Shown: in pieces, positions 1 through 64,000 of the stretch
Position numbering within the stretch: the first letter of the stretch is position 1
Layout of the letters: every line of letters starts with the position of its first letter
Origin: a virus
Length of the DNA stretch: 64,000 bases
IMG/VR virus record: IMGVR_UViG_3300022745_000628
Location: 129,797-193,796 of that record
Reading direction: 5' to 3' (one strand)
The notes under the pieces: model-generated
Seen by the model: only the letters and a program-made list of their open reading frames with translations
What the model was told of the DNA's origin: nothing
Databases searched by the model: none
Made by a program: the position numbers and the translations under genes

Positions 1-1
1 A

Positions 2-1006
2 AAACCGGCGCCGCAAGAGTACGACGAGCATATTCTTCCGACTAGCGCTAGGTTAGTCGGAGCCGTAGTATCTTTTGAACAGAACCTGCATTTGCTTGCC
101 GAGTTGCCTAACGGTACTAAAATACCGGTTAACGCATTAGGCAATAAATTTAATACGCAACTTACAATCGATACGAAGATAAAAGCACCTGCGGACGTGT
201 TAACTATTACAGCTCGCGCTGGCCTTGGTTTCGGACGCAATACCGATTGTTTTAGCAATAAGTACGTGGCATCCATAAATAAAGCTACGCCAGATCAAGC
301 TGGCCGCCTAGTTATTTCCGGTGACGATTGCATGGTTATAGATACGCCAGTCACAGAAGATGCCAAGAATATTGTGCGTATCACAGACGATTGTAAAGCT
401 TGCTGCGATTGCACTGATTTCAGCCAGGCCGGGCGAGCGCTTGATACCGCCGGAACACTGTATAAAAGCATCGGCGACAGTCTTGTTGAAACCAACGGCC
501 TGTACTCTGGTAAATTAGACGACTGGGAAGCCCGTGTGGCTTGCACAGACGATGCGCGGCTCGGCCTGGCATTAACAGCGCAGATTTGTCCGTATTTCGA
601 TATAACAGCGCAATATTGCAATAACGCGGCTGAATGCGTACTCAACATAGAGTTGTTCGCAGATTTTAATATCCCAGACGGATTTAGTATTGATTTAGTT
701 AGCGCACACTTGCTAAGTGATAAGCGTCAAACTGTAGAAGTAGATTTGTCGAAATATCCGATAATCCGATTTATTATTCCATCGATAGCTAAAAAAAGTC
801 GGGATGGCGTAATAGCCAGATTCAAATTCTCAGGGAATGGCGTACAAGAAGACAACACGCCAGTAAGTTTTAGCGTCTGCCTAACCGGCTCTGTCGACAA
901 CCAGCTTATAATTTCAGGGAATGCCCAAATCGTAACTTGCGCAGATTTGACTTTGAAATGTCCTGTAAGCACCGGCGATGTGATTGTCGTTGACGGATCG
1001 TGTTAA
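2..1006 (+). CDS. 5'-truncated Cys-rich putative virion (tail/baseplate-region) protein
   Basis: Frame 2 is open from base 2 to TAA at 1006, so the start lies outside the window. It has CKACCDC and a SINKATPDQAGRL motif shared with the next three ORFs. Confidence 0.55.
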   Translation, partial: KPAPQEYDEHILPTSARLVGAVVSFEQNLHLLAELPNGTKIPVNALGNKFNTQLTIDTKIKAPADVLTITARAGLGFGRNTDCFSNKYVASINKATPDQAGRLVISGDDCMVIDTPVTEDAKNIVRITDDCKACCDCTDFSQAGRALDTAGTLYKSIGDSLVETNGLYSGKLDDWEARVACTDDARLGLALTAQICPYFDITAQYCNNAAECVLNIELFADFNIPDGFSIDLVSAHLLSDKRQTVEVDLSKYPIIRFIIPSIAKKSRDGVIARFKFSGNGVQEDNTPVSFSVCLTGSVDNQLIISGNAQIVTCADLTLKCPVSTGDVIVVDGSC

Positions 1007-1009
1007 TAA

Positions 1010-2623
1010 ATGCAAGAAACCATCGATTCCCTTAAATTAGGCTGGTTCTCGCGAAACAGCGGCCGGCGCTATCCTATTGAAGATACCGCTACTGCATTAA
1101 GTGAATCCGGAGTTTATCTACCGGATTCTTTTTTAGTTGATTTGCGAATAAGCTGGCCGGAAAGCTACGGGCCGTACGCGTTCATCAGCTTTGCGTCCGT
1201 TTCGGCATCTACCGTTGCAATCGGTATAGCCGCATCGCAAGATCCTAATCTGGCTGACACAGTTATACCGCTAGCTAACGCATTAGTAAGTCGTAGAACC
1301 GCCAATACGCAGGTGCACAAGTTAAATCCTATGGCTGACGGCGTAGCGGGATTTTTAACATTTGGAGATACCGCAGAAGAATTCAACTTGCGCTTTGCAA
1401 CGCCAGCACAGACACGATTAGCGCCCACAGTATGCCAAGCTTACAAAGATGCGGGCGTTAGCAGTATGCGTGTGCCCAGCGCACAACCACTCACTGGGGA
1501 TATTACCCTTGTTGCCGGCAATGACGTTACCTTAAGAAATGTGATACTCGAAACTAAGACGGGAATGCATATCTGCAATGCGATTGCGATAGGCCTAGCC
1601 GCGGCTAATTCGCACAACGACCCCTTATCTAAATATGTGGGTGTTTGCAATAAACGACCTGAGAATGGCGATTGCGCCACTGGAAATACCGATACGCCAG
1701 CGGTGCAGACAATCAATGGGTTGATAGCAGCATGCGACGGAACCTTCACCATCCGAGTTGAGAACGGAACCATCCGAGACGGCACTCCGAAAGACTTTGG
1801 AACAAACAGCGTTGTCCTAGGCTACGACGCCACTTTAGAAGCAATTTGCGATACCAAAAATCGTAATCCGAACATTGCAGCCGTGATTAACGCATGCGAG
1901 TCTCCTGCGGACCCGCCAGAGCGTCCGTGCGAGGATTTGCCAGTTATATACCCCATGACGGGAGAACCGCGGGAAGCCGAGTTTTGGAACTTTTACGACA
2001 GTTTGCATACAGCTACAGCCACTGGCTGTAAATTCCTGCAGCGTGTGGCGAACAACGGCCCAACCTTCACAGACGGCTTTGCCACGTATGACAGCTGCGG
2101 ACATACCGAGACGGTAGACAATACTTTAGAAGTTACTGTAACCGTTGACGTACCGGCCGCTACAGCAAGCACTCCTATTCCGACAAATCGCGGCGGCGGG
2201 CTAGTACTGAACTTTTTACGGGATCTCTGGCTATACAATTCGCTCGAGAATAAGCTGGAAAACACTACAGACAGTCAACTGAGGTTACTGATAGACATTG
2301 ACGCTGAAGCGCATCCTGGCCCGCAACAAACGTTCACATATTACTACGTGATTCGTTACATGAAGCGCGGTGTAGTTTATAAGTCCGTGCGGCTAGAAGA
2401 TCTGACATCCCACTCCGTGGCCGCTTTCACGGTCAACGTTGTAATTACTCCTGGTACAACAGATATCGATGCCAACTTAGCTGTAGTTGTTACAAAAGAC
2501 GGGGTTAAGCTGGCTGAGTTTAATATCTTAGAACAAGAATATGGGCCGCATTACGGAAAGCACGGGCTGGCTAGTTACGACGAAGTCTACACTCTTGGGA
2601 ATTTCAAATTAAAGCATAACTAA
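1010..2623 (+). CDS. putative virion structural protein, paralog family A
   Basis: 537 aa; N-terminal W..RN..RRYP...LVD motif and TINGL motif shared with neighbours; tightly packed. Confidence 0.55.
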   Translation: MQETIDSLKLGWFSRNSGRRYPIEDTATALSESGVYLPDSFLVDLRISWPESYGPYAFISFASVSASTVAIGIAASQDPNLADTVIPLANALVSRRTANTQVHKLNPMADGVAGFLTFGDTAEEFNLRFATPAQTRLAPTVCQAYKDAGVSSMRVPSAQPLTGDITLVAGNDVTLRNVILETKTGMHICNAIAIGLAAANSHNDPLSKYVGVCNKRPENGDCATGNTDTPAVQTINGLIAACDGTFTIRVENGTIRDGTPKDFGTNSVVLGYDATLEAICDTKNRNPNIAAVINACESPADPPERPCEDLPVIYPMTGEPREAEFWNFYDSLHTATATGCKFLQRVANNGPTFTDGFATYDSCGHTETVDNTLEVTVTVDVPAATASTPIPTNRGGGLVLNFLRDLWLYNSLENKLENTTDSQLRLLIDIDAEAHPGPQQTFTYYYVIRYMKRGVVYKSVRLEDLTSHSVAAFTVNVVITPGTTDIDANLAVVVTKDGVKLAEFNILEQEYGPHYGKHGLASYDEVYTLGNFKLKHN

Positions 2624-3445
2624 ATGGCTGACAACTTCGAAGGATTTGCCAGTTGGCGCGAACAACAAAAAGAATCTAGATACCCATTTGCAGACTTTAG
2701 CTCTGTCGAAAGTGTCGAAGGGTTAATTATTCCCAATGAAGTACTTATTGATGCCAGCGTCGCATTTGCAAATAGTGATAGTTACGTAGAGCTGATCTCG
2801 GTATCCAAGACGGATAATCTACTTACATTTACATTTCGCAACCTGATTGAAACGGAAACAGCCGCAGGCGTTTTTGATTTAAGCGCTCCGTCGGACACCA
2901 TATATCTTTACGATACGTTTAATCGTCGGTTGGGGCTCTTGATTGTGGATATAGGCGCGACATTGACATTTGGCATAGGCCTTGCCACAAATCTGACCTT
3001 TAAGTCAGGTGCCGCACGGCTGTGTCCGCGGTGCGTACACACGTATGCAGGTGCCGGTGTAACTAGTTTACGAATACGCGACAGCTCGACGGCTTTATCT
3101 GGTAACGCGTTACTGATTGGTGAGCAAGGAATATTACTACGGCATATAACTGAAGAAGTTACATCGTACACCGATCCATCCAGTTCCCACCCGATATTGG
3201 TAACCCATACAGTTAACTACATTCGTGTCGATGTCGTTGGAGATCCATTGGCGGCTGCTGCGAATTGCGCAGACAGTACTAATATCCCAGTTACGTTTCC
3301 AACCTCCATAAATGGAGTAACTCCGAATGAGTACGGGAATATCAATTTAGCAATAGATCGCGGAACGCTTGGGAGTGCGTTACGCATAATTCCAAACGCT
3401 AAAAACTCTGAGCTGATCATTAAATTAGCGGGGGTAGGTATTTAA
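2624..3445 (+). CDS. putative virion structural protein, paralog family A
   Basis: 273 aa; W.EQQ..SRYPF...LID and SINGVTPNEYGNINL motifs. Confidence 0.55.
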   Translation: MADNFEGFASWREQQKESRYPFADFSSVESVEGLIIPNEVLIDASVAFANSDSYVELISVSKTDNLLTFTFRNLIETETAAGVFDLSAPSDTIYLYDTFNRRLGLLIVDIGATLTFGIGLATNLTFKSGAARLCPRCVHTYAGAGVTSLRIRDSSTALSGNALLIGEQGILLRHITEEVTSYTDPSSSHPILVTHTVNYIRVDVVGDPLAAAANCADSTNIPVTFPTSINGVTPNEYGNINLAIDRGTLGSALRIIPNAKNSELIIKLAGVGI

Positions 3446-4359
3446 TGTTTGAGTGGTATAACGAAAATCAATTCAGGTCGTGGCCATTAAAAAGTGGCGC
3501 GACGCTTGGTAATACTGTACTGGTGGACGCCGGCTTTACTTGCGGACTGCCTGCCACAGTCAATATCACTGTCTTAACGTTAATAGCCAGAGATACTGAC
3601 AAATTTAGACTGTTTGTGCGGGTTGGCGGTTATCAAGTAGTATTTGAAATACCAGTCGATACCCCAGAATTCACAACAATTTGGGCTGCTCCGCCAGCGG
3701 TATCTAACGCAACATTCCTAAATAACTGCATGAGCGGTAAAACACTATACGGATTTATAGTCATTGGGAAAATACAAGAACTGCTGACATTATTACCGGA
3801 CGCCGATACCAGTCTCGTATTTGCCGACGAATTCGAACCTACCGTGACCGATATCATTAACAGTAAAGCCGTTAGCTCGATATCTTTAGGAAATACTGCG
3901 CGTACCGTCTCTCCAGGGCTTATCAACTGTACAAATAATCCATACATACGCCCAACACCCTACAAAATCAAAAATGCCGATGGAATTAGCTATTCAGGCG
4001 TAAGCATCGACTACAACTGTATATCCGGCGATATAGTGTGGAAACCAGGGTATTCGTGCCGAATCATCCAATCTGACTCTGTAAAATCGTTCACAATATC
4101 GGCGACGCAGGATTCTCAAGAAGGCGTAGCCTGTGGCGATGTGCCTATTGACGATGCGGAAGCCGCTTTACTAGTCAGCGGCGGAAATCTTTCTGGCGTA
4201 CAGACGTGCGCGGACGTAATAAGATCTATCAACGGCATTAGCGGGCCAAATATTACAATCAAAGGCGGACCCGGTGTAAAAATTACGAACGAAATACCTG
4301 CCACAATTGTTGTAGAATTGGGCGCTAACGACGCTAACAACTGTGGATTGCCGCAATGA
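3445..4359 (+). CDS. putative virion structural protein, paralog family A
   Basis: 304 aa; WYNENQFRSWP...LVD and SINGISGPNI motifs; TAATG stop/start overlap. Confidence 0.55.
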   Translation: MFEWYNENQFRSWPLKSGATLGNTVLVDAGFTCGLPATVNITVLTLIARDTDKFRLFVRVGGYQVVFEIPVDTPEFTTIWAAPPAVSNATFLNNCMSGKTLYGFIVIGKIQELLTLLPDADTSLVFADEFEPTVTDIINSKAVSSISLGNTARTVSPGLINCTNNPYIRPTPYKIKNADGISYSGVSIDYNCISGDIVWKPGYSCRIIQSDSVKSFTISATQDSQEGVACGDVPIDDAEAALLVSGGNLSGVQTCADVIRSINGISGPNITIKGGPGVKITNEIPATIVVELGANDANNCGLPQ

Positions 4360-5219
4360 GCCAAGAACAAGCATCAAATTGCCAACAAGGTTTTGTAGTT
4401 ACAAATGATTTCGCATTTGTACCTAATTGCGATATACGTATGCCGGATAATAAAACCGTCATAGCCTGTGCGCCTACGGTGCCTCCGTTAGATCCGCCAA
4501 CGGTTCTTTTACCGTGCCCTACTTTTGAAATAACTGTATCAGCTACCGTCACAACCGTTACGCCGAATCCTAACTACCCGCAGCTTACCGGCGGCGCAGT
4601 CACAAATACGAATCGAGACTGTATAACGTGCGAAAACAACATTCAGGTGAATTTAGACCTGACGATGCCAAAATTGATGGAGTACGTCAATTTTAGGCTG
4701 GACGAGGCTATGACCCCTGATCATTCGTGTGTACCGGCTACGGTTATTTACGACTACGCTGGCGCACACGCACCCGGCGACACAATAACTGTTTGCGCAG
4801 ATAGATCGTTCCCGACGGATGCGCTGTACATTCCAAGCGGAGCGTACGGTATTGGGTTTAATACAGGTGACAGCGAAAATTTTCAAGTTTCCACGTATGA
4901 AAAACCAGCGCTGTTGGTGCGTGCGAAATTAGTGAGCGCTTACGGTCTGGGTGTTATGGCTTGTAATGCTAACATCGCATATGTGACAGATTTACATCCT
5001 GTACACGTGCGCGATGATAACTATTTCCCATATCCGCCGAGCGCGATAATTCCCGTATCTAACGAAATGCATCTCACCGGCCAGCCTAATTACCGCGTAC
5101 TGCTGTGTTTTGATCGAGAATTGCTAAGCCGTTCAGACGTCAAGCCGTATTTCATAGCAATCGTGTACCCTCCATGCGGTTTGGGAGCCGGCCCTACTGC
5201 CCCGCTAGAAGTGCCATAA
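4356..5219 (+). CDS. hypothetical protein (Cys/Pro/Thr-rich, possibly virion)
   Basis: 287 aa ORF with ATGA overlap to the upstream gene. Confidence 0.6.
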   Translation: MSQEQASNCQQGFVVTNDFAFVPNCDIRMPDNKTVIACAPTVPPLDPPTVLLPCPTFEITVSATVTTVTPNPNYPQLTGGAVTNTNRDCITCENNIQVNLDLTMPKLMEYVNFRLDEAMTPDHSCVPATVIYDYAGAHAPGDTITVCADRSFPTDALYIPSGAYGIGFNTGDSENFQVSTYEKPALLVRAKLVSAYGLGVMACNANIAYVTDLHPVHVRDDNYFPYPPSAIIPVSNEMHLTGQPNYRVLLCFDRELLSRSDVKPYFIAIVYPPCGLGAGPTAPLEVP

Positions 5220-5220
5220 C

Positions 5221-5919
5221 ATGGTAAAACGCGCTGTTGTTAACGTAATTTATGGAGATCCATCGGATCACGCCATAACTACAGAAAATCATCGCCGATA
5301 CGCTGAGAAATTGGGGTGTGATTATCGTGTAGTTAAGACGGTTAAGCCGGTGCGGCCACCAGTACCGGCTATGGATACCACGTACACATTCACACACGAG
5401 TGTTTTTTTAAGTTTGACGTCGCACAAGTTCTTAACGAATACGATCAGACGTTGTATTTAGACGGCGACATCGTCATAAGTCGCGCCTGCCCGAATATTT
5501 TCGACTTTGTACCCCTCGAGAAGTACGGTTTTATTGACGAGCTCCTGTTGATGCGCCCAGAGCACGTCGAAACCATCAAATATTGGTTTGTAACTACTGG
5601 TTGGAACGATCCTTGGTGGAGTTTGAACGGCGGTGTGCTGGTTTTACCTAAAAACGGCGCTGAGTTCTATTCTTTCCACAAAGAGCTCGATTTTCAGTTC
5701 GCCAGCGACCAAAACATGCTGACATTGTCTATTCATGACAAACCTGACAAGTTTTTGCTGTTAGATCACCGGTTTAACCACTCTTACATGCATCACAAAG
5801 AGTTTTATCCAGGATTGCACGATGCCTGGATCATTCACATGGCTGGCATGGGGGCGTATCAATCGGTAAAAGAGCGCGATTTAGCGCTGACGCGGTGTTT
5901 GGAGACATACGGACTCTAA
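5221..5919 (+). CDS. GT-A fold glycosyltransferase (GT8/GT34-like)
   Basis: YLDGD DxD motif, LNGGVLVLP, DQ motif, HMAG C-terminal His. Confidence 0.8.
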   Translation: MVKRAVVNVIYGDPSDHAITTENHRRYAEKLGCDYRVVKTVKPVRPPVPAMDTTYTFTHECFFKFDVAQVLNEYDQTLYLDGDIVISRACPNIFDFVPLEKYGFIDELLLMRPEHVETIKYWFVTTGWNDPWWSLNGGVLVLPKNGAEFYSFHKELDFQFASDQNMLTLSIHDKPDKFLLLDHRFNHSYMHHKEFYPGLHDAWIIHMAGMGAYQSVKERDLALTRCLETYGL

Positions 5920-5920
5920 A

Positions 5921-6598
5921 ATGGTCAAACGAGCTCTAGTTAACATAGCGTATGGCGCATCTGCGATCGCAGAATTAGCACTTACTCGTAAAAATCACCA
6001 ACTTTACGCTAAAAATTGCGGCGCGGAGTACATTGAGCTCGTAAAAGACGTGCAATTGGCGTACGGACCAGCCGCTAAGTTCAAAATAGTCGAAATTGCT
6101 AAAGATTTTGATCAAACGCTGATGATAGACACGGATACCGTGGTCTTTCAGCCAAACATCAATATTTTTGACACTTGTCCGGTCGGATGGTGGGGATTTG
6201 TAGACGAACTACGGTACATACAGTTTCCGCTAGAAGAATTTGAGCAAACATTGCGGCATATCGCGGATATTTTACTGCAGCCACACGTTGTGCCGAAAAT
6301 AAACGTGAATTCTGGCGTACTTTTGCTGCCAAGAGACGCCAGCATATACTTGCCAGCCGAAAAACCGCTGCCAACGACCTGGTGCATTGAGCAAATTTGG
6401 CTGTCGTACCGTCTTTTAAGCACAAATGCCAATTATGTACGCCTGGATCCTCGTTTTAACTGGTGTAAGTTTTTTAGAGAATTCGAAAGCGGTCGCAAAG
6501 ATGCCATTATTTTGCATTGGAATGATCGCACAGACCGAATCAATATGCTGCAGAAGCTCATGTTAGAGCTGCCTAAAAAGCTAGGTGGACTAAAATAA
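5921..6598 (+). CDS. GT-A fold glycosyltransferase, tandem paralog
   Basis: MIDTD DxD motif, VNSGVLLLP, EQ motif, ILHW; N-terminus MVKRALVN matches the previous gene. Confidence 0.8.
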   Translation: MVKRALVNIAYGASAIAELALTRKNHQLYAKNCGAEYIELVKDVQLAYGPAAKFKIVEIAKDFDQTLMIDTDTVVFQPNINIFDTCPVGWWGFVDELRYIQFPLEEFEQTLRHIADILLQPHVVPKINVNSGVLLLPRDASIYLPAEKPLPTTWCIEQIWLSYRLLSTNANYVRLDPRFNWCKFFREFESGRKDAIILHWNDRTDRINMLQKLMLELPKKLGGLK

Positions 6599-6624
6599 AG
6601 GTATTCACCCTTTACGAGGTCTAA

Positions 6625-7014
6625 ATGGCGCGCTCAATTAAAGTTACCTGGTCTGTAAGTCGTTATCGTGTTAACCGAGATGACGGTATTCGTGTCCGAA
6701 TAGAGTTAACCGAAAACGAAGGCGTACCACTTGAATTGTTCGCGTATCGCATCGCGCCAGAAAATGGGGACACTGTAGCCACTTTTAGTCATATTTGCTC
6801 TCCGGCCGATATAGAAGAGTTTCCGGCGAACACAGCGAGCTCTACAGCCGTACCGCCATGGTTTCGGCTGGCATATGTAGATTTACTCCTCAGATCTACC
6901 GCAGAAGTTGATAATATAATAGCGATAGTCCAAGAAGACATTCAGCGGTTACTCGCTACCCTTAAACGAATGGAAACGTTGGTACCGACCGGTGACATCG
7001 TATTAACAGCATGA
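6625..7014 (+). CDS. hypothetical protein
   Basis: 129 aa; GAGG RBS upstream of ATG. Confidence 0.7.
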   Translation: MARSIKVTWSVSRYRVNRDDGIRVRIELTENEGVPLELFAYRIAPENGDTVATFSHICSPADIEEFPANTASSTAVPPWFRLAYVDLLLRSTAEVDNIIAIVQEDIQRLLATLKRMETLVPTGDIVLTA

Positions 7015-7340
7015 CAGACCCCGTGTACAAACATTCTGTGGCTAACCTGGACGACCACGCAATTAAATTGCTAATGGCTAATCCAGAAGGTACTAAATTG
7101 TTACCATGTCTTAGCCGACCTAAGAATGATTTGGGCACGCTACAGCCGGGAAACGCTAATTGTCAGACGTGCCAAGCGCAAAAGAACAAAATTAGAGCGC
7201 GAGCCATGAATATGGCGAAAGATTGCGTGATTAATGCTGACGCTAGCGCAATTTTAAAGCTAAAAACGCTGTTATCCGCGGCTACCATCAAAATACCGCG
7301 CACATTGCCAAATGGCATGCAACAAGTGTTCGAAAGATAG
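7011..7340 (+). CDS. hypothetical protein with CxxC
   Basis: 109 aa; ATGA overlap; CQTC. Confidence 0.65.
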   Translation: MTDPVYKHSVANLDDHAIKLLMANPEGTKLLPCLSRPKNDLGTLQPGNANCQTCQAQKNKIRARAMNMAKDCVINADASAILKLKTLLSAATIKIPRTLPNGMQQVFER

Positions 7341-7369
7341 CTAAATTCAGAGGAAAAATGCGTCATATA
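7341..7369 (+). promoter_or_regulatory. bipartite motif CTAAATTCAGA-N5-AATGCGTCATATA, copy 1 (candidate phage-specific promoter)
   Basis: 24 of 29 positions are identical to 46615-46643; both copies are intergenic. Confidence 0.55.
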
Positions 7370-7374
7370 CTCTG

Positions 7375-7403
7375 CACATACACTTAGCATTTAATTGTAT
7401 GTG
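7375..7403. repeat. inverted repeat CACATACA-N13-TGTATGTG
   Basis: Perfect 8-bp arms; the same arms recur at 7491-7518. Confidence 0.6.
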
Positions 7404-7484
7404 ACCTGCCAAACGACTTCGTAAGAATTCGTTTAATTTACTACATCGCAAGGTGTATACTCTTCTTTAGTGTTTTCTTTCTCG

Positions 7485-7535
7485 GCCCCACACATACAGC
7501 TTTCTTAGTTTGTATGTGTGGGGCTGCTTAGTTTT
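7485..7535 (+). terminator. intrinsic terminator-like hairpin
   Basis: 14-bp stem GCCCCACACATACA/TGTATGTGTGGGGC, 12-nt loop, T-rich tail. Confidence 0.6.
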
Positions 7536-7561
7536 TAGCTATTGGCGATTAGGAGCTACAC

Positions 7562-7822
7562 ATGCTGACTGTGATTAAAAAAACCCGTAGCGGGCGCGTT
7601 GCAAACGTAACTATCGAAGGTCTCGATATGGAAGAGCTGGAATCCCAAGCTGCGAAGCAAATGGCGATCGACGAATCCGGCCTGCACAACGCTGGTTTGA
7701 CGTTTAATAGCTCTGCTATTTATCCGGTAGACGCGAACGGCGACGACGTTGTCGAATATGCGCCCGGCGCACAAGCGGTAACGCGCTGGCGCAAGGATTT
7801 TGAGGTTATGCAGGGGCTATAA
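7562..7822 (+). CDS. hypothetical protein
   Basis: 86 aa; AGGAG RBS. Confidence 0.75.
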   Translation: MLTVIKKTRSGRVANVTIEGLDMEELESQAAKQMAIDESGLHNAGLTFNSSAIYPVDANGDDVVEYAPGAQAVTRWRKDFEVMQGL

Positions 7823-7860
7823 TCGGACTAACCGTCCGTTTTTTGTTTAAGGGGGTATTT

Positions 7861-8526
7861 GTGCATCCATTTCGTACCGCATTGACCAGTGTCGATTCTT
7901 TTGCAACTACTTTACTTGTAGTTGCAGTGCAAACATACGGCACCGAATGCCTCACTTGGACGCCAGATACCCTGTTAATAGAACTACAAGAAGACTTCAA
8001 TTGTGTAGTTCCGCAAGAGAATCTAGATAAATTAATGGCCGCGGTGACTATCGTGACCACCGATCGATTTAGAGCATCTTTGCCAGATTTTATTGACATT
8101 TGTAATGCTTTATCCGGCACTCCGCTGGATACTGCTGTGTTTGACCCGGCGGACACATACGAAATAGCCTGGGGAATGACAGAAGCAGAATTGTTGTGGC
8201 CGCAGCATGATACGGAGATCAATCCGCAAATAATCGGGTATATCGAAAACGTGCTGGCTGACGACAGCTTTATTAGAGCGCCAAAAATATTGCAACCGTT
8301 TATACCCGACTTCGACAAGTCGGTTAATTTTGAAAACTTTGGCGATGCAGAAGATGCCGACATATACTCCGGCATGTTTCAAAACCAGCAAGAACGCGTA
8401 CAAGATGTAGACGCTGCAGTCGCTGGTAATATCGAAAAATTGAAATTACAGTTAACTAGCTTAAATCTCGAAAATGGCACTGGAGAAGACATTCTTCAGA
8501 AACTCTTCAAAGAAATGGCTGAATGA
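7861..8526 (+). CDS. conserved large-phage hypothetical protein
   Basis: GTG start after AAGGGGG; FATTLL...LDKLMAAV..VTTDRF...DFIDICN..G pattern recalled from large uncultured phages. Confidence 0.65.
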   Translation: MHPFRTALTSVDSFATTLLVVAVQTYGTECLTWTPDTLLIELQEDFNCVVPQENLDKLMAAVTIVTTDRFRASLPDFIDICNALSGTPLDTAVFDPADTYEIAWGMTEAELLWPQHDTEINPQIIGYIENVLADDSFIRAPKILQPFIPDFDKSVNFENFGDAEDADIYSGMFQNQQERVQDVDAAVAGNIEKLKLQLTSLNLENGTGEDILQKLFKEMAE

Positions 8527-10196
8527 GCGCACTGTTAAGCAAATGGCAGACGGAATTTGATTCATACGTGTTTTCAGGTTATCCCCTCCTGATGATCCCG
8601 ACCAGTGAAGAAGGTCGCGTTAGAAACGATATAAATGGGTTTTGTAATGCACGCGGACTGTACCTAATAGAGTGGGACTGTGTCCGAGGTTTTTCTTCTG
8701 AAGAGCCGAATTTGGTTAAATCTATTGGTTTCGAACGCGGAGCCAGCGCGGCAGAAGATTATCGCAATCCACTGTTCGCTTTAGAAAAGATAACTAAAGA
8801 AGCTGGGCGCCCCGCGCATAATATCGTGTACTTGTTTAAAGATCTTGACGATTTCTACATGCAGAATAACCAACTTAGGCGAAAACTGCAAAATATGAGT
8901 CACGACTTGGAAACCACGCACACGGTGCAAACGTTAGACGCCGAACAACGGTATTTTCAACCCGTGGTACTGCTGTCCAGTTCTGGCACGCTGCACGCCA
9001 AGCTGGCTAACTGTGTCGCGACACTGGAGTACAACCTACCAGTTGAAGAAGACTTCCTAGCAATGATCGAAAATTTAGCGCTGCAGCAGAAACTGAATGT
9101 GGCCGCCGAATTGAAAGAGCGCTTAGCTAAAAGCTTGGCCGGCTTAACATACATAGAAGGCGAAAACTGTACATATCGTGGAACACGTTTGTGCGACGGT
9201 ATAACGCCTGAGCTGCTTAAAGTCGTTAAAAACGAAAAGGCGCAGATTCTTAAACGCGGTGAGATACTGACCTATATCCCGGAAGACTCGCTAGGTACCG
9301 CGGAAGATGTCGGCGGATTTGATAACTTTAAAGCCTGGATAGAAAACCGTCGAAATTGCTACTCGCGGGAAGCTGCGGCAGCCGGCATTGAATATCCTAA
9401 AGGTGTTGGCTTGCTGGGTCCGCCGGGGACATGCAAATCGGTAGCTGCTAAGCTGATTTGTAAGACTCTTGGACTACCGGGTTACATATTCAACATCGGT
9501 GCGCTATTCGGCAAATATGTCGGCGAGAGCGAGCAGCGCGTACGCGACGCGATTAAACAAATCGAAGCACAACGCGGATGTGTGGTCGTAATGGACGAAG
9601 TGGATAAGGCACTCGGCGGCACACACAATAGCGAAGGTGATAGCGGCGTGTCTAAGCGCGTGCTGGGCAGTATTCTTACGTGGTTAGCTGAAAAGACTTC
9701 GCCTACGTTTGTAGTTATGACTATGAACCGTGTATCGGTGTTACCGCCAGAGTTTTTGCGTAGCGGCCGATTTGACGCTATATTCGCGACTGATTTACCA
9801 GATCGCGATGCTTGTAAAGAGATTGTCACAATTCATTTACGTAAACGCGGACGATTAAAAACATTGGCCGAGTTAGACAGCAGCGAATTAAAGTGGTCTA
9901 AAGTTCTTGGCGGTGTAGCTGATTTCTCTGGCGCCGAAATAGAAGCTGCTGTGGTGGAAGCACAGACAGTAGCCTTTACCCAGCGCGGAGTCCCGGATCC
10001 GACAGTTGACGAATTGTTAGATGCTATAAGTGTGACTGTCCCGTTAAGTCGTTCGCAAATGGATGAGATAAAATCCATGCGTGCTTATGTCACAGCTGGA
10101 AAAGCTAGACCTGTAAAATTACCGAGTGCTGCAGCCGTGACAGCTGCGCCACACAATAAAGTATCGAAGTCTCGAAACGTGGCTATTGGAGAGTGA
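8523..10196 (+). CDS. Ycf46-like AAA+ ATPase (degenerate N-terminal AAA domain plus intact C-terminal AAA domain)
   Basis: KGVGLLGPPGTCKS Walker A, VVMDEVDK Walker B, TMN sensor 1, LRSGRFD arginine finger. Confidence 0.9.
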   Translation: MSALLSKWQTEFDSYVFSGYPLLMIPTSEEGRVRNDINGFCNARGLYLIEWDCVRGFSSEEPNLVKSIGFERGASAAEDYRNPLFALEKITKEAGRPAHNIVYLFKDLDDFYMQNNQLRRKLQNMSHDLETTHTVQTLDAEQRYFQPVVLLSSSGTLHAKLANCVATLEYNLPVEEDFLAMIENLALQQKLNVAAELKERLAKSLAGLTYIEGENCTYRGTRLCDGITPELLKVVKNEKAQILKRGEILTYIPEDSLGTAEDVGGFDNFKAWIENRRNCYSREAAAAGIEYPKGVGLLGPPGTCKSVAAKLICKTLGLPGYIFNIGALFGKYVGESEQRVRDAIKQIEAQRGCVVVMDEVDKALGGTHNSEGDSGVSKRVLGSILTWLAEKTSPTFVVMTMNRVSVLPPEFLRSGRFDAIFATDLPDRDACKEIVTIHLRKRGRLKTLAELDSSELKWSKVLGGVADFSGAEIEAAVVEAQTVAFTQRGVPDPTVDELLDAISVTVPLSRSQMDEIKSMRAYVTAGKARPVKLPSAAAVTAAPHNKVSKSRNVAIGE

Positions 10197-10570
10197 GCGG
10201 AATGAGTCATACAATTCAATGTAAGGTTAAATGCGACAATGGAGATGCGTTGCACAGTGCCTGCAAAATATTGGGCATTGCTAAACCTGTACGCGGTCGC
10301 CACCGCCTATTTGACGGCAATGTTGTCAACGGATTGGCGTTTAGATTAAAAGATTGGCTGTATGATGTAGTGGTAGACAGCTCCGGTACGCTGCACTACG
10401 ACAACTACAACGAGCGCTGGGGTAAGACTGAGGAGCTCGATACTTTTCTACAACGCTATGCTCTTGAAGCGGCTAAAGCTGCCGCTACAAGCAACGGTTA
10501 CGAGTACGACGAGTACACGCAACCGGACGGATCCATCGAATTGGTTTGTAAAGAGGTGTTCAATGGCTGA
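10193..10570 (+). CDS. DUF1257 (Ycf35-like) protein
   Basis: SHTIQCKVKCDNGDALHSAC..LG, YDNYNERWG and YALEAAK..A...GY pattern; directly follows the Ycf46-like AAA gene. Confidence 0.75.
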   Translation: MSGMSHTIQCKVKCDNGDALHSACKILGIAKPVRGRHRLFDGNVVNGLAFRLKDWLYDVVVDSSGTLHYDNYNERWGKTEELDTFLQRYALEAAKAAATSNGYEYDEYTQPDGSIELVCKEVFNG

Positions 10571-10775
10571 TATTCGAATCATCGTGCCAAAAACCGGGTT
10601 GGCTACTGGCAAAACACACGTAAAAGTAGATGCCGTCGGCTTTAAAGGCCAAGGCTGCACTACGGCTACTAAAATCTTCAGTGACGCCATAGGTAAATCT
10701 GAAGTCGAAGAACTCAAACCTGAGTTTTACGAATCGCCGGACGAGCAGTTAAATCCAGAGCTCGAGTTTGAGTAA
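10563..10775 (+). CDS. DUF2997-like protein
   Basis: ATG at 10563; VKVDAVGFKGQGC..AT....AIG......LKPEFY pattern. Confidence 0.75.
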   Translation: MADIRIIVPKTGLATGKTHVKVDAVGFKGQGCTTATKIFSDAIGKSEVEELKPEFYESPDEQLNPELEFE

Positions 10776-11052
10776 TATTCCGGCTGCAAAGTCTACACGA
10801 CGCAGCAAAGCTCTGGCTCCGATAATGTTGGCACGCACCTCTGGCGGTCAATGCACTTTACGCCAGCGCGACGCGCAGAATTTACTGATAAATGACGCGT
10901 GGCGTACGTGGCTTGGCACTAAAAATGTCGCCGCCGATTTAAGATGCTTTAAAACTGTAAGTCATGCCGCAGATGCGGAGATATACAGCTTATTTGAAAA
11001 GTTCGTATACGAGCCTGTAACGTGGGGTGTAAGCTATGGCACAGAAACTTAG
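10768..11052 (+). CDS. hypothetical protein
   Basis: 94 aa; overlaps neighbours at both ends in operon style. Confidence 0.55.
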   Translation: MSNIPAAKSTRRSKALAPIMLARTSGGQCTLRQRDAQNLLINDAWRTWLGTKNVAADLRCFKTVSHAADAEIYSLFEKFVYEPVTWGVSYGTET

Positions 11053-11356
11053 TATTAGAAAAGGCGGTGCCGTATACGCTATTTGTTCTGAAGAGTCCGT
11101 TAAATTGCTAGAGACGTTAGGCAACATCAGCATTAAACGGGCGTCTCATGTAGAACCAGGTTCTGGACTTACATCCGACGCAAAAAGCTATCTGCATCGT
11201 ATGCATATCGATGCAAACAATTTTCAGAATAAATGGTTCGCTAATTTGTTACCAATAGCGGGGCCTGTGCTTGGCCCGTTTAATACTCGTACCGAAGCTG
11301 TAACAGCAGAACTAAATTACATAGACAAAAACCTTGGGACAATAATACATGATTGA
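11036..11356 (+). CDS. small conserved partner of AAA/DUF1257/DUF2997 clusters
   Basis: IKRASHVEP...WFANLLPIAGPVLGPF.TR.EA..AE motif, recalled from Planctomycete clusters. Confidence 0.65.
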   Translation: MAQKLSIRKGGAVYAICSEESVKLLETLGNISIKRASHVEPGSGLTSDAKSYLHRMHIDANNFQNKWFANLLPIAGPVLGPFNTRTEAVTAELNYIDKNLGTIIHD

Positions 11357-12452
11357 CTCCACAACACAATTTTTAGACGATAACGTAGTGCTGCTGTGCC
11401 CTACGTTCAGTTATTGGCGCGGACAATACCAGTTATCGCTTGACGGAATTAAAACTACCGTTGGTGAAATCGAAGTCGATTTTGCGCAAGTGACCGCACC
11501 ACGCGCTAAGCTGTTAACCGATGCGTATCCGTTAGACAAAGAGGGTACGCCGTGGAAAAAGCGCTTTAACCAGATTGAGTCTGCGCTAACGAAACTAAAG
11601 CAAAGATATTCCGTGCCGTTTCCGATTAATGGCGTGCGAATTATTCCAAAAGCCAAGGTAACAAGCTTTCTGGACGCTATATACGGCAATACGGTTGCCA
11701 GCTTGAAGTATCGATTCGAAAATACACCGGACTCCGATCCGTTCTATGTATCTACCAAAGATGCGTATGAGCGTGTCAAGCATTTACCGGATATGACTCC
11801 TTTGCCTGACAACAGCAAAGAAGAACAGTCGTTAGCGTATCAACTGTGGACTACTGCGCAAGATTTCGTAGCAAATCTTGATGATGTGTGGGACCAGCTG
11901 TCTAAAAAGAGCGTGGTGTGGGAAAGCGTCAAAAGCCGTGTTCCTAGAAGCGGCGCTGATATGTTGAGCCGCTTTCGTATTGACGTTGTCCCGATTGAAT
12001 TGGCGACCCGTACTATAACAGCCGGCTCTACCGCGGATCTACTAAAACATAAAGATGTGGTACAAGAGACTTGTCGCCGCCGTGTTGCGGACGCTATTGA
12101 GGCTATGGTGTCGGAACCGAGACAACAACTCGGCGAAGCGCTAGCAAACCTGTCGGATTTAATAGCTCGTGACGGGAAGTTAACCAGTCGTAGTTTTCAA
12201 CCTGTTCGCGAAGCAATAGCAAAGATCAGGTTGTTTGATTGCGTCGCGGACGAAGACTTGATGCTTCAGATTGACGCTATGGAAAAGCGTTTAAATGTTA
12301 CTACGCCAAAATTGTTGAATACTGCGAATGCAGCGTCTAGTGGCTTCTCCGCGGCAATTAACAGTTTGTATACTGAGATCGATAGTGCAGACGCGAAAGC
12401 GAATGCATTGAATAAGGCAATGGGTCGAGTACGCGCTATAAAGTTGGACTAG
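11349..12452 (+). CDS. DUF3150-like helical protein
   Basis: 367 aa; FSYWRG, RAKLL, YSVPF...GVRIIP and a helical C-terminus resemble DUF3150 (from memory). Confidence 0.45.
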   Translation: MIDSTTQFLDDNVVLLCPTFSYWRGQYQLSLDGIKTTVGEIEVDFAQVTAPRAKLLTDAYPLDKEGTPWKKRFNQIESALTKLKQRYSVPFPINGVRIIPKAKVTSFLDAIYGNTVASLKYRFENTPDSDPFYVSTKDAYERVKHLPDMTPLPDNSKEEQSLAYQLWTTAQDFVANLDDVWDQLSKKSVVWESVKSRVPRSGADMLSRFRIDVVPIELATRTITAGSTADLLKHKDVVQETCRRRVADAIEAMVSEPRQQLGEALANLSDLIARDGKLTSRSFQPVREAIAKIRLFDCVADEDLMLQIDAMEKRLNVTTPKLLNTANAASSGFSAAINSLYTEIDSADAKANALNKAMGRVRAIKLD

Positions 12453-12453
12453 T

Positions 12454-13296
12454 ATGTTTGGTTTTGGAAAAACAAAGCAAGACATATTAGAAACTAATGC
12501 CACAGGCGTACAAATTAATACGTCGATCCGTAACATGTTAGAACCGCTGCTAGCGCCTGACCAAGTGCATTACACTGATATGCAGCTGTTAAGAACTGCA
12601 GCTGTTGCCAGATTAAATTACATGCAGCAGGAATTGGCGATACGCAGTAGTTTAGCTAAGGCGCGTATTCAAGAACAGCGTGGGAAGCTTGGCCGTAATA
12701 TGCTCACGAATGAGTACGGAAAAGAGTACGCTAAGACGGTTGTAAAACCATTAGCAAATCAACCGTCTGCGGCTACTCGACAAACTAACCCTGTGCTCAC
12801 TTTTTTGTGGACCAGTGTTAGTCATTGGAGATGTAGCGACGCTACCGGGCAAATAGTTGACTTTGAAATAACAAAGATGACGGATGAACATCTTTGGACC
12901 ACTATAAATTGGTTAGTCTCAAATACTGTGTATTTGGCTGCATGTGCTAAGACGGCGCAAACCGGCAAATCTACACCTATCAGTAATTTAGAAGCTGCTA
13001 CATGGTTGGCTGCGCAACCCGTCGTGATCGCGATGGTCTTCGAAGCGTTAAAGCGCCAGCTTACATTCTCGGATGCAACTGCTTTGTTCATAAGGATCCA
13101 TATAAAAACGGACCGACAAGTGAATACAGCACCGCCGTGGAAACAGCCGTTCAGTAAGAACGCATTACCGGACTTAAAGGATAAGTTGGAAAAAACGGTA
13201 CATGCGGAAAAAATTCGACAAAAACTCGGGACAAGAAACCGAGCGATCGCACTGGAAGATACAAGTGGTTCCGGGGAACACGAAACTCGGCCCTAA
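12454..13296 (+). CDS. hypothetical protein
   Basis: 280 aa ORF packed 1 nt after the previous stop. Confidence 0.7.
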   Translation: MFGFGKTKQDILETNATGVQINTSIRNMLEPLLAPDQVHYTDMQLLRTAAVARLNYMQQELAIRSSLAKARIQEQRGKLGRNMLTNEYGKEYAKTVVKPLANQPSAATRQTNPVLTFLWTSVSHWRCSDATGQIVDFEITKMTDEHLWTTINWLVSNTVYLAACAKTAQTGKSTPISNLEAATWLAAQPVVIAMVFEALKRQLTFSDATALFIRIHIKTDRQVNTAPPWKQPFSKNALPDLKDKLEKTVHAEKIRQKLGTRNRAIALEDTSGSGEHETRP

Positions 13297-13951
13297 GATA
13301 TTTTCATGGTCAGTAACCCCTGGTGCAAAACATAGTTGCCCAAAAGAAACTGAGACCTGCCGAGCATTATGTTACGCTAAGCACGGCTTCTTCCTCATGC
13401 GGAGTACCGCTGAGGCACATAAACGTAATCTCACGATGAGCAAACGCGCTACATTTGCTCCAAAGATGATCGCGTATTTGAAAACCAGCCGGGTGACTTG
13501 TGTGCGTATACACGCCGCAGGCGATTTTTACGACGTACACTACATACGAAAATGGCACCAAATAATGAGTGCCTTGCCAAATATCCAATTTTACGCGTAT
13601 ACCCGATCTTGGCAGGATGCTGTGATGTTGCGGAGTTTGGTGCGCTTAACACAGCTGCCAAACTTTAAACTGTGGTATTCATGTGATAGGAGTTCCGGCC
13701 GTCCGCCGGTAACCTATCGCGTCAATTGGGCATATCTTGCGGTGGACGATCTGGATAAGCCGGATTACGCCTGCGACTTAATATTTCGAGCCCGTAGAAA
13801 TACAGTGCATAAGCGAATAAATGGTGTGTTAGTCTGTCCGGTTGAAAACGGGGTAGCCGCCAAATCAAAAATTACATGTACCACATGCGGAGTATGCTGG
13901 GACAATAAAAAATTGCATGCCCTTGAACGAAAAATGAGTTTCGAGTGTTAG
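13265..13951 (+). CDS. GP88-like (radical-SAM-related, Cys-cluster) protein
   Basis: GNTKLG...SCP...C...CYA, VRIHAAGDFYD, FYAYTRSW, C..C..C; GTG start after GGAAG preferred over the track's 13202. Confidence 0.75.
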   Translation: MVPGNTKLGPKIFSWSVTPGAKHSCPKETETCRALCYAKHGFFLMRSTAEAHKRNLTMSKRATFAPKMIAYLKTSRVTCVRIHAAGDFYDVHYIRKWHQIMSALPNIQFYAYTRSWQDAVMLRSLVRLTQLPNFKLWYSCDRSSGRPPVTYRVNWAYLAVDDLDKPDYACDLIFRARRNTVHKRINGVLVCPVENGVAAKSKITCTTCGVCWDNKKLHALERKMSFEC

Positions 13952-14190
13952 TGCTTAATCGCAAACAGAACGAGTCGGTTTGTATATGGTTATCGCGTCA
14001 ACATTTGTTGGCGCTATTAGCCGATCCGGCGAACGAATTTTTGATTACCGTTAAGGTAACTAAAATTGCGCCAACTTCAGTGAAGTTAGGATTCACGTCC
14101 CCACAAGAAGTAGTGATTCTACGAGAAGAGGTCAGCCAGCGACAGCAAGCTGATCGAATTAATTCGTTACAGACGAATACTACCGCTTAG
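13945..14190 (+). CDS. csrA: CsrA/RsmA-like RNA-binding translational regulator
   Basis: MLVLNRKQNESVCI...VKLGFTSPQEVVILREEV; contains an insertion. Confidence 0.8.
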   Translation: MLVLNRKQNESVCIWLSRQHLLALLADPANEFLITVKVTKIAPTSVKLGFTSPQEVVILREEVSQRQQADRINSLQTNTTA

Positions 14191-15346
14191 CGCTTAAATA
14201 CGCGGCGGCTAATTCTTCTCGAGAGCCTGGGCTAAATACGCTAAAGGCTTTCTTTATCTGACCTTCCGTCCGGATGTTATGCGCGTTCATCATATTTTTA
14301 AACGCCATAGCATCCGGACGTGGAAGTGTCGGCGCTAGCTCAGCTAGCTTTTCCACGTCCACGTCATCCCCAATTATATTTGTGACTTCGTCTGCAAACG
14401 AATTTCCCATCCAAGTCGAAATGTCAGAAGGCGTAAGCGCTGCAAACGCTTCTTTATTGAAAATGTCGCCGGTGACAAGTTCCACCGCTTTGCTGCGAAT
14501 ATCTGCGGCTTGTTTGTAAGTGATGGCAAACATGACGTCTTCCGGAGCTTCAAGCTCTGCGCCGTACATATTTGTGAACGAATTATGCTTATCCATCGTG
14601 TCTAGCAGCTCGGCTAACTTCATGCGTGCTCCGACGTCTCGAGCGTCAATACTGGACGATACAACCGCGTCGGCTACCGCACACGCTTGTTTAGCCAACT
14701 CTGGCGCCTTGTGCTTCAAAAGAAGCGCGCGGTTACGCAGTGCGTCTGCAATTGTGTCTGCTGCGGTATACCCGTATCCGGCGCATTTCGCTAAGTGCTC
14801 GCTATTCGGCAATTCAGTTGGATAAACCTGCGCCTGGTCGAGAATTCGCTTGGCCATGGCAGATTTAACTGCAAAATCTAATTGTTTGTGATATTTGGCG
14901 AATACTTCAGCCGCGGCTGCTACTTCCCTAGAGTTGCGCATTGGGTAGGCCTTCTTAGTTCGGCCGTCCTCAGTGTATTCCAGTGCGTGGCAAACCGTGA
15001 CAGTTGGCGCGTTCGCAGCTTCTTTGGACTGAAACATATTTTCTACGATATCGCCGATAGTCCAGTTATGCGCCGCGCGCTTAACGTTATTCTTGATATG
15101 TTCCAGCGTCGCATTTGGTTTATCCTGCATGTTATACGTAACAAACGCAGCTGATAGCCATGTGGCGGCTTTAGTGTGAATCGGAAAAGTGTTGTTAGGC
15201 CCAGCATAGGCCGAATCGGAGAGATACGTTGGTTCCCCGCACTTGCTCTCGTGCGAAGCGTTTTTCACAAAGTCAGGAGCTTTGTATAAACGTGCTAATT
15301 CCCACTGGATCGCCCCACTTGTATCCCTAGATTGGTCAATTAACAT
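14180..15346 (-). CDS. conserved large-phage hypothetical protein (possibly head-associated)
   Basis: About 388 aa from the ATG at 15346; DQSRDTSG...PDFVKNA...FPIHTKAATWLS; Ala-rich and helical. Confidence 0.65.
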   Translation of the reverse strand: MLIDQSRDTSGAIQWELARLYKAPDFVKNASHESKCGEPTYLSDSAYAGPNNTFPIHTKAATWLSAAFVTYNMQDKPNATLEHIKNNVKRAAHNWTIGDIVENMFQSKEAANAPTVTVCHALEYTEDGRTKKAYPMRNSREVAAAAEVFAKYHKQLDFAVKSAMAKRILDQAQVYPTELPNSEHLAKCAGYGYTAADTIADALRNRALLLKHKAPELAKQACAVADAVVSSSIDARDVGARMKLAELLDTMDKHNSFTNMYGAELEAPEDVMFAITYKQAADIRSKAVELVTGDIFNKEAFAALTPSDISTWMGNSFADEVTNIIGDDVDVEKLAELAPTLPRPDAMAFKNMMNAHNIRTEGQIKKAFSVFSPGSREELAAAYLSAKR

Positions 15347-16421
15347 GTCAGAAGCATTCCCGTTTCTTAATACGAACACAAACACAATTATCCTGCAAAA
15401 TTGCGGACAAGGTCACTTACAAAAGTCCAGCTTACACAAAAACCGATTCGAACAAATTGATTGTTGTAGTTGCCTTGCTAAAGCGAAAACGATGATTTTC
15501 CCTAAGATGGGGCAAATACCTACTTGGTTTTATTGTACCGTATGCGGTTTTGGTGGGGATATTCTAGATTATTTTAGCACCTACCATAGAATTCCCCCGG
15601 AAAAACAAGAAGCGGTATTCAAAAGCCGATTTAGCTGGTATCAGCCAGAAGATAAGTACTTTAAACGGTACATGCTGCGCAAAAAAGTACGGCTACATTG
15701 TGAAAAATTGTGGAAATCGCTTCAGGTAGAAGCTGTCAAAATAAATCACAAAAAGAAGGGGCGTATTCCGCATCCTAGTTGTGTGCGCGTTACGAGCTCT
15801 AAATGGGTCAATATACTTAACCGATTCGAGTGGCCGTCTGAATTTATAAGCGACGAATCTATTCGCGGCGGATACGTGAAAGAACACGTGTTATACCGCG
15901 CTAACCGTAAAAATATCAAAACGCAGGTTATTATGCGGGCGTCCAATCGCCCGGGCGAGCTCTCTGGCTTTATTTTTATCGATATGGACGACACGCAATC
16001 TTGGATGCTGCGGCCAATCACCCGTTTTCAATACGGCGGGATTGGAATGTTAGACCAATTATTTGAAGAAAAGAGTCCTGGCCAAATCGCTACGCAAGTA
16101 ATCTCATTCAACCCGATTCGCAGTTATTACCTGAGCTCTAAATTCCTGCAAGAATTCGGGTATTTACCGGCTGTCGGTGCATTTCCCATGCGGGCTGCGC
16201 ACAATCGAGCCATGATAAAGAAAAATACATTCACTAGTACGCTGAAACGCATGGATTTGCCAATCCTGTGGGAGCCTAACGATCCGCTCGCGCTAAGCTT
16301 TGCTCGAAAATATCGAGTAGCTTATTCAGATTACGACCCTGAATTTGCGATAGATCCTAGAGTTATTCCGTCCGCCAATCGATTAATGCGGTCTATCGAG
16401 AATAACTGGCTATTGGTTTAG
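15345..16421 (+). CDS. zinc-ribbon protein with primase-like N-terminal Zn domain
   Basis: CCSC...FYCTVCGFGGDILDY resembles the CHC2-type primase Zn domain; no clear TOPRIM motif; start uncertain. Confidence 0.5.
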   Translation: MSEAFPFLNTNTNTIILQNCGQGHLQKSSLHKNRFEQIDCCSCLAKAKTMIFPKMGQIPTWFYCTVCGFGGDILDYFSTYHRIPPEKQEAVFKSRFSWYQPEDKYFKRYMLRKKVRLHCEKLWKSLQVEAVKINHKKKGRIPHPSCVRVTSSKWVNILNRFEWPSEFISDESIRGGYVKEHVLYRANRKNIKTQVIMRASNRPGELSGFIFIDMDDTQSWMLRPITRFQYGGIGMLDQLFEEKSPGQIATQVISFNPIRSYYLSSKFLQEFGYLPAVGAFPMRAAHNRAMIKKNTFTSTLKRMDLPILWEPNDPLALSFARKYRVAYSDYDPEFAIDPRVIPSANRLMRSIENNWLLV

Positions 16422-16462
16422 TTCCAATAGCTTGTTTTTGCCAGTTGAGGCGGTTAGACAAT

Positions 16463-18346
16463 TTAAGTCGACGCTGCTTGCAGCTCATCCGTCCAAACAG
16501 TGTCGTAATCGCCCATTTCTTCGTATTGAATGTCGTTTAAACGCATATGCTGGATAGCGTCTGAAAAATCAGGCCATGCGCGGTTCATGTGCCAGAGCGC
16601 GGCACATCCGATATTGACAGCTTGCGCAAAGTCGTCCGTAAGCATCGGGTTGCGCGTAATCGTGTAAATGTCGCTACCGCTTCGCGACTCGAGCTTGTTT
16701 TCAATAAGCGCCAAGAAATCGCGAATTAAGCCGGCATTTTCAGTGTTTACATAGTCATATTTGAAAAATTTGACTTTTTTGTACCTAATCGCGTTACACA
16801 GATTCAATAAAGACCGTGTTTTATCCAAGCGATATCGATCGCGAGCGTGTACTGTGCTGGCTGGTACGTGGCGGATAATGTTGCCTGCCGCCGATCCCAC
16901 ATATTCAATAGGAATAATGTGCTGCAGCTTTAAACCAGTACTTACCATGACCGTTTCACGGATAGTTCCAGCCCCAGTGTAATCGTGCGCAATATGCGAA
17001 CAATTAAACGCCTGGTACCAGTGCTGCAACTCTTTAGCTTCTAACACGTGATTTTGCGATTGCACCATCCGCTTTGCCCAGATCACGTGTATTTCGCCGG
17101 AAGGTAAATAGCCTAGCACGGCGATAACTGTAAACGACGTTTGAGACTCTCCGCCTCCGCCCCAATCCACAGCCATAATTTTCATATGGTAATCGCGCAG
17201 GTTATTTACCATTTTCAAATCCGGCCTTCGCGAGTTATCGAACGGAAGTATGGCCGCACTTCTCAATTCTGTCTCGGTAACTAGCTTTTGTCCGGCGTCG
17301 ATAGACTCGCCTAACACTTCGTTGCAGAATTTTGCGCGCGTCATGTTCCCAGCGCCATTACGCTTAGCCAGCAACAAACTCCATTTGTCCGGATTAGCGT
17401 AGTGCAGCGGCAAGATAACTTGCGGTATGTGGTACCCTGCAAACTCCCAGCGTCGCTCGGGAAAGCGGTGGACCCATCTACCAGTACGAGAGTACAGAAA
17501 GTACTTGCAACGCGCGCAGCGCAAGCCAGGGCGCTCTTCTGAGATAAATTCGGAGTATTCTCCAAACATGTTATCTAAATCAAATTCAAGCGACGGAATG
17601 TTCCATTTGTGGCAGCGCGTACATTTGATGACCCATTCGGCTTGAGAACTGTCTCGCCATTTAGCTTCGATAGGATTATCGAGTGTCTTGGGTGTACCGC
17701 CGTATCCAACCGTTGGAATCGGATCTTGAGCTGCCGACATTGTTTCCATGATGATCGGAAGCAGGTCGATATCAAGATCCTGCAGCTCGTCCAGCAAACA
17801 GCGGTATACGGATAGCCCGCGGATACGATCCGCGTTATTAGATGCGAAACTAAAGAACATCGTAGAGCCGTTGCGAAAGCTACGCTGCAACACGGAGTTC
17901 TCTGTGGATGTGTTGTACCATATCGCTTTAACCGGCGAATTATCGATCAGTGGTCGCACGTAATTGCTAGAAAATCGCCGTATTTGCTCATAAAGCGGCG
18001 TAACGTGAAGCGTTTTGTAATGAGGTATTGCCGCGGACATCATAACACTGGTAGCCGCCATAGACTGTGATTTAGACAACTGGCGCCCAGCTTTGAGTAA
18101 CCAACTTTTTGGTTGCGCCAGTCGAAAGATAGGCGTGAACGGAAAGTAGTTTTTAAGGCTGTACGGCTTCCCGTTGAGGCTCAAGCACAGTGGCAACAAA
18201 ACTTCAAAACTAGGGAGCGCCTTTAATGTGGCGAGCTCCTGAATTTGTTGAAGTCTATCTGTCAATCGCTGACTCTTGGCCGAGTCAGGTTTAGCCCATT
18301 CGGAAACAATGCTATTGATGCGTGATTCTCTTGTAGCAATTTGCAT
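16463..18346 (-). CDS. terL: terminase large subunit, GpA-like
   Basis: KAGRQLSKS P-loop, RIRGLS, LLDELQD Walker B, GGTPKT coupling motif, CTRC/CARC Zn motif, AVDWGGG nuclease motif. Confidence 0.88.
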   Translation of the reverse strand: MQIATRESRINSIVSEWAKPDSAKSQRLTDRLQQIQELATLKALPSFEVLLPLCLSLNGKPYSLKNYFPFTPIFRLAQPKSWLLKAGRQLSKSQSMAATSVMMSAAIPHYKTLHVTPLYEQIRRFSSNYVRPLIDNSPVKAIWYNTSTENSVLQRSFRNGSTMFFSFASNNADRIRGLSVYRCLLDELQDLDIDLLPIIMETMSAAQDPIPTVGYGGTPKTLDNPIEAKWRDSSQAEWVIKCTRCHKWNIPSLEFDLDNMFGEYSEFISEERPGLRCARCKYFLYSRTGRWVHRFPERRWEFAGYHIPQVILPLHYANPDKWSLLLAKRNGAGNMTRAKFCNEVLGESIDAGQKLVTETELRSAAILPFDNSRRPDLKMVNNLRDYHMKIMAVDWGGGGESQTSFTVIAVLGYLPSGEIHVIWAKRMVQSQNHVLEAKELQHWYQAFNCSHIAHDYTGAGTIRETVMVSTGLKLQHIIPIEYVGSAAGNIIRHVPASTVHARDRYRLDKTRSLLNLCNAIRYKKVKFFKYDYVNTENAGLIRDFLALIENKLESRSGSDIYTITRNPMLTDDFAQAVNIGCAALWHMNRAWPDFSDAIQHMRLNDIQYEEMGDYDTVWTDELQAAST

Positions 18347-18515
18347 TTTCAGACTTTTTGCATGTTAAAGCAGCTATTTCCAATGTTTTTCACAATTTTT
18401 GATTATACGCAGTATGCAGTAACGCAATTTGCGAAGTTTTACACGATTTATACAGCGTATCGACTTGTTTGCCTCACTACGAGGTGAAGAAATGGCGTGG
18501 TAAAATACAACTATC

Positions 18516-18728
18516 ATGCGCATTTCTCGATCACCAAAGCTGTATCAACAACGTAAGCTCCCGATGGATCGGGAGACTCTGCAGCGCACCGGTCCTAGGT
18601 TCGCTCCAGAGTTGAGTCGTGTTCACAAATTACCCATTGAACCTCCGTACCCGTCACCGGATGCGATACGTGAACTGTCGTCCACACAGCCGGATGCTGG
18701 TGGTACCGTAGTGATTACGGATGTTTAG
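18516..18728 (+). CDS. possible small hypothetical ORF (overlaps a candidate structured RNA)
   Basis: 70 aa ORF with weak RBS. Confidence 0.3.
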   Translation: MRISRSPKLYQQRKLPMDRETLQRTGPRFAPELSRVHKLPIEPPYPSPDAIRELSSTQPDAGGTVVITDV

Positions 18729-18741
18729 TCAGCACATTTGA

Positions 18742-18927
18742 ATGATCCAACCTAATCGAAAAAAGTATTGTCGCGATAACATAAATCCAGATGCGGCAAT
18801 TTTGCAGTGGCGTGTAGTTGCAACAGGCGCTCTTAGCGGAATGCTGTTGTCGCTTGTTACGCAATCCATATGGCCGCTGGCTATAGCCGTCGGCACTTAC
18901 TTGCTGATGCAGCAACTAACTACTTAA
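18742..18927 (+). CDS. small membrane protein
   Basis: 61 aa with two hydrophobic segments. Confidence 0.45.
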   Translation: MIQPNRKKYCRDNINPDAAILQWRVVATGALSGMLLSLVTQSIWPLAIAVGTYLLMQQLTT

Positions 18928-19001
18928 AAAGTAACCTAACTACTGATTCCATCAAGCAAGGCGGTGCAAAAGTACCGCCTTGCTTCTTTTGAGGACCAAA
19001 T

Positions 19002-19442
19002 ATGCCGTTTGAGCTTGTATTGTTGTACGCACTATATGCCTTAGCCGTTAAGGCAATAGTCCACATCTGGTTATACTCCTCGCTGTTCGAGCCTTTGCAA
19101 ACAGCCATGTCAGCGGTATTAGACGCTAGATATGCCGATGCAAAGGAAAGTGCGATTGCAGCTACGCCTAGCGAAGATACTGCGCCGGCTACTGCGTATA
19201 TCCAAAATACGGTGACCTGGCCAAATTACATTGCTGGGCGCTTGCACACTTGGATGCTAGAGTTACTCACGTGCCAGCTTTGTTTGTCCGTGCACGTGGC
19301 ATTCTGGTATGGCTTGTTAATTATCGTTCCTACCTTAACGTGCTGGTTTAACGGGTCTTGGCTGTTATGGCTGTTCTTGACCCCGACAACCGTATTTTCA
19401 ATCGTGACGCTGGTTAATTCACCGAGAATATGGATCACATGA
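19002..19442 (+). CDS. DUF1360-like membrane protein
   Basis: GAGGA RBS; hydrophobic helices; LLTCQLCLSVHVAFW motif. Confidence 0.65.
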   Translation: MPFELVLLYALYALAVKAIVHIWLYSSLFEPLQTAMSAVLDARYADAKESAIAATPSEDTAPATAYIQNTVTWPNYIAGRLHTWMLELLTCQLCLSVHVAFWYGLLIIVPTLTCWFNGSWLLWLFLTPTTVFSIVTLVNSPRIWIT

Positions 19443-19984
19443 AAATTAAAATTCCAAGTGAGGAGCGAATTAGAAATATCGACGTAAATAGCGTGCTGCG
19501 CGAGCTCAACATTGAAAATTGGGATGTGTTGATAATCGGCGATGGTTCTGGAAGTACTTGGCAAAACTACTGCGGTTGGGCAGCGTTAATTATCGATCGA
19601 GAAACACAAGGAAGGCGCTTAATTGGCGGAAACGCCAATATGGGCAGCATCACTTTTGCGGAAGCAATGCCGTACGTGCAAGCCTTGTCTTGGTTCGATC
19701 ACACCTACGGCTCACGCCGTCTAAAATCCGTGGACAAACTCTCGGTACACATCGTTACCGATTCAACTGCAATCGCTACGATCGGCAGTCAGATCTCAAG
19801 TAAATCCAAGGATAGTCTGCGAAAACACGCGTACTTAGCTGCTTTTTGTCAACAAATGGCTAAATTCCGTTATGACATTCAATGGCATTGGCTACGCAGG
19901 GAAATTGCGGATGGAAATCGACTTGTCGATGGTGTTTCTAAAGCGTTGAGGTTGTTTGGAGCAGGCGCGTTGGAATCTCAATGA
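19430..19984 (+). CDS. RNase HI-like protein
   Basis: IIGDGSG, FAEAM, IVTDS and GNRLVD give the D-E-D-D tetrad of the RNase H fold. Confidence 0.75.
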   Translation: MDHMKIKIPSEERIRNIDVNSVLRELNIENWDVLIIGDGSGSTWQNYCGWAALIIDRETQGRRLIGGNANMGSITFAEAMPYVQALSWFDHTYGSRRLKSVDKLSVHIVTDSTAIATIGSQISSKSKDSLRKHAYLAAFCQQMAKFRYDIQWHWLRREIADGNRLVDGVSKALRLFGAGALESQ

Positions 19985-20000
19985 GATCGATCTGAGTGTT

Positions 20001-20090
20001 TGATATTAAAGTTTGTAAATGTTAAATGTAATGTGAATGTTAGATAATTTAAAATGTTAGATAAATGTAAATGTGTGCGATGATGTAAGT
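20001..20090. repeat. AT-rich, C-depleted tract with 8 ATGT copies
   Basis: ATGT at 20019, 20026, 20031, 20037, 20054, 20065, 20071 and 20083; only one C in 90 nt. Confidence 0.75.
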
Positions 20091-20157
20091 AAACGCGTGG
20101 AATGATAATGCCAAGTTGGCGCGGGTTGTTTTGATTTGGTTTAGGAAAGCCCTTGAG

Positions 20158-20364
20158 GGTTGAAGACATGATAGCAAGGAATTTGAATTGGCAACGTACT
20201 ATTTTTCAAAATTGCCAAAATAGTTTGCTCAACCACAGAAGTAAGACCACTAGGGCTGGTGGAGCCGCCCATAGGCGAGACCACCCGAACCTGACGCTAG
20301 GAAGGTTGTGGTTTTACTTTCTGTGTGTTCTAGCGAACCCACTATGAAATAGGGGGTTTGCTAG
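20158..20364 (+). ncRNA. candidate structured non-coding RNA domain
   Basis: 17-bp stem 20234-20250/20308-20325 enclosing two sub-hairpins, plus hairpin 20330-20364; G.U pairs occur on the + strand only. Confidence 0.35.
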
Positions 20365-20549
20365 TAGACCGTCCAGAGTCCTCGTTTTGCCTTTTAAAAT
20401 CGACGTACGTCCGGGCTAGAGTCCTCGTTTTTGGTCATGTGTCCTCGTTTTTTACGATTTTCGCCAAAAAACGAGGACTCTGGACGGTCTATAGAAGGGT
20501 CGCGAGGACTCTAGCCCGGACGTAGAATCAAAAACGAGGACACATGACC
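20365..20549. repeat. three crossing inverted-repeat pairs A B C A' B' C' sharing core GTCCTCG
   Basis: A 20365-20388/20468-20491 (24 bp), B 20406-20427/20503-20524 (22 bp), C 20433-20452/20530-20549 (20 bp); all pairs are perfect. Confidence 0.9.
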
Positions 20550-20613
20550 GAGATTGACAGTTAATAAACTAATGTTAACGATTTAAAATTAGTATTTGTG
20601 ATTGAAGCTACCA

Positions 20614-20628
20614 CGGTAAAATTTACCG
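20614..20628. promoter_or_regulatory. operator-like palindrome CGGTAAA-A-TTTACCG
   Basis: Perfect 7-bp arms in the non-coding locus. Confidence 0.4.
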
Positions 20629-20736
20629 ATGCCGCGTTGTCCGACCGTTTTTGTCGCGCACACCCAGGACGTATTTTTGACTTCCAGGCTTCCTTAATTT
20701 GACCTAGGGCGAGTCGAAAATTTTTCAAAAAAAAAC

Positions 20737-20765
20737 TTGCTGCTTAGCCAATATCAGGCTAGTCT
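20737..20765 (+). promoter_or_regulatory. sigma70-type promoter
   Basis: TTGCTG-17-TAGTCT preceded by an A-tract (UP-like). Confidence 0.55.
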
Positions 20766-20909
20766 GCGGTGGTTTAAGTGCTTTCGCACACTCCGGTTCG
20801 CAAAATTCGGCAGCGCGCTGGCATCAAAATCCAACGTAAAGCGTATGTACTTAAATTGTGTTATGTAATAACTTTTGTTAGATGCGTTTGTAAGAAAGAA
20901 GTGTGATAT

Positions 20910-21293
20910 ATGGGCACGATGCATTACAGTAATCGCACTATGCGCGGTGTGATTCGGGAATCGTTAGAAGATACGCATAGAGGAAGATTACGCGCGGTGC
21001 GTTGCGTAGAGGCTTGTTGGCGTGGAAATAAATTTAGTGGGATCTTGTGGTCTCGCTGGCAGAATCCAAGTTTTCCAGTAGAGAGCCTTATCATGGCTGA
21101 CAGGATTACGTGTAAAGGTAATGCTATCTGGCATTCCACGTACACGGAGCAGGATGGTCCGTACGCGTACAGTTGTCCGCTAAAGTATTTAGAGGCGCCT
21201 ACTGTTTACATGAATCCTTCTTGGCGTGACAGTGTTATCGAATACCACGCTAGAAGGGCGGCTAAGCGTAATGGCAGCTTCGCGACCAAATAA
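20910..21293 (+). CDS. hypothetical protein (DUF6927-like C-terminus)
   Basis: EQDGPYAYSCPLKYL...SWRDSV..YH pattern recalled from mobile-element proteins. Confidence 0.55.
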   Translation: MGTMHYSNRTMRGVIRESLEDTHRGRLRAVRCVEACWRGNKFSGILWSRWQNPSFPVESLIMADRITCKGNAIWHSTYTEQDGPYAYSCPLKYLEAPTVYMNPSWRDSVIEYHARRAAKRNGSFATK

Positions 21294-22329
21294 ACGGAGG
21301 TTCTGGCGGCGAAAGCCTGCAGCAGCCCCCGCTCCGGAAACGGCTACACCTGCCGCGACACCAGCAGTAGTTCGTAAATTACTGGACGCGTCTGCGCCAG
21401 ATAATATCAAACGGCTTAAGTTTTTACTCAAACGCCGCTTGATTTTAAGATCGTTGTATCCAAAAGCTAGTATGCGCTACATCGTGTTGCGACAACAGCA
21501 AGAAACGGTCGATACCTGGTTACGCGTCAAGTTGGACGAGTTACAGACGTTCGGGCGTGCCAGCCGATTTGCGCAGCCTTACATATCTACCGGGCTGGTT
21601 AATCGTATGTCCAATTGCTACAAATTGTACGGACATAAAAACGATTCCACCGGGTACAGAGCGTGTGGCAATCTGTTGCTTTGTCCGTATTGTTATGGGC
21701 GGGCTATGACTAATCGGGCACTAGATTGCTTAACTCGAGTGCATGCGCATCGTGGACAATTACACAACGCACGTTTGGTGGTTATGCGTCGCCGAAGTAA
21801 GTCGCTAATTCTGACGGACAATCACAATGTGTTGGCGCGTGACGCGATAGCTGAAAGCGCCAGGTTGTACAAAGAGCTGCAACTATTTAGACGAGGCTTG
21901 CATAAAAACGATACGGCTCGTGGCGTGTTAGGGTGTCTGGGCAAAGTCGCAATGGATCCGGTGTTTTCCAGACAAGCGCCGATTAATCCGGACGAACTGA
22001 TCGTGGCGCCGCCAACACTTTACGAGATAAACACGCAGATTCCGGATATGCAGCAGGTTTATTACAACACTGTCGATATTCTCGTTGTGACCAAAGACGC
22101 CAACCTTAAGTATTACGGGAATACCGGGTTTACAAAGGCTGTCGATAGGCCACTACAAGATGTCACGCAAGTTGAATTTACAATGGAGTTCGCAAAGATT
22201 TTTTGCTATCCTCGGTATTTATTTCACAACACGGCGTTAGCGCAGCACATGGTGTACTCCGCATACAGCCAGCATAAACATCGACATATTCATTTATCAG
22301 GTATTTTCAAAAATTTGGACAGGAACTGA
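21271..22329 (+). CDS. basic Zn-binding protein, possibly a degenerate HUH Rep-like protein
   Basis: C-x15-C-x5-CPYC..R motif; very basic N-terminus; no intact HUH motif. Confidence 0.5.
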   Translation: MAASRPNKRRFWRRKPAAAPAPETATPAATPAVVRKLLDASAPDNIKRLKFLLKRRLILRSLYPKASMRYIVLRQQQETVDTWLRVKLDELQTFGRASRFAQPYISTGLVNRMSNCYKLYGHKNDSTGYRACGNLLLCPYCYGRAMTNRALDCLTRVHAHRGQLHNARLVVMRRRSKSLILTDNHNVLARDAIAESARLYKELQLFRRGLHKNDTARGVLGCLGKVAMDPVFSRQAPINPDELIVAPPTLYEINTQIPDMQQVYYNTVDILVVTKDANLKYYGNTGFTKAVDRPLQDVTQVEFTMEFAKIFCYPRYLFHNTALAQHMVYSAYSQHKHRHIHLSGIFKNLDRN

Positions 22330-22330
22330 A

Positions 22331-23389
22331 GTGGAAACTAACGAGCAATCTATAGCGGATGCGTTACAGTTGTTTGCAGCCAGGCCGGGGTGTCAGTCGT
22401 ACGCTAGCGTGAAAAAGCAGGTAGCTTTGCTAACTGACTATTTATGGCTAAGAAACTTATCACCTACGCTGACATTCGAAGTATTTCTCGATTGTTATGC
22501 CAAAGTAGCCGACTTTGACGAGGCCAACTTAAAGCATCCAAAAGATGCAGTTAAAGTATTGTTGCCAAGTAAAAGCGAGGCAGGCGAGACGTACAACCAG
22601 CAAGATGTAGTTACTTTGCTAAGTACGTACGTCGATATGGTGCGCAGTGCGGAATTGGCAAATACGCCGGTGCCTGTGACTTTAGCGCAGTTCCTGCAAA
22701 CGCCTGCAATACTCCAGGCGTTTAGGAACGGAGATTTTGACACTGTAAAGCAGCCAGTAAACAAGAAAAGTAAAAAACCGGCGCCAGCCGTTAACAACAT
22801 ACCTACGTCGGAAGGCGAGCGGTGCATTTTTACCGCCGAAGAAGCGCGAGAACACCGCGGGACACTTTTGTATGCGGACATTAGCTCAAACAGTGCGGTC
22901 GTACAGGCTGATTCTGGAGAAGTGCACTCTAACGTCATGCTGACAGCGCTTCGGAAGTGTAATGATCCGGTGCGAAAAGGATATACCGACGATCACGGCG
23001 TCCCACTGCCAATAGGCGGAAAAGGGCGTAAGTTTATACCTAAACCAGAATACGAACGCATTCTGCAGCTGCAGGCACTTAAGATTGCTGTAGGCGTCAC
23101 TCCGATAGGCAGTCCGTTGTATTCGTACGAAATACTGTTTCCAGAGAAAGAAGCAAAAGCGCTAATTGAGGTAATCAACGACGCGCCGCTTTATGTGGAC
23201 GCCAGGTTGACGTCGATACATAACAATGATGAAGTGTATTTTGAAGTAGAACCGCGGCAGAATTTACTAGGCGACTATGAATTTGTGCACATGTCGGAAG
23301 TCTACTCGGTACGCTTGCTAAGTCCGGCGGCCGATGACCCAGAACAGTTACCGACTACGCCTGTGCAGTTCTCAGTTCCGACAGCTTAA
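22331..23389 (+). CDS. hypothetical protein
   Basis: 352 aa; GTG start 1 nt after the previous stop. Confidence 0.7.
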   Translation: METNEQSIADALQLFAARPGCQSYASVKKQVALLTDYLWLRNLSPTLTFEVFLDCYAKVADFDEANLKHPKDAVKVLLPSKSEAGETYNQQDVVTLLSTYVDMVRSAELANTPVPVTLAQFLQTPAILQAFRNGDFDTVKQPVNKKSKKPAPAVNNIPTSEGERCIFTAEEAREHRGTLLYADISSNSAVVQADSGEVHSNVMLTALRKCNDPVRKGYTDDHGVPLPIGGKGRKFIPKPEYERILQLQALKIAVGVTPIGSPLYSYEILFPEKEAKALIEVINDAPLYVDARLTSIHNNDEVYFEVEPRQNLLGDYEFVHMSEVYSVRLLSPAADDPEQLPTTPVQFSVPTA

Positions 23390-23408
23390 AAAATAACGTT
23401 AATATGCC

Positions 23409-23436
23409 TTGACGCTATAGAAGCAAGTAGTATTCT
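23409..23436 (+). promoter_or_regulatory. sigma70-type promoter of the replication block
   Basis: TTGACG-16-TATTCT. Confidence 0.6.
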
Positions 23437-23471
23437 GACAGTACTAGGCTCTCTGTGGCAAGAGACTATCG

Positions 23472-23505
23472 GCTAGCGCGGTGCCCCACTGCGCTAGCTT
23501 TTTTT
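23472..23505 (+). terminator. intrinsic terminator inside the leader of the Mre11-like gene
   Basis: 12-bp stem GCTAGCGCGGTG/CACTGCGCTAGC followed by T7; ends 2 nt before the GGAGAG RBS. Confidence 0.7.
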
Positions 23506-23515
23506 ATGGAGAGTT

Positions 23516-24637
23516 ATGAAGAAAATTGCATATGTAGCCGCAGATTTGCATTTGCGGCCGACGGTTTGGGCTCATCATCCGACAATGCGCGGAGATACAT
23601 ACGATAGTTTCAAGCAAGTTATTCAGATCGTGCTGAACGATCCGGATAAGTTACCGCTTGTGCTGTTAGGCGACATATTCGATAAAAGTCGTCCAGATTC
23701 GGAATCCGTACAGGTTTATTTAAGTGGTGCGGAACAGCTACACGCTGCAAACATACCGCTGTACTATATTCAAGGTAATCACGATTTAGCCGATCCTGCC
23801 TGGCCTGCGTTAGCGTCAAACGCTATTTCTTTGCATAACAATTGTGTAACGATTAATGGCAAACGATTTGTCGGGCTGGACTATCAACGCGCTGATCAAC
23901 TCGAGACGGCTGTTCAAAACCTAGACCAGTTCAGGCCGTTTGACTATGTATGTGTGCATCAAGCCTGGCAAGAATTGCAAGGCGTTGGCAGCACACACGG
24001 TGCCGTAACAATGTTTAAGTCTGGTGATACGGTGCTCAGTGGCGATTTACATATTCGCATGACGCGTGCAATTAACAATGTGGTTGCGCATTCTCCCGGT
24101 TCTACGAGTATGCAGTCGATTACCGAAGCGCGAGATAAGTTCGTAACGCTGCTGTGTGATTCGACGGATCCAGATATCCAATTTAGCAGCGTGCCATTAA
24201 AAACAAGAGGCTTGCTGCAACAGACAATACTTACGGTTAGCGGGTTAGCCACGACTATTCAGCAAATCAAAGCGTTTGCTAAATCGGCCGGGCCAAATAA
24301 ACCGCTGGTACACGTGAAATATTCTCCGAACGTCACGGATGCGTTTTCAAAGCTAACCGGAGAGTGTGGCGAGCTCGCCTACTTGTTTTTAAATCAATTA
24401 GCAGATATCGACGGCAATAAAATTGTAAACATAGATCCGACATCCGCGGACTTGACTGTAAATTTGCGAACAGCCGTGACACTGCTGGCGCAAAACCATT
24501 CTGAATTTGAAGCCGTTATAGCAGCTAGTCTGTTAGACGCCACTAACGTAGTCACTACCATTGAAAAATTGAAAGAGGATTTTCATGCACTTGCGAAAGC
24601 TGGCTCTGCAAAACTACTGCAACCACAAAAAACGTGA
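23516..24637 (+). CDS. Mre11/SbcD-like metallophosphoesterase nuclease
   Basis: ADLH, LLGDIFD, QGNHD, VHQ and SGDLH motifs; adjacent to the Rad50-like gene. Confidence 0.9.
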   Translation: MKKIAYVAADLHLRPTVWAHHPTMRGDTYDSFKQVIQIVLNDPDKLPLVLLGDIFDKSRPDSESVQVYLSGAEQLHAANIPLYYIQGNHDLADPAWPALASNAISLHNNCVTINGKRFVGLDYQRADQLETAVQNLDQFRPFDYVCVHQAWQELQGVGSTHGAVTMFKSGDTVLSGDLHIRMTRAINNVVAHSPGSTSMQSITEARDKFVTLLCDSTDPDIQFSSVPLKTRGLLQQTILTVSGLATTIQQIKAFAKSAGPNKPLVHVKYSPNVTDAFSKLTGECGELAYLFLNQLADIDGNKIVNIDPTSADLTVNLRTAVTLLAQNHSEFEAVIAASLLDATNVVTTIEKLKEDFHALAKAGSAKLLQPQKT

Positions 24638-26705
24638 AATCACGTTTGAACGCGGACTAACCGCGATTACAGGGCGTAACGGGTCTGGTAAGTCCAATGT
24701 GATGGACGGTGTGAGATTGGCGCTTACCGGTAAAAGCGCTAACTATGGTAAAAAGTCCGACAACATATGTTGCCTGGCTGGTAAAAAAGAACAAGCGTAC
24801 GTCGAACTAGAATTTGAGCACGCTGGCACGAATGCGGTAGTCCGACGCTGGCTTCGCCCAGCACAGCCAGCAACGTTGCAACTAGCTGACGGGTCTTCGT
24901 ATGTCGGAGATAACGAGGTGAGTAGAATTCTCGCCGAGTTCGTAGGCGTCGATGATGCAACTATGAATACTGTAGTTTTAGTGGCTCAGCGAGACTTGTT
25001 TGGTTTTATAGATCAGACACCTGCGGTGCGTGCTAAACATTTTCAAGATCTGTTCAAGACAGAGCAGGCCGAGCGTATTTATACAGCGGTAAATAAATAC
25101 ATCAACGGTTTTAAAGTTACAGATTGGCAAAGTCTATTTGATTCAGCGTTCGCGCAGTGCTTAGCGGCGCAGCAAACGGCAGCTGAAATTAAGAGACTGA
25201 ATCCGACTGTTGCTGTAGAAGCTAATCCGTTTGGCGAAATGCTAGAACAACAGCGTAACCTGTTACATATAGTTCAGCAGAAAAACAACTTGTCGCGTAC
25301 GATACAGGATAAGTCTGTTAGTTTAGGCGAGCAGACGGCATTGCTGGTTACGTTAACTGAACAGCGTGCGAAGTTGCTAGCCGAGTATCAGGTGTTAAAT
25401 AAATCGGTTACGGATTTAAGTACACAGCGTGACGAAGCGTTACAACTTGTCGCTGTTGCAGAAGCTACTAAAAAAGCAAACGCGCAGTATCTTGCGCAAG
25501 AAGCTAAGGTACAAGCTTGTTTAGCGCTTCTGCAAGATAAAATGCCTGTGGCTATGCTTGAAGAACAGGTGGAAAGTCGAGAAATTGTAATTGGAGTGCG
25601 AGATAGGGAATTAGCAGATCTTATATCTCGTCACGGCACATTGCAGCAATTTCTGCAGAACAGTGTATGCCCGACATGTGGCACTGTTAAAGACAGTACG
25701 CCAGAGCAGTTGGCTGCGAAGCAACAAGAAGCTGGGCGGTTAGCTACTGAAATAGCTGAGTTGCAGCGCATACATACCGAAGATAAGGCGGTATTAGCCA
25801 AGACAAAGTTGGAGCGCAACTGGTTAAAAGAATACACCGCTAACTATCAGAATACTCGAGCCGTATTAGAGGGTATGGCGCCTCCGCAGCCGGTGGCGGA
25901 TACCGCAGCAGCGGAAGCTGTGGCAAATGCTTATGCTGCTGACAAAGCTAAGTTAGCTGCAGTAGTAGCAGCGGGTACAAGTGTAGGAGCCAGTATTGCC
26001 GCTACAAACGCCACTATCAAAGGTCTAAATGAGAGCGTTGCAGAAGCACAGGCAGCGACGCAGCAGCTTCCAGAGGTGGCATTTACGGCCACAGAGCTCG
26101 AGGCTAAGATAGCAGAGCTTCGCCAGCAATCGGAACAATGGACAACGTTTCGGGCGAATTACGTATACGCACTTCGCCAAATGGAGCAAAAGCAGGCTGA
26201 AGTGGCCGAGTATCAAAAGAAAATAGCCGATAGCAAACTGGACACTAAATGGCTGGAGAGCCTAACGACCGTTAGCGATATTTTTCATCGAGATGCGGCA
26301 CCTAAATACGTCGCATTGCAAAACATGCAAATCGTGGAACGCGAGATTAACAAGTTTTTGGAATTGTTCGACACGGAGTATCGTGTGGCTGCGGACGAAA
26401 ACCTATCCTTCGTCGCTAGATTTTTAGACGGGCGAGAGCAGTTAGTAGAGCGGTTATCAGGCGGGCAAGCTGCCATAGTAGCGCTAGCTTTTCGATTATC
26501 GGTAAACACATTGTTTGCTGGATCGTTGGGCTGTTTATTTTTGGACGAGCCCACGGCGTATCAAGACGAACACCACATCCGAGGGTTTGGACCAGTAATT
26601 TCCAAGTTGAAGGAATATTCTGCCAACAGAGGTTTACAATGTATTATCGTTACGCATGAGAAAGACCTTGCACCGCTGTTTGATCAGACGGTAGATCTTG
26701 GATAG
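24585..26705 (+). CDS. Rad50/SbcC-like SMC ATPase
   Basis: GRNGSGKS Walker A, coiled coils, CPTC Zn hook, LSGGQ signature, FLDEP Walker B. Confidence 0.93.
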   Translation: MHLRKLALQNYCNHKKREITFERGLTAITGRNGSGKSNVMDGVRLALTGKSANYGKKSDNICCLAGKKEQAYVELEFEHAGTNAVVRRWLRPAQPATLQLADGSSYVGDNEVSRILAEFVGVDDATMNTVVLVAQRDLFGFIDQTPAVRAKHFQDLFKTEQAERIYTAVNKYINGFKVTDWQSLFDSAFAQCLAAQQTAAEIKRLNPTVAVEANPFGEMLEQQRNLLHIVQQKNNLSRTIQDKSVSLGEQTALLVTLTEQRAKLLAEYQVLNKSVTDLSTQRDEALQLVAVAEATKKANAQYLAQEAKVQACLALLQDKMPVAMLEEQVESREIVIGVRDRELADLISRHGTLQQFLQNSVCPTCGTVKDSTPEQLAAKQQEAGRLATEIAELQRIHTEDKAVLAKTKLERNWLKEYTANYQNTRAVLEGMAPPQPVADTAAAEAVANAYAADKAKLAAVVAAGTSVGASIAATNATIKGLNESVAEAQAATQQLPEVAFTATELEAKIAELRQQSEQWTTFRANYVYALRQMEQKQAEVAEYQKKIADSKLDTKWLESLTTVSDIFHRDAAPKYVALQNMQIVEREINKFLELFDTEYRVAADENLSFVARFLDGREQLVERLSGGQAAIVALAFRLSVNTLFAGSLGCLFLDEPTAYQDEHHIRGFGPVISKLKEYSANRGLQCIIVTHEKDLAPLFDQTVDLG

Positions 26706-26710
26706 GTAGA

Positions 26711-27661
26711 ATGGCGATCAACGAATGCGCAATGTTTTTGGGCAGCATCAAGCCGCGGCATTACGACATTGTGTTTACAAACAAAACAGGTGAAATGGCG
26801 CAAAAAGCAATAGCGTGCGCCAAACTACACCAGTTTTTGGATGATCTGGCTCCTAAGCGCATACGCATGGCGGTGCGAGGAGAGGGAGCTGTTTTCGCAT
26901 GTAGTGTCTACGATTGGGCAAGCAAAGCGGAATCGTCGGATTTAGACGGGCCAGCGCGTTGCGAAGTATTTTCGCTTGAGCCTCAGATGTTGGTCTGGTC
27001 TGAGGACGCTAAACACCCGAGTCACTATCGCACATGGACAGCATTAAATAAATGTAGTGCGCCCGGGTCTTTAGGCGGGCCGCATAAGATGACTTATCGA
27101 GATTACTTGAATATGCAGGTGTTCTCTGGCGATGTTAGCGCTATTAAGTCAGGTTCGTACGACAATTTGTTAGCCAAAGCACATTTTTTATCGCCAAGAT
27201 TAAATTTCAAAGTTTTAACAATAGTTATGCACATTCTCGGAAGTCCGCGCTGGTGGGCAATGATGGACAACGTGACTGGCGGGTACAAAGCAAATATGGT
27301 GCTTGGTATTACGGAAGAAGCTTGGCCCACAATGCCGAAGAATACTGCAATGCGATATAAACATGCACGCGAAGCGTTTAACCAAGCTTTGCGAGAAGGT
27401 GTATCTGAGGACAACAGCCAGGCTGCCGACGTTTTAGAATCGTTTGGCTGGGCGCGCGGTGCAAAAGTACCGCCTCCGCAAGCCTTAGAGTTGTTTGTAA
27501 ATTACTTTATGGCTGCCTGGCTCGAATGGTCAGAAGCGTCGCTAACTTCCGATAAAATAGACAGGCAATTTTTAATACCAGAGCACTACATGCCAAAGCA
27601 GTACGTTGCAGCTTACAAAGAGAGATTCAGTGGCTACCGTAATAATAAAACGCCTGAATAA
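26711..27661 (+). CDS. hypothetical protein (weak IS110-C/Nop-like segment)
   Basis: 316 aa; FLSPRLNFKVLTIVMHILGSPRWW...KANMVLGI loosely matches the IS110 C-terminal pattern. Confidence 0.6.
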   Translation: MAINECAMFLGSIKPRHYDIVFTNKTGEMAQKAIACAKLHQFLDDLAPKRIRMAVRGEGAVFACSVYDWASKAESSDLDGPARCEVFSLEPQMLVWSEDAKHPSHYRTWTALNKCSAPGSLGGPHKMTYRDYLNMQVFSGDVSAIKSGSYDNLLAKAHFLSPRLNFKVLTIVMHILGSPRWWAMMDNVTGGYKANMVLGITEEAWPTMPKNTAMRYKHAREAFNQALREGVSEDNSQAADVLESFGWARGAKVPPPQALELFVNYFMAAWLEWSEASLTSDKIDRQFLIPEHYMPKQYVAAYKERFSGYRNNKTPE

Positions 27662-29168
27662 TTTGATTCAGTTGAGCATCGAGGGAGATTTGCCGCTGCC
27701 AGAAAACTTGGTGGCGTTGCTACATCCGCATCTTTCGTATGAAAAGAAAGAATTCCTACGCGGACAGGACACGCAGTTGCTGCCGAATATGGAATTTCCA
27801 ATTGTGCGCAGAAATACGCGAGGACGCATGCGGTTTACACCGGTGTCTATGTATGAGCTGCGAAGCGGCGCACTTATTACAGGCTACGGAATGCTAACAA
27901 AGATAGTTAGTGTTCTTGATAAAGCCGGAATCGGATCCAGATACGTAGACCTTACGCCGCCACACGAGGATCCAACGATATTCGAACCGGATTGGGCTAA
28001 TCTTGCTAAGAAAGTACCAACGTTACGCCCTAAACAGCTCGAGTGTTTACAACGCTTGGCCGGAACAGACTGCGGGATAATTGCAGCTGCGCCTGGGTTT
28101 GGTAAAAGTTTTATGGTTGAAGCCATATGCCATTTGTATCCCAGAGCCCGGATACATTATGTCGTGCCTCAGAAAGACGTTGCTCAAAAAGTAGCGGCTG
28201 TTTTAACCGGCAAGTTTCCAAATGTTGGCGTGTACGGCGGAGGCAGCCATAAACCAGGAGAGCGTATCACGGTGTTTACGTCTGGAAGTGTGCATCATTC
28301 CGACGGAGCCGCCGATATCTTGCTGTGTGACGAAGTCCACGACATGATGACCGATAAAATGATTGAGAAAATCACGGCTACATGGCGAACAACTCGCAAT
28401 TACGGGTTTACGGCCACACCTAAAGGAAGAATGGACGGAGCGGACGCGCAATTAGAATTGTATTTCGGACCGCAGATCTTTTATTTGTCTTATCAAGAGG
28501 CGTGCGAGTTAGGTTTAGTAGTGCCTATCGTAGTACGTTGGTTGCCGATAAACATGGATATCAATCCGTGCGCTGGTAAAGAAGACGTGCGCAAAATGCG
28601 GTTAGGAATTTGGCGAAATGAGGCACGTAATCGGGCTATAGCCCAGGATATACGCAATAACTACCCCGATCCGGATACGCAGGTGCTGGTGTTATGTGCG
28701 ACAGTAGAGCACGCTATTCATCTGTGGCAGTTTCTACCAGAGTTTAAGATGTGTTTTTCAGATCAAGACATGGGAAACATAGAGTGGTATCAAAAAACGC
28801 ACATGTTGCCGCACAACTTTGAAATTGTGACTGGCAAAATACGGGAGCGAATGCGTACGGAGTTCGCAGCTGGCACATTAAAGCGTGTGATAGCTACAGA
28901 CGTATGGACAACTGGTGTGGACTTTTCAAGTCTTCAAGTGTTGTATCGAGTAGACGCGCGCAGCTCTCAAATTAAAGATGTGCAAGCGCCAGGTCGGGTT
29001 AGTCGTATCAGTCCGGACACTGGTAAGCAGTTTGGAGAAGTGATCGACTGCTGGGACCGGTTCGATCCCACCTTCCTGCGCAAATCGGAAGGTAGACGCC
29101 GTACTTACAAGAGTTTAGGCTGGAAACAAACGACCATATCGCCCGACGGCCAACTCACGTTGTTTTAA
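27630..29168 (+). CDS. SF2 DNA helicase (UvsW-like)
   Basis: AAPGFGKS, LCDEVH, TAT, ATDVWTTGVD and QAPGRVSR motifs; GTG start inferred. Confidence 0.9.
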   Translation: MATVIIKRLNNLIQLSIEGDLPLPENLVALLHPHLSYEKKEFLRGQDTQLLPNMEFPIVRRNTRGRMRFTPVSMYELRSGALITGYGMLTKIVSVLDKAGIGSRYVDLTPPHEDPTIFEPDWANLAKKVPTLRPKQLECLQRLAGTDCGIIAAAPGFGKSFMVEAICHLYPRARIHYVVPQKDVAQKVAAVLTGKFPNVGVYGGGSHKPGERITVFTSGSVHHSDGAADILLCDEVHDMMTDKMIEKITATWRTTRNYGFTATPKGRMDGADAQLELYFGPQIFYLSYQEACELGLVVPIVVRWLPINMDINPCAGKEDVRKMRLGIWRNEARNRAIAQDIRNNYPDPDTQVLVLCATVEHAIHLWQFLPEFKMCFSDQDMGNIEWYQKTHMLPHNFEIVTGKIRERMRTEFAAGTLKRVIATDVWTTGVDFSSLQVLYRVDARSSQIKDVQAPGRVSRISPDTGKQFGEVIDCWDRFDPTFLRKSEGRRRTYKSLGWKQTTISPDGQLTLF

Positions 29169-29227
29169 TCTGCGTACCAAGTACAATAATAGTCTGCTTT
29201 GCATCCCATATTTCACGGTAACCCATC

Positions 29228-29947
29228 ATGCGCGATAGGCATCTACGTTTAAATGACGATACGCCGTGTATGCCAATACAGCCGGTTATCCCTGATAAGC
29301 TGAGCGAATCAGTTGAACTAGTGCAAGCTGGTCAAAATATCCGGGCAATTTATTTCGGACTGTACCGGATGTATTCTGGCAATCAGAACATGGGCTCTAC
29401 GCACATACCTAGTCTAGACGGCGGGTATAGCGCGCGCAGCTCTAGAAACTATTCGAAAGCCATTTGGCCTAGCATAGCGCAGAAGTTGCTGGAAGTCGGC
29501 TGCAATCCGTTTGCGTTTATTAAAGTGCAATTTGATAAAGCCACTCCTGGTAGGTGGCCTTACGCAACTTATTTAAAGTCCGCAGCCGCAATGGCTAATT
29601 GGCGGCAATACTCAGAGCAGCATTTCGCGGAATTGCGAATGAAACTCGTATCTGAGTTTAATGTGTTAAAAAGCGACTATTTGCTTATTGGTGCGGCGTC
29701 TAACTTGAATACAGAGCAGGCGGTGCATTACGCGTTAAATGCTGCGGCAACTAAAGTAACGCCGCTAGTCAAATACATTTTTGTCAGCGAGCGCGGGCTT
29801 GATCCAAAGGCATTTGGACTTACGCGCGACGCAGCGCAACAGTACGCTTTTGAATCTAAAAAGTACGACGAGCTACTTAATGGCCGTATTCCTGCTACAT
29901 TACGGTCGGAAGCCACAGCGTTAAAGAATTTGATTAAGGGGGCGTAG
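29228..29947 (+). CDS. hypothetical protein
   Basis: 239 aa, located between two helicase genes. Confidence 0.7.
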   Translation: MRDRHLRLNDDTPCMPIQPVIPDKLSESVELVQAGQNIRAIYFGLYRMYSGNQNMGSTHIPSLDGGYSARSSRNYSKAIWPSIAQKLLEVGCNPFAFIKVQFDKATPGRWPYATYLKSAAAMANWRQYSEQHFAELRMKLVSEFNVLKSDYLLIGAASNLNTEQAVHYALNAAATKVTPLVKYIFVSERGLDPKAFGLTRDAAQQYAFESKKYDELLNGRIPATLRSEATALKNLIKGA

Positions 29948-29956
29948 TACACACAC

Positions 29957-32416
29957 ATGTTTAAAAATGGGGCACGGCCAGCCACGGCCGGCACTTCTAG
30001 ACCTGAAGTGTCTCCGTCGGCAATTGAATTGATTTTGATACTGTGCGCGACTAACGAAGCATTGTTTAACGATGTAGCCAGGCTTATCGAGCCTGATGAT
30101 CTATATAAAGAAGAAGAAACAGCGCTAAAAGCTGTGTGGGCTGGAATGTTGCAGTCTAAAGAGCTAGTGAGCGGCCTCAGTTTTGAATCGGTGTGTTACT
30201 ACACCGATCATTATTTGAAAACGCATCCGCTAGAGGCGACTACTCTTCCACAAGAAGCTGTAGACGCAATATACAGACCTGATCCAAGCGGATTGATTTA
30301 TTCGATTGCATATCCGGACATTCCAGCTAGTCCTGAAAACATAGCATTAGCCCGCCGACATTTACAAAACTTGTCGTACGAGCGCGATGTGTTTCGGGTA
30401 ATTCAAAATGCGGTATCTGCTCCGTATGGCGGGGTTAATGATATCACCGATGTTTTAAACGCGGCCAAAGAACATATAGTTCGGATCACAGCCACTAGTG
30501 CAATTCCTAAAGTAGACGTGGCCCCGCCATTTGGAACGCAGCTCGCACCGGCGGCTAATTATCTGCTGACGGGTATGCCGTTTATAGATAATAGATTAGG
30601 CGGTCAGCGTGTCGGCGATGTTAACGGAATATTGGGGCCCACGGGCGGCGGGAAAGCGCAGCCGTTAGACGCTATTGTTATGACCAGTCGCGGACCAAAG
30701 CCTATGGGCGACATTGTCGTTGGCGAAGTAATTTGCGATCCAATGGGCGGCTATACACGTGTTACAGGTGTTTTTCCGCAAGGAAAACTGGATGCGTATG
30801 AAATAGTCTTTTCGGACGGCAGCACGACCCGCTGCTGTGGTGATCATTTATGGAAGGTAGATTCCGTATACAACGGGTGGCGTGGCCGTGTGATGTCCAC
30901 AGATGAGCTACGCAAGCAACTCAAATCTAAAACTGGAGCCGCTAGATATTCGATAGGTTTAACAGCTCCTGTAGATTTTGAGCATCAGTCTGTAATGCTA
31001 GATCCGTATCTTATTGGGACAATTATGGGGCGCATGGGTAAATATGCTTATGAGAAGGCTATACCAGACGAATATTTGTATACAGATGCTGCGTCGAGAT
31101 GGGCGCTGTTACAAGGATTAATGGACACCGATGGTTATGTAATGGCGCGAGTAGAGCGTCCGGACAGGTGTCGCCTAGAGTACACAACCACAAGTTACCA
31201 GTTGCACAAGCAATTTGTATGGCTAGTGCAATCGTTAGGCGGGCTAGCCACGGTAACTATTAAAAAGACTAAAAAATACCGAGATGCCTATCGTATATGC
31301 GTCAAAATGGACGATTCCGCTAAATGCTTTAGATTGCCGCGTAAAAAACGACTGTGTAGCGACAGGCGAAAAGCGCAAGGTAAAAAGCACCCAGTTAAAC
31401 GACTAATAAAGGATATACGGGCTATTGGCGCTGTTGAGTGTCAATGTATTTCTGTAGATTCGCCGTCTAAATTGTATTTGACCGATAACTTCATTGTTAC
31501 GCACAATACAACTTTGGCACTAGATATGGCGTTACAGGCTTGCAAACAAAGCTTAATCGAGTCACTGGAGACAGGTAAACCGCCGGCACAGGTGATATTT
31601 TTAACTGCCGAAGAAAGCGCCGAAAAGTTACGCCCAAGACTATGGTCTAACTGGTTTAATATCCCACGTGATTTCTTAGAACGAAATGCCGATTGGGAAG
31701 AATATTCTAGGCCTGGAGCGTTAAAGCCGTATGAATTGCAGATGTACCAGGGTTCGCCAGCGCAGTTCTCCGAAGTAGAACGGTACAACATGTTTGCAGA
31801 GCAATTGAGTAAAACACTTGTGCTGTTGGATATATCCGGCAATACCATGTTTCCAGATGCCGGAAACTTCGGATTAAAAGAAATAACGTCGCTGGTAGTA
31901 AGAGCGGTGGACGAGTACGGCATCGCTCCGCGCGCTGTATTTGTGGACTACGCTGGCTTGATAGTAGAGCGGCAGTTAACTAGTTCGCGAGACCCAGCTA
32001 AAGATCTGCAATTTAAACTCAAGCGATTTGCAGATGAGTTCCGTAAAGACATAATTGAAAAGGTAAGCTCCACTGGCTGGTTGCTGCATCAATTAAAAGG
32101 CGAAGCCGCTGAGTTTTCACCAACTAAAGAATTGACTATGGCCGACGCAGGATCTTGTAAGGATTTTGCAGTTAACATGGCGGTGTGCATGATGCTGGGA
32201 GTACCAGACCCGCATACAGGTTGCAGAATACTGCATATGCCTAAAACACGGTACCGAGGTCCAAATATGGATACGCAGCCACATAAAGTGCTTTTACAAA
32301 TTCATAATCAATTTTCTAGGATGGTGGACGTGTCAACAGAATTTTCAGTCGATGCTGCTACCAGGCAGTTTTTACCGGTTAACGAGTTACGCAGTATTGG
32401 CGGGATGGGGATGTGA
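29957..32416 (+). CDS. dnaB: DnaB-like replicative helicase with intein
   Basis: GPTGGGK|TT Walker A split by the intein; VFVDYAG Walker B; LHQL motif. Confidence 0.85.
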   Translation: MFKNGARPATAGTSRPEVSPSAIELILILCATNEALFNDVARLIEPDDLYKEEETALKAVWAGMLQSKELVSGLSFESVCYYTDHYLKTHPLEATTLPQEAVDAIYRPDPSGLIYSIAYPDIPASPENIALARRHLQNLSYERDVFRVIQNAVSAPYGGVNDITDVLNAAKEHIVRITATSAIPKVDVAPPFGTQLAPAANYLLTGMPFIDNRLGGQRVGDVNGILGPTGGGKAQPLDAIVMTSRGPKPMGDIVVGEVICDPMGGYTRVTGVFPQGKLDAYEIVFSDGSTTRCCGDHLWKVDSVYNGWRGRVMSTDELRKQLKSKTGAARYSIGLTAPVDFEHQSVMLDPYLIGTIMGRMGKYAYEKAIPDEYLYTDAASRWALLQGLMDTDGYVMARVERPDRCRLEYTTTSYQLHKQFVWLVQSLGGLATVTIKKTKKYRDAYRICVKMDDSAKCFRLPRKKRLCSDRRKAQGKKHPVKRLIKDIRAIGAVECQCISVDSPSKLYLTDNFIVTHNTTLALDMALQACKQSLIESLETGKPPAQVIFLTAEESAEKLRPRLWSNWFNIPRDFLERNADWEEYSRPGALKPYELQMYQGSPAQFSEVERYNMFAEQLSKTLVLLDISGNTMFPDAGNFGLKEITSLVVRAVDEYGIAPRAVFVDYAGLIVERQLTSSRDPAKDLQFKLKRFADEFRKDIIEKVSSTGWLLHQLKGEAAEFSPTKELTMADAGSCKDFAVNMAVCMMLGVPDPHTGCRILHMPKTRYRGPNMDTQPHKVLLQIHNQFSRMVDVSTEFSVDAATRQFLPVNELRSIGGMGM
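30656..31507 (+). mobile_element. class 3 intein (284 aa) with degenerate LAGLIDADG endonuclease
   Basis: Starts AQPLD and ends IVTHN before Thr+1; DHLW, QCISV and VTHN give the W-C-T triplet; LLQGLMDTDG present. Confidence 0.92.
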
Positions 32417-33498
32417 CTATGGTAGGTGATCCGTTGTACCAAAGGGTGCAAAGAGGAGTGCCGTCCGTGTTAAATAAACCGCTGTATATGCGCTTGGAGC
32501 AGTTATACGGTAAGGTTAAAGTGCACAAGCAAGGCGAACATTTGCGAGAAGTTCCGGCTATTAATCCGGTAACAGGTAAACAAGGTAAAAGAGTCGCGGT
32601 ATTTGGCGAGCAGTATCGAATAAATTGTCCGTATTGCGCTGATACGACGTACCGATGTTACGTAAATCACATGTTTGGCGCATATACGCAAGATGGTCGA
32701 CAGTTAACGCAGTTGATCAAGTGTTACAACGAAGATTGTTTCAAAACTGCTAGCACGTTGGAACGTTTTAAGAGCTTGGTCATTGGCATTCTTAATGCAA
32801 ATTCCAGACAAGCTATGCAATTTGTTACGACAGGTGTGATGGATACATCGCCGATACTACGTAAACAACCTGAGTTGCCGGGCGAGGTCATGTCTTTGAC
32901 GATGCTGGAGCGTATATCGCCTAAACATCCGGCTGTGCAATATATGAAGGCCGATCGCAAATACACAAGTGAGATGCTAGACAAGTATCAAGTAGGTTAT
33001 TGCACCCACTCTCAAAAATACGGAATGGCGTCGGAACGCATAATATTCCCGTGTTTTAAAGAACAAGCGTTGTGGGGCTGGCAAGCCAGGTATGTTGGCA
33101 AGCCTATAAAGTCTGTGCCGAAGTATTACAATTTTCCAGACATGGAAAAAACGGCGTGGATGTACAACCTTGACACGGCCAAAGATAAGGACATGCTTGT
33201 GCTTGTAGAAGGCATACCAGCTGTGCATTTTGTAGGCGATAACGCAGCCGCGTTATTAGGTAAGACTATATCGTCTGCGCAAGCTGAGCTAATAGGTAGA
33301 TATTTTAAGAATAAAGTAGTAGTGCTTTGGCTGGATCTGGACGCACAGCCGACTATAAATTTTCAATTGGAAACAATTAAACGCGCGGGGGCTATTGCCG
33401 TAAACGTATCGCCAATAAATGATTTGGATCCGGCGGACTACGGCACTTCTGACGCGTGGAGGTTGATTCACGGAGCAATAGCGAAAGCAAGAAAATAG
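32413..33498 (+). CDS. DNA primase (Zn finger plus TOPRIM)
   Basis: CPYC, RIIFP, WQARY, KYYN, LVEG and LDLD motifs. Confidence 0.88.
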   Translation: MTMVGDPLYQRVQRGVPSVLNKPLYMRLEQLYGKVKVHKQGEHLREVPAINPVTGKQGKRVAVFGEQYRINCPYCADTTYRCYVNHMFGAYTQDGRQLTQLIKCYNEDCFKTASTLERFKSLVIGILNANSRQAMQFVTTGVMDTSPILRKQPELPGEVMSLTMLERISPKHPAVQYMKADRKYTSEMLDKYQVGYCTHSQKYGMASERIIFPCFKEQALWGWQARYVGKPIKSVPKYYNFPDMEKTAWMYNLDTAKDKDMLVLVEGIPAVHFVGDNAAALLGKTISSAQAELIGRYFKNKVVVLWLDLDAQPTINFQLETIKRAGAIAVNVSPINDLDPADYGTSDAWRLIHGAIAKARK

Positions 33499-36400
33499 TG
33501 CGTACAAACACAGAGTTGTTCAACGAGCTTGTAGCCAGTAACAATGTTACGGCACTGAACGACGCATTTCCGATGTATGCGTTGAATTCGCCAGGGCTAC
33601 CTCCGCCTGGGATAGATTTTATTAAACACGCTGAGCAACTTGGAGATACCCAAGCGGTAATTCAAGGAGCGGCGTCCAAAGGCCAGTTGATGTCCTGGGG
33701 TAAAAATCTAGAGTATTTGTATAGGCGCGCGTTATATGACAACATGTTTTCATTACCCGTGGCTATTAAGAATCTGGTTAAACCAGCACGGGTAGTACCG
33801 GGGCATATTATTGGCGACGATACGTCGGACATGTCTGGTGGACCGCGTCCGGCTAAAGTGATGATCGTTACTAAAGCACCTACTCGCGACGAAGCTGCAA
33901 GTTGCAGGTATTTAGTTGGAGACATATTCGGCGTGTTAAATACGACATTGCGTGAAGTAGGGCTAACGGATGCGATAGTTAGCGAGTTCTATGTAACGGC
34001 TATATGCAAGTGGCCAGCGCTGTTACCGCAGTCGGACGCCATACCTGCAACGCATTTGAACGATTGCGCGTTACTGCTGCATCAAGAATTGCGCATAGTC
34101 AGGCCTGACTACATTTTGTGCTTAGGGTCTGACGCAGGTAAATGGTTTTTGGGGACCAACGGCGCGGTAGCCGCTATGGTCGGAAAGATTGATAAATACG
34201 AGTACGCTGTTCAAAAGTTTGGAGAAGAGCCCGTTAGCCATACTGCAAAGATTGTGGTGGCTCCGCATCCGGCCGCGGTATTTAGAAAGACCGAGCTGTT
34301 CCCAGAATTCCGGGACCAACTCAAACTTTTTAAATCGCTGTGTAGCGGCGAAAAAATCGTAGAGTACGAAGTCGGACTTAAATACAAGAACGTCTACAAA
34401 TTACGAGAGTTACGAAAGATAGTTGACAGTATTGTTAACAATCCTGACCCGACGGCGAGAATAATAGCTGTCGACGGAGAGTGGCACGGCGATCAGCCGA
34501 TGGAACCAGGAGCGTATCTACGCACCATTCAAATTAGCGCCGCTGAAAAAGAAGCCTATTGTGTGGTGTTACGCCATCAAGGCGGATCCGAAGCGTTTAA
34601 ACCTAATATCCCGGCGGCAATTAATGAATTGAAGCGCTTGCTAAAGCGCGACCCAGCTAAAAATTACTATCCAAGACCTGGCGGCCACTATTTCCGAGCC
34701 GACTTGCCGTGGCTGCTACATGAAGGGCTGGACTTACGAGAAGAGTACGCACCGCCATCCAGTTATTTAGATGCAAGACACAGTGGCGGCTGGGATACTT
34801 CCCACATGGTGCATGCACATAACGAAACCGCTATGTTCGGGCTCACAGAAGTAATGGTGCGCTGGACTACTATGCCTGTGTACGACACTTTGATCAAGAA
34901 AGCTGTAAGTGAGTACTGCAAACAGCGCGATATTAAAAAAGAGGCGCTGGAAGGATACGGATTTCTCGGTAACTGGTTACTGCATCCGGAACCTTATGAC
35001 CCTGAATGGCGATTTAATTACAGTGCTATTGATGCAGACGTGACTCGCCGTATTGCTATGCGCTTCCTGAGCCCAGGCGGTGCGCTGGACAAAGATTGGT
35101 TTGGAAACCCATGTTGGGAGCCGTATTGGCTAACACATACAGCTAGTCTAGGCGTATTGCAGATGGAGATGAACGGCATTGCGTTGGATAAACAACGCGT
35201 TGACGATCTGACAACCATGTTTATGTACGTATACGGCGTACTATTAGCTGACTTTCGTAATCAAATCAATTGGCCAGATTTTAATCCAGACTCAGTGCCT
35301 AATTGCGTGGCGTTCATGTTTGGAGATAGCTACAGCCAAAAGATAGATCCAGAAACCAAGCAGCGCGTACTGGTGAAGCCGCCGGATGCACTTAGTTTGA
35401 ATTTGGAGCCTATTAAAAGTACTGGTAAACGACCTAAATTGTGGTCCGACGTGGTTAAAAACCGTGAAACGGATGCTTACTCGCCGAGTACCGATAAAGA
35501 AGTTTTAGGCATATTGGGACACGCGCACCCGTTAGCTATGCAACTTCGAGACTTGAAATTTATAAATCAAGTTCTTAAAGGCGCGCTACGAAAGCCTAAT
35601 TACGACGAAGAATCGTCGGATTGGGAAGTGGACGAGGAAGGAAACCTGGTCTACGATAAAGGTGTGCCTGGGTCAGTATGTTCGGACGGTTGCGTTCGCA
35701 CGCATATATCGCAGAATAAAGAAACCGGGCGATACTCTAGTGCGCGGCCTAACTTACAGGCAATTTCTAAAAAGCGCGAAGCTGATTACGCGCGTATTTG
35801 CGGATATTACGAAACAAACGCAGAAGGCGTTAAAACGCCGAAAGGCGATTATTTACGGTTGCTGCATGAACCGCTGTATAAAAATCAGATACGGTCTATT
35901 TTTAAAGCAAAACCAGGCTACGTCTTGGTAGAAGCAGACTATATCGGTGCTGAGTTAGCGGCTATCGGATGGCTAGCTCAAGATAAAACGTTGATGGACA
36001 GGGTACGACGAAACTGCTTGCCAACCACCGATCCGGATTATTACGAAATACACAGTCAAACAGCCGTGAAGGCGTTTAAGTTAAACTGCGCTCCAACTAA
36101 AAAGGGGCTCGAGTCGTTAGGAAAAATCGCATTACGCGTGGCTGCCAAAAATATAGCGTTTGGAATTCCGTACGGCCGCGGGGCAGAAGCGATATCTAGA
36201 CAATGTCGCGAAGAAGGTGTTAACGTTTCGGTAGAAGAGTGTCAGCAACTAATGGCATTCTATTTTGAAGAGTATCCGGCAGTAGCTGTTTATTTGGACA
36301 AGGCTAAAGCTAGAACGCAGGTAGAGCGTTGGATGGCTGGATCGTTCGGAAGATTACGAAGATTTTTTCCGTCTAAAGAACGATCTGTGATCGGAGAACA

Positions 36401-36806
36401 AGAACGCCAAGGTTGTAATTTTGGTGTTCAGAATTGTGTGGCAGACGCGCTGACCACAGCAATCAGCAATTTTTATCAATATCAGTGTAATCACGACGAT
36501 TGTGCTTTTGAGCTTACGCTTCCAATACACGACGCGATTTTGTTTAATGTGCGGATTGACGCGCTAACAAGATTCTGCAAAGATGTGCACCTCCAAGACG
36601 GCACAGTAAAACGATCGGTACTACGGCAATGTATGGTCGATTCCGTACCGATCTGGCCAAGACTTTTAGACAATACGCCAATGGCTATTGACGCTCCATA
36701 CCACTTTGGTATTGATATTACGGTATCAACCAGTTGGGGGGAGAAGATGTCTGAAGACGAAGCCAAAGAATTGGGAATTAATTTGCACGATTTGGATCTC
36801 GAGTGA
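33498..36806 (+). CDS. polA: family A DNA polymerase with N-terminal uracil-DNA-glycosylase-like domain
   Basis: UDG-like KAP..DE and HPAAVFR; exonuclease VDGE and YSAID; polymerase motifs EADY, KNIAFGIPYG and IHDA. GTG start overlaps the primase stop. Confidence 0.93.
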   Translation: MRTNTELFNELVASNNVTALNDAFPMYALNSPGLPPPGIDFIKHAEQLGDTQAVIQGAASKGQLMSWGKNLEYLYRRALYDNMFSLPVAIKNLVKPARVVPGHIIGDDTSDMSGGPRPAKVMIVTKAPTRDEAASCRYLVGDIFGVLNTTLREVGLTDAIVSEFYVTAICKWPALLPQSDAIPATHLNDCALLLHQELRIVRPDYILCLGSDAGKWFLGTNGAVAAMVGKIDKYEYAVQKFGEEPVSHTAKIVVAPHPAAVFRKTELFPEFRDQLKLFKSLCSGEKIVEYEVGLKYKNVYKLRELRKIVDSIVNNPDPTARIIAVDGEWHGDQPMEPGAYLRTIQISAAEKEAYCVVLRHQGGSEAFKPNIPAAINELKRLLKRDPAKNYYPRPGGHYFRADLPWLLHEGLDLREEYAPPSSYLDARHSGGWDTSHMVHAHNETAMFGLTEVMVRWTTMPVYDTLIKKAVSEYCKQRDIKKEALEGYGFLGNWLLHPEPYDPEWRFNYSAIDADVTRRIAMRFLSPGGALDKDWFGNPCWEPYWLTHTASLGVLQMEMNGIALDKQRVDDLTTMFMYVYGVLLADFRNQINWPDFNPDSVPNCVAFMFGDSYSQKIDPETKQRVLVKPPDALSLNLEPIKSTGKRPKLWSDVVKNRETDAYSPSTDKEVLGILGHAHPLAMQLRDLKFINQVLKGALRKPNYDEESSDWEVDEEGNLVYDKGVPGSVCSDGCVRTHISQNKETGRYSSARPNLQAISKKREADYARICGYYETNAEGVKTPKGDYLRLLHEPLYKNQIRSIFKAKPGYVLVEADYIGAELAAIGWLAQDKTLMDRVRRNCLPTTDPDYYEIHSQTAVKAFKLNCAPTKKGLESLGKIALRVAAKNIAFGIPYGRGAEAISRQCREEGVNVSVEECQQLMAFYFEEYPAVAVYLDKAKARTQVERWMAGSFGRLRRFFPSKERSVIGEQERQGCNFGVQNCVADALTTAISNFYQYQCNHDDCAFELTLPIHDAILFNVRIDALTRFCKDVHLQDGTVKRSVLRQCMVDSVPIWPRLLDNTPMAIDAPYHFGIDITVSTSWGEKMSEDEAKELGINLHDLDLE

Positions 36807-36823
36807 AATTTTAAGGATGATTT

Positions 36824-38566
36824 ATGAGCAGAGCTCAAACGAAGTATAGTTACGCAACACATGCTGCAGCAGCAGCGAATAAGAACTGGTCCAATAACTT
36901 TATTTGCAAAAACGGTGCGGCCAGTACTTACAAATTAGCGTACGGGATTGGTACGCCGTCGCAAAAGATGCCAAATCCGGACGGCGTTACCGTGCTGCGA
37001 TTGCTGCCTCACTTAGAGCAGACCGGCGACCCCAGTAACCCTACCGCTTGGGTGCCATATCGGACAAGTATGGAAGCCAATCATTACGGTGATTGGATTC
37101 GCAGATACCGAGCTGTCCGCGGTTTTGGGGAAGATCAGGACCGTTGTACGTTTATCGTAGCGGATCCGGTACAAGAAGGATTGTCGCCAGATACTAAGTA
37201 TCCTAGCGACGTGTTGTACGATGCTATTAATTCGGCGGTGCGCGCCGGCCAAGGTTTAGGCGAATGGACGCCTCTGATTCTTCCGCCAGCGAATAAGCAA
37301 GCGGCTTTAAAGAAAAGCGAGTCGGTCACGCTAGTTAAAGCAGTGATCGTGTACTTGAACGGTAAATTGCACAACAATCCGCCGCTCGGTATTACAAACT
37401 TACCGATCGTTATGGAATTGACGAATTCCGCAAGTAAGGCGTTGTTGGGAGCTCTGGAGCGTCCAATTAGCGACGCTGTGCGAGAACAGCGACTAGCTGC
37501 GCACGAGACTAATCCGTACGAATTGCACTTTGAGAATGGCGATCCGATTGCATTGGATCGCGGAAGATTCTTCACGTTCTATAAAAATGGCGATGGATCA
37601 CCATCGACGCGACGTGCTGCGCAAACGCAGGTGGCAGCTCAGCCGGTATTTGGCATGGGTGGCGGATCTAATTTCGGCGGAGCACAATCCGCAAACGGTT
37701 TCGACGCTAACAGCTATGCGTGTGAGGTTTCGGATAACTTCCAAGGATTGCCAGCTAACTTCCTGTGCGATCCTGCTTGGTACCAACTTATCGAGCGCTC
37801 GCAGAAAGATTGGGATTCGATATTGCAGTTCCCATCTATCGAAGAGCAAGTAGAAATGGTCGCGACGCGGTTTCCGTGGTCAGCGATCGAATATGCATTC
37901 GCAAATAATCCGTTATGGATGCGACATGCAAGAGCGGCTACCGGGCGTACGGAGCAAGTACAGGGATTTACTGCTCCAGATCCTGGTATGGGGTTCGGAG
38001 GGCAAGGGTTTGCCCCGCCTCCGTTTACACCACAACCGGCGTACCTTCCGCAACAAGGTATGCCGCAGTACGGCGCCCCTAACACGTTTATGCCGCCCGC
38101 CGGGCCAGCCGCGCCGCAGCAATTTAATCCGCAAATGACTAGCTACAATCCGCCAGCCCCGGTGCAGCAAAACACTGCTCCGATTACAAGTGGCGGGCCT
38201 AGTTATGCAAACCTTTATCCAGAACGCACTGCCCCTATACAAGGACAGTTTGCGCCACAGCCTATACCGCAACCAGCGTCGCCACCTCCGACGGCTGCAG
38301 CGCCGGCTGTTAACACAGTTTCGCCAGGAATAGCTGGAGCTACATTTCCAGCGCTAGCTGGCAATACGCCTGGATCAGCGGTACCGCAGACGCCTTATCA
38401 GCAAGGTGCGTTTGGAACTCAGCAGGCTAATGCGTTTAATACGCCTAGTCCTGGGTTCGCGCCACCTGCTGCCATGTCTCGCGGACAGCAAGCTTTACAG
38501 CTAGCTGCAGCAAATGCTGCTGCACAAGCTGCAGCAGCAGACGGTGCAGACGGGCCACCGTTTTAA
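36824..38566 (+). CDS. probable ssDNA-binding protein with long disordered tail
   Basis: Lies between Pol and RecA; TVLRLLP motif; P/Q/G/A-rich C-terminal third ending DGADGPPF. Confidence 0.55.
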   Translation: MSRAQTKYSYATHAAAAANKNWSNNFICKNGAASTYKLAYGIGTPSQKMPNPDGVTVLRLLPHLEQTGDPSNPTAWVPYRTSMEANHYGDWIRRYRAVRGFGEDQDRCTFIVADPVQEGLSPDTKYPSDVLYDAINSAVRAGQGLGEWTPLILPPANKQAALKKSESVTLVKAVIVYLNGKLHNNPPLGITNLPIVMELTNSASKALLGALERPISDAVREQRLAAHETNPYELHFENGDPIALDRGRFFTFYKNGDGSPSTRRAAQTQVAAQPVFGMGGGSNFGGAQSANGFDANSYACEVSDNFQGLPANFLCDPAWYQLIERSQKDWDSILQFPSIEEQVEMVATRFPWSAIEYAFANNPLWMRHARAATGRTEQVQGFTAPDPGMGFGGQGFAPPPFTPQPAYLPQQGMPQYGAPNTFMPPAGPAAPQQFNPQMTSYNPPAPVQQNTAPITSGGPSYANLYPERTAPIQGQFAPQPIPQPASPPPTAAAPAVNTVSPGIAGATFPALAGNTPGSAVPQTPYQQGAFGTQQANAFNTPSPGFAPPAAMSRGQQALQLAAANAAAQAAAADGADGPPF

Positions 38567-38591
38567 TTAAGCAACCGCTTTAATTGACTAG

Positions 38592-38628
38592 CAACAAGCC
38601 GCGTGGTAACATGCGGCTTGTTGTTTTT
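38592..38628 (+). terminator. intrinsic terminator
   Basis: CAACAAGCCGC/GCGGCTTGTTG stem followed by a T-tract. Confidence 0.8.
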
Positions 38629-38651
38629 CATCTCTAATGTAGGAAAAGTTT

Positions 38652-39965
38652 ATGGCTCGTCCTAAAAAAACGATAGACGCTTCTGAAACAGACGCAACGC
38701 AGTCGAGTATGGTTGCCGGAATGGTCGCCGGGTTAAAAAATGCCAAAGATATCGCTGATTTTAATGTTGGCGGAATGTTCTCTCAAGAAGTTGGAATTCC
38801 TTTGCCGTCGATCGCTCTGCGATATTTATTCCAAAGCACATGCATACCGCTTTCAAAGATCATTCAAATTGCTGGAGAAGAAGGATCAGCAAAGTCGGCA
38901 TTTCTTAACGAGATGGCGAACTGGATATTAACTTTCAAAGGTCTGTACGTTTACGCCGAGAACGAAAACAAAGACACGCGTAACTTGCGATCGTCGATTC
39001 TAGGCTGGGATCCGCTGAAAACACAAAATATTATCGAAACAGCCACTACTGATATGCAAGAGTGGCAAACGTTTATGACCAGGAATATCCTGAATGCTAA
39101 GAACATTCAGACCGCTAAAGGCGGTATCGGTCGTACTGTTCCGGTAATGTTTGCTGTCGATTCGTTGACCGGCACACCGTTGAAAGAGCAAGTCGAAGAA
39201 GTCGAGGCAGATGGCAGCGCCAAGATCGGTTATCCGGTAATGGCTAACGTTTTGGCTAAATATTTCAGGACAATGCCAAAGCAAATAGCGGACTATCCGT
39301 TTTGGTTTGTGGCAACTAACCACGCTAAACCAGGTAGTACCCCGCAAGGATTGCCAACTGTTAATATTCCAGGCGGGAAGTCCATCAAGTTCATGGAAAC
39401 ACTGGAGATACAAATGAGTCGCGTGCGGGACATTAATAAAATGACCGCTAAAGGACTGACAGTACGGTTTAAAACCAATAAAAACAGCATGGGTCCAGGA
39501 CGGAAGACCATCGAAGCGGATTTGTTGTGGACAATCGGAGAAGATGCCACCGGTAATTTTCGACAGTATACCGCGTGGGATTGGCACACAGCGGCTATTA
39601 AGTTGTTAGCGTCGTTCGATACGGAAGCGTATATGCGAAACGCTATTCGCGAGATTACCGACATCCGTATAACAAAAGCGTCTGCGTGTTTGGCAACCTC
39701 AGAACTTTTGGGCGCAGTTGAGCCGATTTCCTACTATGAGATGTCCCAACGATTGGAACAGCGGCCAGATATTCTTAGCAAGTTGTACAAATTGCTGCAC
39801 ATTACACCTACGGCAGAGTTCGAGACCGGCAAATGCTTTAAACAGCAACGAGCCGAGGCTCAGAAAGCCGCGGCTGCTGTGGTAGCTAGCAGATATGCCA
39901 TGACAAGCTTGCTACCGGCTATGTCCGGTGACGAGTTGACGGATGAAGATAAAGCCGGTGAATAG
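38652..39965 (+). CDS. recA: RecA/UvsX-like recombinase
   Basis: GEEGSAKS Walker A, AVDSL Walker B, IPGGKSIKF and TNKN motifs. Confidence 0.85.
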   Translation: MARPKKTIDASETDATQSSMVAGMVAGLKNAKDIADFNVGGMFSQEVGIPLPSIALRYLFQSTCIPLSKIIQIAGEEGSAKSAFLNEMANWILTFKGLYVYAENENKDTRNLRSSILGWDPLKTQNIIETATTDMQEWQTFMTRNILNAKNIQTAKGGIGRTVPVMFAVDSLTGTPLKEQVEEVEADGSAKIGYPVMANVLAKYFRTMPKQIADYPFWFVATNHAKPGSTPQGLPTVNIPGGKSIKFMETLEIQMSRVRDINKMTAKGLTVRFKTNKNSMGPGRKTIEADLLWTIGEDATGNFRQYTAWDWHTAAIKLLASFDTEAYMRNAIREITDIRITKASACLATSELLGAVEPISYYEMSQRLEQRPDILSKLYKLLHITPTAEFETGKCFKQQRAEAQKAAAAVVASRYAMTSLLPAMSGDELTDEDKAGE

Positions 39966-39978
39966 GCGTTGTACGCGG

Positions 39979-40004
39979 TTGCAACGTCACACCTTACCTA
40001 TAAT
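39979..40004 (+). promoter_or_regulatory. possible promoter (TTGCAA-14-TATAAT)
   Basis: Perfect -10 box but non-canonical spacing. Confidence 0.35.
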
Positions 40005-40113
40005 GTGATGTATGGAGAACACAAACATGCTCTGAATTACTGATTAGAGGCCCCCCTGCATCACTAACCGCGATTTATTGGTTCTGTTCGTTTCAAAATC
40101 AAAGGTTAGTAAA

Positions 40114-40656
40114 ATGGAAAAAGATAGAAGGTTGGAATTTGCCAAGTTTCGTGTGAAAATCAAGAGCTTGGCGGCAGAGGCGCGGATTATCCGTGGAGAG
40201 GTTCGTAAATTAGAACAAGCAGCGTGCACTAATACTGAGTACTTGAGCACGTTGGATAATGAGCCAGCAAAGCAAGCTAAAGTGCTGCGGCAAATTTGGT
40301 ACAGTCACGCTTACGCAGGCACCTTAGCTAACCATAATCGCAGTGTGGTAGCTAAGGAAATGCGCGCGACGTTGATGGCTTACGCATTTTTGCGCGATCG
40401 CTGGAAATCGGTAGACACTGCGCGTCCGCATATGCTTGCCAAAGACGTAGCAAGAGTGTTGAAATCGCTCTGTTATCGTAACGAATCAGAGCTTACTGTA
40501 GCAAATTGGCTATTTGCGGCTGCGGAAAAGAAAGAGCGTTACGACGCTGAGAAACTGCGCCAGGCAGTGGCGGCTCGTCCGCCTAAGGTACCGTTTGTTT
40601 ATCATCCGCCGGAAGCTGTCACAGATACAGCTCCAATGGTTGAGTTGGACTGCTAA
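40114..40656 (+). CDS. conserved phage hypothetical protein
   Basis: VKIKSLAAEARIIR...H...VV.KE.RA..MAYAFLR motif. Confidence 0.7.
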   Translation: MEKDRRLEFAKFRVKIKSLAAEARIIRGEVRKLEQAACTNTEYLSTLDNEPAKQAKVLRQIWYSHAYAGTLANHNRSVVAKEMRATLMAYAFLRDRWKSVDTARPHMLAKDVARVLKSLCYRNESELTVANWLFAAAEKKERYDAEKLRQAVAARPPKVPFVYHPPEAVTDTAPMVELDC

Positions 40657-40678
40657 CAATGGACGATTGACAATTTTT

Positions 40679-40711
40679 AATGCAGCGGTACAAAAACACC
40701 GCTGCATTTTT
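40679..40711 (+). terminator. intrinsic terminator-like hairpin
   Basis: AATGCAGCGGT/ACCGCTGCATT stem followed by a T-tract. Confidence 0.7.
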
Positions 40712-40734
40712 CGTTTAGTAGGTAACAACTAGCG

Positions 40735-40805
40735 GCGCCGTTAGCACCAAGGCGGTGCACCAGCTTTCAATCTGAGTGAGATCGGTTCGATTCCGATACG
40801 GCGCT
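40735..40805 (+). tRNA. tRNA-like gene, probably Glu(UUC)-derived, with irregular anticodon arm
   Basis: Acceptor GCGCCGT/ACGGCGC, D stem GCAC/GTGC, T arm ATCGG-TTCGATT-CCGAT; anticodon arm CAG-CTTTCAAT-CTG; no encoded CCA. Confidence 0.65.
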
Positions 40806-40818
40806 ATGGAGGAGAATT

Positions 40819-41388
40819 ATGGAAGAAGATAGTTTTGCAGATGTGATGCGACAGCGATTACAGCAGCGGGACGGCGATCAGCAAATTATTGGATTTGAAT
40901 CGCGGTGTGTGCGGGCAATACTGAAATTTGGCAATGTTTCGGGGGATGTTTCCGGAAAGCTGGCATTAGCCAGGATTAATCACGGTAAAGCCAAGTTGGA
41001 TCTAGAGTGGTTTAATCGCGAACACCCGAATTTTCCAGCTACGTTAATAGCGGATAAGTTAGAAAAAACTTACGACATCGCTTGGGCAGGACTATTTGGA
41101 CCTAATTTTTTCAAGCAAGCTTGGACTAAGGCGTATTTTAAGGCAGTAGAGCTCCAAGAGTACGATCTTGAAAAAGATTGGGTAGCGCTGATGTTTAAAG
41201 TGCCGCACGCTAAAAATGCCGAAATAATGGTGCTGCATAATAAGCCAGGTAATTTCGACACCACAGATATAGCAGACGTGGAAACAAGGATTGTGCGAAA
41301 ATATTCCACAGAAAGTTCCGCAATATTGATTATCGAATCGTTACAATCATTCGTTGCTAGCACCGGTGCGACCTGGCAAGAACAGTAA
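40819..41388 (+). CDS. hypothetical protein
   Basis: 189 aa; GGAGGAG RBS. Confidence 0.75.
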   Translation: MEEDSFADVMRQRLQQRDGDQQIIGFESRCVRAILKFGNVSGDVSGKLALARINHGKAKLDLEWFNREHPNFPATLIADKLEKTYDIAWAGLFGPNFFKQAWTKAYFKAVELQEYDLEKDWVALMFKVPHAKNAEIMVLHNKPGNFDTTDIADVETRIVRKYSTESSAILIIESLQSFVASTGATWQEQ

Positions 41389-41456
41389 CTTGTCGAATAA
41401 CTGCCAAGTGCTATAAATTGATCTTTGTTTCAAACTAAAATAGAGCAGGAGCTATC

Positions 41457-42338
41457 ATGGTACGCACAGAACCACAGACAATTCAAGCACTGACAGCGAA
41501 GCGAGAAGCAGCTTTAAGTGCAATGAGCGAAGAACTTCGCGCAGTTTTTGCCGATATAGAGACTCGGCTGGACGACCTTAAAAGCCAAAATATTAGGCAA
41601 TATCACATTATCGGCAAAATGCTTAACGACGTGAGCACGCGTCCGGACGATTACCGAACGTTGAACGGCGCTTCGGGTGTAAGTGTGTTGTCCAAGGCTT
41701 TGGACATGGACAAGCGGACGCTGCGCTGCGCAGCGCAGTTTTATAACTTCTACACGCAAGAGCAATTAGAAGCGCTTCTAGACTTGCGTAACGAGCACAC
41801 GAACTTTCGACTGAATTTCGGGCATGTGCGGTATTTAATGACGGTTATAGATACAGAGGCGCGTACGGCGTACGGTGTAGAAGCTGTAGCACAGTCACTG
41901 AGTCCTCAAGATCTTCACGACATGATTAAACGTCGAGAAGGTAGAGAGCCGGCCCATGGCAGAGCGCACACGCTTCCTCGATCTTTGACGGCACAACTGC
42001 AACAGATTTGTAAATTTGCACGCACGTTTGTAAGTAAGCAAGAAAACGTGTGGAATGGGCAATCTGTGTCAGTGTTTACAAACATTGACAATGCTGCTGC
42101 ATCAGAAATCGATGCGGAGCATGTTGCAATTATTGAAGAGATTCGAGATTTGATGGTGCGCATCGGCGAGTACTCTGTTGCCAACGTGCGTAGATGTGAA
42201 GAGATTAAAACAGTAGTGGAACAAAAGCTTAACGAAGAAGAAACGCGAATTACTACTGAAACCGCAGCAGCTGCCACGGCTACTGCCAATAGAACTCGCA
42301 GAAGTAGATCTATTTCTATGCAAGGGGCAAACGCGTAG
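41457..42338 (+). CDS. hypothetical helical protein (possibly DNA-binding)
   Basis: 293 aa; AGGAG RBS. Confidence 0.75.
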   Translation: MVRTEPQTIQALTAKREAALSAMSEELRAVFADIETRLDDLKSQNIRQYHIIGKMLNDVSTRPDDYRTLNGASGVSVLSKALDMDKRTLRCAAQFYNFYTQEQLEALLDLRNEHTNFRLNFGHVRYLMTVIDTEARTAYGVEAVAQSLSPQDLHDMIKRREGREPAHGRAHTLPRSLTAQLQQICKFARTFVSKQENVWNGQSVSVFTNIDNAAASEIDAEHVAIIEEIRDLMVRIGEYSVANVRRCEEIKTVVEQKLNEEETRITTETAAAATATANRTRRSRSISMQGANA

Positions 42339-43228
42339 TGACTGCAGAAACTGGTGCAAAAGTACCGCGGACTCCAATATCCGCGGTACTTTCGTTACGT
42401 AACCGTCTAAATGGTCGGTTCAAATTGTTTGAGGATAAGACAGCAGATCGGCTGCACATGCAGCATTTGTTGGACACGATATGCTCCGCCAGCAGCGCCG
42501 TACAGCGTTGCGCAGTACAAGAAACAATACGAACATTAGCGGATGCGGTACTTACCAGCGATTTGTTGCAAATGTTGTCGGCGAAAATAGCAGGGAATGT
42601 AACGGAGCTGGCGGCTGGCAAAACTGTACCCATCCGGGCAGCGTTAGCTAAGTCGGTGATTATCCCGACAATCTTGTACATTAGCACTGCAACTGCGGTG
42701 CGCAATAGATTTGATGAAATTGTCACACAGCTTCGCGTAGACAGTATTACCGGGGATACGGCCGGGCAAGTGTTTAATTGGGATATTACTCGCGGTGTGG
42801 CTCGGGTACTTGCCAGTCGTATCGGCTTTTCTGGCATAACGCACAATTATCCGTTCGTAGCGCCAGAGCAGCTCAGCGGCCTGTACGTATACGTCAATTT
42901 GACCGGTTCAGACTATTCCAATGATCCGGCTATAAAAGATGTGTTAGAAATGGACAACATAATCCAGTACAATCGCAAGCACGTTTTGAAACTTCGCTGT
43001 AGATCTGGCGAGCAGTGTCCTAACAAATTTACGCATCCGTGTCACAAATGCGCGATGGGTAGAGATAGATGCCCAGCTGCTACACATTTACAGACGTATG
43101 TATTTGCAACGTGTAATTGTTGTAGGGTAGAACGGTCGATTGTCGACCCGGCCACAAATAACGGGCTGTGTTTGGACTGCGATCGAAATTTAAGGCTCAA
43201 TTTAAAGGAAACCGCAAGTGTCGTTTAA
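42338..43228 (+). CDS. hypothetical protein with C-terminal Zn-finger-like Cys cluster
   Basis: C...CP....HPCHKC....CPAATH...CNCC...CLDC. Confidence 0.7.
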   Translation: MTAETGAKVPRTPISAVLSLRNRLNGRFKLFEDKTADRLHMQHLLDTICSASSAVQRCAVQETIRTLADAVLTSDLLQMLSAKIAGNVTELAAGKTVPIRAALAKSVIIPTILYISTATAVRNRFDEIVTQLRVDSITGDTAGQVFNWDITRGVARVLASRIGFSGITHNYPFVAPEQLSGLYVYVNLTGSDYSNDPAIKDVLEMDNIIQYNRKHVLKLRCRSGEQCPNKFTHPCHKCAMGRDRCPAATHLQTYVFATCNCCRVERSIVDPATNNGLCLDCDRNLRLNLKETASVV

Positions 43229-43892
43229 CATGCAACCTAGTAACTCACCTGGTTCAAAAATGTATGCGCCGGACCGCGACATGGCCTATCTGTATCCAGC
43301 CCTTCTTAAGGAAGTGTTTGCAAGGTTGGACGAGATTAACTGGACTAGCGATATGCGAGCGCAGTTCGAACAAGCCGGTATTACCGAGGTAGATTTAGCT
43401 GCCACGGCAAAGGCTTTCGGAGAAGCTCTGCGGTTATTTATTCGTGTGCCTACCGTTACGGATGTAGTGTCCGCGTTGAATAGATCGGGATTCCTAGCCA
43501 GGTCTTTCGTGGAACGCCAAACTATGTACGCCAAAATTGGCGAAAGTATGACCGCTGGCTTTTTCATATCTGCCAAGCAAGTTACGTTGCAAGGTATGCC
43601 ATCGCCTATGCATCACGAGTATATAGACGCTATTGCTGCGGCAACCGCAGCATACAAAAGATTGGCGAAGGTACCGCAAGAACCACAGACCGACGCCGTA
43701 ATAGAGCGATACGCTGCGGAACTACAAGAATACCAGTATATTGTGGCGCAACAGACGCGCTTACTTAACGAAAAAGATCTGGAAATTACTAGACTTTTGA
43801 AAGAATTGAGAAAGCAAAATGACGACGGGTCAGACACAATTGACAGTGCTGGAGTGGACGCTGCAAAACCTCTATCCGATGCCACCGCGTAG
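43218..43892 (+). CDS. hypothetical protein, C-terminal coiled coil
   Basis: 224 aa ORF in operon. Confidence 0.7.
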   Translation: MSFNMQPSNSPGSKMYAPDRDMAYLYPALLKEVFARLDEINWTSDMRAQFEQAGITEVDLAATAKAFGEALRLFIRVPTVTDVVSALNRSGFLARSFVERQTMYAKIGESMTAGFFISAKQVTLQGMPSPMHHEYIDAIAAATAAYKRLAKVPQEPQTDAVIERYAAELQEYQYIVAQQTRLLNEKDLEITRLLKELRKQNDDGSDTIDSAGVDAAKPLSDATA

Positions 43893-44610
43893 CAAATACG
43901 TGGTTTTAGAGCTGTTTACCGCAGGCTTTTCTGCCAGAAAACATCCGATACTGGCATACAAAGTTAATGATATGCCAACCGAGTACATCGGTTGGCTTTG
44001 CGAAGGGGCCAGCGATTACTACCCAACAGATTTTGTCGCTGAAACGCTAGAGACAAGTGTACTGGCGCAAAAAGATTCTATGACGGCTGCCGGACGAGAA
44101 TGCCTGCCGCGAGACGATTTCTTGACAGACGTCACCAGTACTGCGCCAAATATCGCTTCAGGAATGTTATTTGAGTTGCTAACCGCATGTGCGAATAATA
44201 CACGGCATGTAAATTTAGTTTGCCACAACTACTACAAATTTTTCAAGGCGTTTCTACACACGCTGTTAAAATCCAGTCAGTTTGATGCCGACGCCGTTCT
44301 TGCCGCTGTCGATACTAAAATTTACGACACTGCGTTTCCATATATCGCTGCGACAAGCGGTGCGCGGATTAAAAATACTGTGAGTAGAGAGGAATTTATG
44401 CAGAACTGTCTGGATTGGCGACCGCAAGTAAAAACTAACATTAATGCAGTTGCGGAGTATTTAGGTATTGAAGTGCCCAGTACCGGAGATATTATGGCTA
44501 CGCAAGCGCAGCTGACTGACGCTGTGTATCAAAACTATGTAGGACTCGTGCACGGAGACGCTATATGCCAAAGGGCAACGCTAAAGGAAGTGCTTTCGAG
44601 CGCTCGATAG
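43819..44610 (+). CDS. hypothetical protein
   Basis: 263 aa; start uncertain (alternative ATG at 43879). Confidence 0.65.
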   Translation: MTTGQTQLTVLEWTLQNLYPMPPRSKYVVLELFTAGFSARKHPILAYKVNDMPTEYIGWLCEGASDYYPTDFVAETLETSVLAQKDSMTAAGRECLPRDDFLTDVTSTAPNIASGMLFELLTACANNTRHVNLVCHNYYKFFKAFLHTLLKSSQFDADAVLAAVDTKIYDTAFPYIAATSGARIKNTVSREEFMQNCLDWRPQVKTNINAVAEYLGIEVPSTGDIMATQAQLTDAVYQNYVGLVHGDAICQRATLKEVLSSAR

Positions 44611-45143
44611 CTACCGCATTAAGTTTGTGGTGGTCTGGAAATTACCGCGATGATTGGTTTTACAGGACTGCCGGTTCCGGCGGTCGCGCCACCATGCGAG
44701 CTAAACGTGGTAAGACTACCAGTAACTCTGCCGGCGATATTGGCGCAACTACTCCCGAGGGCGGTAAACTGCTGAGTGTCGTGACTTACGAATTGAAACG
44801 CGGCTATAACGGCACAAACTTACAGGATCTGATCGATAAGCCTGACGGTCCTGCGATTATCCGCAAGTTTTTGGATCAAGCAAAGGATTCCGCAGCGTTA
44901 GCTGGGACGAAGTTGTGGGCAATAATTTGGCGACGAGATCGCAGAGAGCCTATTTTTGTCGGAAATCACGACCCATCTCGCGGTGTAATGATGGAAAGTA
45001 TGTCGATGCAGCTCCGCATGCCGGACGGAACGGTAATATATGTTTTGCCGTTCGGATCAGTGGTAAGTGAGACGGCGCGAGATTTTTATCAGGATGCCAT
45101 AATAAATGACAAGAGAGCAAGCGAAAAGGATATCGTTCTCTAA
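44565..45143 (+). CDS. PD-(D/E)XK Holliday junction resolvase-like nuclease (Hjc type)
   Basis: KGSAFERSIA, AGDI and YELKRG motifs. Confidence 0.8.
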   Translation: MPKGNAKGSAFERSIATALSLWWSGNYRDDWFYRTAGSGGRATMRAKRGKTTSNSAGDIGATTPEGGKLLSVVTYELKRGYNGTNLQDLIDKPDGPAIIRKFLDQAKDSAALAGTKLWAIIWRRDRREPIFVGNHDPSRGVMMESMSMQLRMPDGTVIYVLPFGSVVSETARDFYQDAIINDKRASEKDIVL

Positions 45144-45345
45144 ACTAGATGAGACGTGCCCAATCTTGCACGATATATTGCAAGAGATGCGAGACGCAAT
45201 TTGTTTAAACTGCACAATAGACGAATACGAGGAGTTTCAATTGCAAGATGCAATTAATTCCGCGGAAAGTAAAATACGTAGGTTGGTTAGCGATCCGCTA
45301 CGTGAATTGAGCATCGTTTTACTGTGTGAGTGCGCCAGTGGTTAA
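45106..45345 (+). CDS. hypothetical protein
   Basis: 79 aa overlapping both neighbours. Confidence 0.55.
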   Translation: MTREQAKRISFSKLDETCPILHDILQEMRDAICLNCTIDEYEEFQLQDAINSAESKIRRLVSDPLRELSIVLLCECASG

Positions 45346-46012
45346 AATTCCAGATCGTAGCAATTACTTACCAAAATACTCGGCGATTCACAAAGATAAC
45401 GTCCCGGCGCCAATATTTGGAATGCTGCGCAAAGATGCCGGTAAAGCCAATGATGGTCACGTAGAAGACGAATCGCTCGAGCATACGCTAGTATCGCTAT
45501 CCAATACGTACGAATTCTTTACTACTGGAGTATTGGCGGTAGCCCCACGCTTGCAGCGCGATTTATTAATCGAGTTTTGCAATCAACATCCGGCCAGCGT
45601 ACCAGAAGCACAACCTGTGGCAATTGATTATGAAAGCCGATTCTTTGCAGGATTTCCGCCGGTAGCTAGCGGGATAGACTACAACCGTCGCATATACATG
45701 GTTGTTAAAAACCGGTGGCCGTTATTGCGAGATATGATCGCTAGCGCAGCGTTTTTGGATAGTAATACCGGTTATTACGCACGCGTAAACTACTACAATT
45801 TAGAAATGGTGGACCCGTTCGCCCTTAAAAAACAAAGGGTTGTGATAGATTTGCCAAAAGTAAACGTGTGTGTATTCGGTTATTCAAGCACACATAGTTT
45901 TTCACACATAGCTAGCGCGGAGTTTCCGCGATTACCTATGTATAGAAAAGATCCGCCTAAGGTAGAGATCGTAATCGAACGCGACAGCCGTTGGAAACAA
46001 ATAGTCGTATGA
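45326..46012 (+). CDS. hypothetical protein
   Basis: 228 aa, GTG start. Confidence 0.65.
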   Translation: MSAPVVKIPDRSNYLPKYSAIHKDNVPAPIFGMLRKDAGKANDGHVEDESLEHTLVSLSNTYEFFTTGVLAVAPRLQRDLLIEFCNQHPASVPEAQPVAIDYESRFFAGFPPVASGIDYNRRIYMVVKNRWPLLRDMIASAAFLDSNTGYYARVNYYNLEMVDPFALKKQRVVIDLPKVNVCVFGYSSTHSFSHIASAEFPRLPMYRKDPPKVEIVIERDSRWKQIVV

Positions 46013-46596
46013 CACAACAAAACAAAACAGTGGCGCCACCCCGTCCGAAGCAAAATGTTATAGACGCTGTGGAAGTGAAAGAAGTGCCGACTCCGGTTAA
46101 ACCAGCTGCGCCGGAGTTGGATATGGATAAATTAGCAAAAGTATTGGACGGGCTGCAATCGACCCTGTTGCGCATAGATCAAAATATGCAGCAGGACAGC
46201 AATAAAGCTGCTACCGGTGGGAGTGTCGTTAAAGATGCGGCGCAGCTTACGCTGGTACAGCAGGCGTTGAACACGAATCGGCCAACTGGTTATAAGTTTT
46301 TACTGGTAGTTGTGCCGGACGACAGTAGTCCGATGTGCGAAGAATTTGACGATATAAATTCCATGCTGCTTAGGATACGCCAGTTGATTGGGCAGAAATG
46401 CTACTTGTTTCCAATCATAGGGCAGCGGTTCGGATTAAGTAGCGGCACCCATAAATTCTTATCCACACCGTACGGGCAGTTTCCGTTGTTCGATACAACA
46501 CCAGATAGCGACGGGGAAACTACGCAAACAGGCTGGGTCGGGCCACCGGAATTAGAAAGTGTCGGGCCAGATCTTTTAGCTATTGACCACGACTAA
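46009..46596 (+). CDS. hypothetical protein
   Basis: ATGA overlap at 46009. Confidence 0.7.
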   Translation: MTQQNKTVAPPRPKQNVIDAVEVKEVPTPVKPAAPELDMDKLAKVLDGLQSTLLRIDQNMQQDSNKAATGGSVVKDAAQLTLVQQALNTNRPTGYKFLLVVVPDDSSPMCEEFDDINSMLLRIRQLIGQKCYLFPIIGQRFGLSSGTHKFLSTPYGQFPLFDTTPDSDGETTQTGWVGPPELESVGPDLLAIDHD

Positions 46597-46614
46597 TAAG
46601 CTGCGCGTGCGCAA

Positions 46615-46643
46615 CTAAATTCAGACCAATAATGCGTCATATA
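46615..46643 (+). promoter_or_regulatory. bipartite motif copy 2 (candidate phage-specific promoter)
   Basis: CTAAATTCAGA-ccaat-AATGCGTCATATA; matches 7341-7369. Confidence 0.55.
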
Positions 46644-46678
46644 TGGTGATCCCATTTATCATGCAGGAGGTTTGAATT

Positions 46679-46957
46679 ATGCGGAATCACATATTGCTAT
46701 TGCTAGCCATGTGCATCATTTTTTCAGGATGCGCAGTCTCTCGACCAAATAATCCCAATACATTTCGAGTTTCGCCGGAATCTCGATATGCTGTCTCGCC
46801 GCCAGCCGATGAGCTGGTTGTGAGAGTTTACAAAATTCCGGCGGTACCACGCTCTGAACTGGTCAGAGATTGGTTGGAAGTGCACAAGGCCGAACTTGTG
46901 CGTCTGGGCGTTTCTTTAGCAGTAGCCATAGCGCTACACGACAGGAGTACATTGTGA
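46679..46957 (+). CDS. putative lipoprotein
   Basis: GGAGG RBS; signal peptide MRNHILLLLAMCIIFSG-C (lipobox-like); hydrophobic C-terminus. Confidence 0.65.
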   Translation: MRNHILLLLAMCIIFSGCAVSRPNNPNTFRVSPESRYAVSPPADELVVRVYKIPAVPRSELVRDWLEVHKAELVRLGVSLAVAIALHDRSTL

Positions 46958-48054
46958 GAAACAAGCAACAGGGCAGTAACAAATCACCGCGCGGAAAAAC
47001 TGCTTACGCGCCGCGTACAGGAGTCTTGGACCGGCACGCGTCTTACGCGGCACGGGAAGGGGCTGTTATCGGTGAACACCCGTTGACAATCGCGCATGAG
47101 AAATTGGTCCGCCATATTTCGAAGCGAGTGAAGATTGCGATCAGTAGTCGCTACATCGTCATGTTTTGGCCGGAAACGCCAGTGGCGCCGTTCGGGACAA
47201 CTACCATGCAAGTGATCATTCCAGTGATCAGTGCAGACGGTTGGCTAACGTTCGTCGATCTTTTCGGTTTCCAAGCTACGCTCGGGAAAGACGGTCGCAT
47301 CAAGTACGTGTTGCGATTGGATCACGATTTGTGGCTGCGCCCAGCTCCTGGGGCTACACAACGGCAGCTGGATCCACGTGATCCGGCGAATGTCCCGCGA
47401 AACGCTGGCACGCGGACCTTCGCCAAACAAAACTGGGTGATACGCGCCCTGGTTACGTGGAAACAGTTGATTGACACCGTCGACCTGCCGGATCTCGAGT
47501 TGCCTGTGCAGCTAGAGTTGCCGAAAGTATGTGTCGGTTTTCCGGAGTGTCCAGACGCTCCTAAAGTGGACGAGTTGTCGCAATACGGTCGAGAGATCTT
47601 TGGCGATAACGGAGAAAGAATGTTTGATCCAGACACGGGCTGGCATACAAAATTTCTTCAGCCCACAGATCCGTTGAACACTTCCGGAAAATGGCTGGTA
47701 GAGGCCGGGATCTACAAGCAATTGCCAGAACAACCGCTGTTCGAGTATTTCGATACCAGGTTTATCGAATACCGCAGCGATAGTGCTCAGCAAGCAGCAA
47801 ACGACGCCGATTCGCAAGAATCGGAAGAATCGGAAGAATCGGAAGAATCGCAAGACCCGCGTGGGTTACTGTATGCGAACGGCGCGCCTAATTGGCAACC
47901 TGTGCCGCAGATCCTGTATATGGACGTGCCGCGAGAATCCTTGCAGCACAATGTCCAGAACGGAGGGTTTGCGGTGGAGCTGGATTTGCGATATGGCGCA
48001 AAGCCAGATATTAATAAGCAGCAGCTAAGTACGCTGTTTGGCATTCAACTGTAG
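46954..48054 (+). CDS. hypothetical protein
   Basis: GTGA overlap after AGGAG; contains an SEE repeat. Confidence 0.7.
   Translation: MRNKQQGSNKSPRGKTAYAPRTGVLDRHASYAAREGAVIGEHPLTIAHEKLVRHISKRVKIAISSRYIVMFWPETPVAPFGTTTMQVIIPVISADGWLTFVDLFGFQATLGKDGRIKYVLRLDHDLWLRPAPGATQRQLDPRDPANVPRNAGTRTFAKQNWVIRALVTWKQLIDTVDLPDLELPVQLELPKVCVGFPECPDAPKVDELSQYGREIFGDNGERMFDPDTGWHTKFLQPTDPLNTSGKWLVEAGIYKQLPEQPLFEYFDTRFIEYRSDSAQQAANDADSQESEESEESEESQDPRGLLYANGAPNWQPVPQILYMDVPRESLQHNVQNGGFAVELDLRYGAKPDINKQQLSTLFGIQL
47816..47850 (+). repeat. 9-bp in-frame tandem repeat (AAGAATCGG, 3 full copies plus 8/9 of a fourth)
   Basis: Encodes EESEESEES. Confidence 0.9.
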
Positions 48055-48087
48055 ATTTTCAGCAAAATTTTGGGCCTTTTGTGACCC

Positions 48088-48147
48088 AACTGCGTAGGTC
48101 CGTAAGATTTTGGTATAAAGTATCAGAATCTTTACGGACCCGCAGTT
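48088..48147 (+). other. long imperfect intergenic hairpin (26 bp, two G.U pairs)
   Basis: AACTGCG-TA-GGTCCGTAA-GATTTTGGTA / TATCAGAATC-T-TTACGGACC-CGCAGTT, followed by Ts. Confidence 0.7.
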
Positions 48148-48166
48148 TTTGTTATCTATTGAGATC

Positions 48167-48880
48167 ATGGCTGAACCAGTACACGACATAGTTGATAATT
48201 ACATGACCTTAGACAATATGCCTGCTGAAAAGCTCGCGATCTATGGTACCGTCATGGACGGAAGCACTTCGCTTATTCCAACCGGTAATGAGAAAGGTGG
48301 GAACGCCGCTTATTCCAGTGATTCTTATCTAGATGAGGTGTGGACTGTTAATCCGGGTATGCCGGGCAGTTATCAATATTCGCCGCGAGCACAAATGCAG
48401 CAAAACAATATTCAAAAGCACGCAAACGAAGGGAGAGTCCTGAACACAGATTCTGCACTATTTGGAGATGATCGCAGTATGCCTAGTCAACAAGCGCACG
48501 CAACATCGTTACGAGCTCAAATGCAGCGATCTAGCGAACCGCCAAAAATCAAAAGACCGTCTACTCCGCAAATCGCGGTATTGTGGGAAACGCAAAGCGG
48601 CGAACAAATTAGCGCGGTGTACACCGATATCGTGGAAGCTGAAGATTCGTTGGTTTTGGTGGCGGCCGATGATTTGGCGACAAGATTCTTCCCAAAAAAT
48701 TGCTCGGCAGAGTATGCCGCACAGATTTCATGGGCGAATGGCACTGTGTTATACTCAGTTGTACCGCTGGGCATTGTTTTTACGTATCAAACAAAGCAAT
48801 TTTGCGCGTTACGGGTTACGCGGCGTGTAACCAGCGATGGCGCTGGACAAGTCGAAAACGCAGACTCCGACGAAGATTAA
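48167..48880 (+). CDS. hypothetical protein
   Basis: ATG at 48167, immediately after the hairpin. Confidence 0.7.
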   Translation: MAEPVHDIVDNYMTLDNMPAEKLAIYGTVMDGSTSLIPTGNEKGGNAAYSSDSYLDEVWTVNPGMPGSYQYSPRAQMQQNNIQKHANEGRVLNTDSALFGDDRSMPSQQAHATSLRAQMQRSSEPPKIKRPSTPQIAVLWETQSGEQISAVYTDIVEAEDSLVLVAADDLATRFFPKNCSAEYAAQISWANGTVLYSVVPLGIVFTYQTKQFCALRVTRRVTSDGAGQVENADSDED

Positions 48881-48885
48881 CAATC

Positions 48886-49068
48886 ATGGAAAAATACGGA
48901 AATATCACAAAAAACACCCCTGATCATGAAGTTTGCGGGTGTAAAGGCAGTTGCCAGGGCAAATCAGCTGCTGACAACACTAAAGAAGTGATTCTGCAGT
49001 TAGACAACGATTTGACAGCAAAATTGGCTAACGCCGCGAAAGCCGCAACAGACTCCCCTAAGAAATAA
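48886..49068 (+). CDS. small hypothetical protein preceding the portal gene
   Basis: MEKYG...CGCKGSC...LTAKLANAAKAA; 60 aa. Confidence 0.55.
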   Translation: MEKYGNITKNTPDHEVCGCKGSCQGKSAADNTKEVILQLDNDLTAKLANAAKAATDSPKK

Positions 49069-49111
49069 TAGGGTCGAGCACGTAACGGTAAATTAATTAA
49101 GCGGGACGCTA

Positions 49112-51013
49112 ATGACTGGTAATCCATTACAACATACTCGAGCATCAGCGCAATTTCCCGATCCGTTTATGGATATGGCTTCAACAGCCATGCCGAAGGA
49201 TATCAAGGAAGCGCTACGATGGTGCCAGTTTATAGTTTCTAAGAACGGCACATACCGAGAAGCCTTGCGGCGCGTTGTAAGCTACTTTCTTACTGATATT
49301 GAAATATCGGCTAAGTCGTCTAGCGACAGTGCAAGCGGTGACTTGAGTGACGCTGAAAAGCAGAAGTACCGAGAATTTCTAAATGATACGCTTGGCGTTA
49401 AGACACATTTAGCGGCTATCGCTATGGATTACATGGTGTACGGCAATTCGTTCACCAGCTTGATAATCCCATTCCGCCGCAGTCTAGGCTGTCCAAAGTG
49501 CGGGCGAGAAGCACCTATTAAAGAGGTGTACGAGAATAAGTTATTCAACTTTAAATGGGAAAATTTCAAATTTCACGCCACATGTCCGCGGTGCAATTAC
49601 ACCGGGGAATTTCGGCGCATGGATCGAAAATCTAACGAACCAGAACGCATCCGCATCAAACGGTGGTCTCCTCTAGAACTGGATTTGATACATGATTACT
49701 ATAGCGATACTTGTAAGTATATTTGGCGTATTCCGCCGACCTATAAACAAGATATTCGCCGAGGCGAGCTCTTTCATTTGCAAGATGTTCCGTGGGAAAT
49801 CGTACGCACGGTAGCGCAGGACAAGCTGTTCGAATTCTCTTCGGATGCCATGCATCATATGAAAGAAGAGGCTTTGGCCGGACTTGTACACCGCGGTTAT
49901 GGAATATCTCGAGTATTGGCTAACCTGCCGCAAGCGTGGTATTGCCAAATTTTGCATAGATACAACGAAGCCATTGCGATGGACTTTATCGTACCGCACC
50001 GTGTAATTAGTCCAGCAACCAGAAGTGGAGCTAGTGCAGAGTCGTCCGATCCGTTAACGTCCATGTACATGGGAGATTTCGTATCGCAAGTGCACAGCAT
50101 GTTGAGAGATCATCGCGAAGATCCTACCAATATCAGTGCGTTCCCGTTCCCGATCAATTACCAGATGCTTGGCGGAGAAGCTAATCAGCTGGCGCCGCAT
50201 GAATTGATTAATCAAGGCCTGAAAACATTGCTGGACGCCATCGGCGTACCTATGGAGTTGTATTCTGGAACGCTGACTGCGCAAAGCGCGCCGTCCAGCC
50301 TAAGATTGTTTGAAGCCAACTGGTCGCATTTGGTACATCAGTTAAATAGATTTTTACAGTATGTTGTCGATACTGTATCTAAAGTCATGAGCTGGGAGCC
50401 AGTTGTTTGTCGCCTCACCAGAGTCACGCATGCGGACGATCTAAACCGACAAATGGCGAAACTGCAACTTATGCAAGCAGGTCAAATTAGCAAGTCGACT
50501 GGACTGGCTAGCATCGGTCTGCAGCATAATGACGAATCTCGAATAATGATGGACGAAGACAAAGAAGACGCCAAATTACAAGAGCGTATGAAGAACGAGA
50601 TGGAGCAAGATGAGGCTCTATCGTCTTATATCAAAAACAATGCTCAGGCGGCAGCGCAAAACGGCGCCGGCGGACAAGCAGCAGGCGGAGGTGCAGCACC
50701 AGCGGCTGCAGCATCGCCTATGGCTGCCGCTAGCGGTACGTCTCCTGCGTCAACTATGTTTGCGGCTGGGCAAAAACTCATTCCAAATGCTCCCACTACC
50801 GTTGAAGAATTAGACGGCATAGCCCAATCTTTAGCTCAACAAGCTATGCAAATGCCCTCGCGCAGCCAGCGCGTTTCGTTTATGATGCAGTTGCGTAAAG
50901 AAAACCCGACTATCCATTCCTTGGTAAAATCCAAGATTGACGATGTAGAGCGACAAGCCGCATTGCAAGGAAGGGACATGGTTTTACAGCAACAATTTGG
51001 GCAACAGCAGTAG
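49112..51013 (+). CDS. probable portal protein with Zn-ribbon insertion
   Basis: 633 aa; DYMVYGNSF portal-like motif, RGYGISRV, CPKC/CPRC insert, Q/A-rich C-terminus. Confidence 0.6.
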   Translation: MTGNPLQHTRASAQFPDPFMDMASTAMPKDIKEALRWCQFIVSKNGTYREALRRVVSYFLTDIEISAKSSSDSASGDLSDAEKQKYREFLNDTLGVKTHLAAIAMDYMVYGNSFTSLIIPFRRSLGCPKCGREAPIKEVYENKLFNFKWENFKFHATCPRCNYTGEFRRMDRKSNEPERIRIKRWSPLELDLIHDYYSDTCKYIWRIPPTYKQDIRRGELFHLQDVPWEIVRTVAQDKLFEFSSDAMHHMKEEALAGLVHRGYGISRVLANLPQAWYCQILHRYNEAIAMDFIVPHRVISPATRSGASAESSDPLTSMYMGDFVSQVHSMLRDHREDPTNISAFPFPINYQMLGGEANQLAPHELINQGLKTLLDAIGVPMELYSGTLTAQSAPSSLRLFEANWSHLVHQLNRFLQYVVDTVSKVMSWEPVVCRLTRVTHADDLNRQMAKLQLMQAGQISKSTGLASIGLQHNDESRIMMDEDKEDAKLQERMKNEMEQDEALSSYIKNNAQAAAQNGAGGQAAGGGAAPAAAASPMAAASGTSPASTMFAAGQKLIPNAPTTVEELDGIAQSLAQQAMQMPSRSQRVSFMMQLRKENPTIHSLVKSKIDDVERQAALQGRDMVLQQQFGQQQ

Positions 51014-51021
51014 GAATTAAA

Positions 51022-51468
51022 ATGAGCGCAGAGTTTAGAAAACGATTGGCAGATCGAGAAGCTGCCGAAACACAGAGTGAACAACCAGCAGTGGTAACGC
51101 CAGAAGTGGTAGCGCCACCTGAACCAGTAGTACCGCCGGCTCCGGTGGTTACGCCAGCTGCAAAAGTAGAAACACAGCTGGTAGCGGAATGGAAAGAGCT
51201 CGATGCGGATGCCGCGTTAGCGGTAGCTATGTCAGCCGATGCCGATACATACGCCGCGTTTATGGAAGATTTGGCGAAGCATCAGCCAGATGTGCACGCA
51301 CAGGTTGTCGCGGCTATCCTTGGACAGTCCGAAAACAAAGACGCTACACCTGCGGCCGGAGCGGATATTACACCTGCCGCAACAGAGCATGCAGATGTGG
51401 CGCATCACGAAAGTGTTGAAGCCGCAAAAGTGCCGCACAAAGCTACTCGAAAAAAGAAGCAAGTGTGA
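51022..51468 (+). CDS. Ala/Pro/Glu-rich hypothetical protein
   Basis: AGGA RBS; 148 aa. Confidence 0.7.
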   Translation: MSAEFRKRLADREAAETQSEQPAVVTPEVVAPPEPVVPPAPVVTPAAKVETQLVAEWKELDADAALAVAMSADADTYAAFMEDLAKHQPDVHAQVVAAILGQSENKDATPAAGADITPAATEHADVAHHESVEAAKVPHKATRKKKQV

Positions 51469-51740
51469 TGGACCACGCATTTTTAGCGGAAAGTTTAGAA
51501 GCAGCTGCCGAGGCTGCGCAAGTAAGCGCGAAAGATCTTACTGCCGTACAGTTTCTCGGATATTTAGAGAATTTGTACGTTCAGGATCCTATTGCAGACT
51601 TTTCTGTAATTGACGGAGAGCTGTATCACGCTAGCGGGCGAGTTGTAAAAACACCGCGATACCAACCCGATCTTGTCATGTCTCCGTCTGAGAACGTGGC
51701 AATAAATGTATTTCCGCCAACGAAAGGACCAGGCGTCTAA
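51465..51740 (+). CDS. hypothetical protein
   Basis: 91 aa with overlapping junctions. Confidence 0.65.
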   Translation: MMDHAFLAESLEAAAEAAQVSAKDLTAVQFLGYLENLYVQDPIADFSVIDGELYHASGRVVKTPRYQPDLVMSPSENVAINVFPPTKGPGV

Positions 51741-52132
51741 TGCTGTTAGATTATTTGAAAAATTTGGTGGCTAAAGAGGTAATCCGCAAATCGCCAACGG
51801 AGTTAGTACGCAATGGCGACGAACCAGGTTGTTTCATGGTGCGCGAATCCGCACAAGCGGAATTCAAATGCGTGCGGTTAAAAGTTTGCACGGAATGCTG
51901 TAAAACATCACCGGAGCCGACATGCTGCAAGCAGACATGCGGTACTTCTGCACCAACTGTAGTTGAAGTTCCGGCAGCTATGCCGGAAGCGGCACCAGTG
52001 CCGGAAGTCGTAGAAGCTATTAGCGCTACGCCTGCTGTATCAGATGAGCCCGAAGACAAACCAGTCTTGGCGACAGAAGAAGCAGATTCTGACGACAAGG
52101 CTGTAAAATCCAAGCGCTCTCGTAAGCACTAG
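51740..52132 (+). CDS. hypothetical protein with Cys cluster and acidic tail
   Basis: TAATG overlap; CTECC...TCC. Confidence 0.65.
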   Translation: MLLDYLKNLVAKEVIRKSPTELVRNGDEPGCFMVRESAQAEFKCVRLKVCTECCKTSPEPTCCKQTCGTSAPTVVEVPAAMPEAAPVPEVVEAISATPAVSDEPEDKPVLATEEADSDDKAVKSKRSRKH

Positions 52133-52159
52133 GCAGCGTTTTTGTTGACCGATTAAAAT

Positions 52160-52186
52160 AAAGAGGCGGCGCTACCGCCTCTTTTT
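52160..52186 (+). terminator. intrinsic terminator
   Basis: AAAGAGGCGG/CCGCCTCTTT stem followed by Ts. Confidence 0.8.
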
Positions 52187-52247
52187 GTTTTCATACCTGG
52201 AAATAAACAGCGGTAATTTTATTTGCAATAGAACTGTAGTGGTGATT

Positions 52248-52640
52248 ATGAAACCTAACATCAAACTTTTTAGAGATGCGTTATCTTCGCGGATCCAATA
52301 CCACGATTCAATGCTACGTATTGAAAAATTGGGTATAGATCAAGCGATATTGAAGCAATCTCAAGCCGGTTTGACGTTAGCGCAGGGTAATCTCGCGCCA
52401 GCACCAATGCAAAATACCGCGTTTCCGCATCGTATGTTGACTACGAGGCAGAAACTAATCGGAGCCGATGGCGGGATTCATAACCCGCCAGGAGCAGCAG
52501 GTAAAACTCCGGCGTTGCCGGGGCAACCAGGTCATGCTGCAACAAATGTAATCGATAGGCTCGGTGGGTTGGACCCTCAGGGTATGACTATCGATGGTAA
52601 TAATGCGGCCGGACTGCGTAAGTCTGCGCCGATTGGTTGA
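52248..52640 (+). CDS. hypothetical protein
   Basis: ATG at 52248 after GGTG. Confidence 0.65.
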   Translation: MKPNIKLFRDALSSRIQYHDSMLRIEKLGIDQAILKQSQAGLTLAQGNLAPAPMQNTAFPHRMLTTRQKLIGADGGIHNPPGAAGKTPALPGQPGHAATNVIDRLGGLDPQGMTIDGNNAAGLRKSAPIG

Positions 52641-52653
52641 TTTTTAGGAGTGT

Positions 52654-52950
52654 GTGATGAAATTTGGACGACTGATCGTTGCTTTTGCAACAGCGCTCAT
52701 GGTTTTTGCATGTACCTCGTCGGCAGAAGCAGGTTGTCGCCGACCTATTTCAAAGATGCGGCACGCGGCAGCTTGTCGCGTAAGTGCTGCGCCAGTGCAA
52801 GCTTGTTCCCGACAATACGTCGGACATGTGATTGTTGACAAAGTGACCCACCCAGTGCGTACCGTTACAAATACTGTGCGTGCGACCGTGGTTAGCGGAC
52901 GCTCAATCATTTCCGGAGCGAAGTGCTCTTCCGGAGCTTGCGGGCTGTAA
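52654..52950 (+). CDS. small secreted Cys-containing protein
   Basis: AGGAG RBS; signal peptide ending AEA-G; ends CSSGACGL. Confidence 0.75.
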   Translation: MMKFGRLIVAFATALMVFACTSSAEAGCRRPISKMRHAAACRVSAAPVQACSRQYVGHVIVDKVTHPVRTVTNTVRATVVSGRSIISGAKCSSGACGL

Positions 52951-52961
52951 ATTGTATAAAA

Positions 52962-53002
52962 AGTGGCCTAGGGCGGTATTAATCCGTCCCTAGGCTATTT
53001 TT
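52962..53002 (+). terminator. intrinsic terminator
   Basis: GCCTAGGGCGG/CCGTCCCTAGGC stem followed by Ts. Confidence 0.75.
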
Positions 53003-53025
53003 ATTACAATTAAAGTTGTACGGGC

Positions 53026-53724
53026 GTGGTTACGACCCTAAACCTTGCCACATCGGTAAGGCAAAACCAGATGGCAATACTGCTTGTCGACATAGGTATA
53101 TTTAAAAAATCCATAAAATTCGAATCTGCCGCAAATTGCGGTACGGATCGAGTTTCTGAGTTTTTGTTTCGAATGTACGAATTCGTGGACGATGTTTATT
53201 GGCTAGTCGCAGCGGATTCTGACGCCGAACTAGATACGGCACTGCAAAAACGCACTAAACGCGAAATAGCCAGATGTGTAGGCGGTGAGCTGCTTATGCG
53301 TTCTATAGCGGACACAGCCACATTGTTACAGCCAATTGTATTGGCCGTATTAACTGAAGATGCCGAGGTTGCCATGGCTTGGAATGCTGTCGGCGTACCA
53401 ACCGTAGGCGCTCAAGATATTAACGAAATCGTTGATAAACTTGCGGCATTGACCGGGCGTAGAGAGCAAAATGTGCTGCAAACTGTTGATGATATCGAGA
53501 TCAGATATAACAGAAGTATCCCGCCGCAAGTGGGAAAATGCTATTTTCCCACACAGGAAATGCGCATAAAACACGAAAACAGAGCCCGTGAAGTGATCGG
53601 GTGCTATCAAAATCAAGTATTTTTTCGACATGTCGGGGATGACGGAAAACCGTTGTCGAACAAGAAGAAAATAGTTACGCAGCGCGCCTGGCAAGACTGG
53701 TTTTCGCGTTCTAAATCTAAGTAG
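53026..53724 (+). CDS. hypothetical protein
   Basis: 232 aa. Confidence 0.65.
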   Translation: MVTTLNLATSVRQNQMAILLVDIGIFKKSIKFESAANCGTDRVSEFLFRMYEFVDDVYWLVAADSDAELDTALQKRTKREIARCVGGELLMRSIADTATLLQPIVLAVLTEDAEVAMAWNAVGVPTVGAQDINEIVDKLAALTGRREQNVLQTVDDIEIRYNRSIPPQVGKCYFPTQEMRIKHENRAREVIGCYQNQVFFRHVGDDGKPLSNKKKIVTQRAWQDWFSRSKSK

Positions 53725-53753
53725 GCTTTGGCTAAATGGGCCGTTGGCTATAA

Positions 53754-54095
53754 TTGGTAGAGATATTGAATCTCTACGAATTTGGACAATCTATGGCTCA
53801 GCATCTCAAACTTGTGAAGTTGCTACGCAAAGCATACCCTACTTTAAAAGTAAGACTGGGGCGACCGACAATACGCCCCGAGTTTTTCGGAAAGTGCATA
53901 TGCCGTGGAAAAAACGATTTTTTGTTGCAATTAGATCGTTCTATAAATGGGCAAACGCTTACTGATACGATAATTCACGAATTCGCGCACTGCGCTGCGT
54001 GGGACGAATGGCAAAGTACTGGCGACCACGGACCGGTCTGGGGGCAACATTACGCTAAATGTTACAAAATTTGGGAACAAAATTTCACATCATGA
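53754..54095 (+). CDS. SprT-like zinc metallopeptidase
   Basis: TIIHEFAH plus downstream HGPVW; start may be the ATG at 53793. Confidence 0.75.
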   Translation: MVEILNLYEFGQSMAQHLKLVKLLRKAYPTLKVRLGRPTIRPEFFGKCICRGKNDFLLQLDRSINGQTLTDTIIHEFAHCAAWDEWQSTGDHGPVWGQHYAKCYKIWEQNFTS

Positions 54096-54110
54096 AGAAC
54101 AGAGGAGTTT

Positions 54111-54467
54111 GTGCGATTATTTACAGTCTCGAATACTCAGTTGAAGAGATTGCGTAGCGAGCCATATATTGTTGTGGCAGTACCTACGCTGCCGGCAGAA
54201 TCGTATAAGTTTGAACTGCCGGATGTTGAAAAGCAGGCAATGGAAAAAGTAGCCAGATCCGAGCCAATTAGTGTGTTTTGCCCTGGTGAGGGGCAAGGTT
54301 TGAGCGGCTTGGTAGGGATACTGAAACCAACAGATTCTAATAAGTTTGAAGTTGTTATTCTGTGTGATTTATTCGCCGTATTCACGCCAGAATTGAAACC
54401 GAGTATCAACTTCAACCTTATTTCTAAAAGTGGAATTGTTTGGGCTGCTTTGCAAAATAGTAATTGA
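54111..54467 (+). CDS. hypothetical protein
   Basis: GAGGAG RBS before GTG. Confidence 0.7.
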   Translation: MRLFTVSNTQLKRLRSEPYIVVAVPTLPAESYKFELPDVEKQAMEKVARSEPISVFCPGEGQGLSGLVGILKPTDSNKFEVVILCDLFAVFTPELKPSINFNLISKSGIVWAALQNSN

Positions 54468-54539
54468 CAGCCCTAGCGTCGGTGCAGTCGAGTGTTAAAA
54501 TGACCATGATAGTTTCATGGTTTTACATTCGAGGTAGAT

Positions 54540-55541
54540 ATGGCTATGCCCAAGGGAAAACTGCGTCAAGAAGCTGAAGCGCTCTGTAAGAAATATCCGG
54601 ACGCGCCGTCGCTTACCATGGCGAAACGGTTAGCGAAAGAGTTAGGCGTAGCGGTAGAAACAGCGCGAACAGCGGTACGAACCGTACGTGGTAACTCCGG
54701 AACAGTAAAACGAAAGAATGCAACGGTACCCAGAAAAAATGGAAAAGCCGGGGCGCCTAGACCGCAAATGCCGAAATCCAGGGTAGAGCCGTGGGCCCCG
54801 TTTGAATTAGACGGTGCTAAAAATGTAGGCGTGTTAAGCGATCTACATATTCCGTGGCATTCAGAGCTTGCACTTTCTAGTGCGGTGGATCATCTAAAAA
54901 AGCAAAATATCGACGCTCTCGTAATCAACGGCGATTACGGCGACTGGTACGGATTAAGCCGGTTTCTAAAGCATCCAAAAGATAGGGATGATTTGGACGA
55001 ATTGCGCGCGCAGCGCGAAGGTATCGCGTGGTTGCGAGATTCGTTTCCTAAAGCTCGCATCGTGTTTAAAGCCGGCAATCATGACGAGCGTTGGGATATT
55101 CATTGTTTTGAATCACATGCGCGATTAGCGTTAGAAGACGAAATGAGCTTGTCGCATTGGCTGCATTTCGATAAACACGGCGTGGAGTACGTAACTGATC
55201 AGCGTCCTGTGTTGGTCGGTAAATTAGCCATATTTCATGGGCACGAACTTGGCCGAGTTGGCGTAGCTAATCCAGTAAATCCAGCCCGTGGCGCATATTT
55301 GCGAGCACAGGATACAGTGCTAGTCGGGCATTCGCATCAAACATCTTCGCACGCCGACACTAGTTGGCGAAGAAAAGAAGTGATGGTGTGGTCGACTGGT
55401 TGTTTGTGTGAACTTAGCCCGCGATACGCTCGCGTAAATCGCTGGAACTGGGGGTTTGCGCAAGTAATGGTAGCTGCGGACTCTACATTCGACGTATTCA
55501 ATTATCGAATTGATTCCGGAGGAAAGGTCCGCCGAAGCTGA
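54540..55541 (+). CDS. calcineurin-like metallophosphoesterase with basic N-terminal domain
   Basis: SDLH, NGDYGD, GNHDER, FHGHE and GHSH motifs. Confidence 0.88.
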   Translation: MAMPKGKLRQEAEALCKKYPDAPSLTMAKRLAKELGVAVETARTAVRTVRGNSGTVKRKNATVPRKNGKAGAPRPQMPKSRVEPWAPFELDGAKNVGVLSDLHIPWHSELALSSAVDHLKKQNIDALVINGDYGDWYGLSRFLKHPKDRDDLDELRAQREGIAWLRDSFPKARIVFKAGNHDERWDIHCFESHARLALEDEMSLSHWLHFDKHGVEYVTDQRPVLVGKLAIFHGHELGRVGVANPVNPARGAYLRAQDTVLVGHSHQTSSHADTSWRRKEVMVWSTGCLCELSPRYARVNRWNWGFAQVMVAADSTFDVFNYRIDSGGKVRRS

Positions 55542-55550
55542 GGTGCGCAG

Positions 55551-55781
55551 GTGACACATCCAAGAACGAATAAAGTAATCGTGCTTTGTTCCGTAGCGCT
55601 ATTGTTGCTGATCATGGGCGGAGTTTTTATAAATTCCGCCGACAGCATGCGTATCGAGCATAATGCACGCGTCGGGTTAACGGATTGGTTTCAAATAGTC
55701 GGTATTCAGATGACAGCTTGTGCAACGATTGCAGCTGTATGCGCTGTAATAACTGTATTTCTGGATGACTGGGCTAGGTAG
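55551..55781 (+). CDS. small two-TM membrane protein
   Basis: GAGGTG RBS; two hydrophobic helices. Confidence 0.65.
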   Translation: MTHPRTNKVIVLCSVALLLLIMGGVFINSADSMRIEHNARVGLTDWFQIVGIQMTACATIAAVCAVITVFLDDWAR

Positions 55782-55879
55782 CGCAGTGTCGCCATTCTTG
55801 CATATATTGTGCGGCACGGTCATACCGGCAGTGTTAGCTTTAACTGCCATAGCTTTAGTTTTCTTGGACGATTAATCAA

Positions 55880-56254
55880 ATGACAAAGAGTATCAAAAAC
55901 GGTGTACAGGTAGAGTATTTACGCGGCACCGGGCCGGGCGGGCAGAATCGAAACAAGATTGAATCCGCTTGCCGGCTTACGGATATCGCCACTGGGATTC
56001 AAGCTTACGCAGACTGTCGTACGCAAGCCACCAGTTATAGAAAAGCTTTGGCGGAGCTGACAAATAGAATTGCGGAAAGCAAGTTGGCCAAGAAAGCGGC
56101 TGACAAAAAGAAGCATCGCGATGCTATTATTCATGACCACACGGTGGTGCGTACCTATAACTACAGTCGTGGGCAAGTGAAAGACCATCGAACTGATAAA
56201 ACAGCGAGCATTAAAGATATCGTGGAAAAGGGGAAACTGGATTTGTTGCGATGA
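55880..56254 (+). CDS. minimal GGQ peptidyl-tRNA hydrolase / release-factor-like protein
   Basis: RGTGPGGQNRNK...RTQ...RTYNYSRGQVKDHRT; 124 aa. Confidence 0.88.
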   Translation: MTKSIKNGVQVEYLRGTGPGGQNRNKIESACRLTDIATGIQAYADCRTQATSYRKALAELTNRIAESKLAKKAADKKKHRDAIIHDHTVVRTYNYSRGQVKDHRTDKTASIKDIVEKGKLDLLR

Positions 56255-56263
56255 GGCCATGCG

Positions 56264-56797
56264 ATGTGGACTATTTATATCGCGCTACTGCACGCGGCAG
56301 CGCTTGTGCTCATAATTCGTGAGTTCGTCAGGTTTTTGTCTGGAGTTGTCGACAGAGAAGAGCAGCTCGAGAGAGTAACGGATATTGCGCATCTAAAAAA
56401 GATGTGGATGACTGCTGCGACAAATACAGATCTATCGCAAATAGCTATAGTAGCCGCCGCTGATTCGCCAGAAGGTACAAGTCACTCTGAGGAAGTACTG
56501 ATATCGCATCAAGCGCCCGCCGGTACTCGCGCGGTGCCAAGCAACAATAGAATTTTACGCGCAGCTGTTAAAGTAGATGACGTGCTGTATATCGGTAGAC
56601 GACACTGCAATTGTTTTGACGCTATGCGCAGGTTTAATATTTCTGTCGAGAAACGTGTCGGCGCTGTACAAGGTTTCGTAGATGGGCACTTCAAGTTCTT
56701 AACCAGAGCCGAGGCCTTAGTAATTGCAAAACAACACAACCAAATCATTAAGAAACATCCGCCTGAAGATGTGTTGCTTAGTGAAGATATTTATTGA
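56264..56797 (+). CDS. conserved phage hypothetical protein with N-terminal TM
   Basis: GRRHCNC...QGFVD...FLTRAEA...LLSEDIY motif. Confidence 0.7.
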   Translation: MWTIYIALLHAAALVLIIREFVRFLSGVVDREEQLERVTDIAHLKKMWMTAATNTDLSQIAIVAAADSPEGTSHSEEVLISHQAPAGTRAVPSNNRILRAAVKVDDVLYIGRRHCNCFDAMRRFNISVEKRVGAVQGFVDGHFKFLTRAEALVIAKQHNQIIKKHPPEDVLLSEDIY

Positions 56798-56805
56798 GGT
56801 TCAGC

Positions 56806-57831
56806 ATGTTCGGATGGTTCAAAAAAGAAGCAATAGCAGCTGATCAGCCAGTTGTAAGTCAGGAAACCGAGACGGTCGAAACGGTTTATCCAGTTCCGGA
56901 AAATATCGTAGGCAAGGTTTACGAACTGTACGATGCTATAGACGAGAAACCTACAAGTTTGTCAGCCAAGTACCAGTTCTGGAAGTTTCTGGAAGATGCA
57001 ATTCCGGAATTAACGCCTGGGCCCGTACCACAAACCCTTATATTTAAATTCAAGGGTAAACTAACGTTTCCAGAGGTAGTTAAGACTGTCGTCAGGCCGA
57101 AAGTCGATACCGTCGATGACGGTATCGACGATGCCGACGTGTTGGATGACGCTGTGGCAGAGAGCGGCGCTTCCGAACTTCTACCGGCATATACGTGGTC
57201 GCTACCGCCTTGGGTAGTTTTAGACTGTCGGCAACTAGGCGAAGAGTCCATCGCAATAGCTTCAGCTCAGAGTGCAGCTGATGCATCGATCGTGTGCCGC
57301 ATTAAAAACGAAGTAAGTGGCAAGCCGCTAACCGCTGAAGATGTGGCTAACGCGCAACTTATCGCAGCTGCCCCGAAATTGTATCAGGAGCTCGACGAAG
57401 TACTTACCCTTCTGTACCATCTTGAAGACCTGTTTCCGGACGCCTCGGGGTCTTCAGAAGCAGCGGATGCCGTGCCGCGGAATAAGATTAACGCGCATAT
57501 AGCCAAAATTGAAATAGCTTTAAAGGCGGAAGTCGCGGATATTGCAGAAACACCAGCCGCGGCGGTGTCAACAGAATCTCTTGCATCTGTCGCGGCTGCG
57601 CCGAACACGCATATGTCGTTCGAAGACTGGTGTGATTATGTAGCTATTATTGCCGGACCGAGATCTAAAGAACTCCGGTTAGGGCAGCACGCGTTTAACA
57701 CATTGCAGACTAGAAACCCGTCTATTGCTTCGCGTATAGTTACCACCGAATACGATCCGTTTTATGTCGATGCGCGTATGCCGCTTTTTCTAAAGCGTGT
57801 ATTAGATTTTGTAACTGTTCTTTATTCTTAA
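56806..57831 (+). CDS. hypothetical mosaic protein
   Basis: GAGGT RBS; contains ANAQLIAAAPKL, a common phage motif. Confidence 0.7.
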   Translation: MFGWFKKEAIAADQPVVSQETETVETVYPVPENIVGKVYELYDAIDEKPTSLSAKYQFWKFLEDAIPELTPGPVPQTLIFKFKGKLTFPEVVKTVVRPKVDTVDDGIDDADVLDDAVAESGASELLPAYTWSLPPWVVLDCRQLGEESIAIASAQSAADASIVCRIKNEVSGKPLTAEDVANAQLIAAAPKLYQELDEVLTLLYHLEDLFPDASGSSEAADAVPRNKINAHIAKIEIALKAEVADIAETPAAAVSTESLASVAAAPNTHMSFEDWCDYVAIIAGPRSKELRLGQHAFNTLQTRNPSIASRIVTTEYDPFYVDARMPLFLKRVLDFVTVLYS

Positions 57832-57852
57832 TAATTTTGCGGAGTTTGTAAC

Positions 57853-58425
57853 ATGTGTGATACAAAAACAGAAACATACCTGGTGTATCAGTCTGGGCAG
57901 TATAGCATAGCCAGTGCTATAACTATCTTCACTTTTCTCGCCGGGGTGTGCGTAGTTTTGCTGGCGCAAAGCATAACGCCGGATCGGGTAACTCGGGATT
58001 TACACGAAGAATTGCAAAAAGAGTTGGCACTTGAGATGTTAGGACATCGCGTGTTGCCAGGTCCGTGTTTGGATACGCCCGAGATTAAAAACGAGCTGTA
58101 TACGTCGGTGCCCGAGATACACAAGTTATTCGTGGTGTACGTTGCAAACAATGTTACTGGCGAGGCGGTGCACGGATATGTGTATACCGATAAATCGCAA
58201 GCAATTGAAATTGCAAAAGGCCGAGGTAGCAACGGGGCTAATGCTGCTGTAGTAGAGCGCCGAGGGTTCATATTTAATATGACACCGTATTTGTTGAGGG
58301 AATCGAACTTGTTGCCGCTTAACGGCATACCTGACGATGTGTTGACGCATAAAGCTGACGCGCTGTTTAAGTTAACAGATGCCGAAAAAGCAGCTTTAAA
58401 TCTGTCTAAGATTGGAGATAAGTAA
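57853..58425 (+). CDS. hypothetical protein with one TM
   Basis: GGAG RBS; 190 aa. Confidence 0.7.
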   Translation: MCDTKTETYLVYQSGQYSIASAITIFTFLAGVCVVLLAQSITPDRVTRDLHEELQKELALEMLGHRVLPGPCLDTPEIKNELYTSVPEIHKLFVVYVANNVTGEAVHGYVYTDKSQAIEIAKGRGSNGANAAVVERRGFIFNMTPYLLRESNLLPLNGIPDDVLTHKADALFKLTDAEKAALNLSKIGDK

Positions 58426-58427
58426 TT

Positions 58428-58934
58428 ATGCCTGATGGTAATGAAGTGCTTACCAAAATTTCACAAATGCACGGCACGATTACACAAGCAAAGGCTATGG
58501 CGCCTGATCTGTGTGTCGAGCTGTTGCGCGAGGATTTGGTGGGCAATGCTATGCTAGTAGCAGCTAGCGCAATAGGTTGTGCCATACTTATTGCATTAAA
58601 AGTAGCGCTAAACAACTGGACAAAATCCGCAAGTGTTGCACAAATGGCTGGGCCGTTCAAAAATGTTGTGTCCGTGTCCGCTGCAATTGCCACCGGAGGG
58701 TTAGCACTATTTGGTTTGGTATTATTAACCGGGGTCGCCGTAGGTGTTTACTGCGTAGTGTTAACCACTATGGCTCCGGACGCACGGCTTTACGATTTAA
58801 TACAGAATAAACAGACAGGCAGTCCATTTGCTGATATGGGCAGTGGAGCAGCTGCTAATAGTCCGGATGGTCAGCCAAATATCATACCCAGGCCTGATCG
58901 AAACCACTACTCTTCGGATGCTTGGCGTAGGTAA
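58428..58934 (+). CDS. membrane protein
   Basis: Two long hydrophobic segments. Confidence 0.7.
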   Translation: MPDGNEVLTKISQMHGTITQAKAMAPDLCVELLREDLVGNAMLVAASAIGCAILIALKVALNNWTKSASVAQMAGPFKNVVSVSAAIATGGLALFGLVLLTGVAVGVYCVVLTTMAPDARLYDLIQNKQTGSPFADMGSGAAANSPDGQPNIIPRPDRNHYSSDAWRR

Positions 58935-58993
58935 CTATTACGTGACCGTACTTTTTCCAAGCCGCAGTTTGTCGCTAACACAAAATATGGAGC

Positions 58994-59014
58994 GAACAGC
59001 GTAAAACGCTGTTC
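58994..59014 (+). promoter_or_regulatory. hairpin between a distant SD and the start codon
   Basis: GAACAGCGT-AAA-ACGCTGTTC; GGAG at 58989-58992; ATG at 59024. Confidence 0.5.
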
Positions 59015-59023
59015 TTGTTGATA

Positions 59024-59398
59024 ATGGGAATGTTTGATTATCTGTACTGCAATTTGCAATTACCGTTGCCAGGTTTGGAAGCCACGCTATTTCAAACCAA
59101 ATCATGCGAGTGTAATATGGATGTATTGCGTATCGCTACTGATGGTGCATTGCAGATAGTGCAGCGGTTTGGGTCAGGGTGGGCTAAATCTGACGATGTG
59201 TGCGTGTGTAATGGCGAAATAGTATTTTACACAGCGTTCGCTCGTCGCGAAGATTCCGCTATAGCTGCGTTTGGTTACGAGTGGGTAGAATTCTGCGCCG
59301 CTGTATCCGACAGGAAAGTAACCGGTATACGGCTGGTCAAAGTGAGATACGTTGGCGAGCCTACTCCGCCGATTGCAAATTCGCTTGAAGAGTGGTAG
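59024..59398 (+). CDS. conserved phage hypothetical protein
   Basis: MGMFDY..C..PLP...FQTKS..C.M....I..DG motif. Confidence 0.7.
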   Translation: MGMFDYLYCNLQLPLPGLEATLFQTKSCECNMDVLRIATDGALQIVQRFGSGWAKSDDVCVCNGEIVFYTAFARREDSAIAAFGYEWVEFCAAVSDRKVTGIRLVKVRYVGEPTPPIANSLEEW

Positions 59399-59411
59399 CG
59401 TGGCTACTATA

Positions 59412-59440
59412 TAGACAATCAATACATAACGTGTTATCGT
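59412..59440 (+). promoter_or_regulatory. sigma70-type promoter
   Basis: TAGACA-17-TATCGT with an extended -10 TG. Confidence 0.55.
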
Positions 59441-59476
59441 AAAGGCCGAGATTTTAACATTACTCGGAGCGATAAC

Positions 59477-60055
59477 ATGGAAACGTTTGATTTTGATGCG
59501 GACGGATCACAATCCGAGCTTCTGGCCGATTATTTAGAAATAATTGAAGAAGACTCGGAAGATGAGATAGACGAGAGTACACTGGTTGAGCCAGACAGGT
59601 CTACGAATTTTCGACCGGGTACAGCCGGAAAAATTCAAGAATTGCGGCGACGTGCCGATGCAGGAATGCGATTATGGCATCCGCAAGATGAAAAAGATTT
59701 AAGTAGGCTAACGGCAGACGCTAGATTTGTACCGTTAGCTAGGGTTGAGCCCTTAACATATTACACAGTGGATTGGCGAAAAGTGGCACTCACTTTAGCT
59801 AAGTCCAAAGGTACTTCAGCCGTTATAGCCTTATCGGATGCGCCAACAACTCGCATCAAGATATTTGAAAACGGCCGTCCATACTATTTAGAAATAATGC
59901 CACTGAGCAGTACTAGCAGATTTTTACTGATTATTGACTCAACTGAGTCTTATGATTGCTCGGAAATTGAAGACCGATCCGAATGGGCAGACGCCGCAAT
60001 ATGGCCGGCTGCCGCTTCAGACATTTTGAACTTGGAGAGACTTGTAAATGGCTAA
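59477..60055 (+). CDS. hypothetical protein with a motif recalled from Planctomycete proteins
   Basis: STNFRPGTAGKIQELRRR...GMRLWHPQD. Confidence 0.7.
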   Translation: METFDFDADGSQSELLADYLEIIEEDSEDEIDESTLVEPDRSTNFRPGTAGKIQELRRRADAGMRLWHPQDEKDLSRLTADARFVPLARVEPLTYYTVDWRKVALTLAKSKGTSAVIALSDAPTTRIKIFENGRPYYLEIMPLSSTSRFLLIIDSTESYDCSEIEDRSEWADAAIWPAAASDILNLERLVNG

Positions 60056-61208
60056 GAAAGCAGCAAGAAAAGCTAAAGCATCCGAAAGCGTTTCGGAACC
60101 AACAGCTGATGCAGTAACCGATACCGCTACCGCAGCCGCGGCTGCGCCGCCGGCAGAACGAGTTACGGAGCGTCCACCCGGACCTCTGACGGACGAAGAA
60201 AAGGAGCGGATGCAGAAGATCTCCGATTACTGGGTAAGCGTCACGTACAAGACCGGACGCACCGATCAAGAGGAGCTCCAAAAAGCAATTGGCGCGTTGT
60301 ACGCTATGGTTGATCACAAACAACCGCCAACATATGTTTGCGAATCGCCATATACGCTCGCAGTGGCGTCAGTGATTTGCACAAGATATTGGCGCGAAGT
60401 TGAAGTGGGTAACCACTTGAAAGCGTACAACGATGTCTTGGCTGCGCTGGACGAGCTCGGCTCCGAGCCACAGCGTCCGCACATTGAACGAGCTGTGCGC
60501 GCTGTTCTGCCGCTGCCGACTACTGAAGAAGCAGTCAAAGCATTGAAAAATGGTACACGTGCGGCAAGTACAACGACTATCAGCTTGGGCGATTATCTGG
60601 CCGGCGGTAACTTTTGGCCAGCGTTGCCAGCATTCTACGATGCTTGTTACGAAGTTCTCGGATTGCGACTCGATTGCTTCAACTATTTCCCGTTCTGGCG
60701 GCGAGCAGCGGAGTTGAGCGGTTATCGATGGGTGCACCAAGAGTTCTGCATCGTTTGCGATTTCCCTGATGTTCTGCAAGTTAACGAAGAATATCAGCCG
60801 CATAACGAAAGCGGACCGTCGCACGCGTGGTCTGATGGTTGGGCCTTGTGGCATATTAACGGCCACAAGATGTCTGAGAAAATCGTCATGCGTCCGCATG
60901 AGATTACAGTTGATGAAATTCACGCCGAGCAGAATAACGACATCCGCTCGATCATGTTGGACCGCAAGGGTTGGCCGAATTACATCCGAGAGGCCAAACT
61001 CGAGCCAGTGGATACTTACGTAAACGAAGTTGAAAACGATTCTCGTGAAGCGCTGTTCAAAACACCGTTCGGACAAAAGGTACTTCTCGTAACCTGTCCG
61101 ACTGGTCGAATGTTCGCGCTGCCGGTAGTCGATTCGCGTAACACGTGCAAGGAAGCGCGCGAATGGATTCACGGTGATAAGCCGTTGAATATCATCGGCC
61201 GCACATAA
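60048..61208 (+). CDS. DUF6745-like protein
   Basis: HNESGPS..WSDGW.LW..NG, I..EQN.DIR..M....G, VTCPTGR.FALPV...TC.EA..W. Confidence 0.75.
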   Translation: MAKKAARKAKASESVSEPTADAVTDTATAAAAAPPAERVTERPPGPLTDEEKERMQKISDYWVSVTYKTGRTDQEELQKAIGALYAMVDHKQPPTYVCESPYTLAVASVICTRYWREVEVGNHLKAYNDVLAALDELGSEPQRPHIERAVRAVLPLPTTEEAVKALKNGTRAASTTTISLGDYLAGGNFWPALPAFYDACYEVLGLRLDCFNYFPFWRRAAELSGYRWVHQEFCIVCDFPDVLQVNEEYQPHNESGPSHAWSDGWALWHINGHKMSEKIVMRPHEITVDEIHAEQNNDIRSIMLDRKGWPNYIREAKLEPVDTYVNEVENDSREALFKTPFGQKVLLVTCPTGRMFALPVVDSRNTCKEAREWIHGDKPLNIIGRT

Positions 61209-61255
61209 CTGTAAGAAGCATAGCCGCAGAGTTTTAATCACTTATCGGCTTATAC

Positions 61256-61558
61256 ATGCCTAAACCATGCTCTTTTCGAGATGAATTGCAACATACACTT
61301 TTTCAACTAGACTTGTCTGCCGGTAAAGTAGCAGACTTGTCTCCGATGCTGGCACGTGTCGCTGAGCATTCTGGCGGAAACACCGCCAAACTGGTTGATG
61401 AGGTGTGTGTACAAATTACTGCTCCGGCTGCGACGAACTCGCCAAAAACAGTGGCGACTATACTTATAAACCTGGCAAATCGCAGCTTATTGCCGATAAC
61501 GTACGGTTTTCGGCAGGTTATTAAACTTTTTCGGAATAACTTGCGTAATACCCATTGA
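61256..61558 (+). CDS. hypothetical protein
   Basis: 100 aa, weak RBS. Confidence 0.4.
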   Translation: MPKPCSFRDELQHTLFQLDLSAGKVADLSPMLARVAEHSGGNTAKLVDEVCVQITAPAATNSPKTVATILINLANRSLLPITYGFRQVIKLFRNNLRNTH

Positions 61559-61601
61559 TTTAGTATTGCGGCGGATATCGTAAAGCAGTTTAATTAGGTA
61601 G

Positions 61602-61617
61602 CCAACTGCGCAGTTGG
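61602..61617. promoter_or_regulatory. perfect 16-bp palindrome CCAACTGCGCAGTTGG
   Basis: Intergenic, upstream of the DUF6745 partner gene. Confidence 0.5.
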
Positions 61618-61733
61618 AGCCAATAGTTTGGATGTAAGACGTACGTTGCGTAAATTGGTTGGATATACTGCCACAATCAATTTTTTACGCTAAAATTGGA
61701 CAGAACACTTTTTTTCTGACGGAGTTTTAAATT

Positions 61734-62306
61734 ATGGCTAAACAAGCCAACGCTTCAAGTTTGCAAACCGACGAAATCTTGCGAGGAATGGAAGAGCACA
61801 TCGCTGAAATCCGTTCCGGGAAAAACGGAAAATACGTCGCTGGTAACGCTCAGGAGTTCTCGCCAGCCGCAAGCTGCAACGACCGATGGAGCAAGAAACC
61901 AAAGACCGGCCCGGACACGATTGCGCAAGGCGACTTGCTGATCGCGATTTTCCGAGAAATTCCGGAAGGGTTCAAGTCCGGTGACGAGCTCGTCATCAAC
62001 AAGAAAGACATTCCAAAGGACTTCACGGAAATCACTCCGTTGATGCCAACGCACATGCAACTTGTGCCAGGCAACACCGAAGGCGCTAAGCACTGCTTGG
62101 CACACTTGGAAGGCGTCCGAATGTTTCGCCCGGCGAACTGGAACGAAGAATCGCTCGAAGGGCCGATCTTGGCTTTCTCGAAGGCAAACGCGATTGTGCA
62201 CCCAGTGCACGGAAACGTAACGATTCCCGCAGGATTCATCTGCGATATCAATTACGACCGTCAATGGGACGTCGAGCAACGCAAGGAAGCACGCGCCCGC
62301 GATTAA
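61734..62306 (+). CDS. conserved partner of DUF6745-like proteins
   Basis: AQGDLLI, GNTEGAKH, HPVHGNVTIPAG and RQW motifs; GGAG RBS. Confidence 0.7.
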   Translation: MAKQANASSLQTDEILRGMEEHIAEIRSGKNGKYVAGNAQEFSPAASCNDRWSKKPKTGPDTIAQGDLLIAIFREIPEGFKSGDELVINKKDIPKDFTEITPLMPTHMQLVPGNTEGAKHCLAHLEGVRMFRPANWNEESLEGPILAFSKANAIVHPVHGNVTIPAGFICDINYDRQWDVEQRKEARARD

Positions 62307-62336
62307 TTTCCGGCGTAGGCTGATTTGACAAACTTG

Positions 62337-62372
62337 GAAAAGGGCCCGGAGTTTACGCTTCGGGCCCTTTTT
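62337..62372. terminator. bidirectional-type intrinsic terminator
   Basis: AAAAGGGCCCGGA/TTCGGGCCCTTTTT. Confidence 0.8.
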
Positions 62373-62505
62373 ATTGCTGGAATAACTATATGGCATGAGC
62401 GTAAAGTGCATATTTTGGCTGCTGCAGCGCGGCAGCGTTTTCTATTGAATATGTAATTTAAGTTATTGCCACCTATTTTAATTCAGCGACAATTGTAGGG
62501 TTTCC

Positions 62506-62757
62506 GTGTCGCAAGGCACGGAAGCCTATTTTTTTACTACAGAGGTGCTTATGGATTTGAAAAAATTGCAGAGCGCTCGCGATAAGCTAGACAGCAAGCT
62601 TTCCCATAAAAAATGCAGCAAGTGTTTGCGCGGGATAGAGTGTCGCAAAGGGCAGTTGTGGTGCACAATTCAGAAATACGACACGGACTTGCGATTGTTA
62701 GTGTTCGAAACAGTGCGAGCTGATCACAGTTGCACAGCGTTTATAGCTCGTGGTTAG
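62506..62757 (+). CDS. small Cys-containing hypothetical protein
   Basis: CSKC...C...WC motif; start uncertain. Confidence 0.5.
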   Translation: MSQGTEAYFFTTEVLMDLKKLQSARDKLDSKLSHKKCSKCLRGIECRKGQLWCTIQKYDTDLRLLVFETVRADHSCTAFIARG

Positions 62758-62864
62758 TGACGAAATTGTAAATAAGTAACATGCGGCAGTGCTTTTCAAT
62801 AGCAACTATTTCTGCCAAAATAATACTAGGTGTTAGCGAAATTCAACGAAAGCGCAGGTTGCTC

Positions 62865-63341
62865 ATGACCAAGAAATCAGAAAAAGCGAAGCCGTATACC
62901 GCGTACGTGTTTGTGAAATGGACGAGATATACATACGAAGAGCTCAAGGCTTTGCTGGATATGATGGACGCTCCGGACATGGAATTCGAGATGGAGCAGG
63001 AAAAGCCGGAATTCGAGCCAGAGGCTGAAGACGAAGAAGATTGCGATATGGTTCTAGGCATGGAACATACGACAATCAGTCAGGTTATTAGTTTGGAGAT
63101 ACCCGGACTCGAAGACGTGCAAAAAGAAGATCAGCAAGCGCTGTTTGTGTCCGCGTTGTTACCGGTAGTGCAGCAGAATGAACTGTGGTGCGGCGGCGAT
63201 GTGCCAGAGATTCTCGAATCCGGCAAAAACATCCTTTGGACTTGTCAAGCGTGTTCCACTAGCGAAGCGATATACAATGAATACCGCTCGCGTGCGACTA
63301 TGTTTGACAGCGCAGCCGCTCCGGCGCGGCCTGGACGCTAG
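62865..63341 (+). CDS. acidic hypothetical protein
   Basis: ATG at 62865; E/D-rich middle. Confidence 0.65.
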   Translation: MTKKSEKAKPYTAYVFVKWTRYTYEELKALLDMMDAPDMEFEMEQEKPEFEPEAEDEEDCDMVLGMEHTTISQVISLEIPGLEDVQKEDQQALFVSALLPVVQQNELWCGGDVPEILESGKNILWTCQACSTSEAIYNEYRSRATMFDSAAAPARPGR

Positions 63342-64000
63342 TTCAACGACTTTAATGCGCGAAGCACCTGTGCGATAGCCGGGTGCCGCATGTTATCGGA
63401 TTCCGTAAAGTACTGAATACCTACGCAATTTAAGCACTTTACGGCCTCAATAAACCTAGGAAAACCACCTATGTTGCGGGTATCTTGTTCAGGATCTCCG
63501 CATAAAATCATTGAGCTTCCGATACCTAGTCGCGTGACAATAGCACGAAATTCGTCTATGTCCATGTTCTGAACTTCGTCGACTATAACTACGGTACGTT
63601 CAAACGTCATACCTTGCACGTGGCATAGCGGGTGGCAGGAGATAATGCCTTCTGGCAACCCAAGTTTTTTGGCAATAGCGAAAATTGGTCCGGTATAAGG
63701 CGCCATTTTTTCGCTAGTCGTGCCCGGTATGTAACCTATTTTGGAGCGACCCATCTCTAATGGACTGCGTACGAACGCAATTTTGTCTACTTTGTGTGTA
63801 CGCAGCATCTCGCTAGCCCAGGCGAGCGCCACGTACGATTTGCCGGTGCCAGCGCAGCCGGACAATACTACGATTGGTTTAGCATCCAATAACTCCAAAG
63901 CCGATGTCTGGCTAGCGTTGAATTTAGATTTTGCTGGCGGCTGGCGCGATTGCGCGGTAGCGCCAATTACGCCAATATCTTCAGGATCAACACTAGTGCC
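63338..64000 (-). CDS. phoH: PhoH-like ATPase (5'-truncated)
   Basis: SGCAGTGKS, IGYIPG..SEKMAPY, QGMTF, VDEVQN, RLG and CGDPEQ.D motifs; frame open to the window edge. Confidence 0.92.
   Translation of the reverse strand, partial: GTSVDPEDIGVIGATAQSRQPPAKSKFNASQTSALELLDAKPIVVLSGCAGTGKSYVALAWASEMLRTHKVDKIAFVRSPLEMGRSKIGYIPGTTSEKMAPYTGPIFAIAKKLGLPEGIISCHPLCHVQGMTFERTVVIVDEVQNMDIDEFRAIVTRLGIGSSMILCGDPEQDTRNIGGFPRFIEAVKCLNCVGIQYFTESDNMRHPAIAQVLRALKSLN

Follow-up and report, generated by a model that had tools for sequence, protein, structure and literature searches.

Iteron origins with sites in two orientations are known from several replicons, among them the ori and crr regions of phage P4 with their type I iterons and the plasmids pSC101 and pPS10, in which inverted half-iterons act as operators. 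The iterons of such origins have one consensus, and we know of no iteron origin that has been described with long flanks matching a single partner in an interleaved order. Viral origins with dyad symmetry include the SV40 pentanucleotides, the papillomavirus E1 sites and boxes I-III of HSV oriS. Activation of oriS is aided by the pairing of its inverted boxes within a strand once the DNA has melted. An interleaved order is found in synthetic designs, namely the FLEx/DIO switch, a synthetic arrangement of interleaved lox variants (loxP and lox2272), and the Seeman-type single-strand DNA knots, which have the order X Y X' Y'. The double-strand origin of the rolling-circle plasmid pMV158 contains direct repeats in two sets, together with an A-T tract and a hairpin that can be extruded, and hexameric RepB binds all of these (PMC1851628).

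The locus described here is a 185-bp array at positions 20365-20549 of the window, the 64,000-nt stretch of DNA that was analysed, which reaches to the end of a 193,796-bp virus record (47% GC). An inverted-repeat search finds in it three inverted-repeat pairs, each perfect (100% complementary) and together arranged as A B C A' B' C'. Arm A (20365-20388, plus strand, 24 nt) consists of a 13-nt specific flank, the core GTCCTCG at 20378-20384 and four T residues. Arm B (20406-20427, plus strand, 22 nt) has a 15-nt specific flank and a core at 20421-20427, which is followed by five T residues, and arm C (20433-20452, plus strand, 20 nt) has an 8-nt specific flank, a core at 20441-20447 and a tract of five to six T residues. 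A central spacer (20453-20467) separates this triad from the one converging on it and is the loop of a 13-bp hairpin between the C core and A'. The second triad lies on the minus strand and consists of the reverse complements of the first: A' (20468-20491, core CGAGGAC at 20472-20478), B' (20503-20524, core at 20503-20509) and C' (20530-20549, core at 20535-20541). From A to C' the linkers are 17, 5, 15, 11 and 5 nt long. The GTCCTCG/CGAGGAC core is present in all six arms and a T/A tract in five of them, B' being the exception. The arm lengths, the crossing order, the linkers and the distribution of core and tract had all been claimed in the preliminary description, and each was found again on re-measurement.

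When the arms are aligned on their cores, partners agree without interruption over the 13 nt (A/A'), 15 nt (B/B') and 8 nt (C/C') that precede the core, as against 0-3 nt for all twelve non-partner pairs, so that the earlier claim that each flank matches its own partner alone holds. All 66 base pairs of the arms are Watson-Crick pairs, with no G-U or G-T wobble, which fits the expectation for a feature of the duplex. A further 7-nt match, AAAATCG at 20397-20403 against CGATTTT at 20455-20461, prolongs the A unit past the perfect arm. Within the array sequence, the arms have no internal dyad symmetry, and no outer copy of B flanks A or C'.

Each triad spans 63 bp; successive cores lie 43 and then 20 bp apart on the left, and 31 and then 32 bp apart on the right. 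All four spacings are within 1 bp of a whole number of helical turns. Of the 36 whole-number spacings between 15 and 50 bp, 8 would fit this phasing as well, which by enumeration gives a chance of about 0.002 for the four together. The cores of A and C' and those of C and A' have a common dyad centre at 20459.5, while the centre of B/B' is at 20465, B' being shifted by about one helical turn. Whole-turn phasing together with a common dyad centre is the geometry needed for cooperative binding to one face of a duplex and is of no use to a single-strand fold. That the inner and outer dyads have one centre, and that both triads are 63 bp long, suggests that the positions of the sites are under constraint. 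The layout of the array is far beyond chance.

The interpretation that we prefer, and to which we give nearly an even chance, is that the array is a double-stranded, initiator-binding array of the origin (iteron) type. We infer the protein binding, the identity of the binder and the origin function. With the iteron origins the array shares a short core in direct and inverted copies, helical phasing and a position beside an AT-rich region and a gene for an initiator, here a candidate. It has a cluster of sites that is unique in the replicon, the AT-rich region being recognised by its composition. The single consensus of the iterons sets those origins apart from it, and a plain iteron model does not predict an identity of 8-15 nt limited to the flanks of partner arms. 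Partner flanks may have stayed perfectly identical because they were copied recently, because recognition extends into them, or because they pair once the DNA has melted. The origins of SV40, papillomaviruses and HSV resemble the array in that their initiator sites form inverted sets pointing to a common centre, with an AT-rich element at its flank. They differ in belonging to viruses of eukaryotes, whose initiators are SF3 or UL9 helicases, and in having much shorter sites and nested arms. The FLEx switch and the Seeman knots show the same abstract order of partner-specific inverted elements, but are engineered and need either a recombinase or free ends and ligation. Phrase searches of the literature gave no natural precedent for interleaved or crossed inverted repeats, in agreement with the preliminary description, whose author knew of no element with such a layout.

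The reverse complement of the inner unit (20433-20491) reproduces exactly both arms of the outer pair A...C'. Any imperfect hairpin that carries its own inverted copy in its loop has the order P Q P' Q'. If the outer A..C' was copied in inverted form to give the inner C..A', and B/B' is nested between the two, the crossing order results. Most simply, then, a single inverted self-copy together with one palindrome is enough to produce this order, and no coordination among three pairs is required. It is a serious possibility, though one that we incline to doubt, that the crossing order is a functionless historical by-product of such copying: a unit A-spacer-C' would have taken up its own inverted copy, C-spacer-A', within the loop, with the palindrome B/B' on either side of the copy. 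The copy could have arisen by template switching at the common cores or by insertion of a hairpin-type repeat. The 7-nt match that extends the A unit beyond the perfect arm is in keeping with this history, and the perfect Watson-Crick identity agrees with recent copying. Against it, no further copy of any arm, or of the core with its T-tract, is present in the phage genome, unlike REP/REPIN-type repeats; the dispersed copies that characterise such elements are missing, since the unit has no second copy in the phage genome. The missing outer copy of B beside A or C' also speaks against a by-product, as does the constraint on position suggested by the coincident centres and equal spans. If the order is nevertheless a by-product, the locus is a clean case of inverted self-copies imitating pseudoknots and would be useful to screens for crossing repeats.

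The predicted minimum-free-energy fold of the array, for DNA and RNA alike, is nested, with stems of 11 bp (A core/C'), 23 bp (B/B') and 13 bp (C core/A'). It corresponds to the nested structure that had been put forward as a competitor of a knot-like three-helix bundle, the two being proposed as states of a switch. The nested fold is far more stable than those of shuffled sequences, with -51 kcal/mol (z -7.2) for DNA and -93.6 kcal/mol (z -7.9) for RNA, and the naive sum of the three crossing helices, which ignores any penalty for interlocking, is lower still at -71 kcal/mol for DNA and -118 kcal/mol for RNA. These values, together with a partner-specific complementarity in three different sequences that resembles internal covariation, leave a slim chance that the array works as a folded single strand, either as the nested hairpin or as an interlocked three-helix structure or knot, possibly switching between them. 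The strand could be a transcript or displaced single-stranded DNA, comparable with the single-strand origin of rolling-circle replicons or with an RNase III-type processing site; a Rep_1-like neighbour (see below) would suit a single-strand origin. A fold of this kind leaves the duplex-type phasing unexplained, and not one of the 66 base pairs is a wobble pair. The best Rfam match, and the only one at E up to 1, is a chance match to an miRNA with 23 bits against a gathering score of 117. None of the public sequencing runs listed with the array is an RNA run. As the crossing helices have about two turns each, an end would have to thread a closed loop about twice, and neither a long transcript nor a strand of genome length could plausibly do so. 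The phasing, the lack of wobble pairs, the need for threading and a crossing order that an inverted self-copy yields of itself leave the knot, the three-helix bundle and the two-state switch unsupported.

The core GTCCTCG occurs 14 times in the 193,796-bp genome, with six of the copies inside the array, and GTCCTCGTTT is restricted to the array. Exact inverted repeats of at least 14 nt within 400 nt number six in the whole genome, of which four are in the array. No crossing repeat pair was found outside the array in 565 kb scanned, comprising the genome and other loci retrieved for comparison.

The array is identical in at least four independent assemblies over the parts that they cover. Two of them, from ENA, are contigs of 197,548 bp and 5.7 kb and show 100% identity across the array. 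One Logan contig starts inside the array at 20388 and is 100% identical over the part that it covers; this start, with a 23-nt overlap to the neighbouring contig, is read as an assembly break and not as a rearrangement. A different freshwater run yielded a Logan contig of 118,920 bp, which spans the array with no difference and no joint. Mis-assembly or a chimeric join, which had been named as a possible source of the pattern, is excluded because independent assemblies are identical across the array and independent contigs span it unchanged. Its orientation is the same in every assembly, and neither joints nor local inversions occur, at the level of contigs, which can hide rare variants.

This constancy bears on the suggestion of overlapping invertible sites, one of the alternatives listed in the preliminary description. 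The three pairs would then be heterospecific recombination sites at which partners recombine with each other only, giving overlapping invertible segments. A common core adjoining identity limited to partners is indeed what identity in a crossover region would require, and the interleaved inverted order is that of the FLEx layout. The idea is nonetheless barely credible here. No tyrosine recombinase is encoded in the genome, and the sole serine recombinase belongs to an IS607-like unit with TnpB 114 kb away. The arms lack internal dyad symmetry, the segments of 5-17 bp between them are too short, and an invertible or shufflon-type element, for which a suitable recombinase and an alternative orientation would be expected, is matched by neither in the assemblies, within the limits of contigs as to rare variants. 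Of the alternatives in the same list, the six-site initiator array is the one that the evidence favours.

The serine recombinase is a protein of 185 aa with a Resolvase domain; on the minus strand, its gene immediately precedes that of a TnpB-like protein of 365 aa (L059:393-2037; genome 34973-36617, outside the window). The TnpB-like protein has Cas12f1-like TNB and OrfB_IS605 domains, and the pair looks like an IS607-type insertion. The small number of exact inverted repeats outside the array (two of at least 14 nt within 400 nt) points to strong palindrome avoidance in this phage, which encodes SbcCD.

The array is located in the largest ORF-free gap of the 194-kb genome (19985-20909, from the gene calls). 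To the left of the gap is a conserved block consisting of TerL (minus strand), genes for proteins of 70 aa and 146 aa, and an RNase HI-family gene (19430-19984, plus strand), which is the last gene of the block and the left border of a variable region. The block is common to a large family of metagenomic phages of about 200 kb. To the right, in order, are a gene for a 127-aa protein (20910-21293, plus strand), the gene for an orphan 352-aa protein here called P0001 (21271-22329, plus strand) and a conserved 352-aa gene. These are followed by SbcD, SbcC, a UvsW-like helicase, an intein-bearing 819-aa protein, a primase-like protein and a PolA-UDG fusion. The array is thus at the head of a replication/recombination operon. 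A family search with the 127-aa protein found none, and the ESM Atlas contained no usable match for it. Nearly all genes are on the plus strand. The GC skew of the genome is monotonic and does not turn at the array, where the preliminary description had advised looking for a change; the skew tracks the uniform gene direction.

Several genes of the window have features of their own. The PolA-UDG fusion (33456-36806) is a family A DNA polymerase with an N-terminal domain of the uracil-DNA glycosylase superfamily, and its 819-aa neighbour (29957-32416) carries a LAGLIDADG (intein-like) insert. The sole tRNA in the window, found by ARAGORN at 40734-40806, is of undetermined type with the four-base anticodon 'ttca' and may be a suppressor or an odd decoder. 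A CsrA homologue (PF02599) is encoded at 13951-14190 and is found in relatives too. The ACGAGGAC words of the array resemble GGA-type CsrA sites, an idea that was set aside, CsrA being conserved in relatives that do not have the array.

Directly after C' lies an AT-rich segment (20550-20600) with 78-80% AT over 50 nt, which by composition places it in the top 0.035% of the 50-mers of the genome and makes it a candidate unwinding element. It also contains promoter-like hexamers: C' ends at 20549, and just beyond it are TTGACA at 20554-20559 and TTAATA-17-TAAAAT at 20561-20589. These raise the possibility that the array regulates, as an operator or an upstream element, a promoter abutting C' that controls the replication/recombination operon, a repressor or activator, possibly the 127-aa protein or the Rep-like protein acting on its own operon, filling the six phased sites. 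In iteron plasmids, inverted half-iterons serve as rep operators, and an operator is compatible with an origin. The phasing and dyad geometry would suit cooperative binding to the duplex, and the first genes downstream are phage-specific orphans. Regulation as the main function of the array is nevertheless unlikely: promoter-like matches are no more frequent than in shuffled sequence, and six sites across 185 bp together with the extreme AT tract exceed the needs of most operators.

The nearness of TerL, encoded 2 kb away, brings in a further possibility, a packaging recognition site (pac or cosB-like) for a terminase of the lambda gpA type, at which dimers of the small terminase would bridge inverted sites. 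In lambda cosB, gpNu1 bridges the inverted sites R3 and R2. TerL has a GpA_ATPase domain, and the array, a unique cluster of several sites with a central spacer, comes after the conserved TerL block. A packaging function is very improbable, however, given that TerL is on the opposite strand with four genes between it and the array, that no small terminase was identified, and that the distance from TerL to the repeat-bearing gap varies among relatives, being about 7.7 kb in L043 and about 5.5 kb in L062. The array is internal in the 118-kb and 197-kb contigs.

For an origin, which we continue to prefer, the best candidate initiator is P0001, whose gene is 0.7 kb downstream of the array. The protein is the sole member of its own cluster among 5.8 billion proteins and has no real homologue among 1.84 billion representative proteins. 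It has no Pfam match at E up to 10 and none in sequence searches of PHROGs or the PDB. In the ESM Atlas, P0001 lies beside Rep_1 (PF01446) and REP_ORF2-G2P clusters with feature scores of 0.95-0.96, and its structure there has a TM score of 0.53-0.56 to Rep_1 clusters over about 235 residues. A single-sequence AF2 model had a pLDDT of 34.5 and was left out of the fold search. Profile searches of the phage genome gave no match to PF01446 or PF23343. Against an alignment of nine plasmid Rep_1 proteins, hhalign matched only an N-terminal Cys motif (residues 111-148, E 0.079, probability 0.7%). By sequence, P0001 is therefore not recognised as a Rep_1 member by Pfam, by the genome profile search or by hhalign.

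In a low-confidence MAFFT alignment, P0001 is collinear with the nine Rep_1 proteins and keeps the C...CxxxxxCPxC motif. The same low-confidence alignment places ARLVVMRRR of P0001 opposite FLTLT of Rep_1, INPD--ELIV opposite YHPHFHVLL, which leaves the HUH histidines absent, and the Tyr of FCYPRY opposite the KY of KYxxK. An HUH metal-binding motif combined with a catalytic Tyr is accordingly not found in P0001, at the low confidence of this alignment. The pC194-type nick sequence TCTTGATA has no match with up to one mismatch within 19985-20909. Judging from the ESM features and structure, P0001 is probably a strongly diverged Rep_1-like protein, and it may not nick.

The origin of pMV158 has similar components: several short repeats, to which the initiator binds at two places separated by about 80-100 bp, an A-T tract and an inverted repeat able to extrude as a hairpin (PMC1851628). 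Its initiator gene adjoins the origin, as would be the case in the phage with P0001 as the candidate. The repeats of pMV158 differ in being direct and without pair-specific flanks, whereas those of the phage array are three plus three inverted copies. The HUH/Tyr site of RepB is functional and its nick has been mapped, while P0001 is without alignable HUH histidines and a nick sequence is not recognisable. One replicon is a plasmid, the other a 194-kb phage.

The proposed sequence of events begins with the three rightward and three leftward copies of the 7-12-bp core, which converge on the T/A-rich centre. A phage-specific initiator, for which the orphan Rep_1-like P0001 is the best candidate, would probably bind the cores. 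Occupying one face of the helix, it would bend or wrap the DNA. Bending or wrapping would then cause the AT-rich segment at 20550-20600 to open, or the hairpin between the C core and A' to extrude, in the manner of RepB at the pMV158 origin, and opening or extrusion would start the replication of the genome. The same sites may also autoregulate a promoter abutting C'. The position of the array in the largest ORF-free gap and at the head of the replication/recombination operon, with the Rep_1-like P0001 close downstream, argues for this series of events; the lack of a significant Rep_1 sequence match for P0001, the absence of a pC194-type nick sequence and the absence of a GC-skew turn argue against it.

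There is a small chance that the identity of partners was itself selected. After melting, each strand would pair A with A', B with B' and C with C' to form interlocking or alternative hairpins, partial and pseudoknot-like, which would hold the origin open or set its polarity. If so, the array would be a natural origin with interleaved arms that has no described counterpart, its formal analogues, FLEx switches and DNA knots, being synthetic. Interleaved partner-specific arms are in any case a rare natural layout, and a function for the partner identity would reveal a novel construction principle for an origin or a DNA switch. Should the array be an origin, its 185 bp and one orphan gene would constitute a concrete origin/initiator pair for a large family of freshwater phages of about 200 kb that has no cultured member in the phage collection searched. 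It would also mean that a Rep_1-like fold without the usual catalytic histidines had been recruited by a large dsDNA phage.

No homologue of the array was found in IMG/VR, the JGI metagenomes, INPHARED or related phage contigs. A blastn search of INPHARED with the array region gave no match, and searches of IMG/VR with TerL, a 367-aa protein and an RNase H alignment gave no loci. Pattern scans, with two direct cores in IMG/VR and with converging cores in IMG/VR and metagenomes, found no six-site array. Their matches were unrelated elements (coding repeats, arrays of other phages and small hairpins) and had no proteins in common with the phage. The gap containing the array shows no noncoding similarity to the gaps of seven related loci.

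Related phages retain the synteny from TerL (minus strand) to RNase H, and the content after the RNase H gene varies. Two of them have gaps of about 1.2 kb with repeat arrays of their own. In L043, the TerL of which is 61% identical, four direct copies and one inverted copy of TACCGYTAAKATGT (1354-1589) occupy a 1.16-kb ORF-free gap just upstream of a gene for a GHKL (HATPase_c_3) ATPase. In the more distant L062, three copies of AAATATGATAACA(GTTG...) spaced by 52-53 bp (10534-10664) also occupy a 1.16-kb ORF-free gap. A third relative, L045, has short gaps only. A different repeat word and a different adjacent gene at a similar place have the look of exchangeable modules, either origin and initiator or operator and regulator, and the arrays of the relatives agree with origin/initiator pairs that evolve fast.

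The scans also brought up elements outside the phage. Three unrelated IMG/VR contigs (L012:3865-3930, L013:4553-4625 and L015:6645-6697) have AT-rich noncoding arrays of three to four TGTGTCCTCGTTT sites spaced by about 21 bp, plus one inverted or degenerate copy. The core of these sites is that of the phage array, and the contigs have no proteins in common with the phage. A conserved hairpin, GTCCTCGTTTT...AAAACGAGGAC, is present in a family of marine viral contigs (L023-L030, L037, L041 and L042; for example L023:3615-3659), where it surrounds a TATAAT-like box directly upstream of a gene start and is possibly an operator or promoter hairpin. Another hairpin, CTTAAGTCCTCGTTTT-N8-AAAACGAGGACTTAAG, is conserved in four metagenome contigs (L031:4675-4704, L033:5459-5488, L036:2728-2757 and L038:65-94). 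It lies near a conserved GAGGTCCGACCCC motif in three of the four (L031, L033 and L036) and may be an unannotated small RNA.
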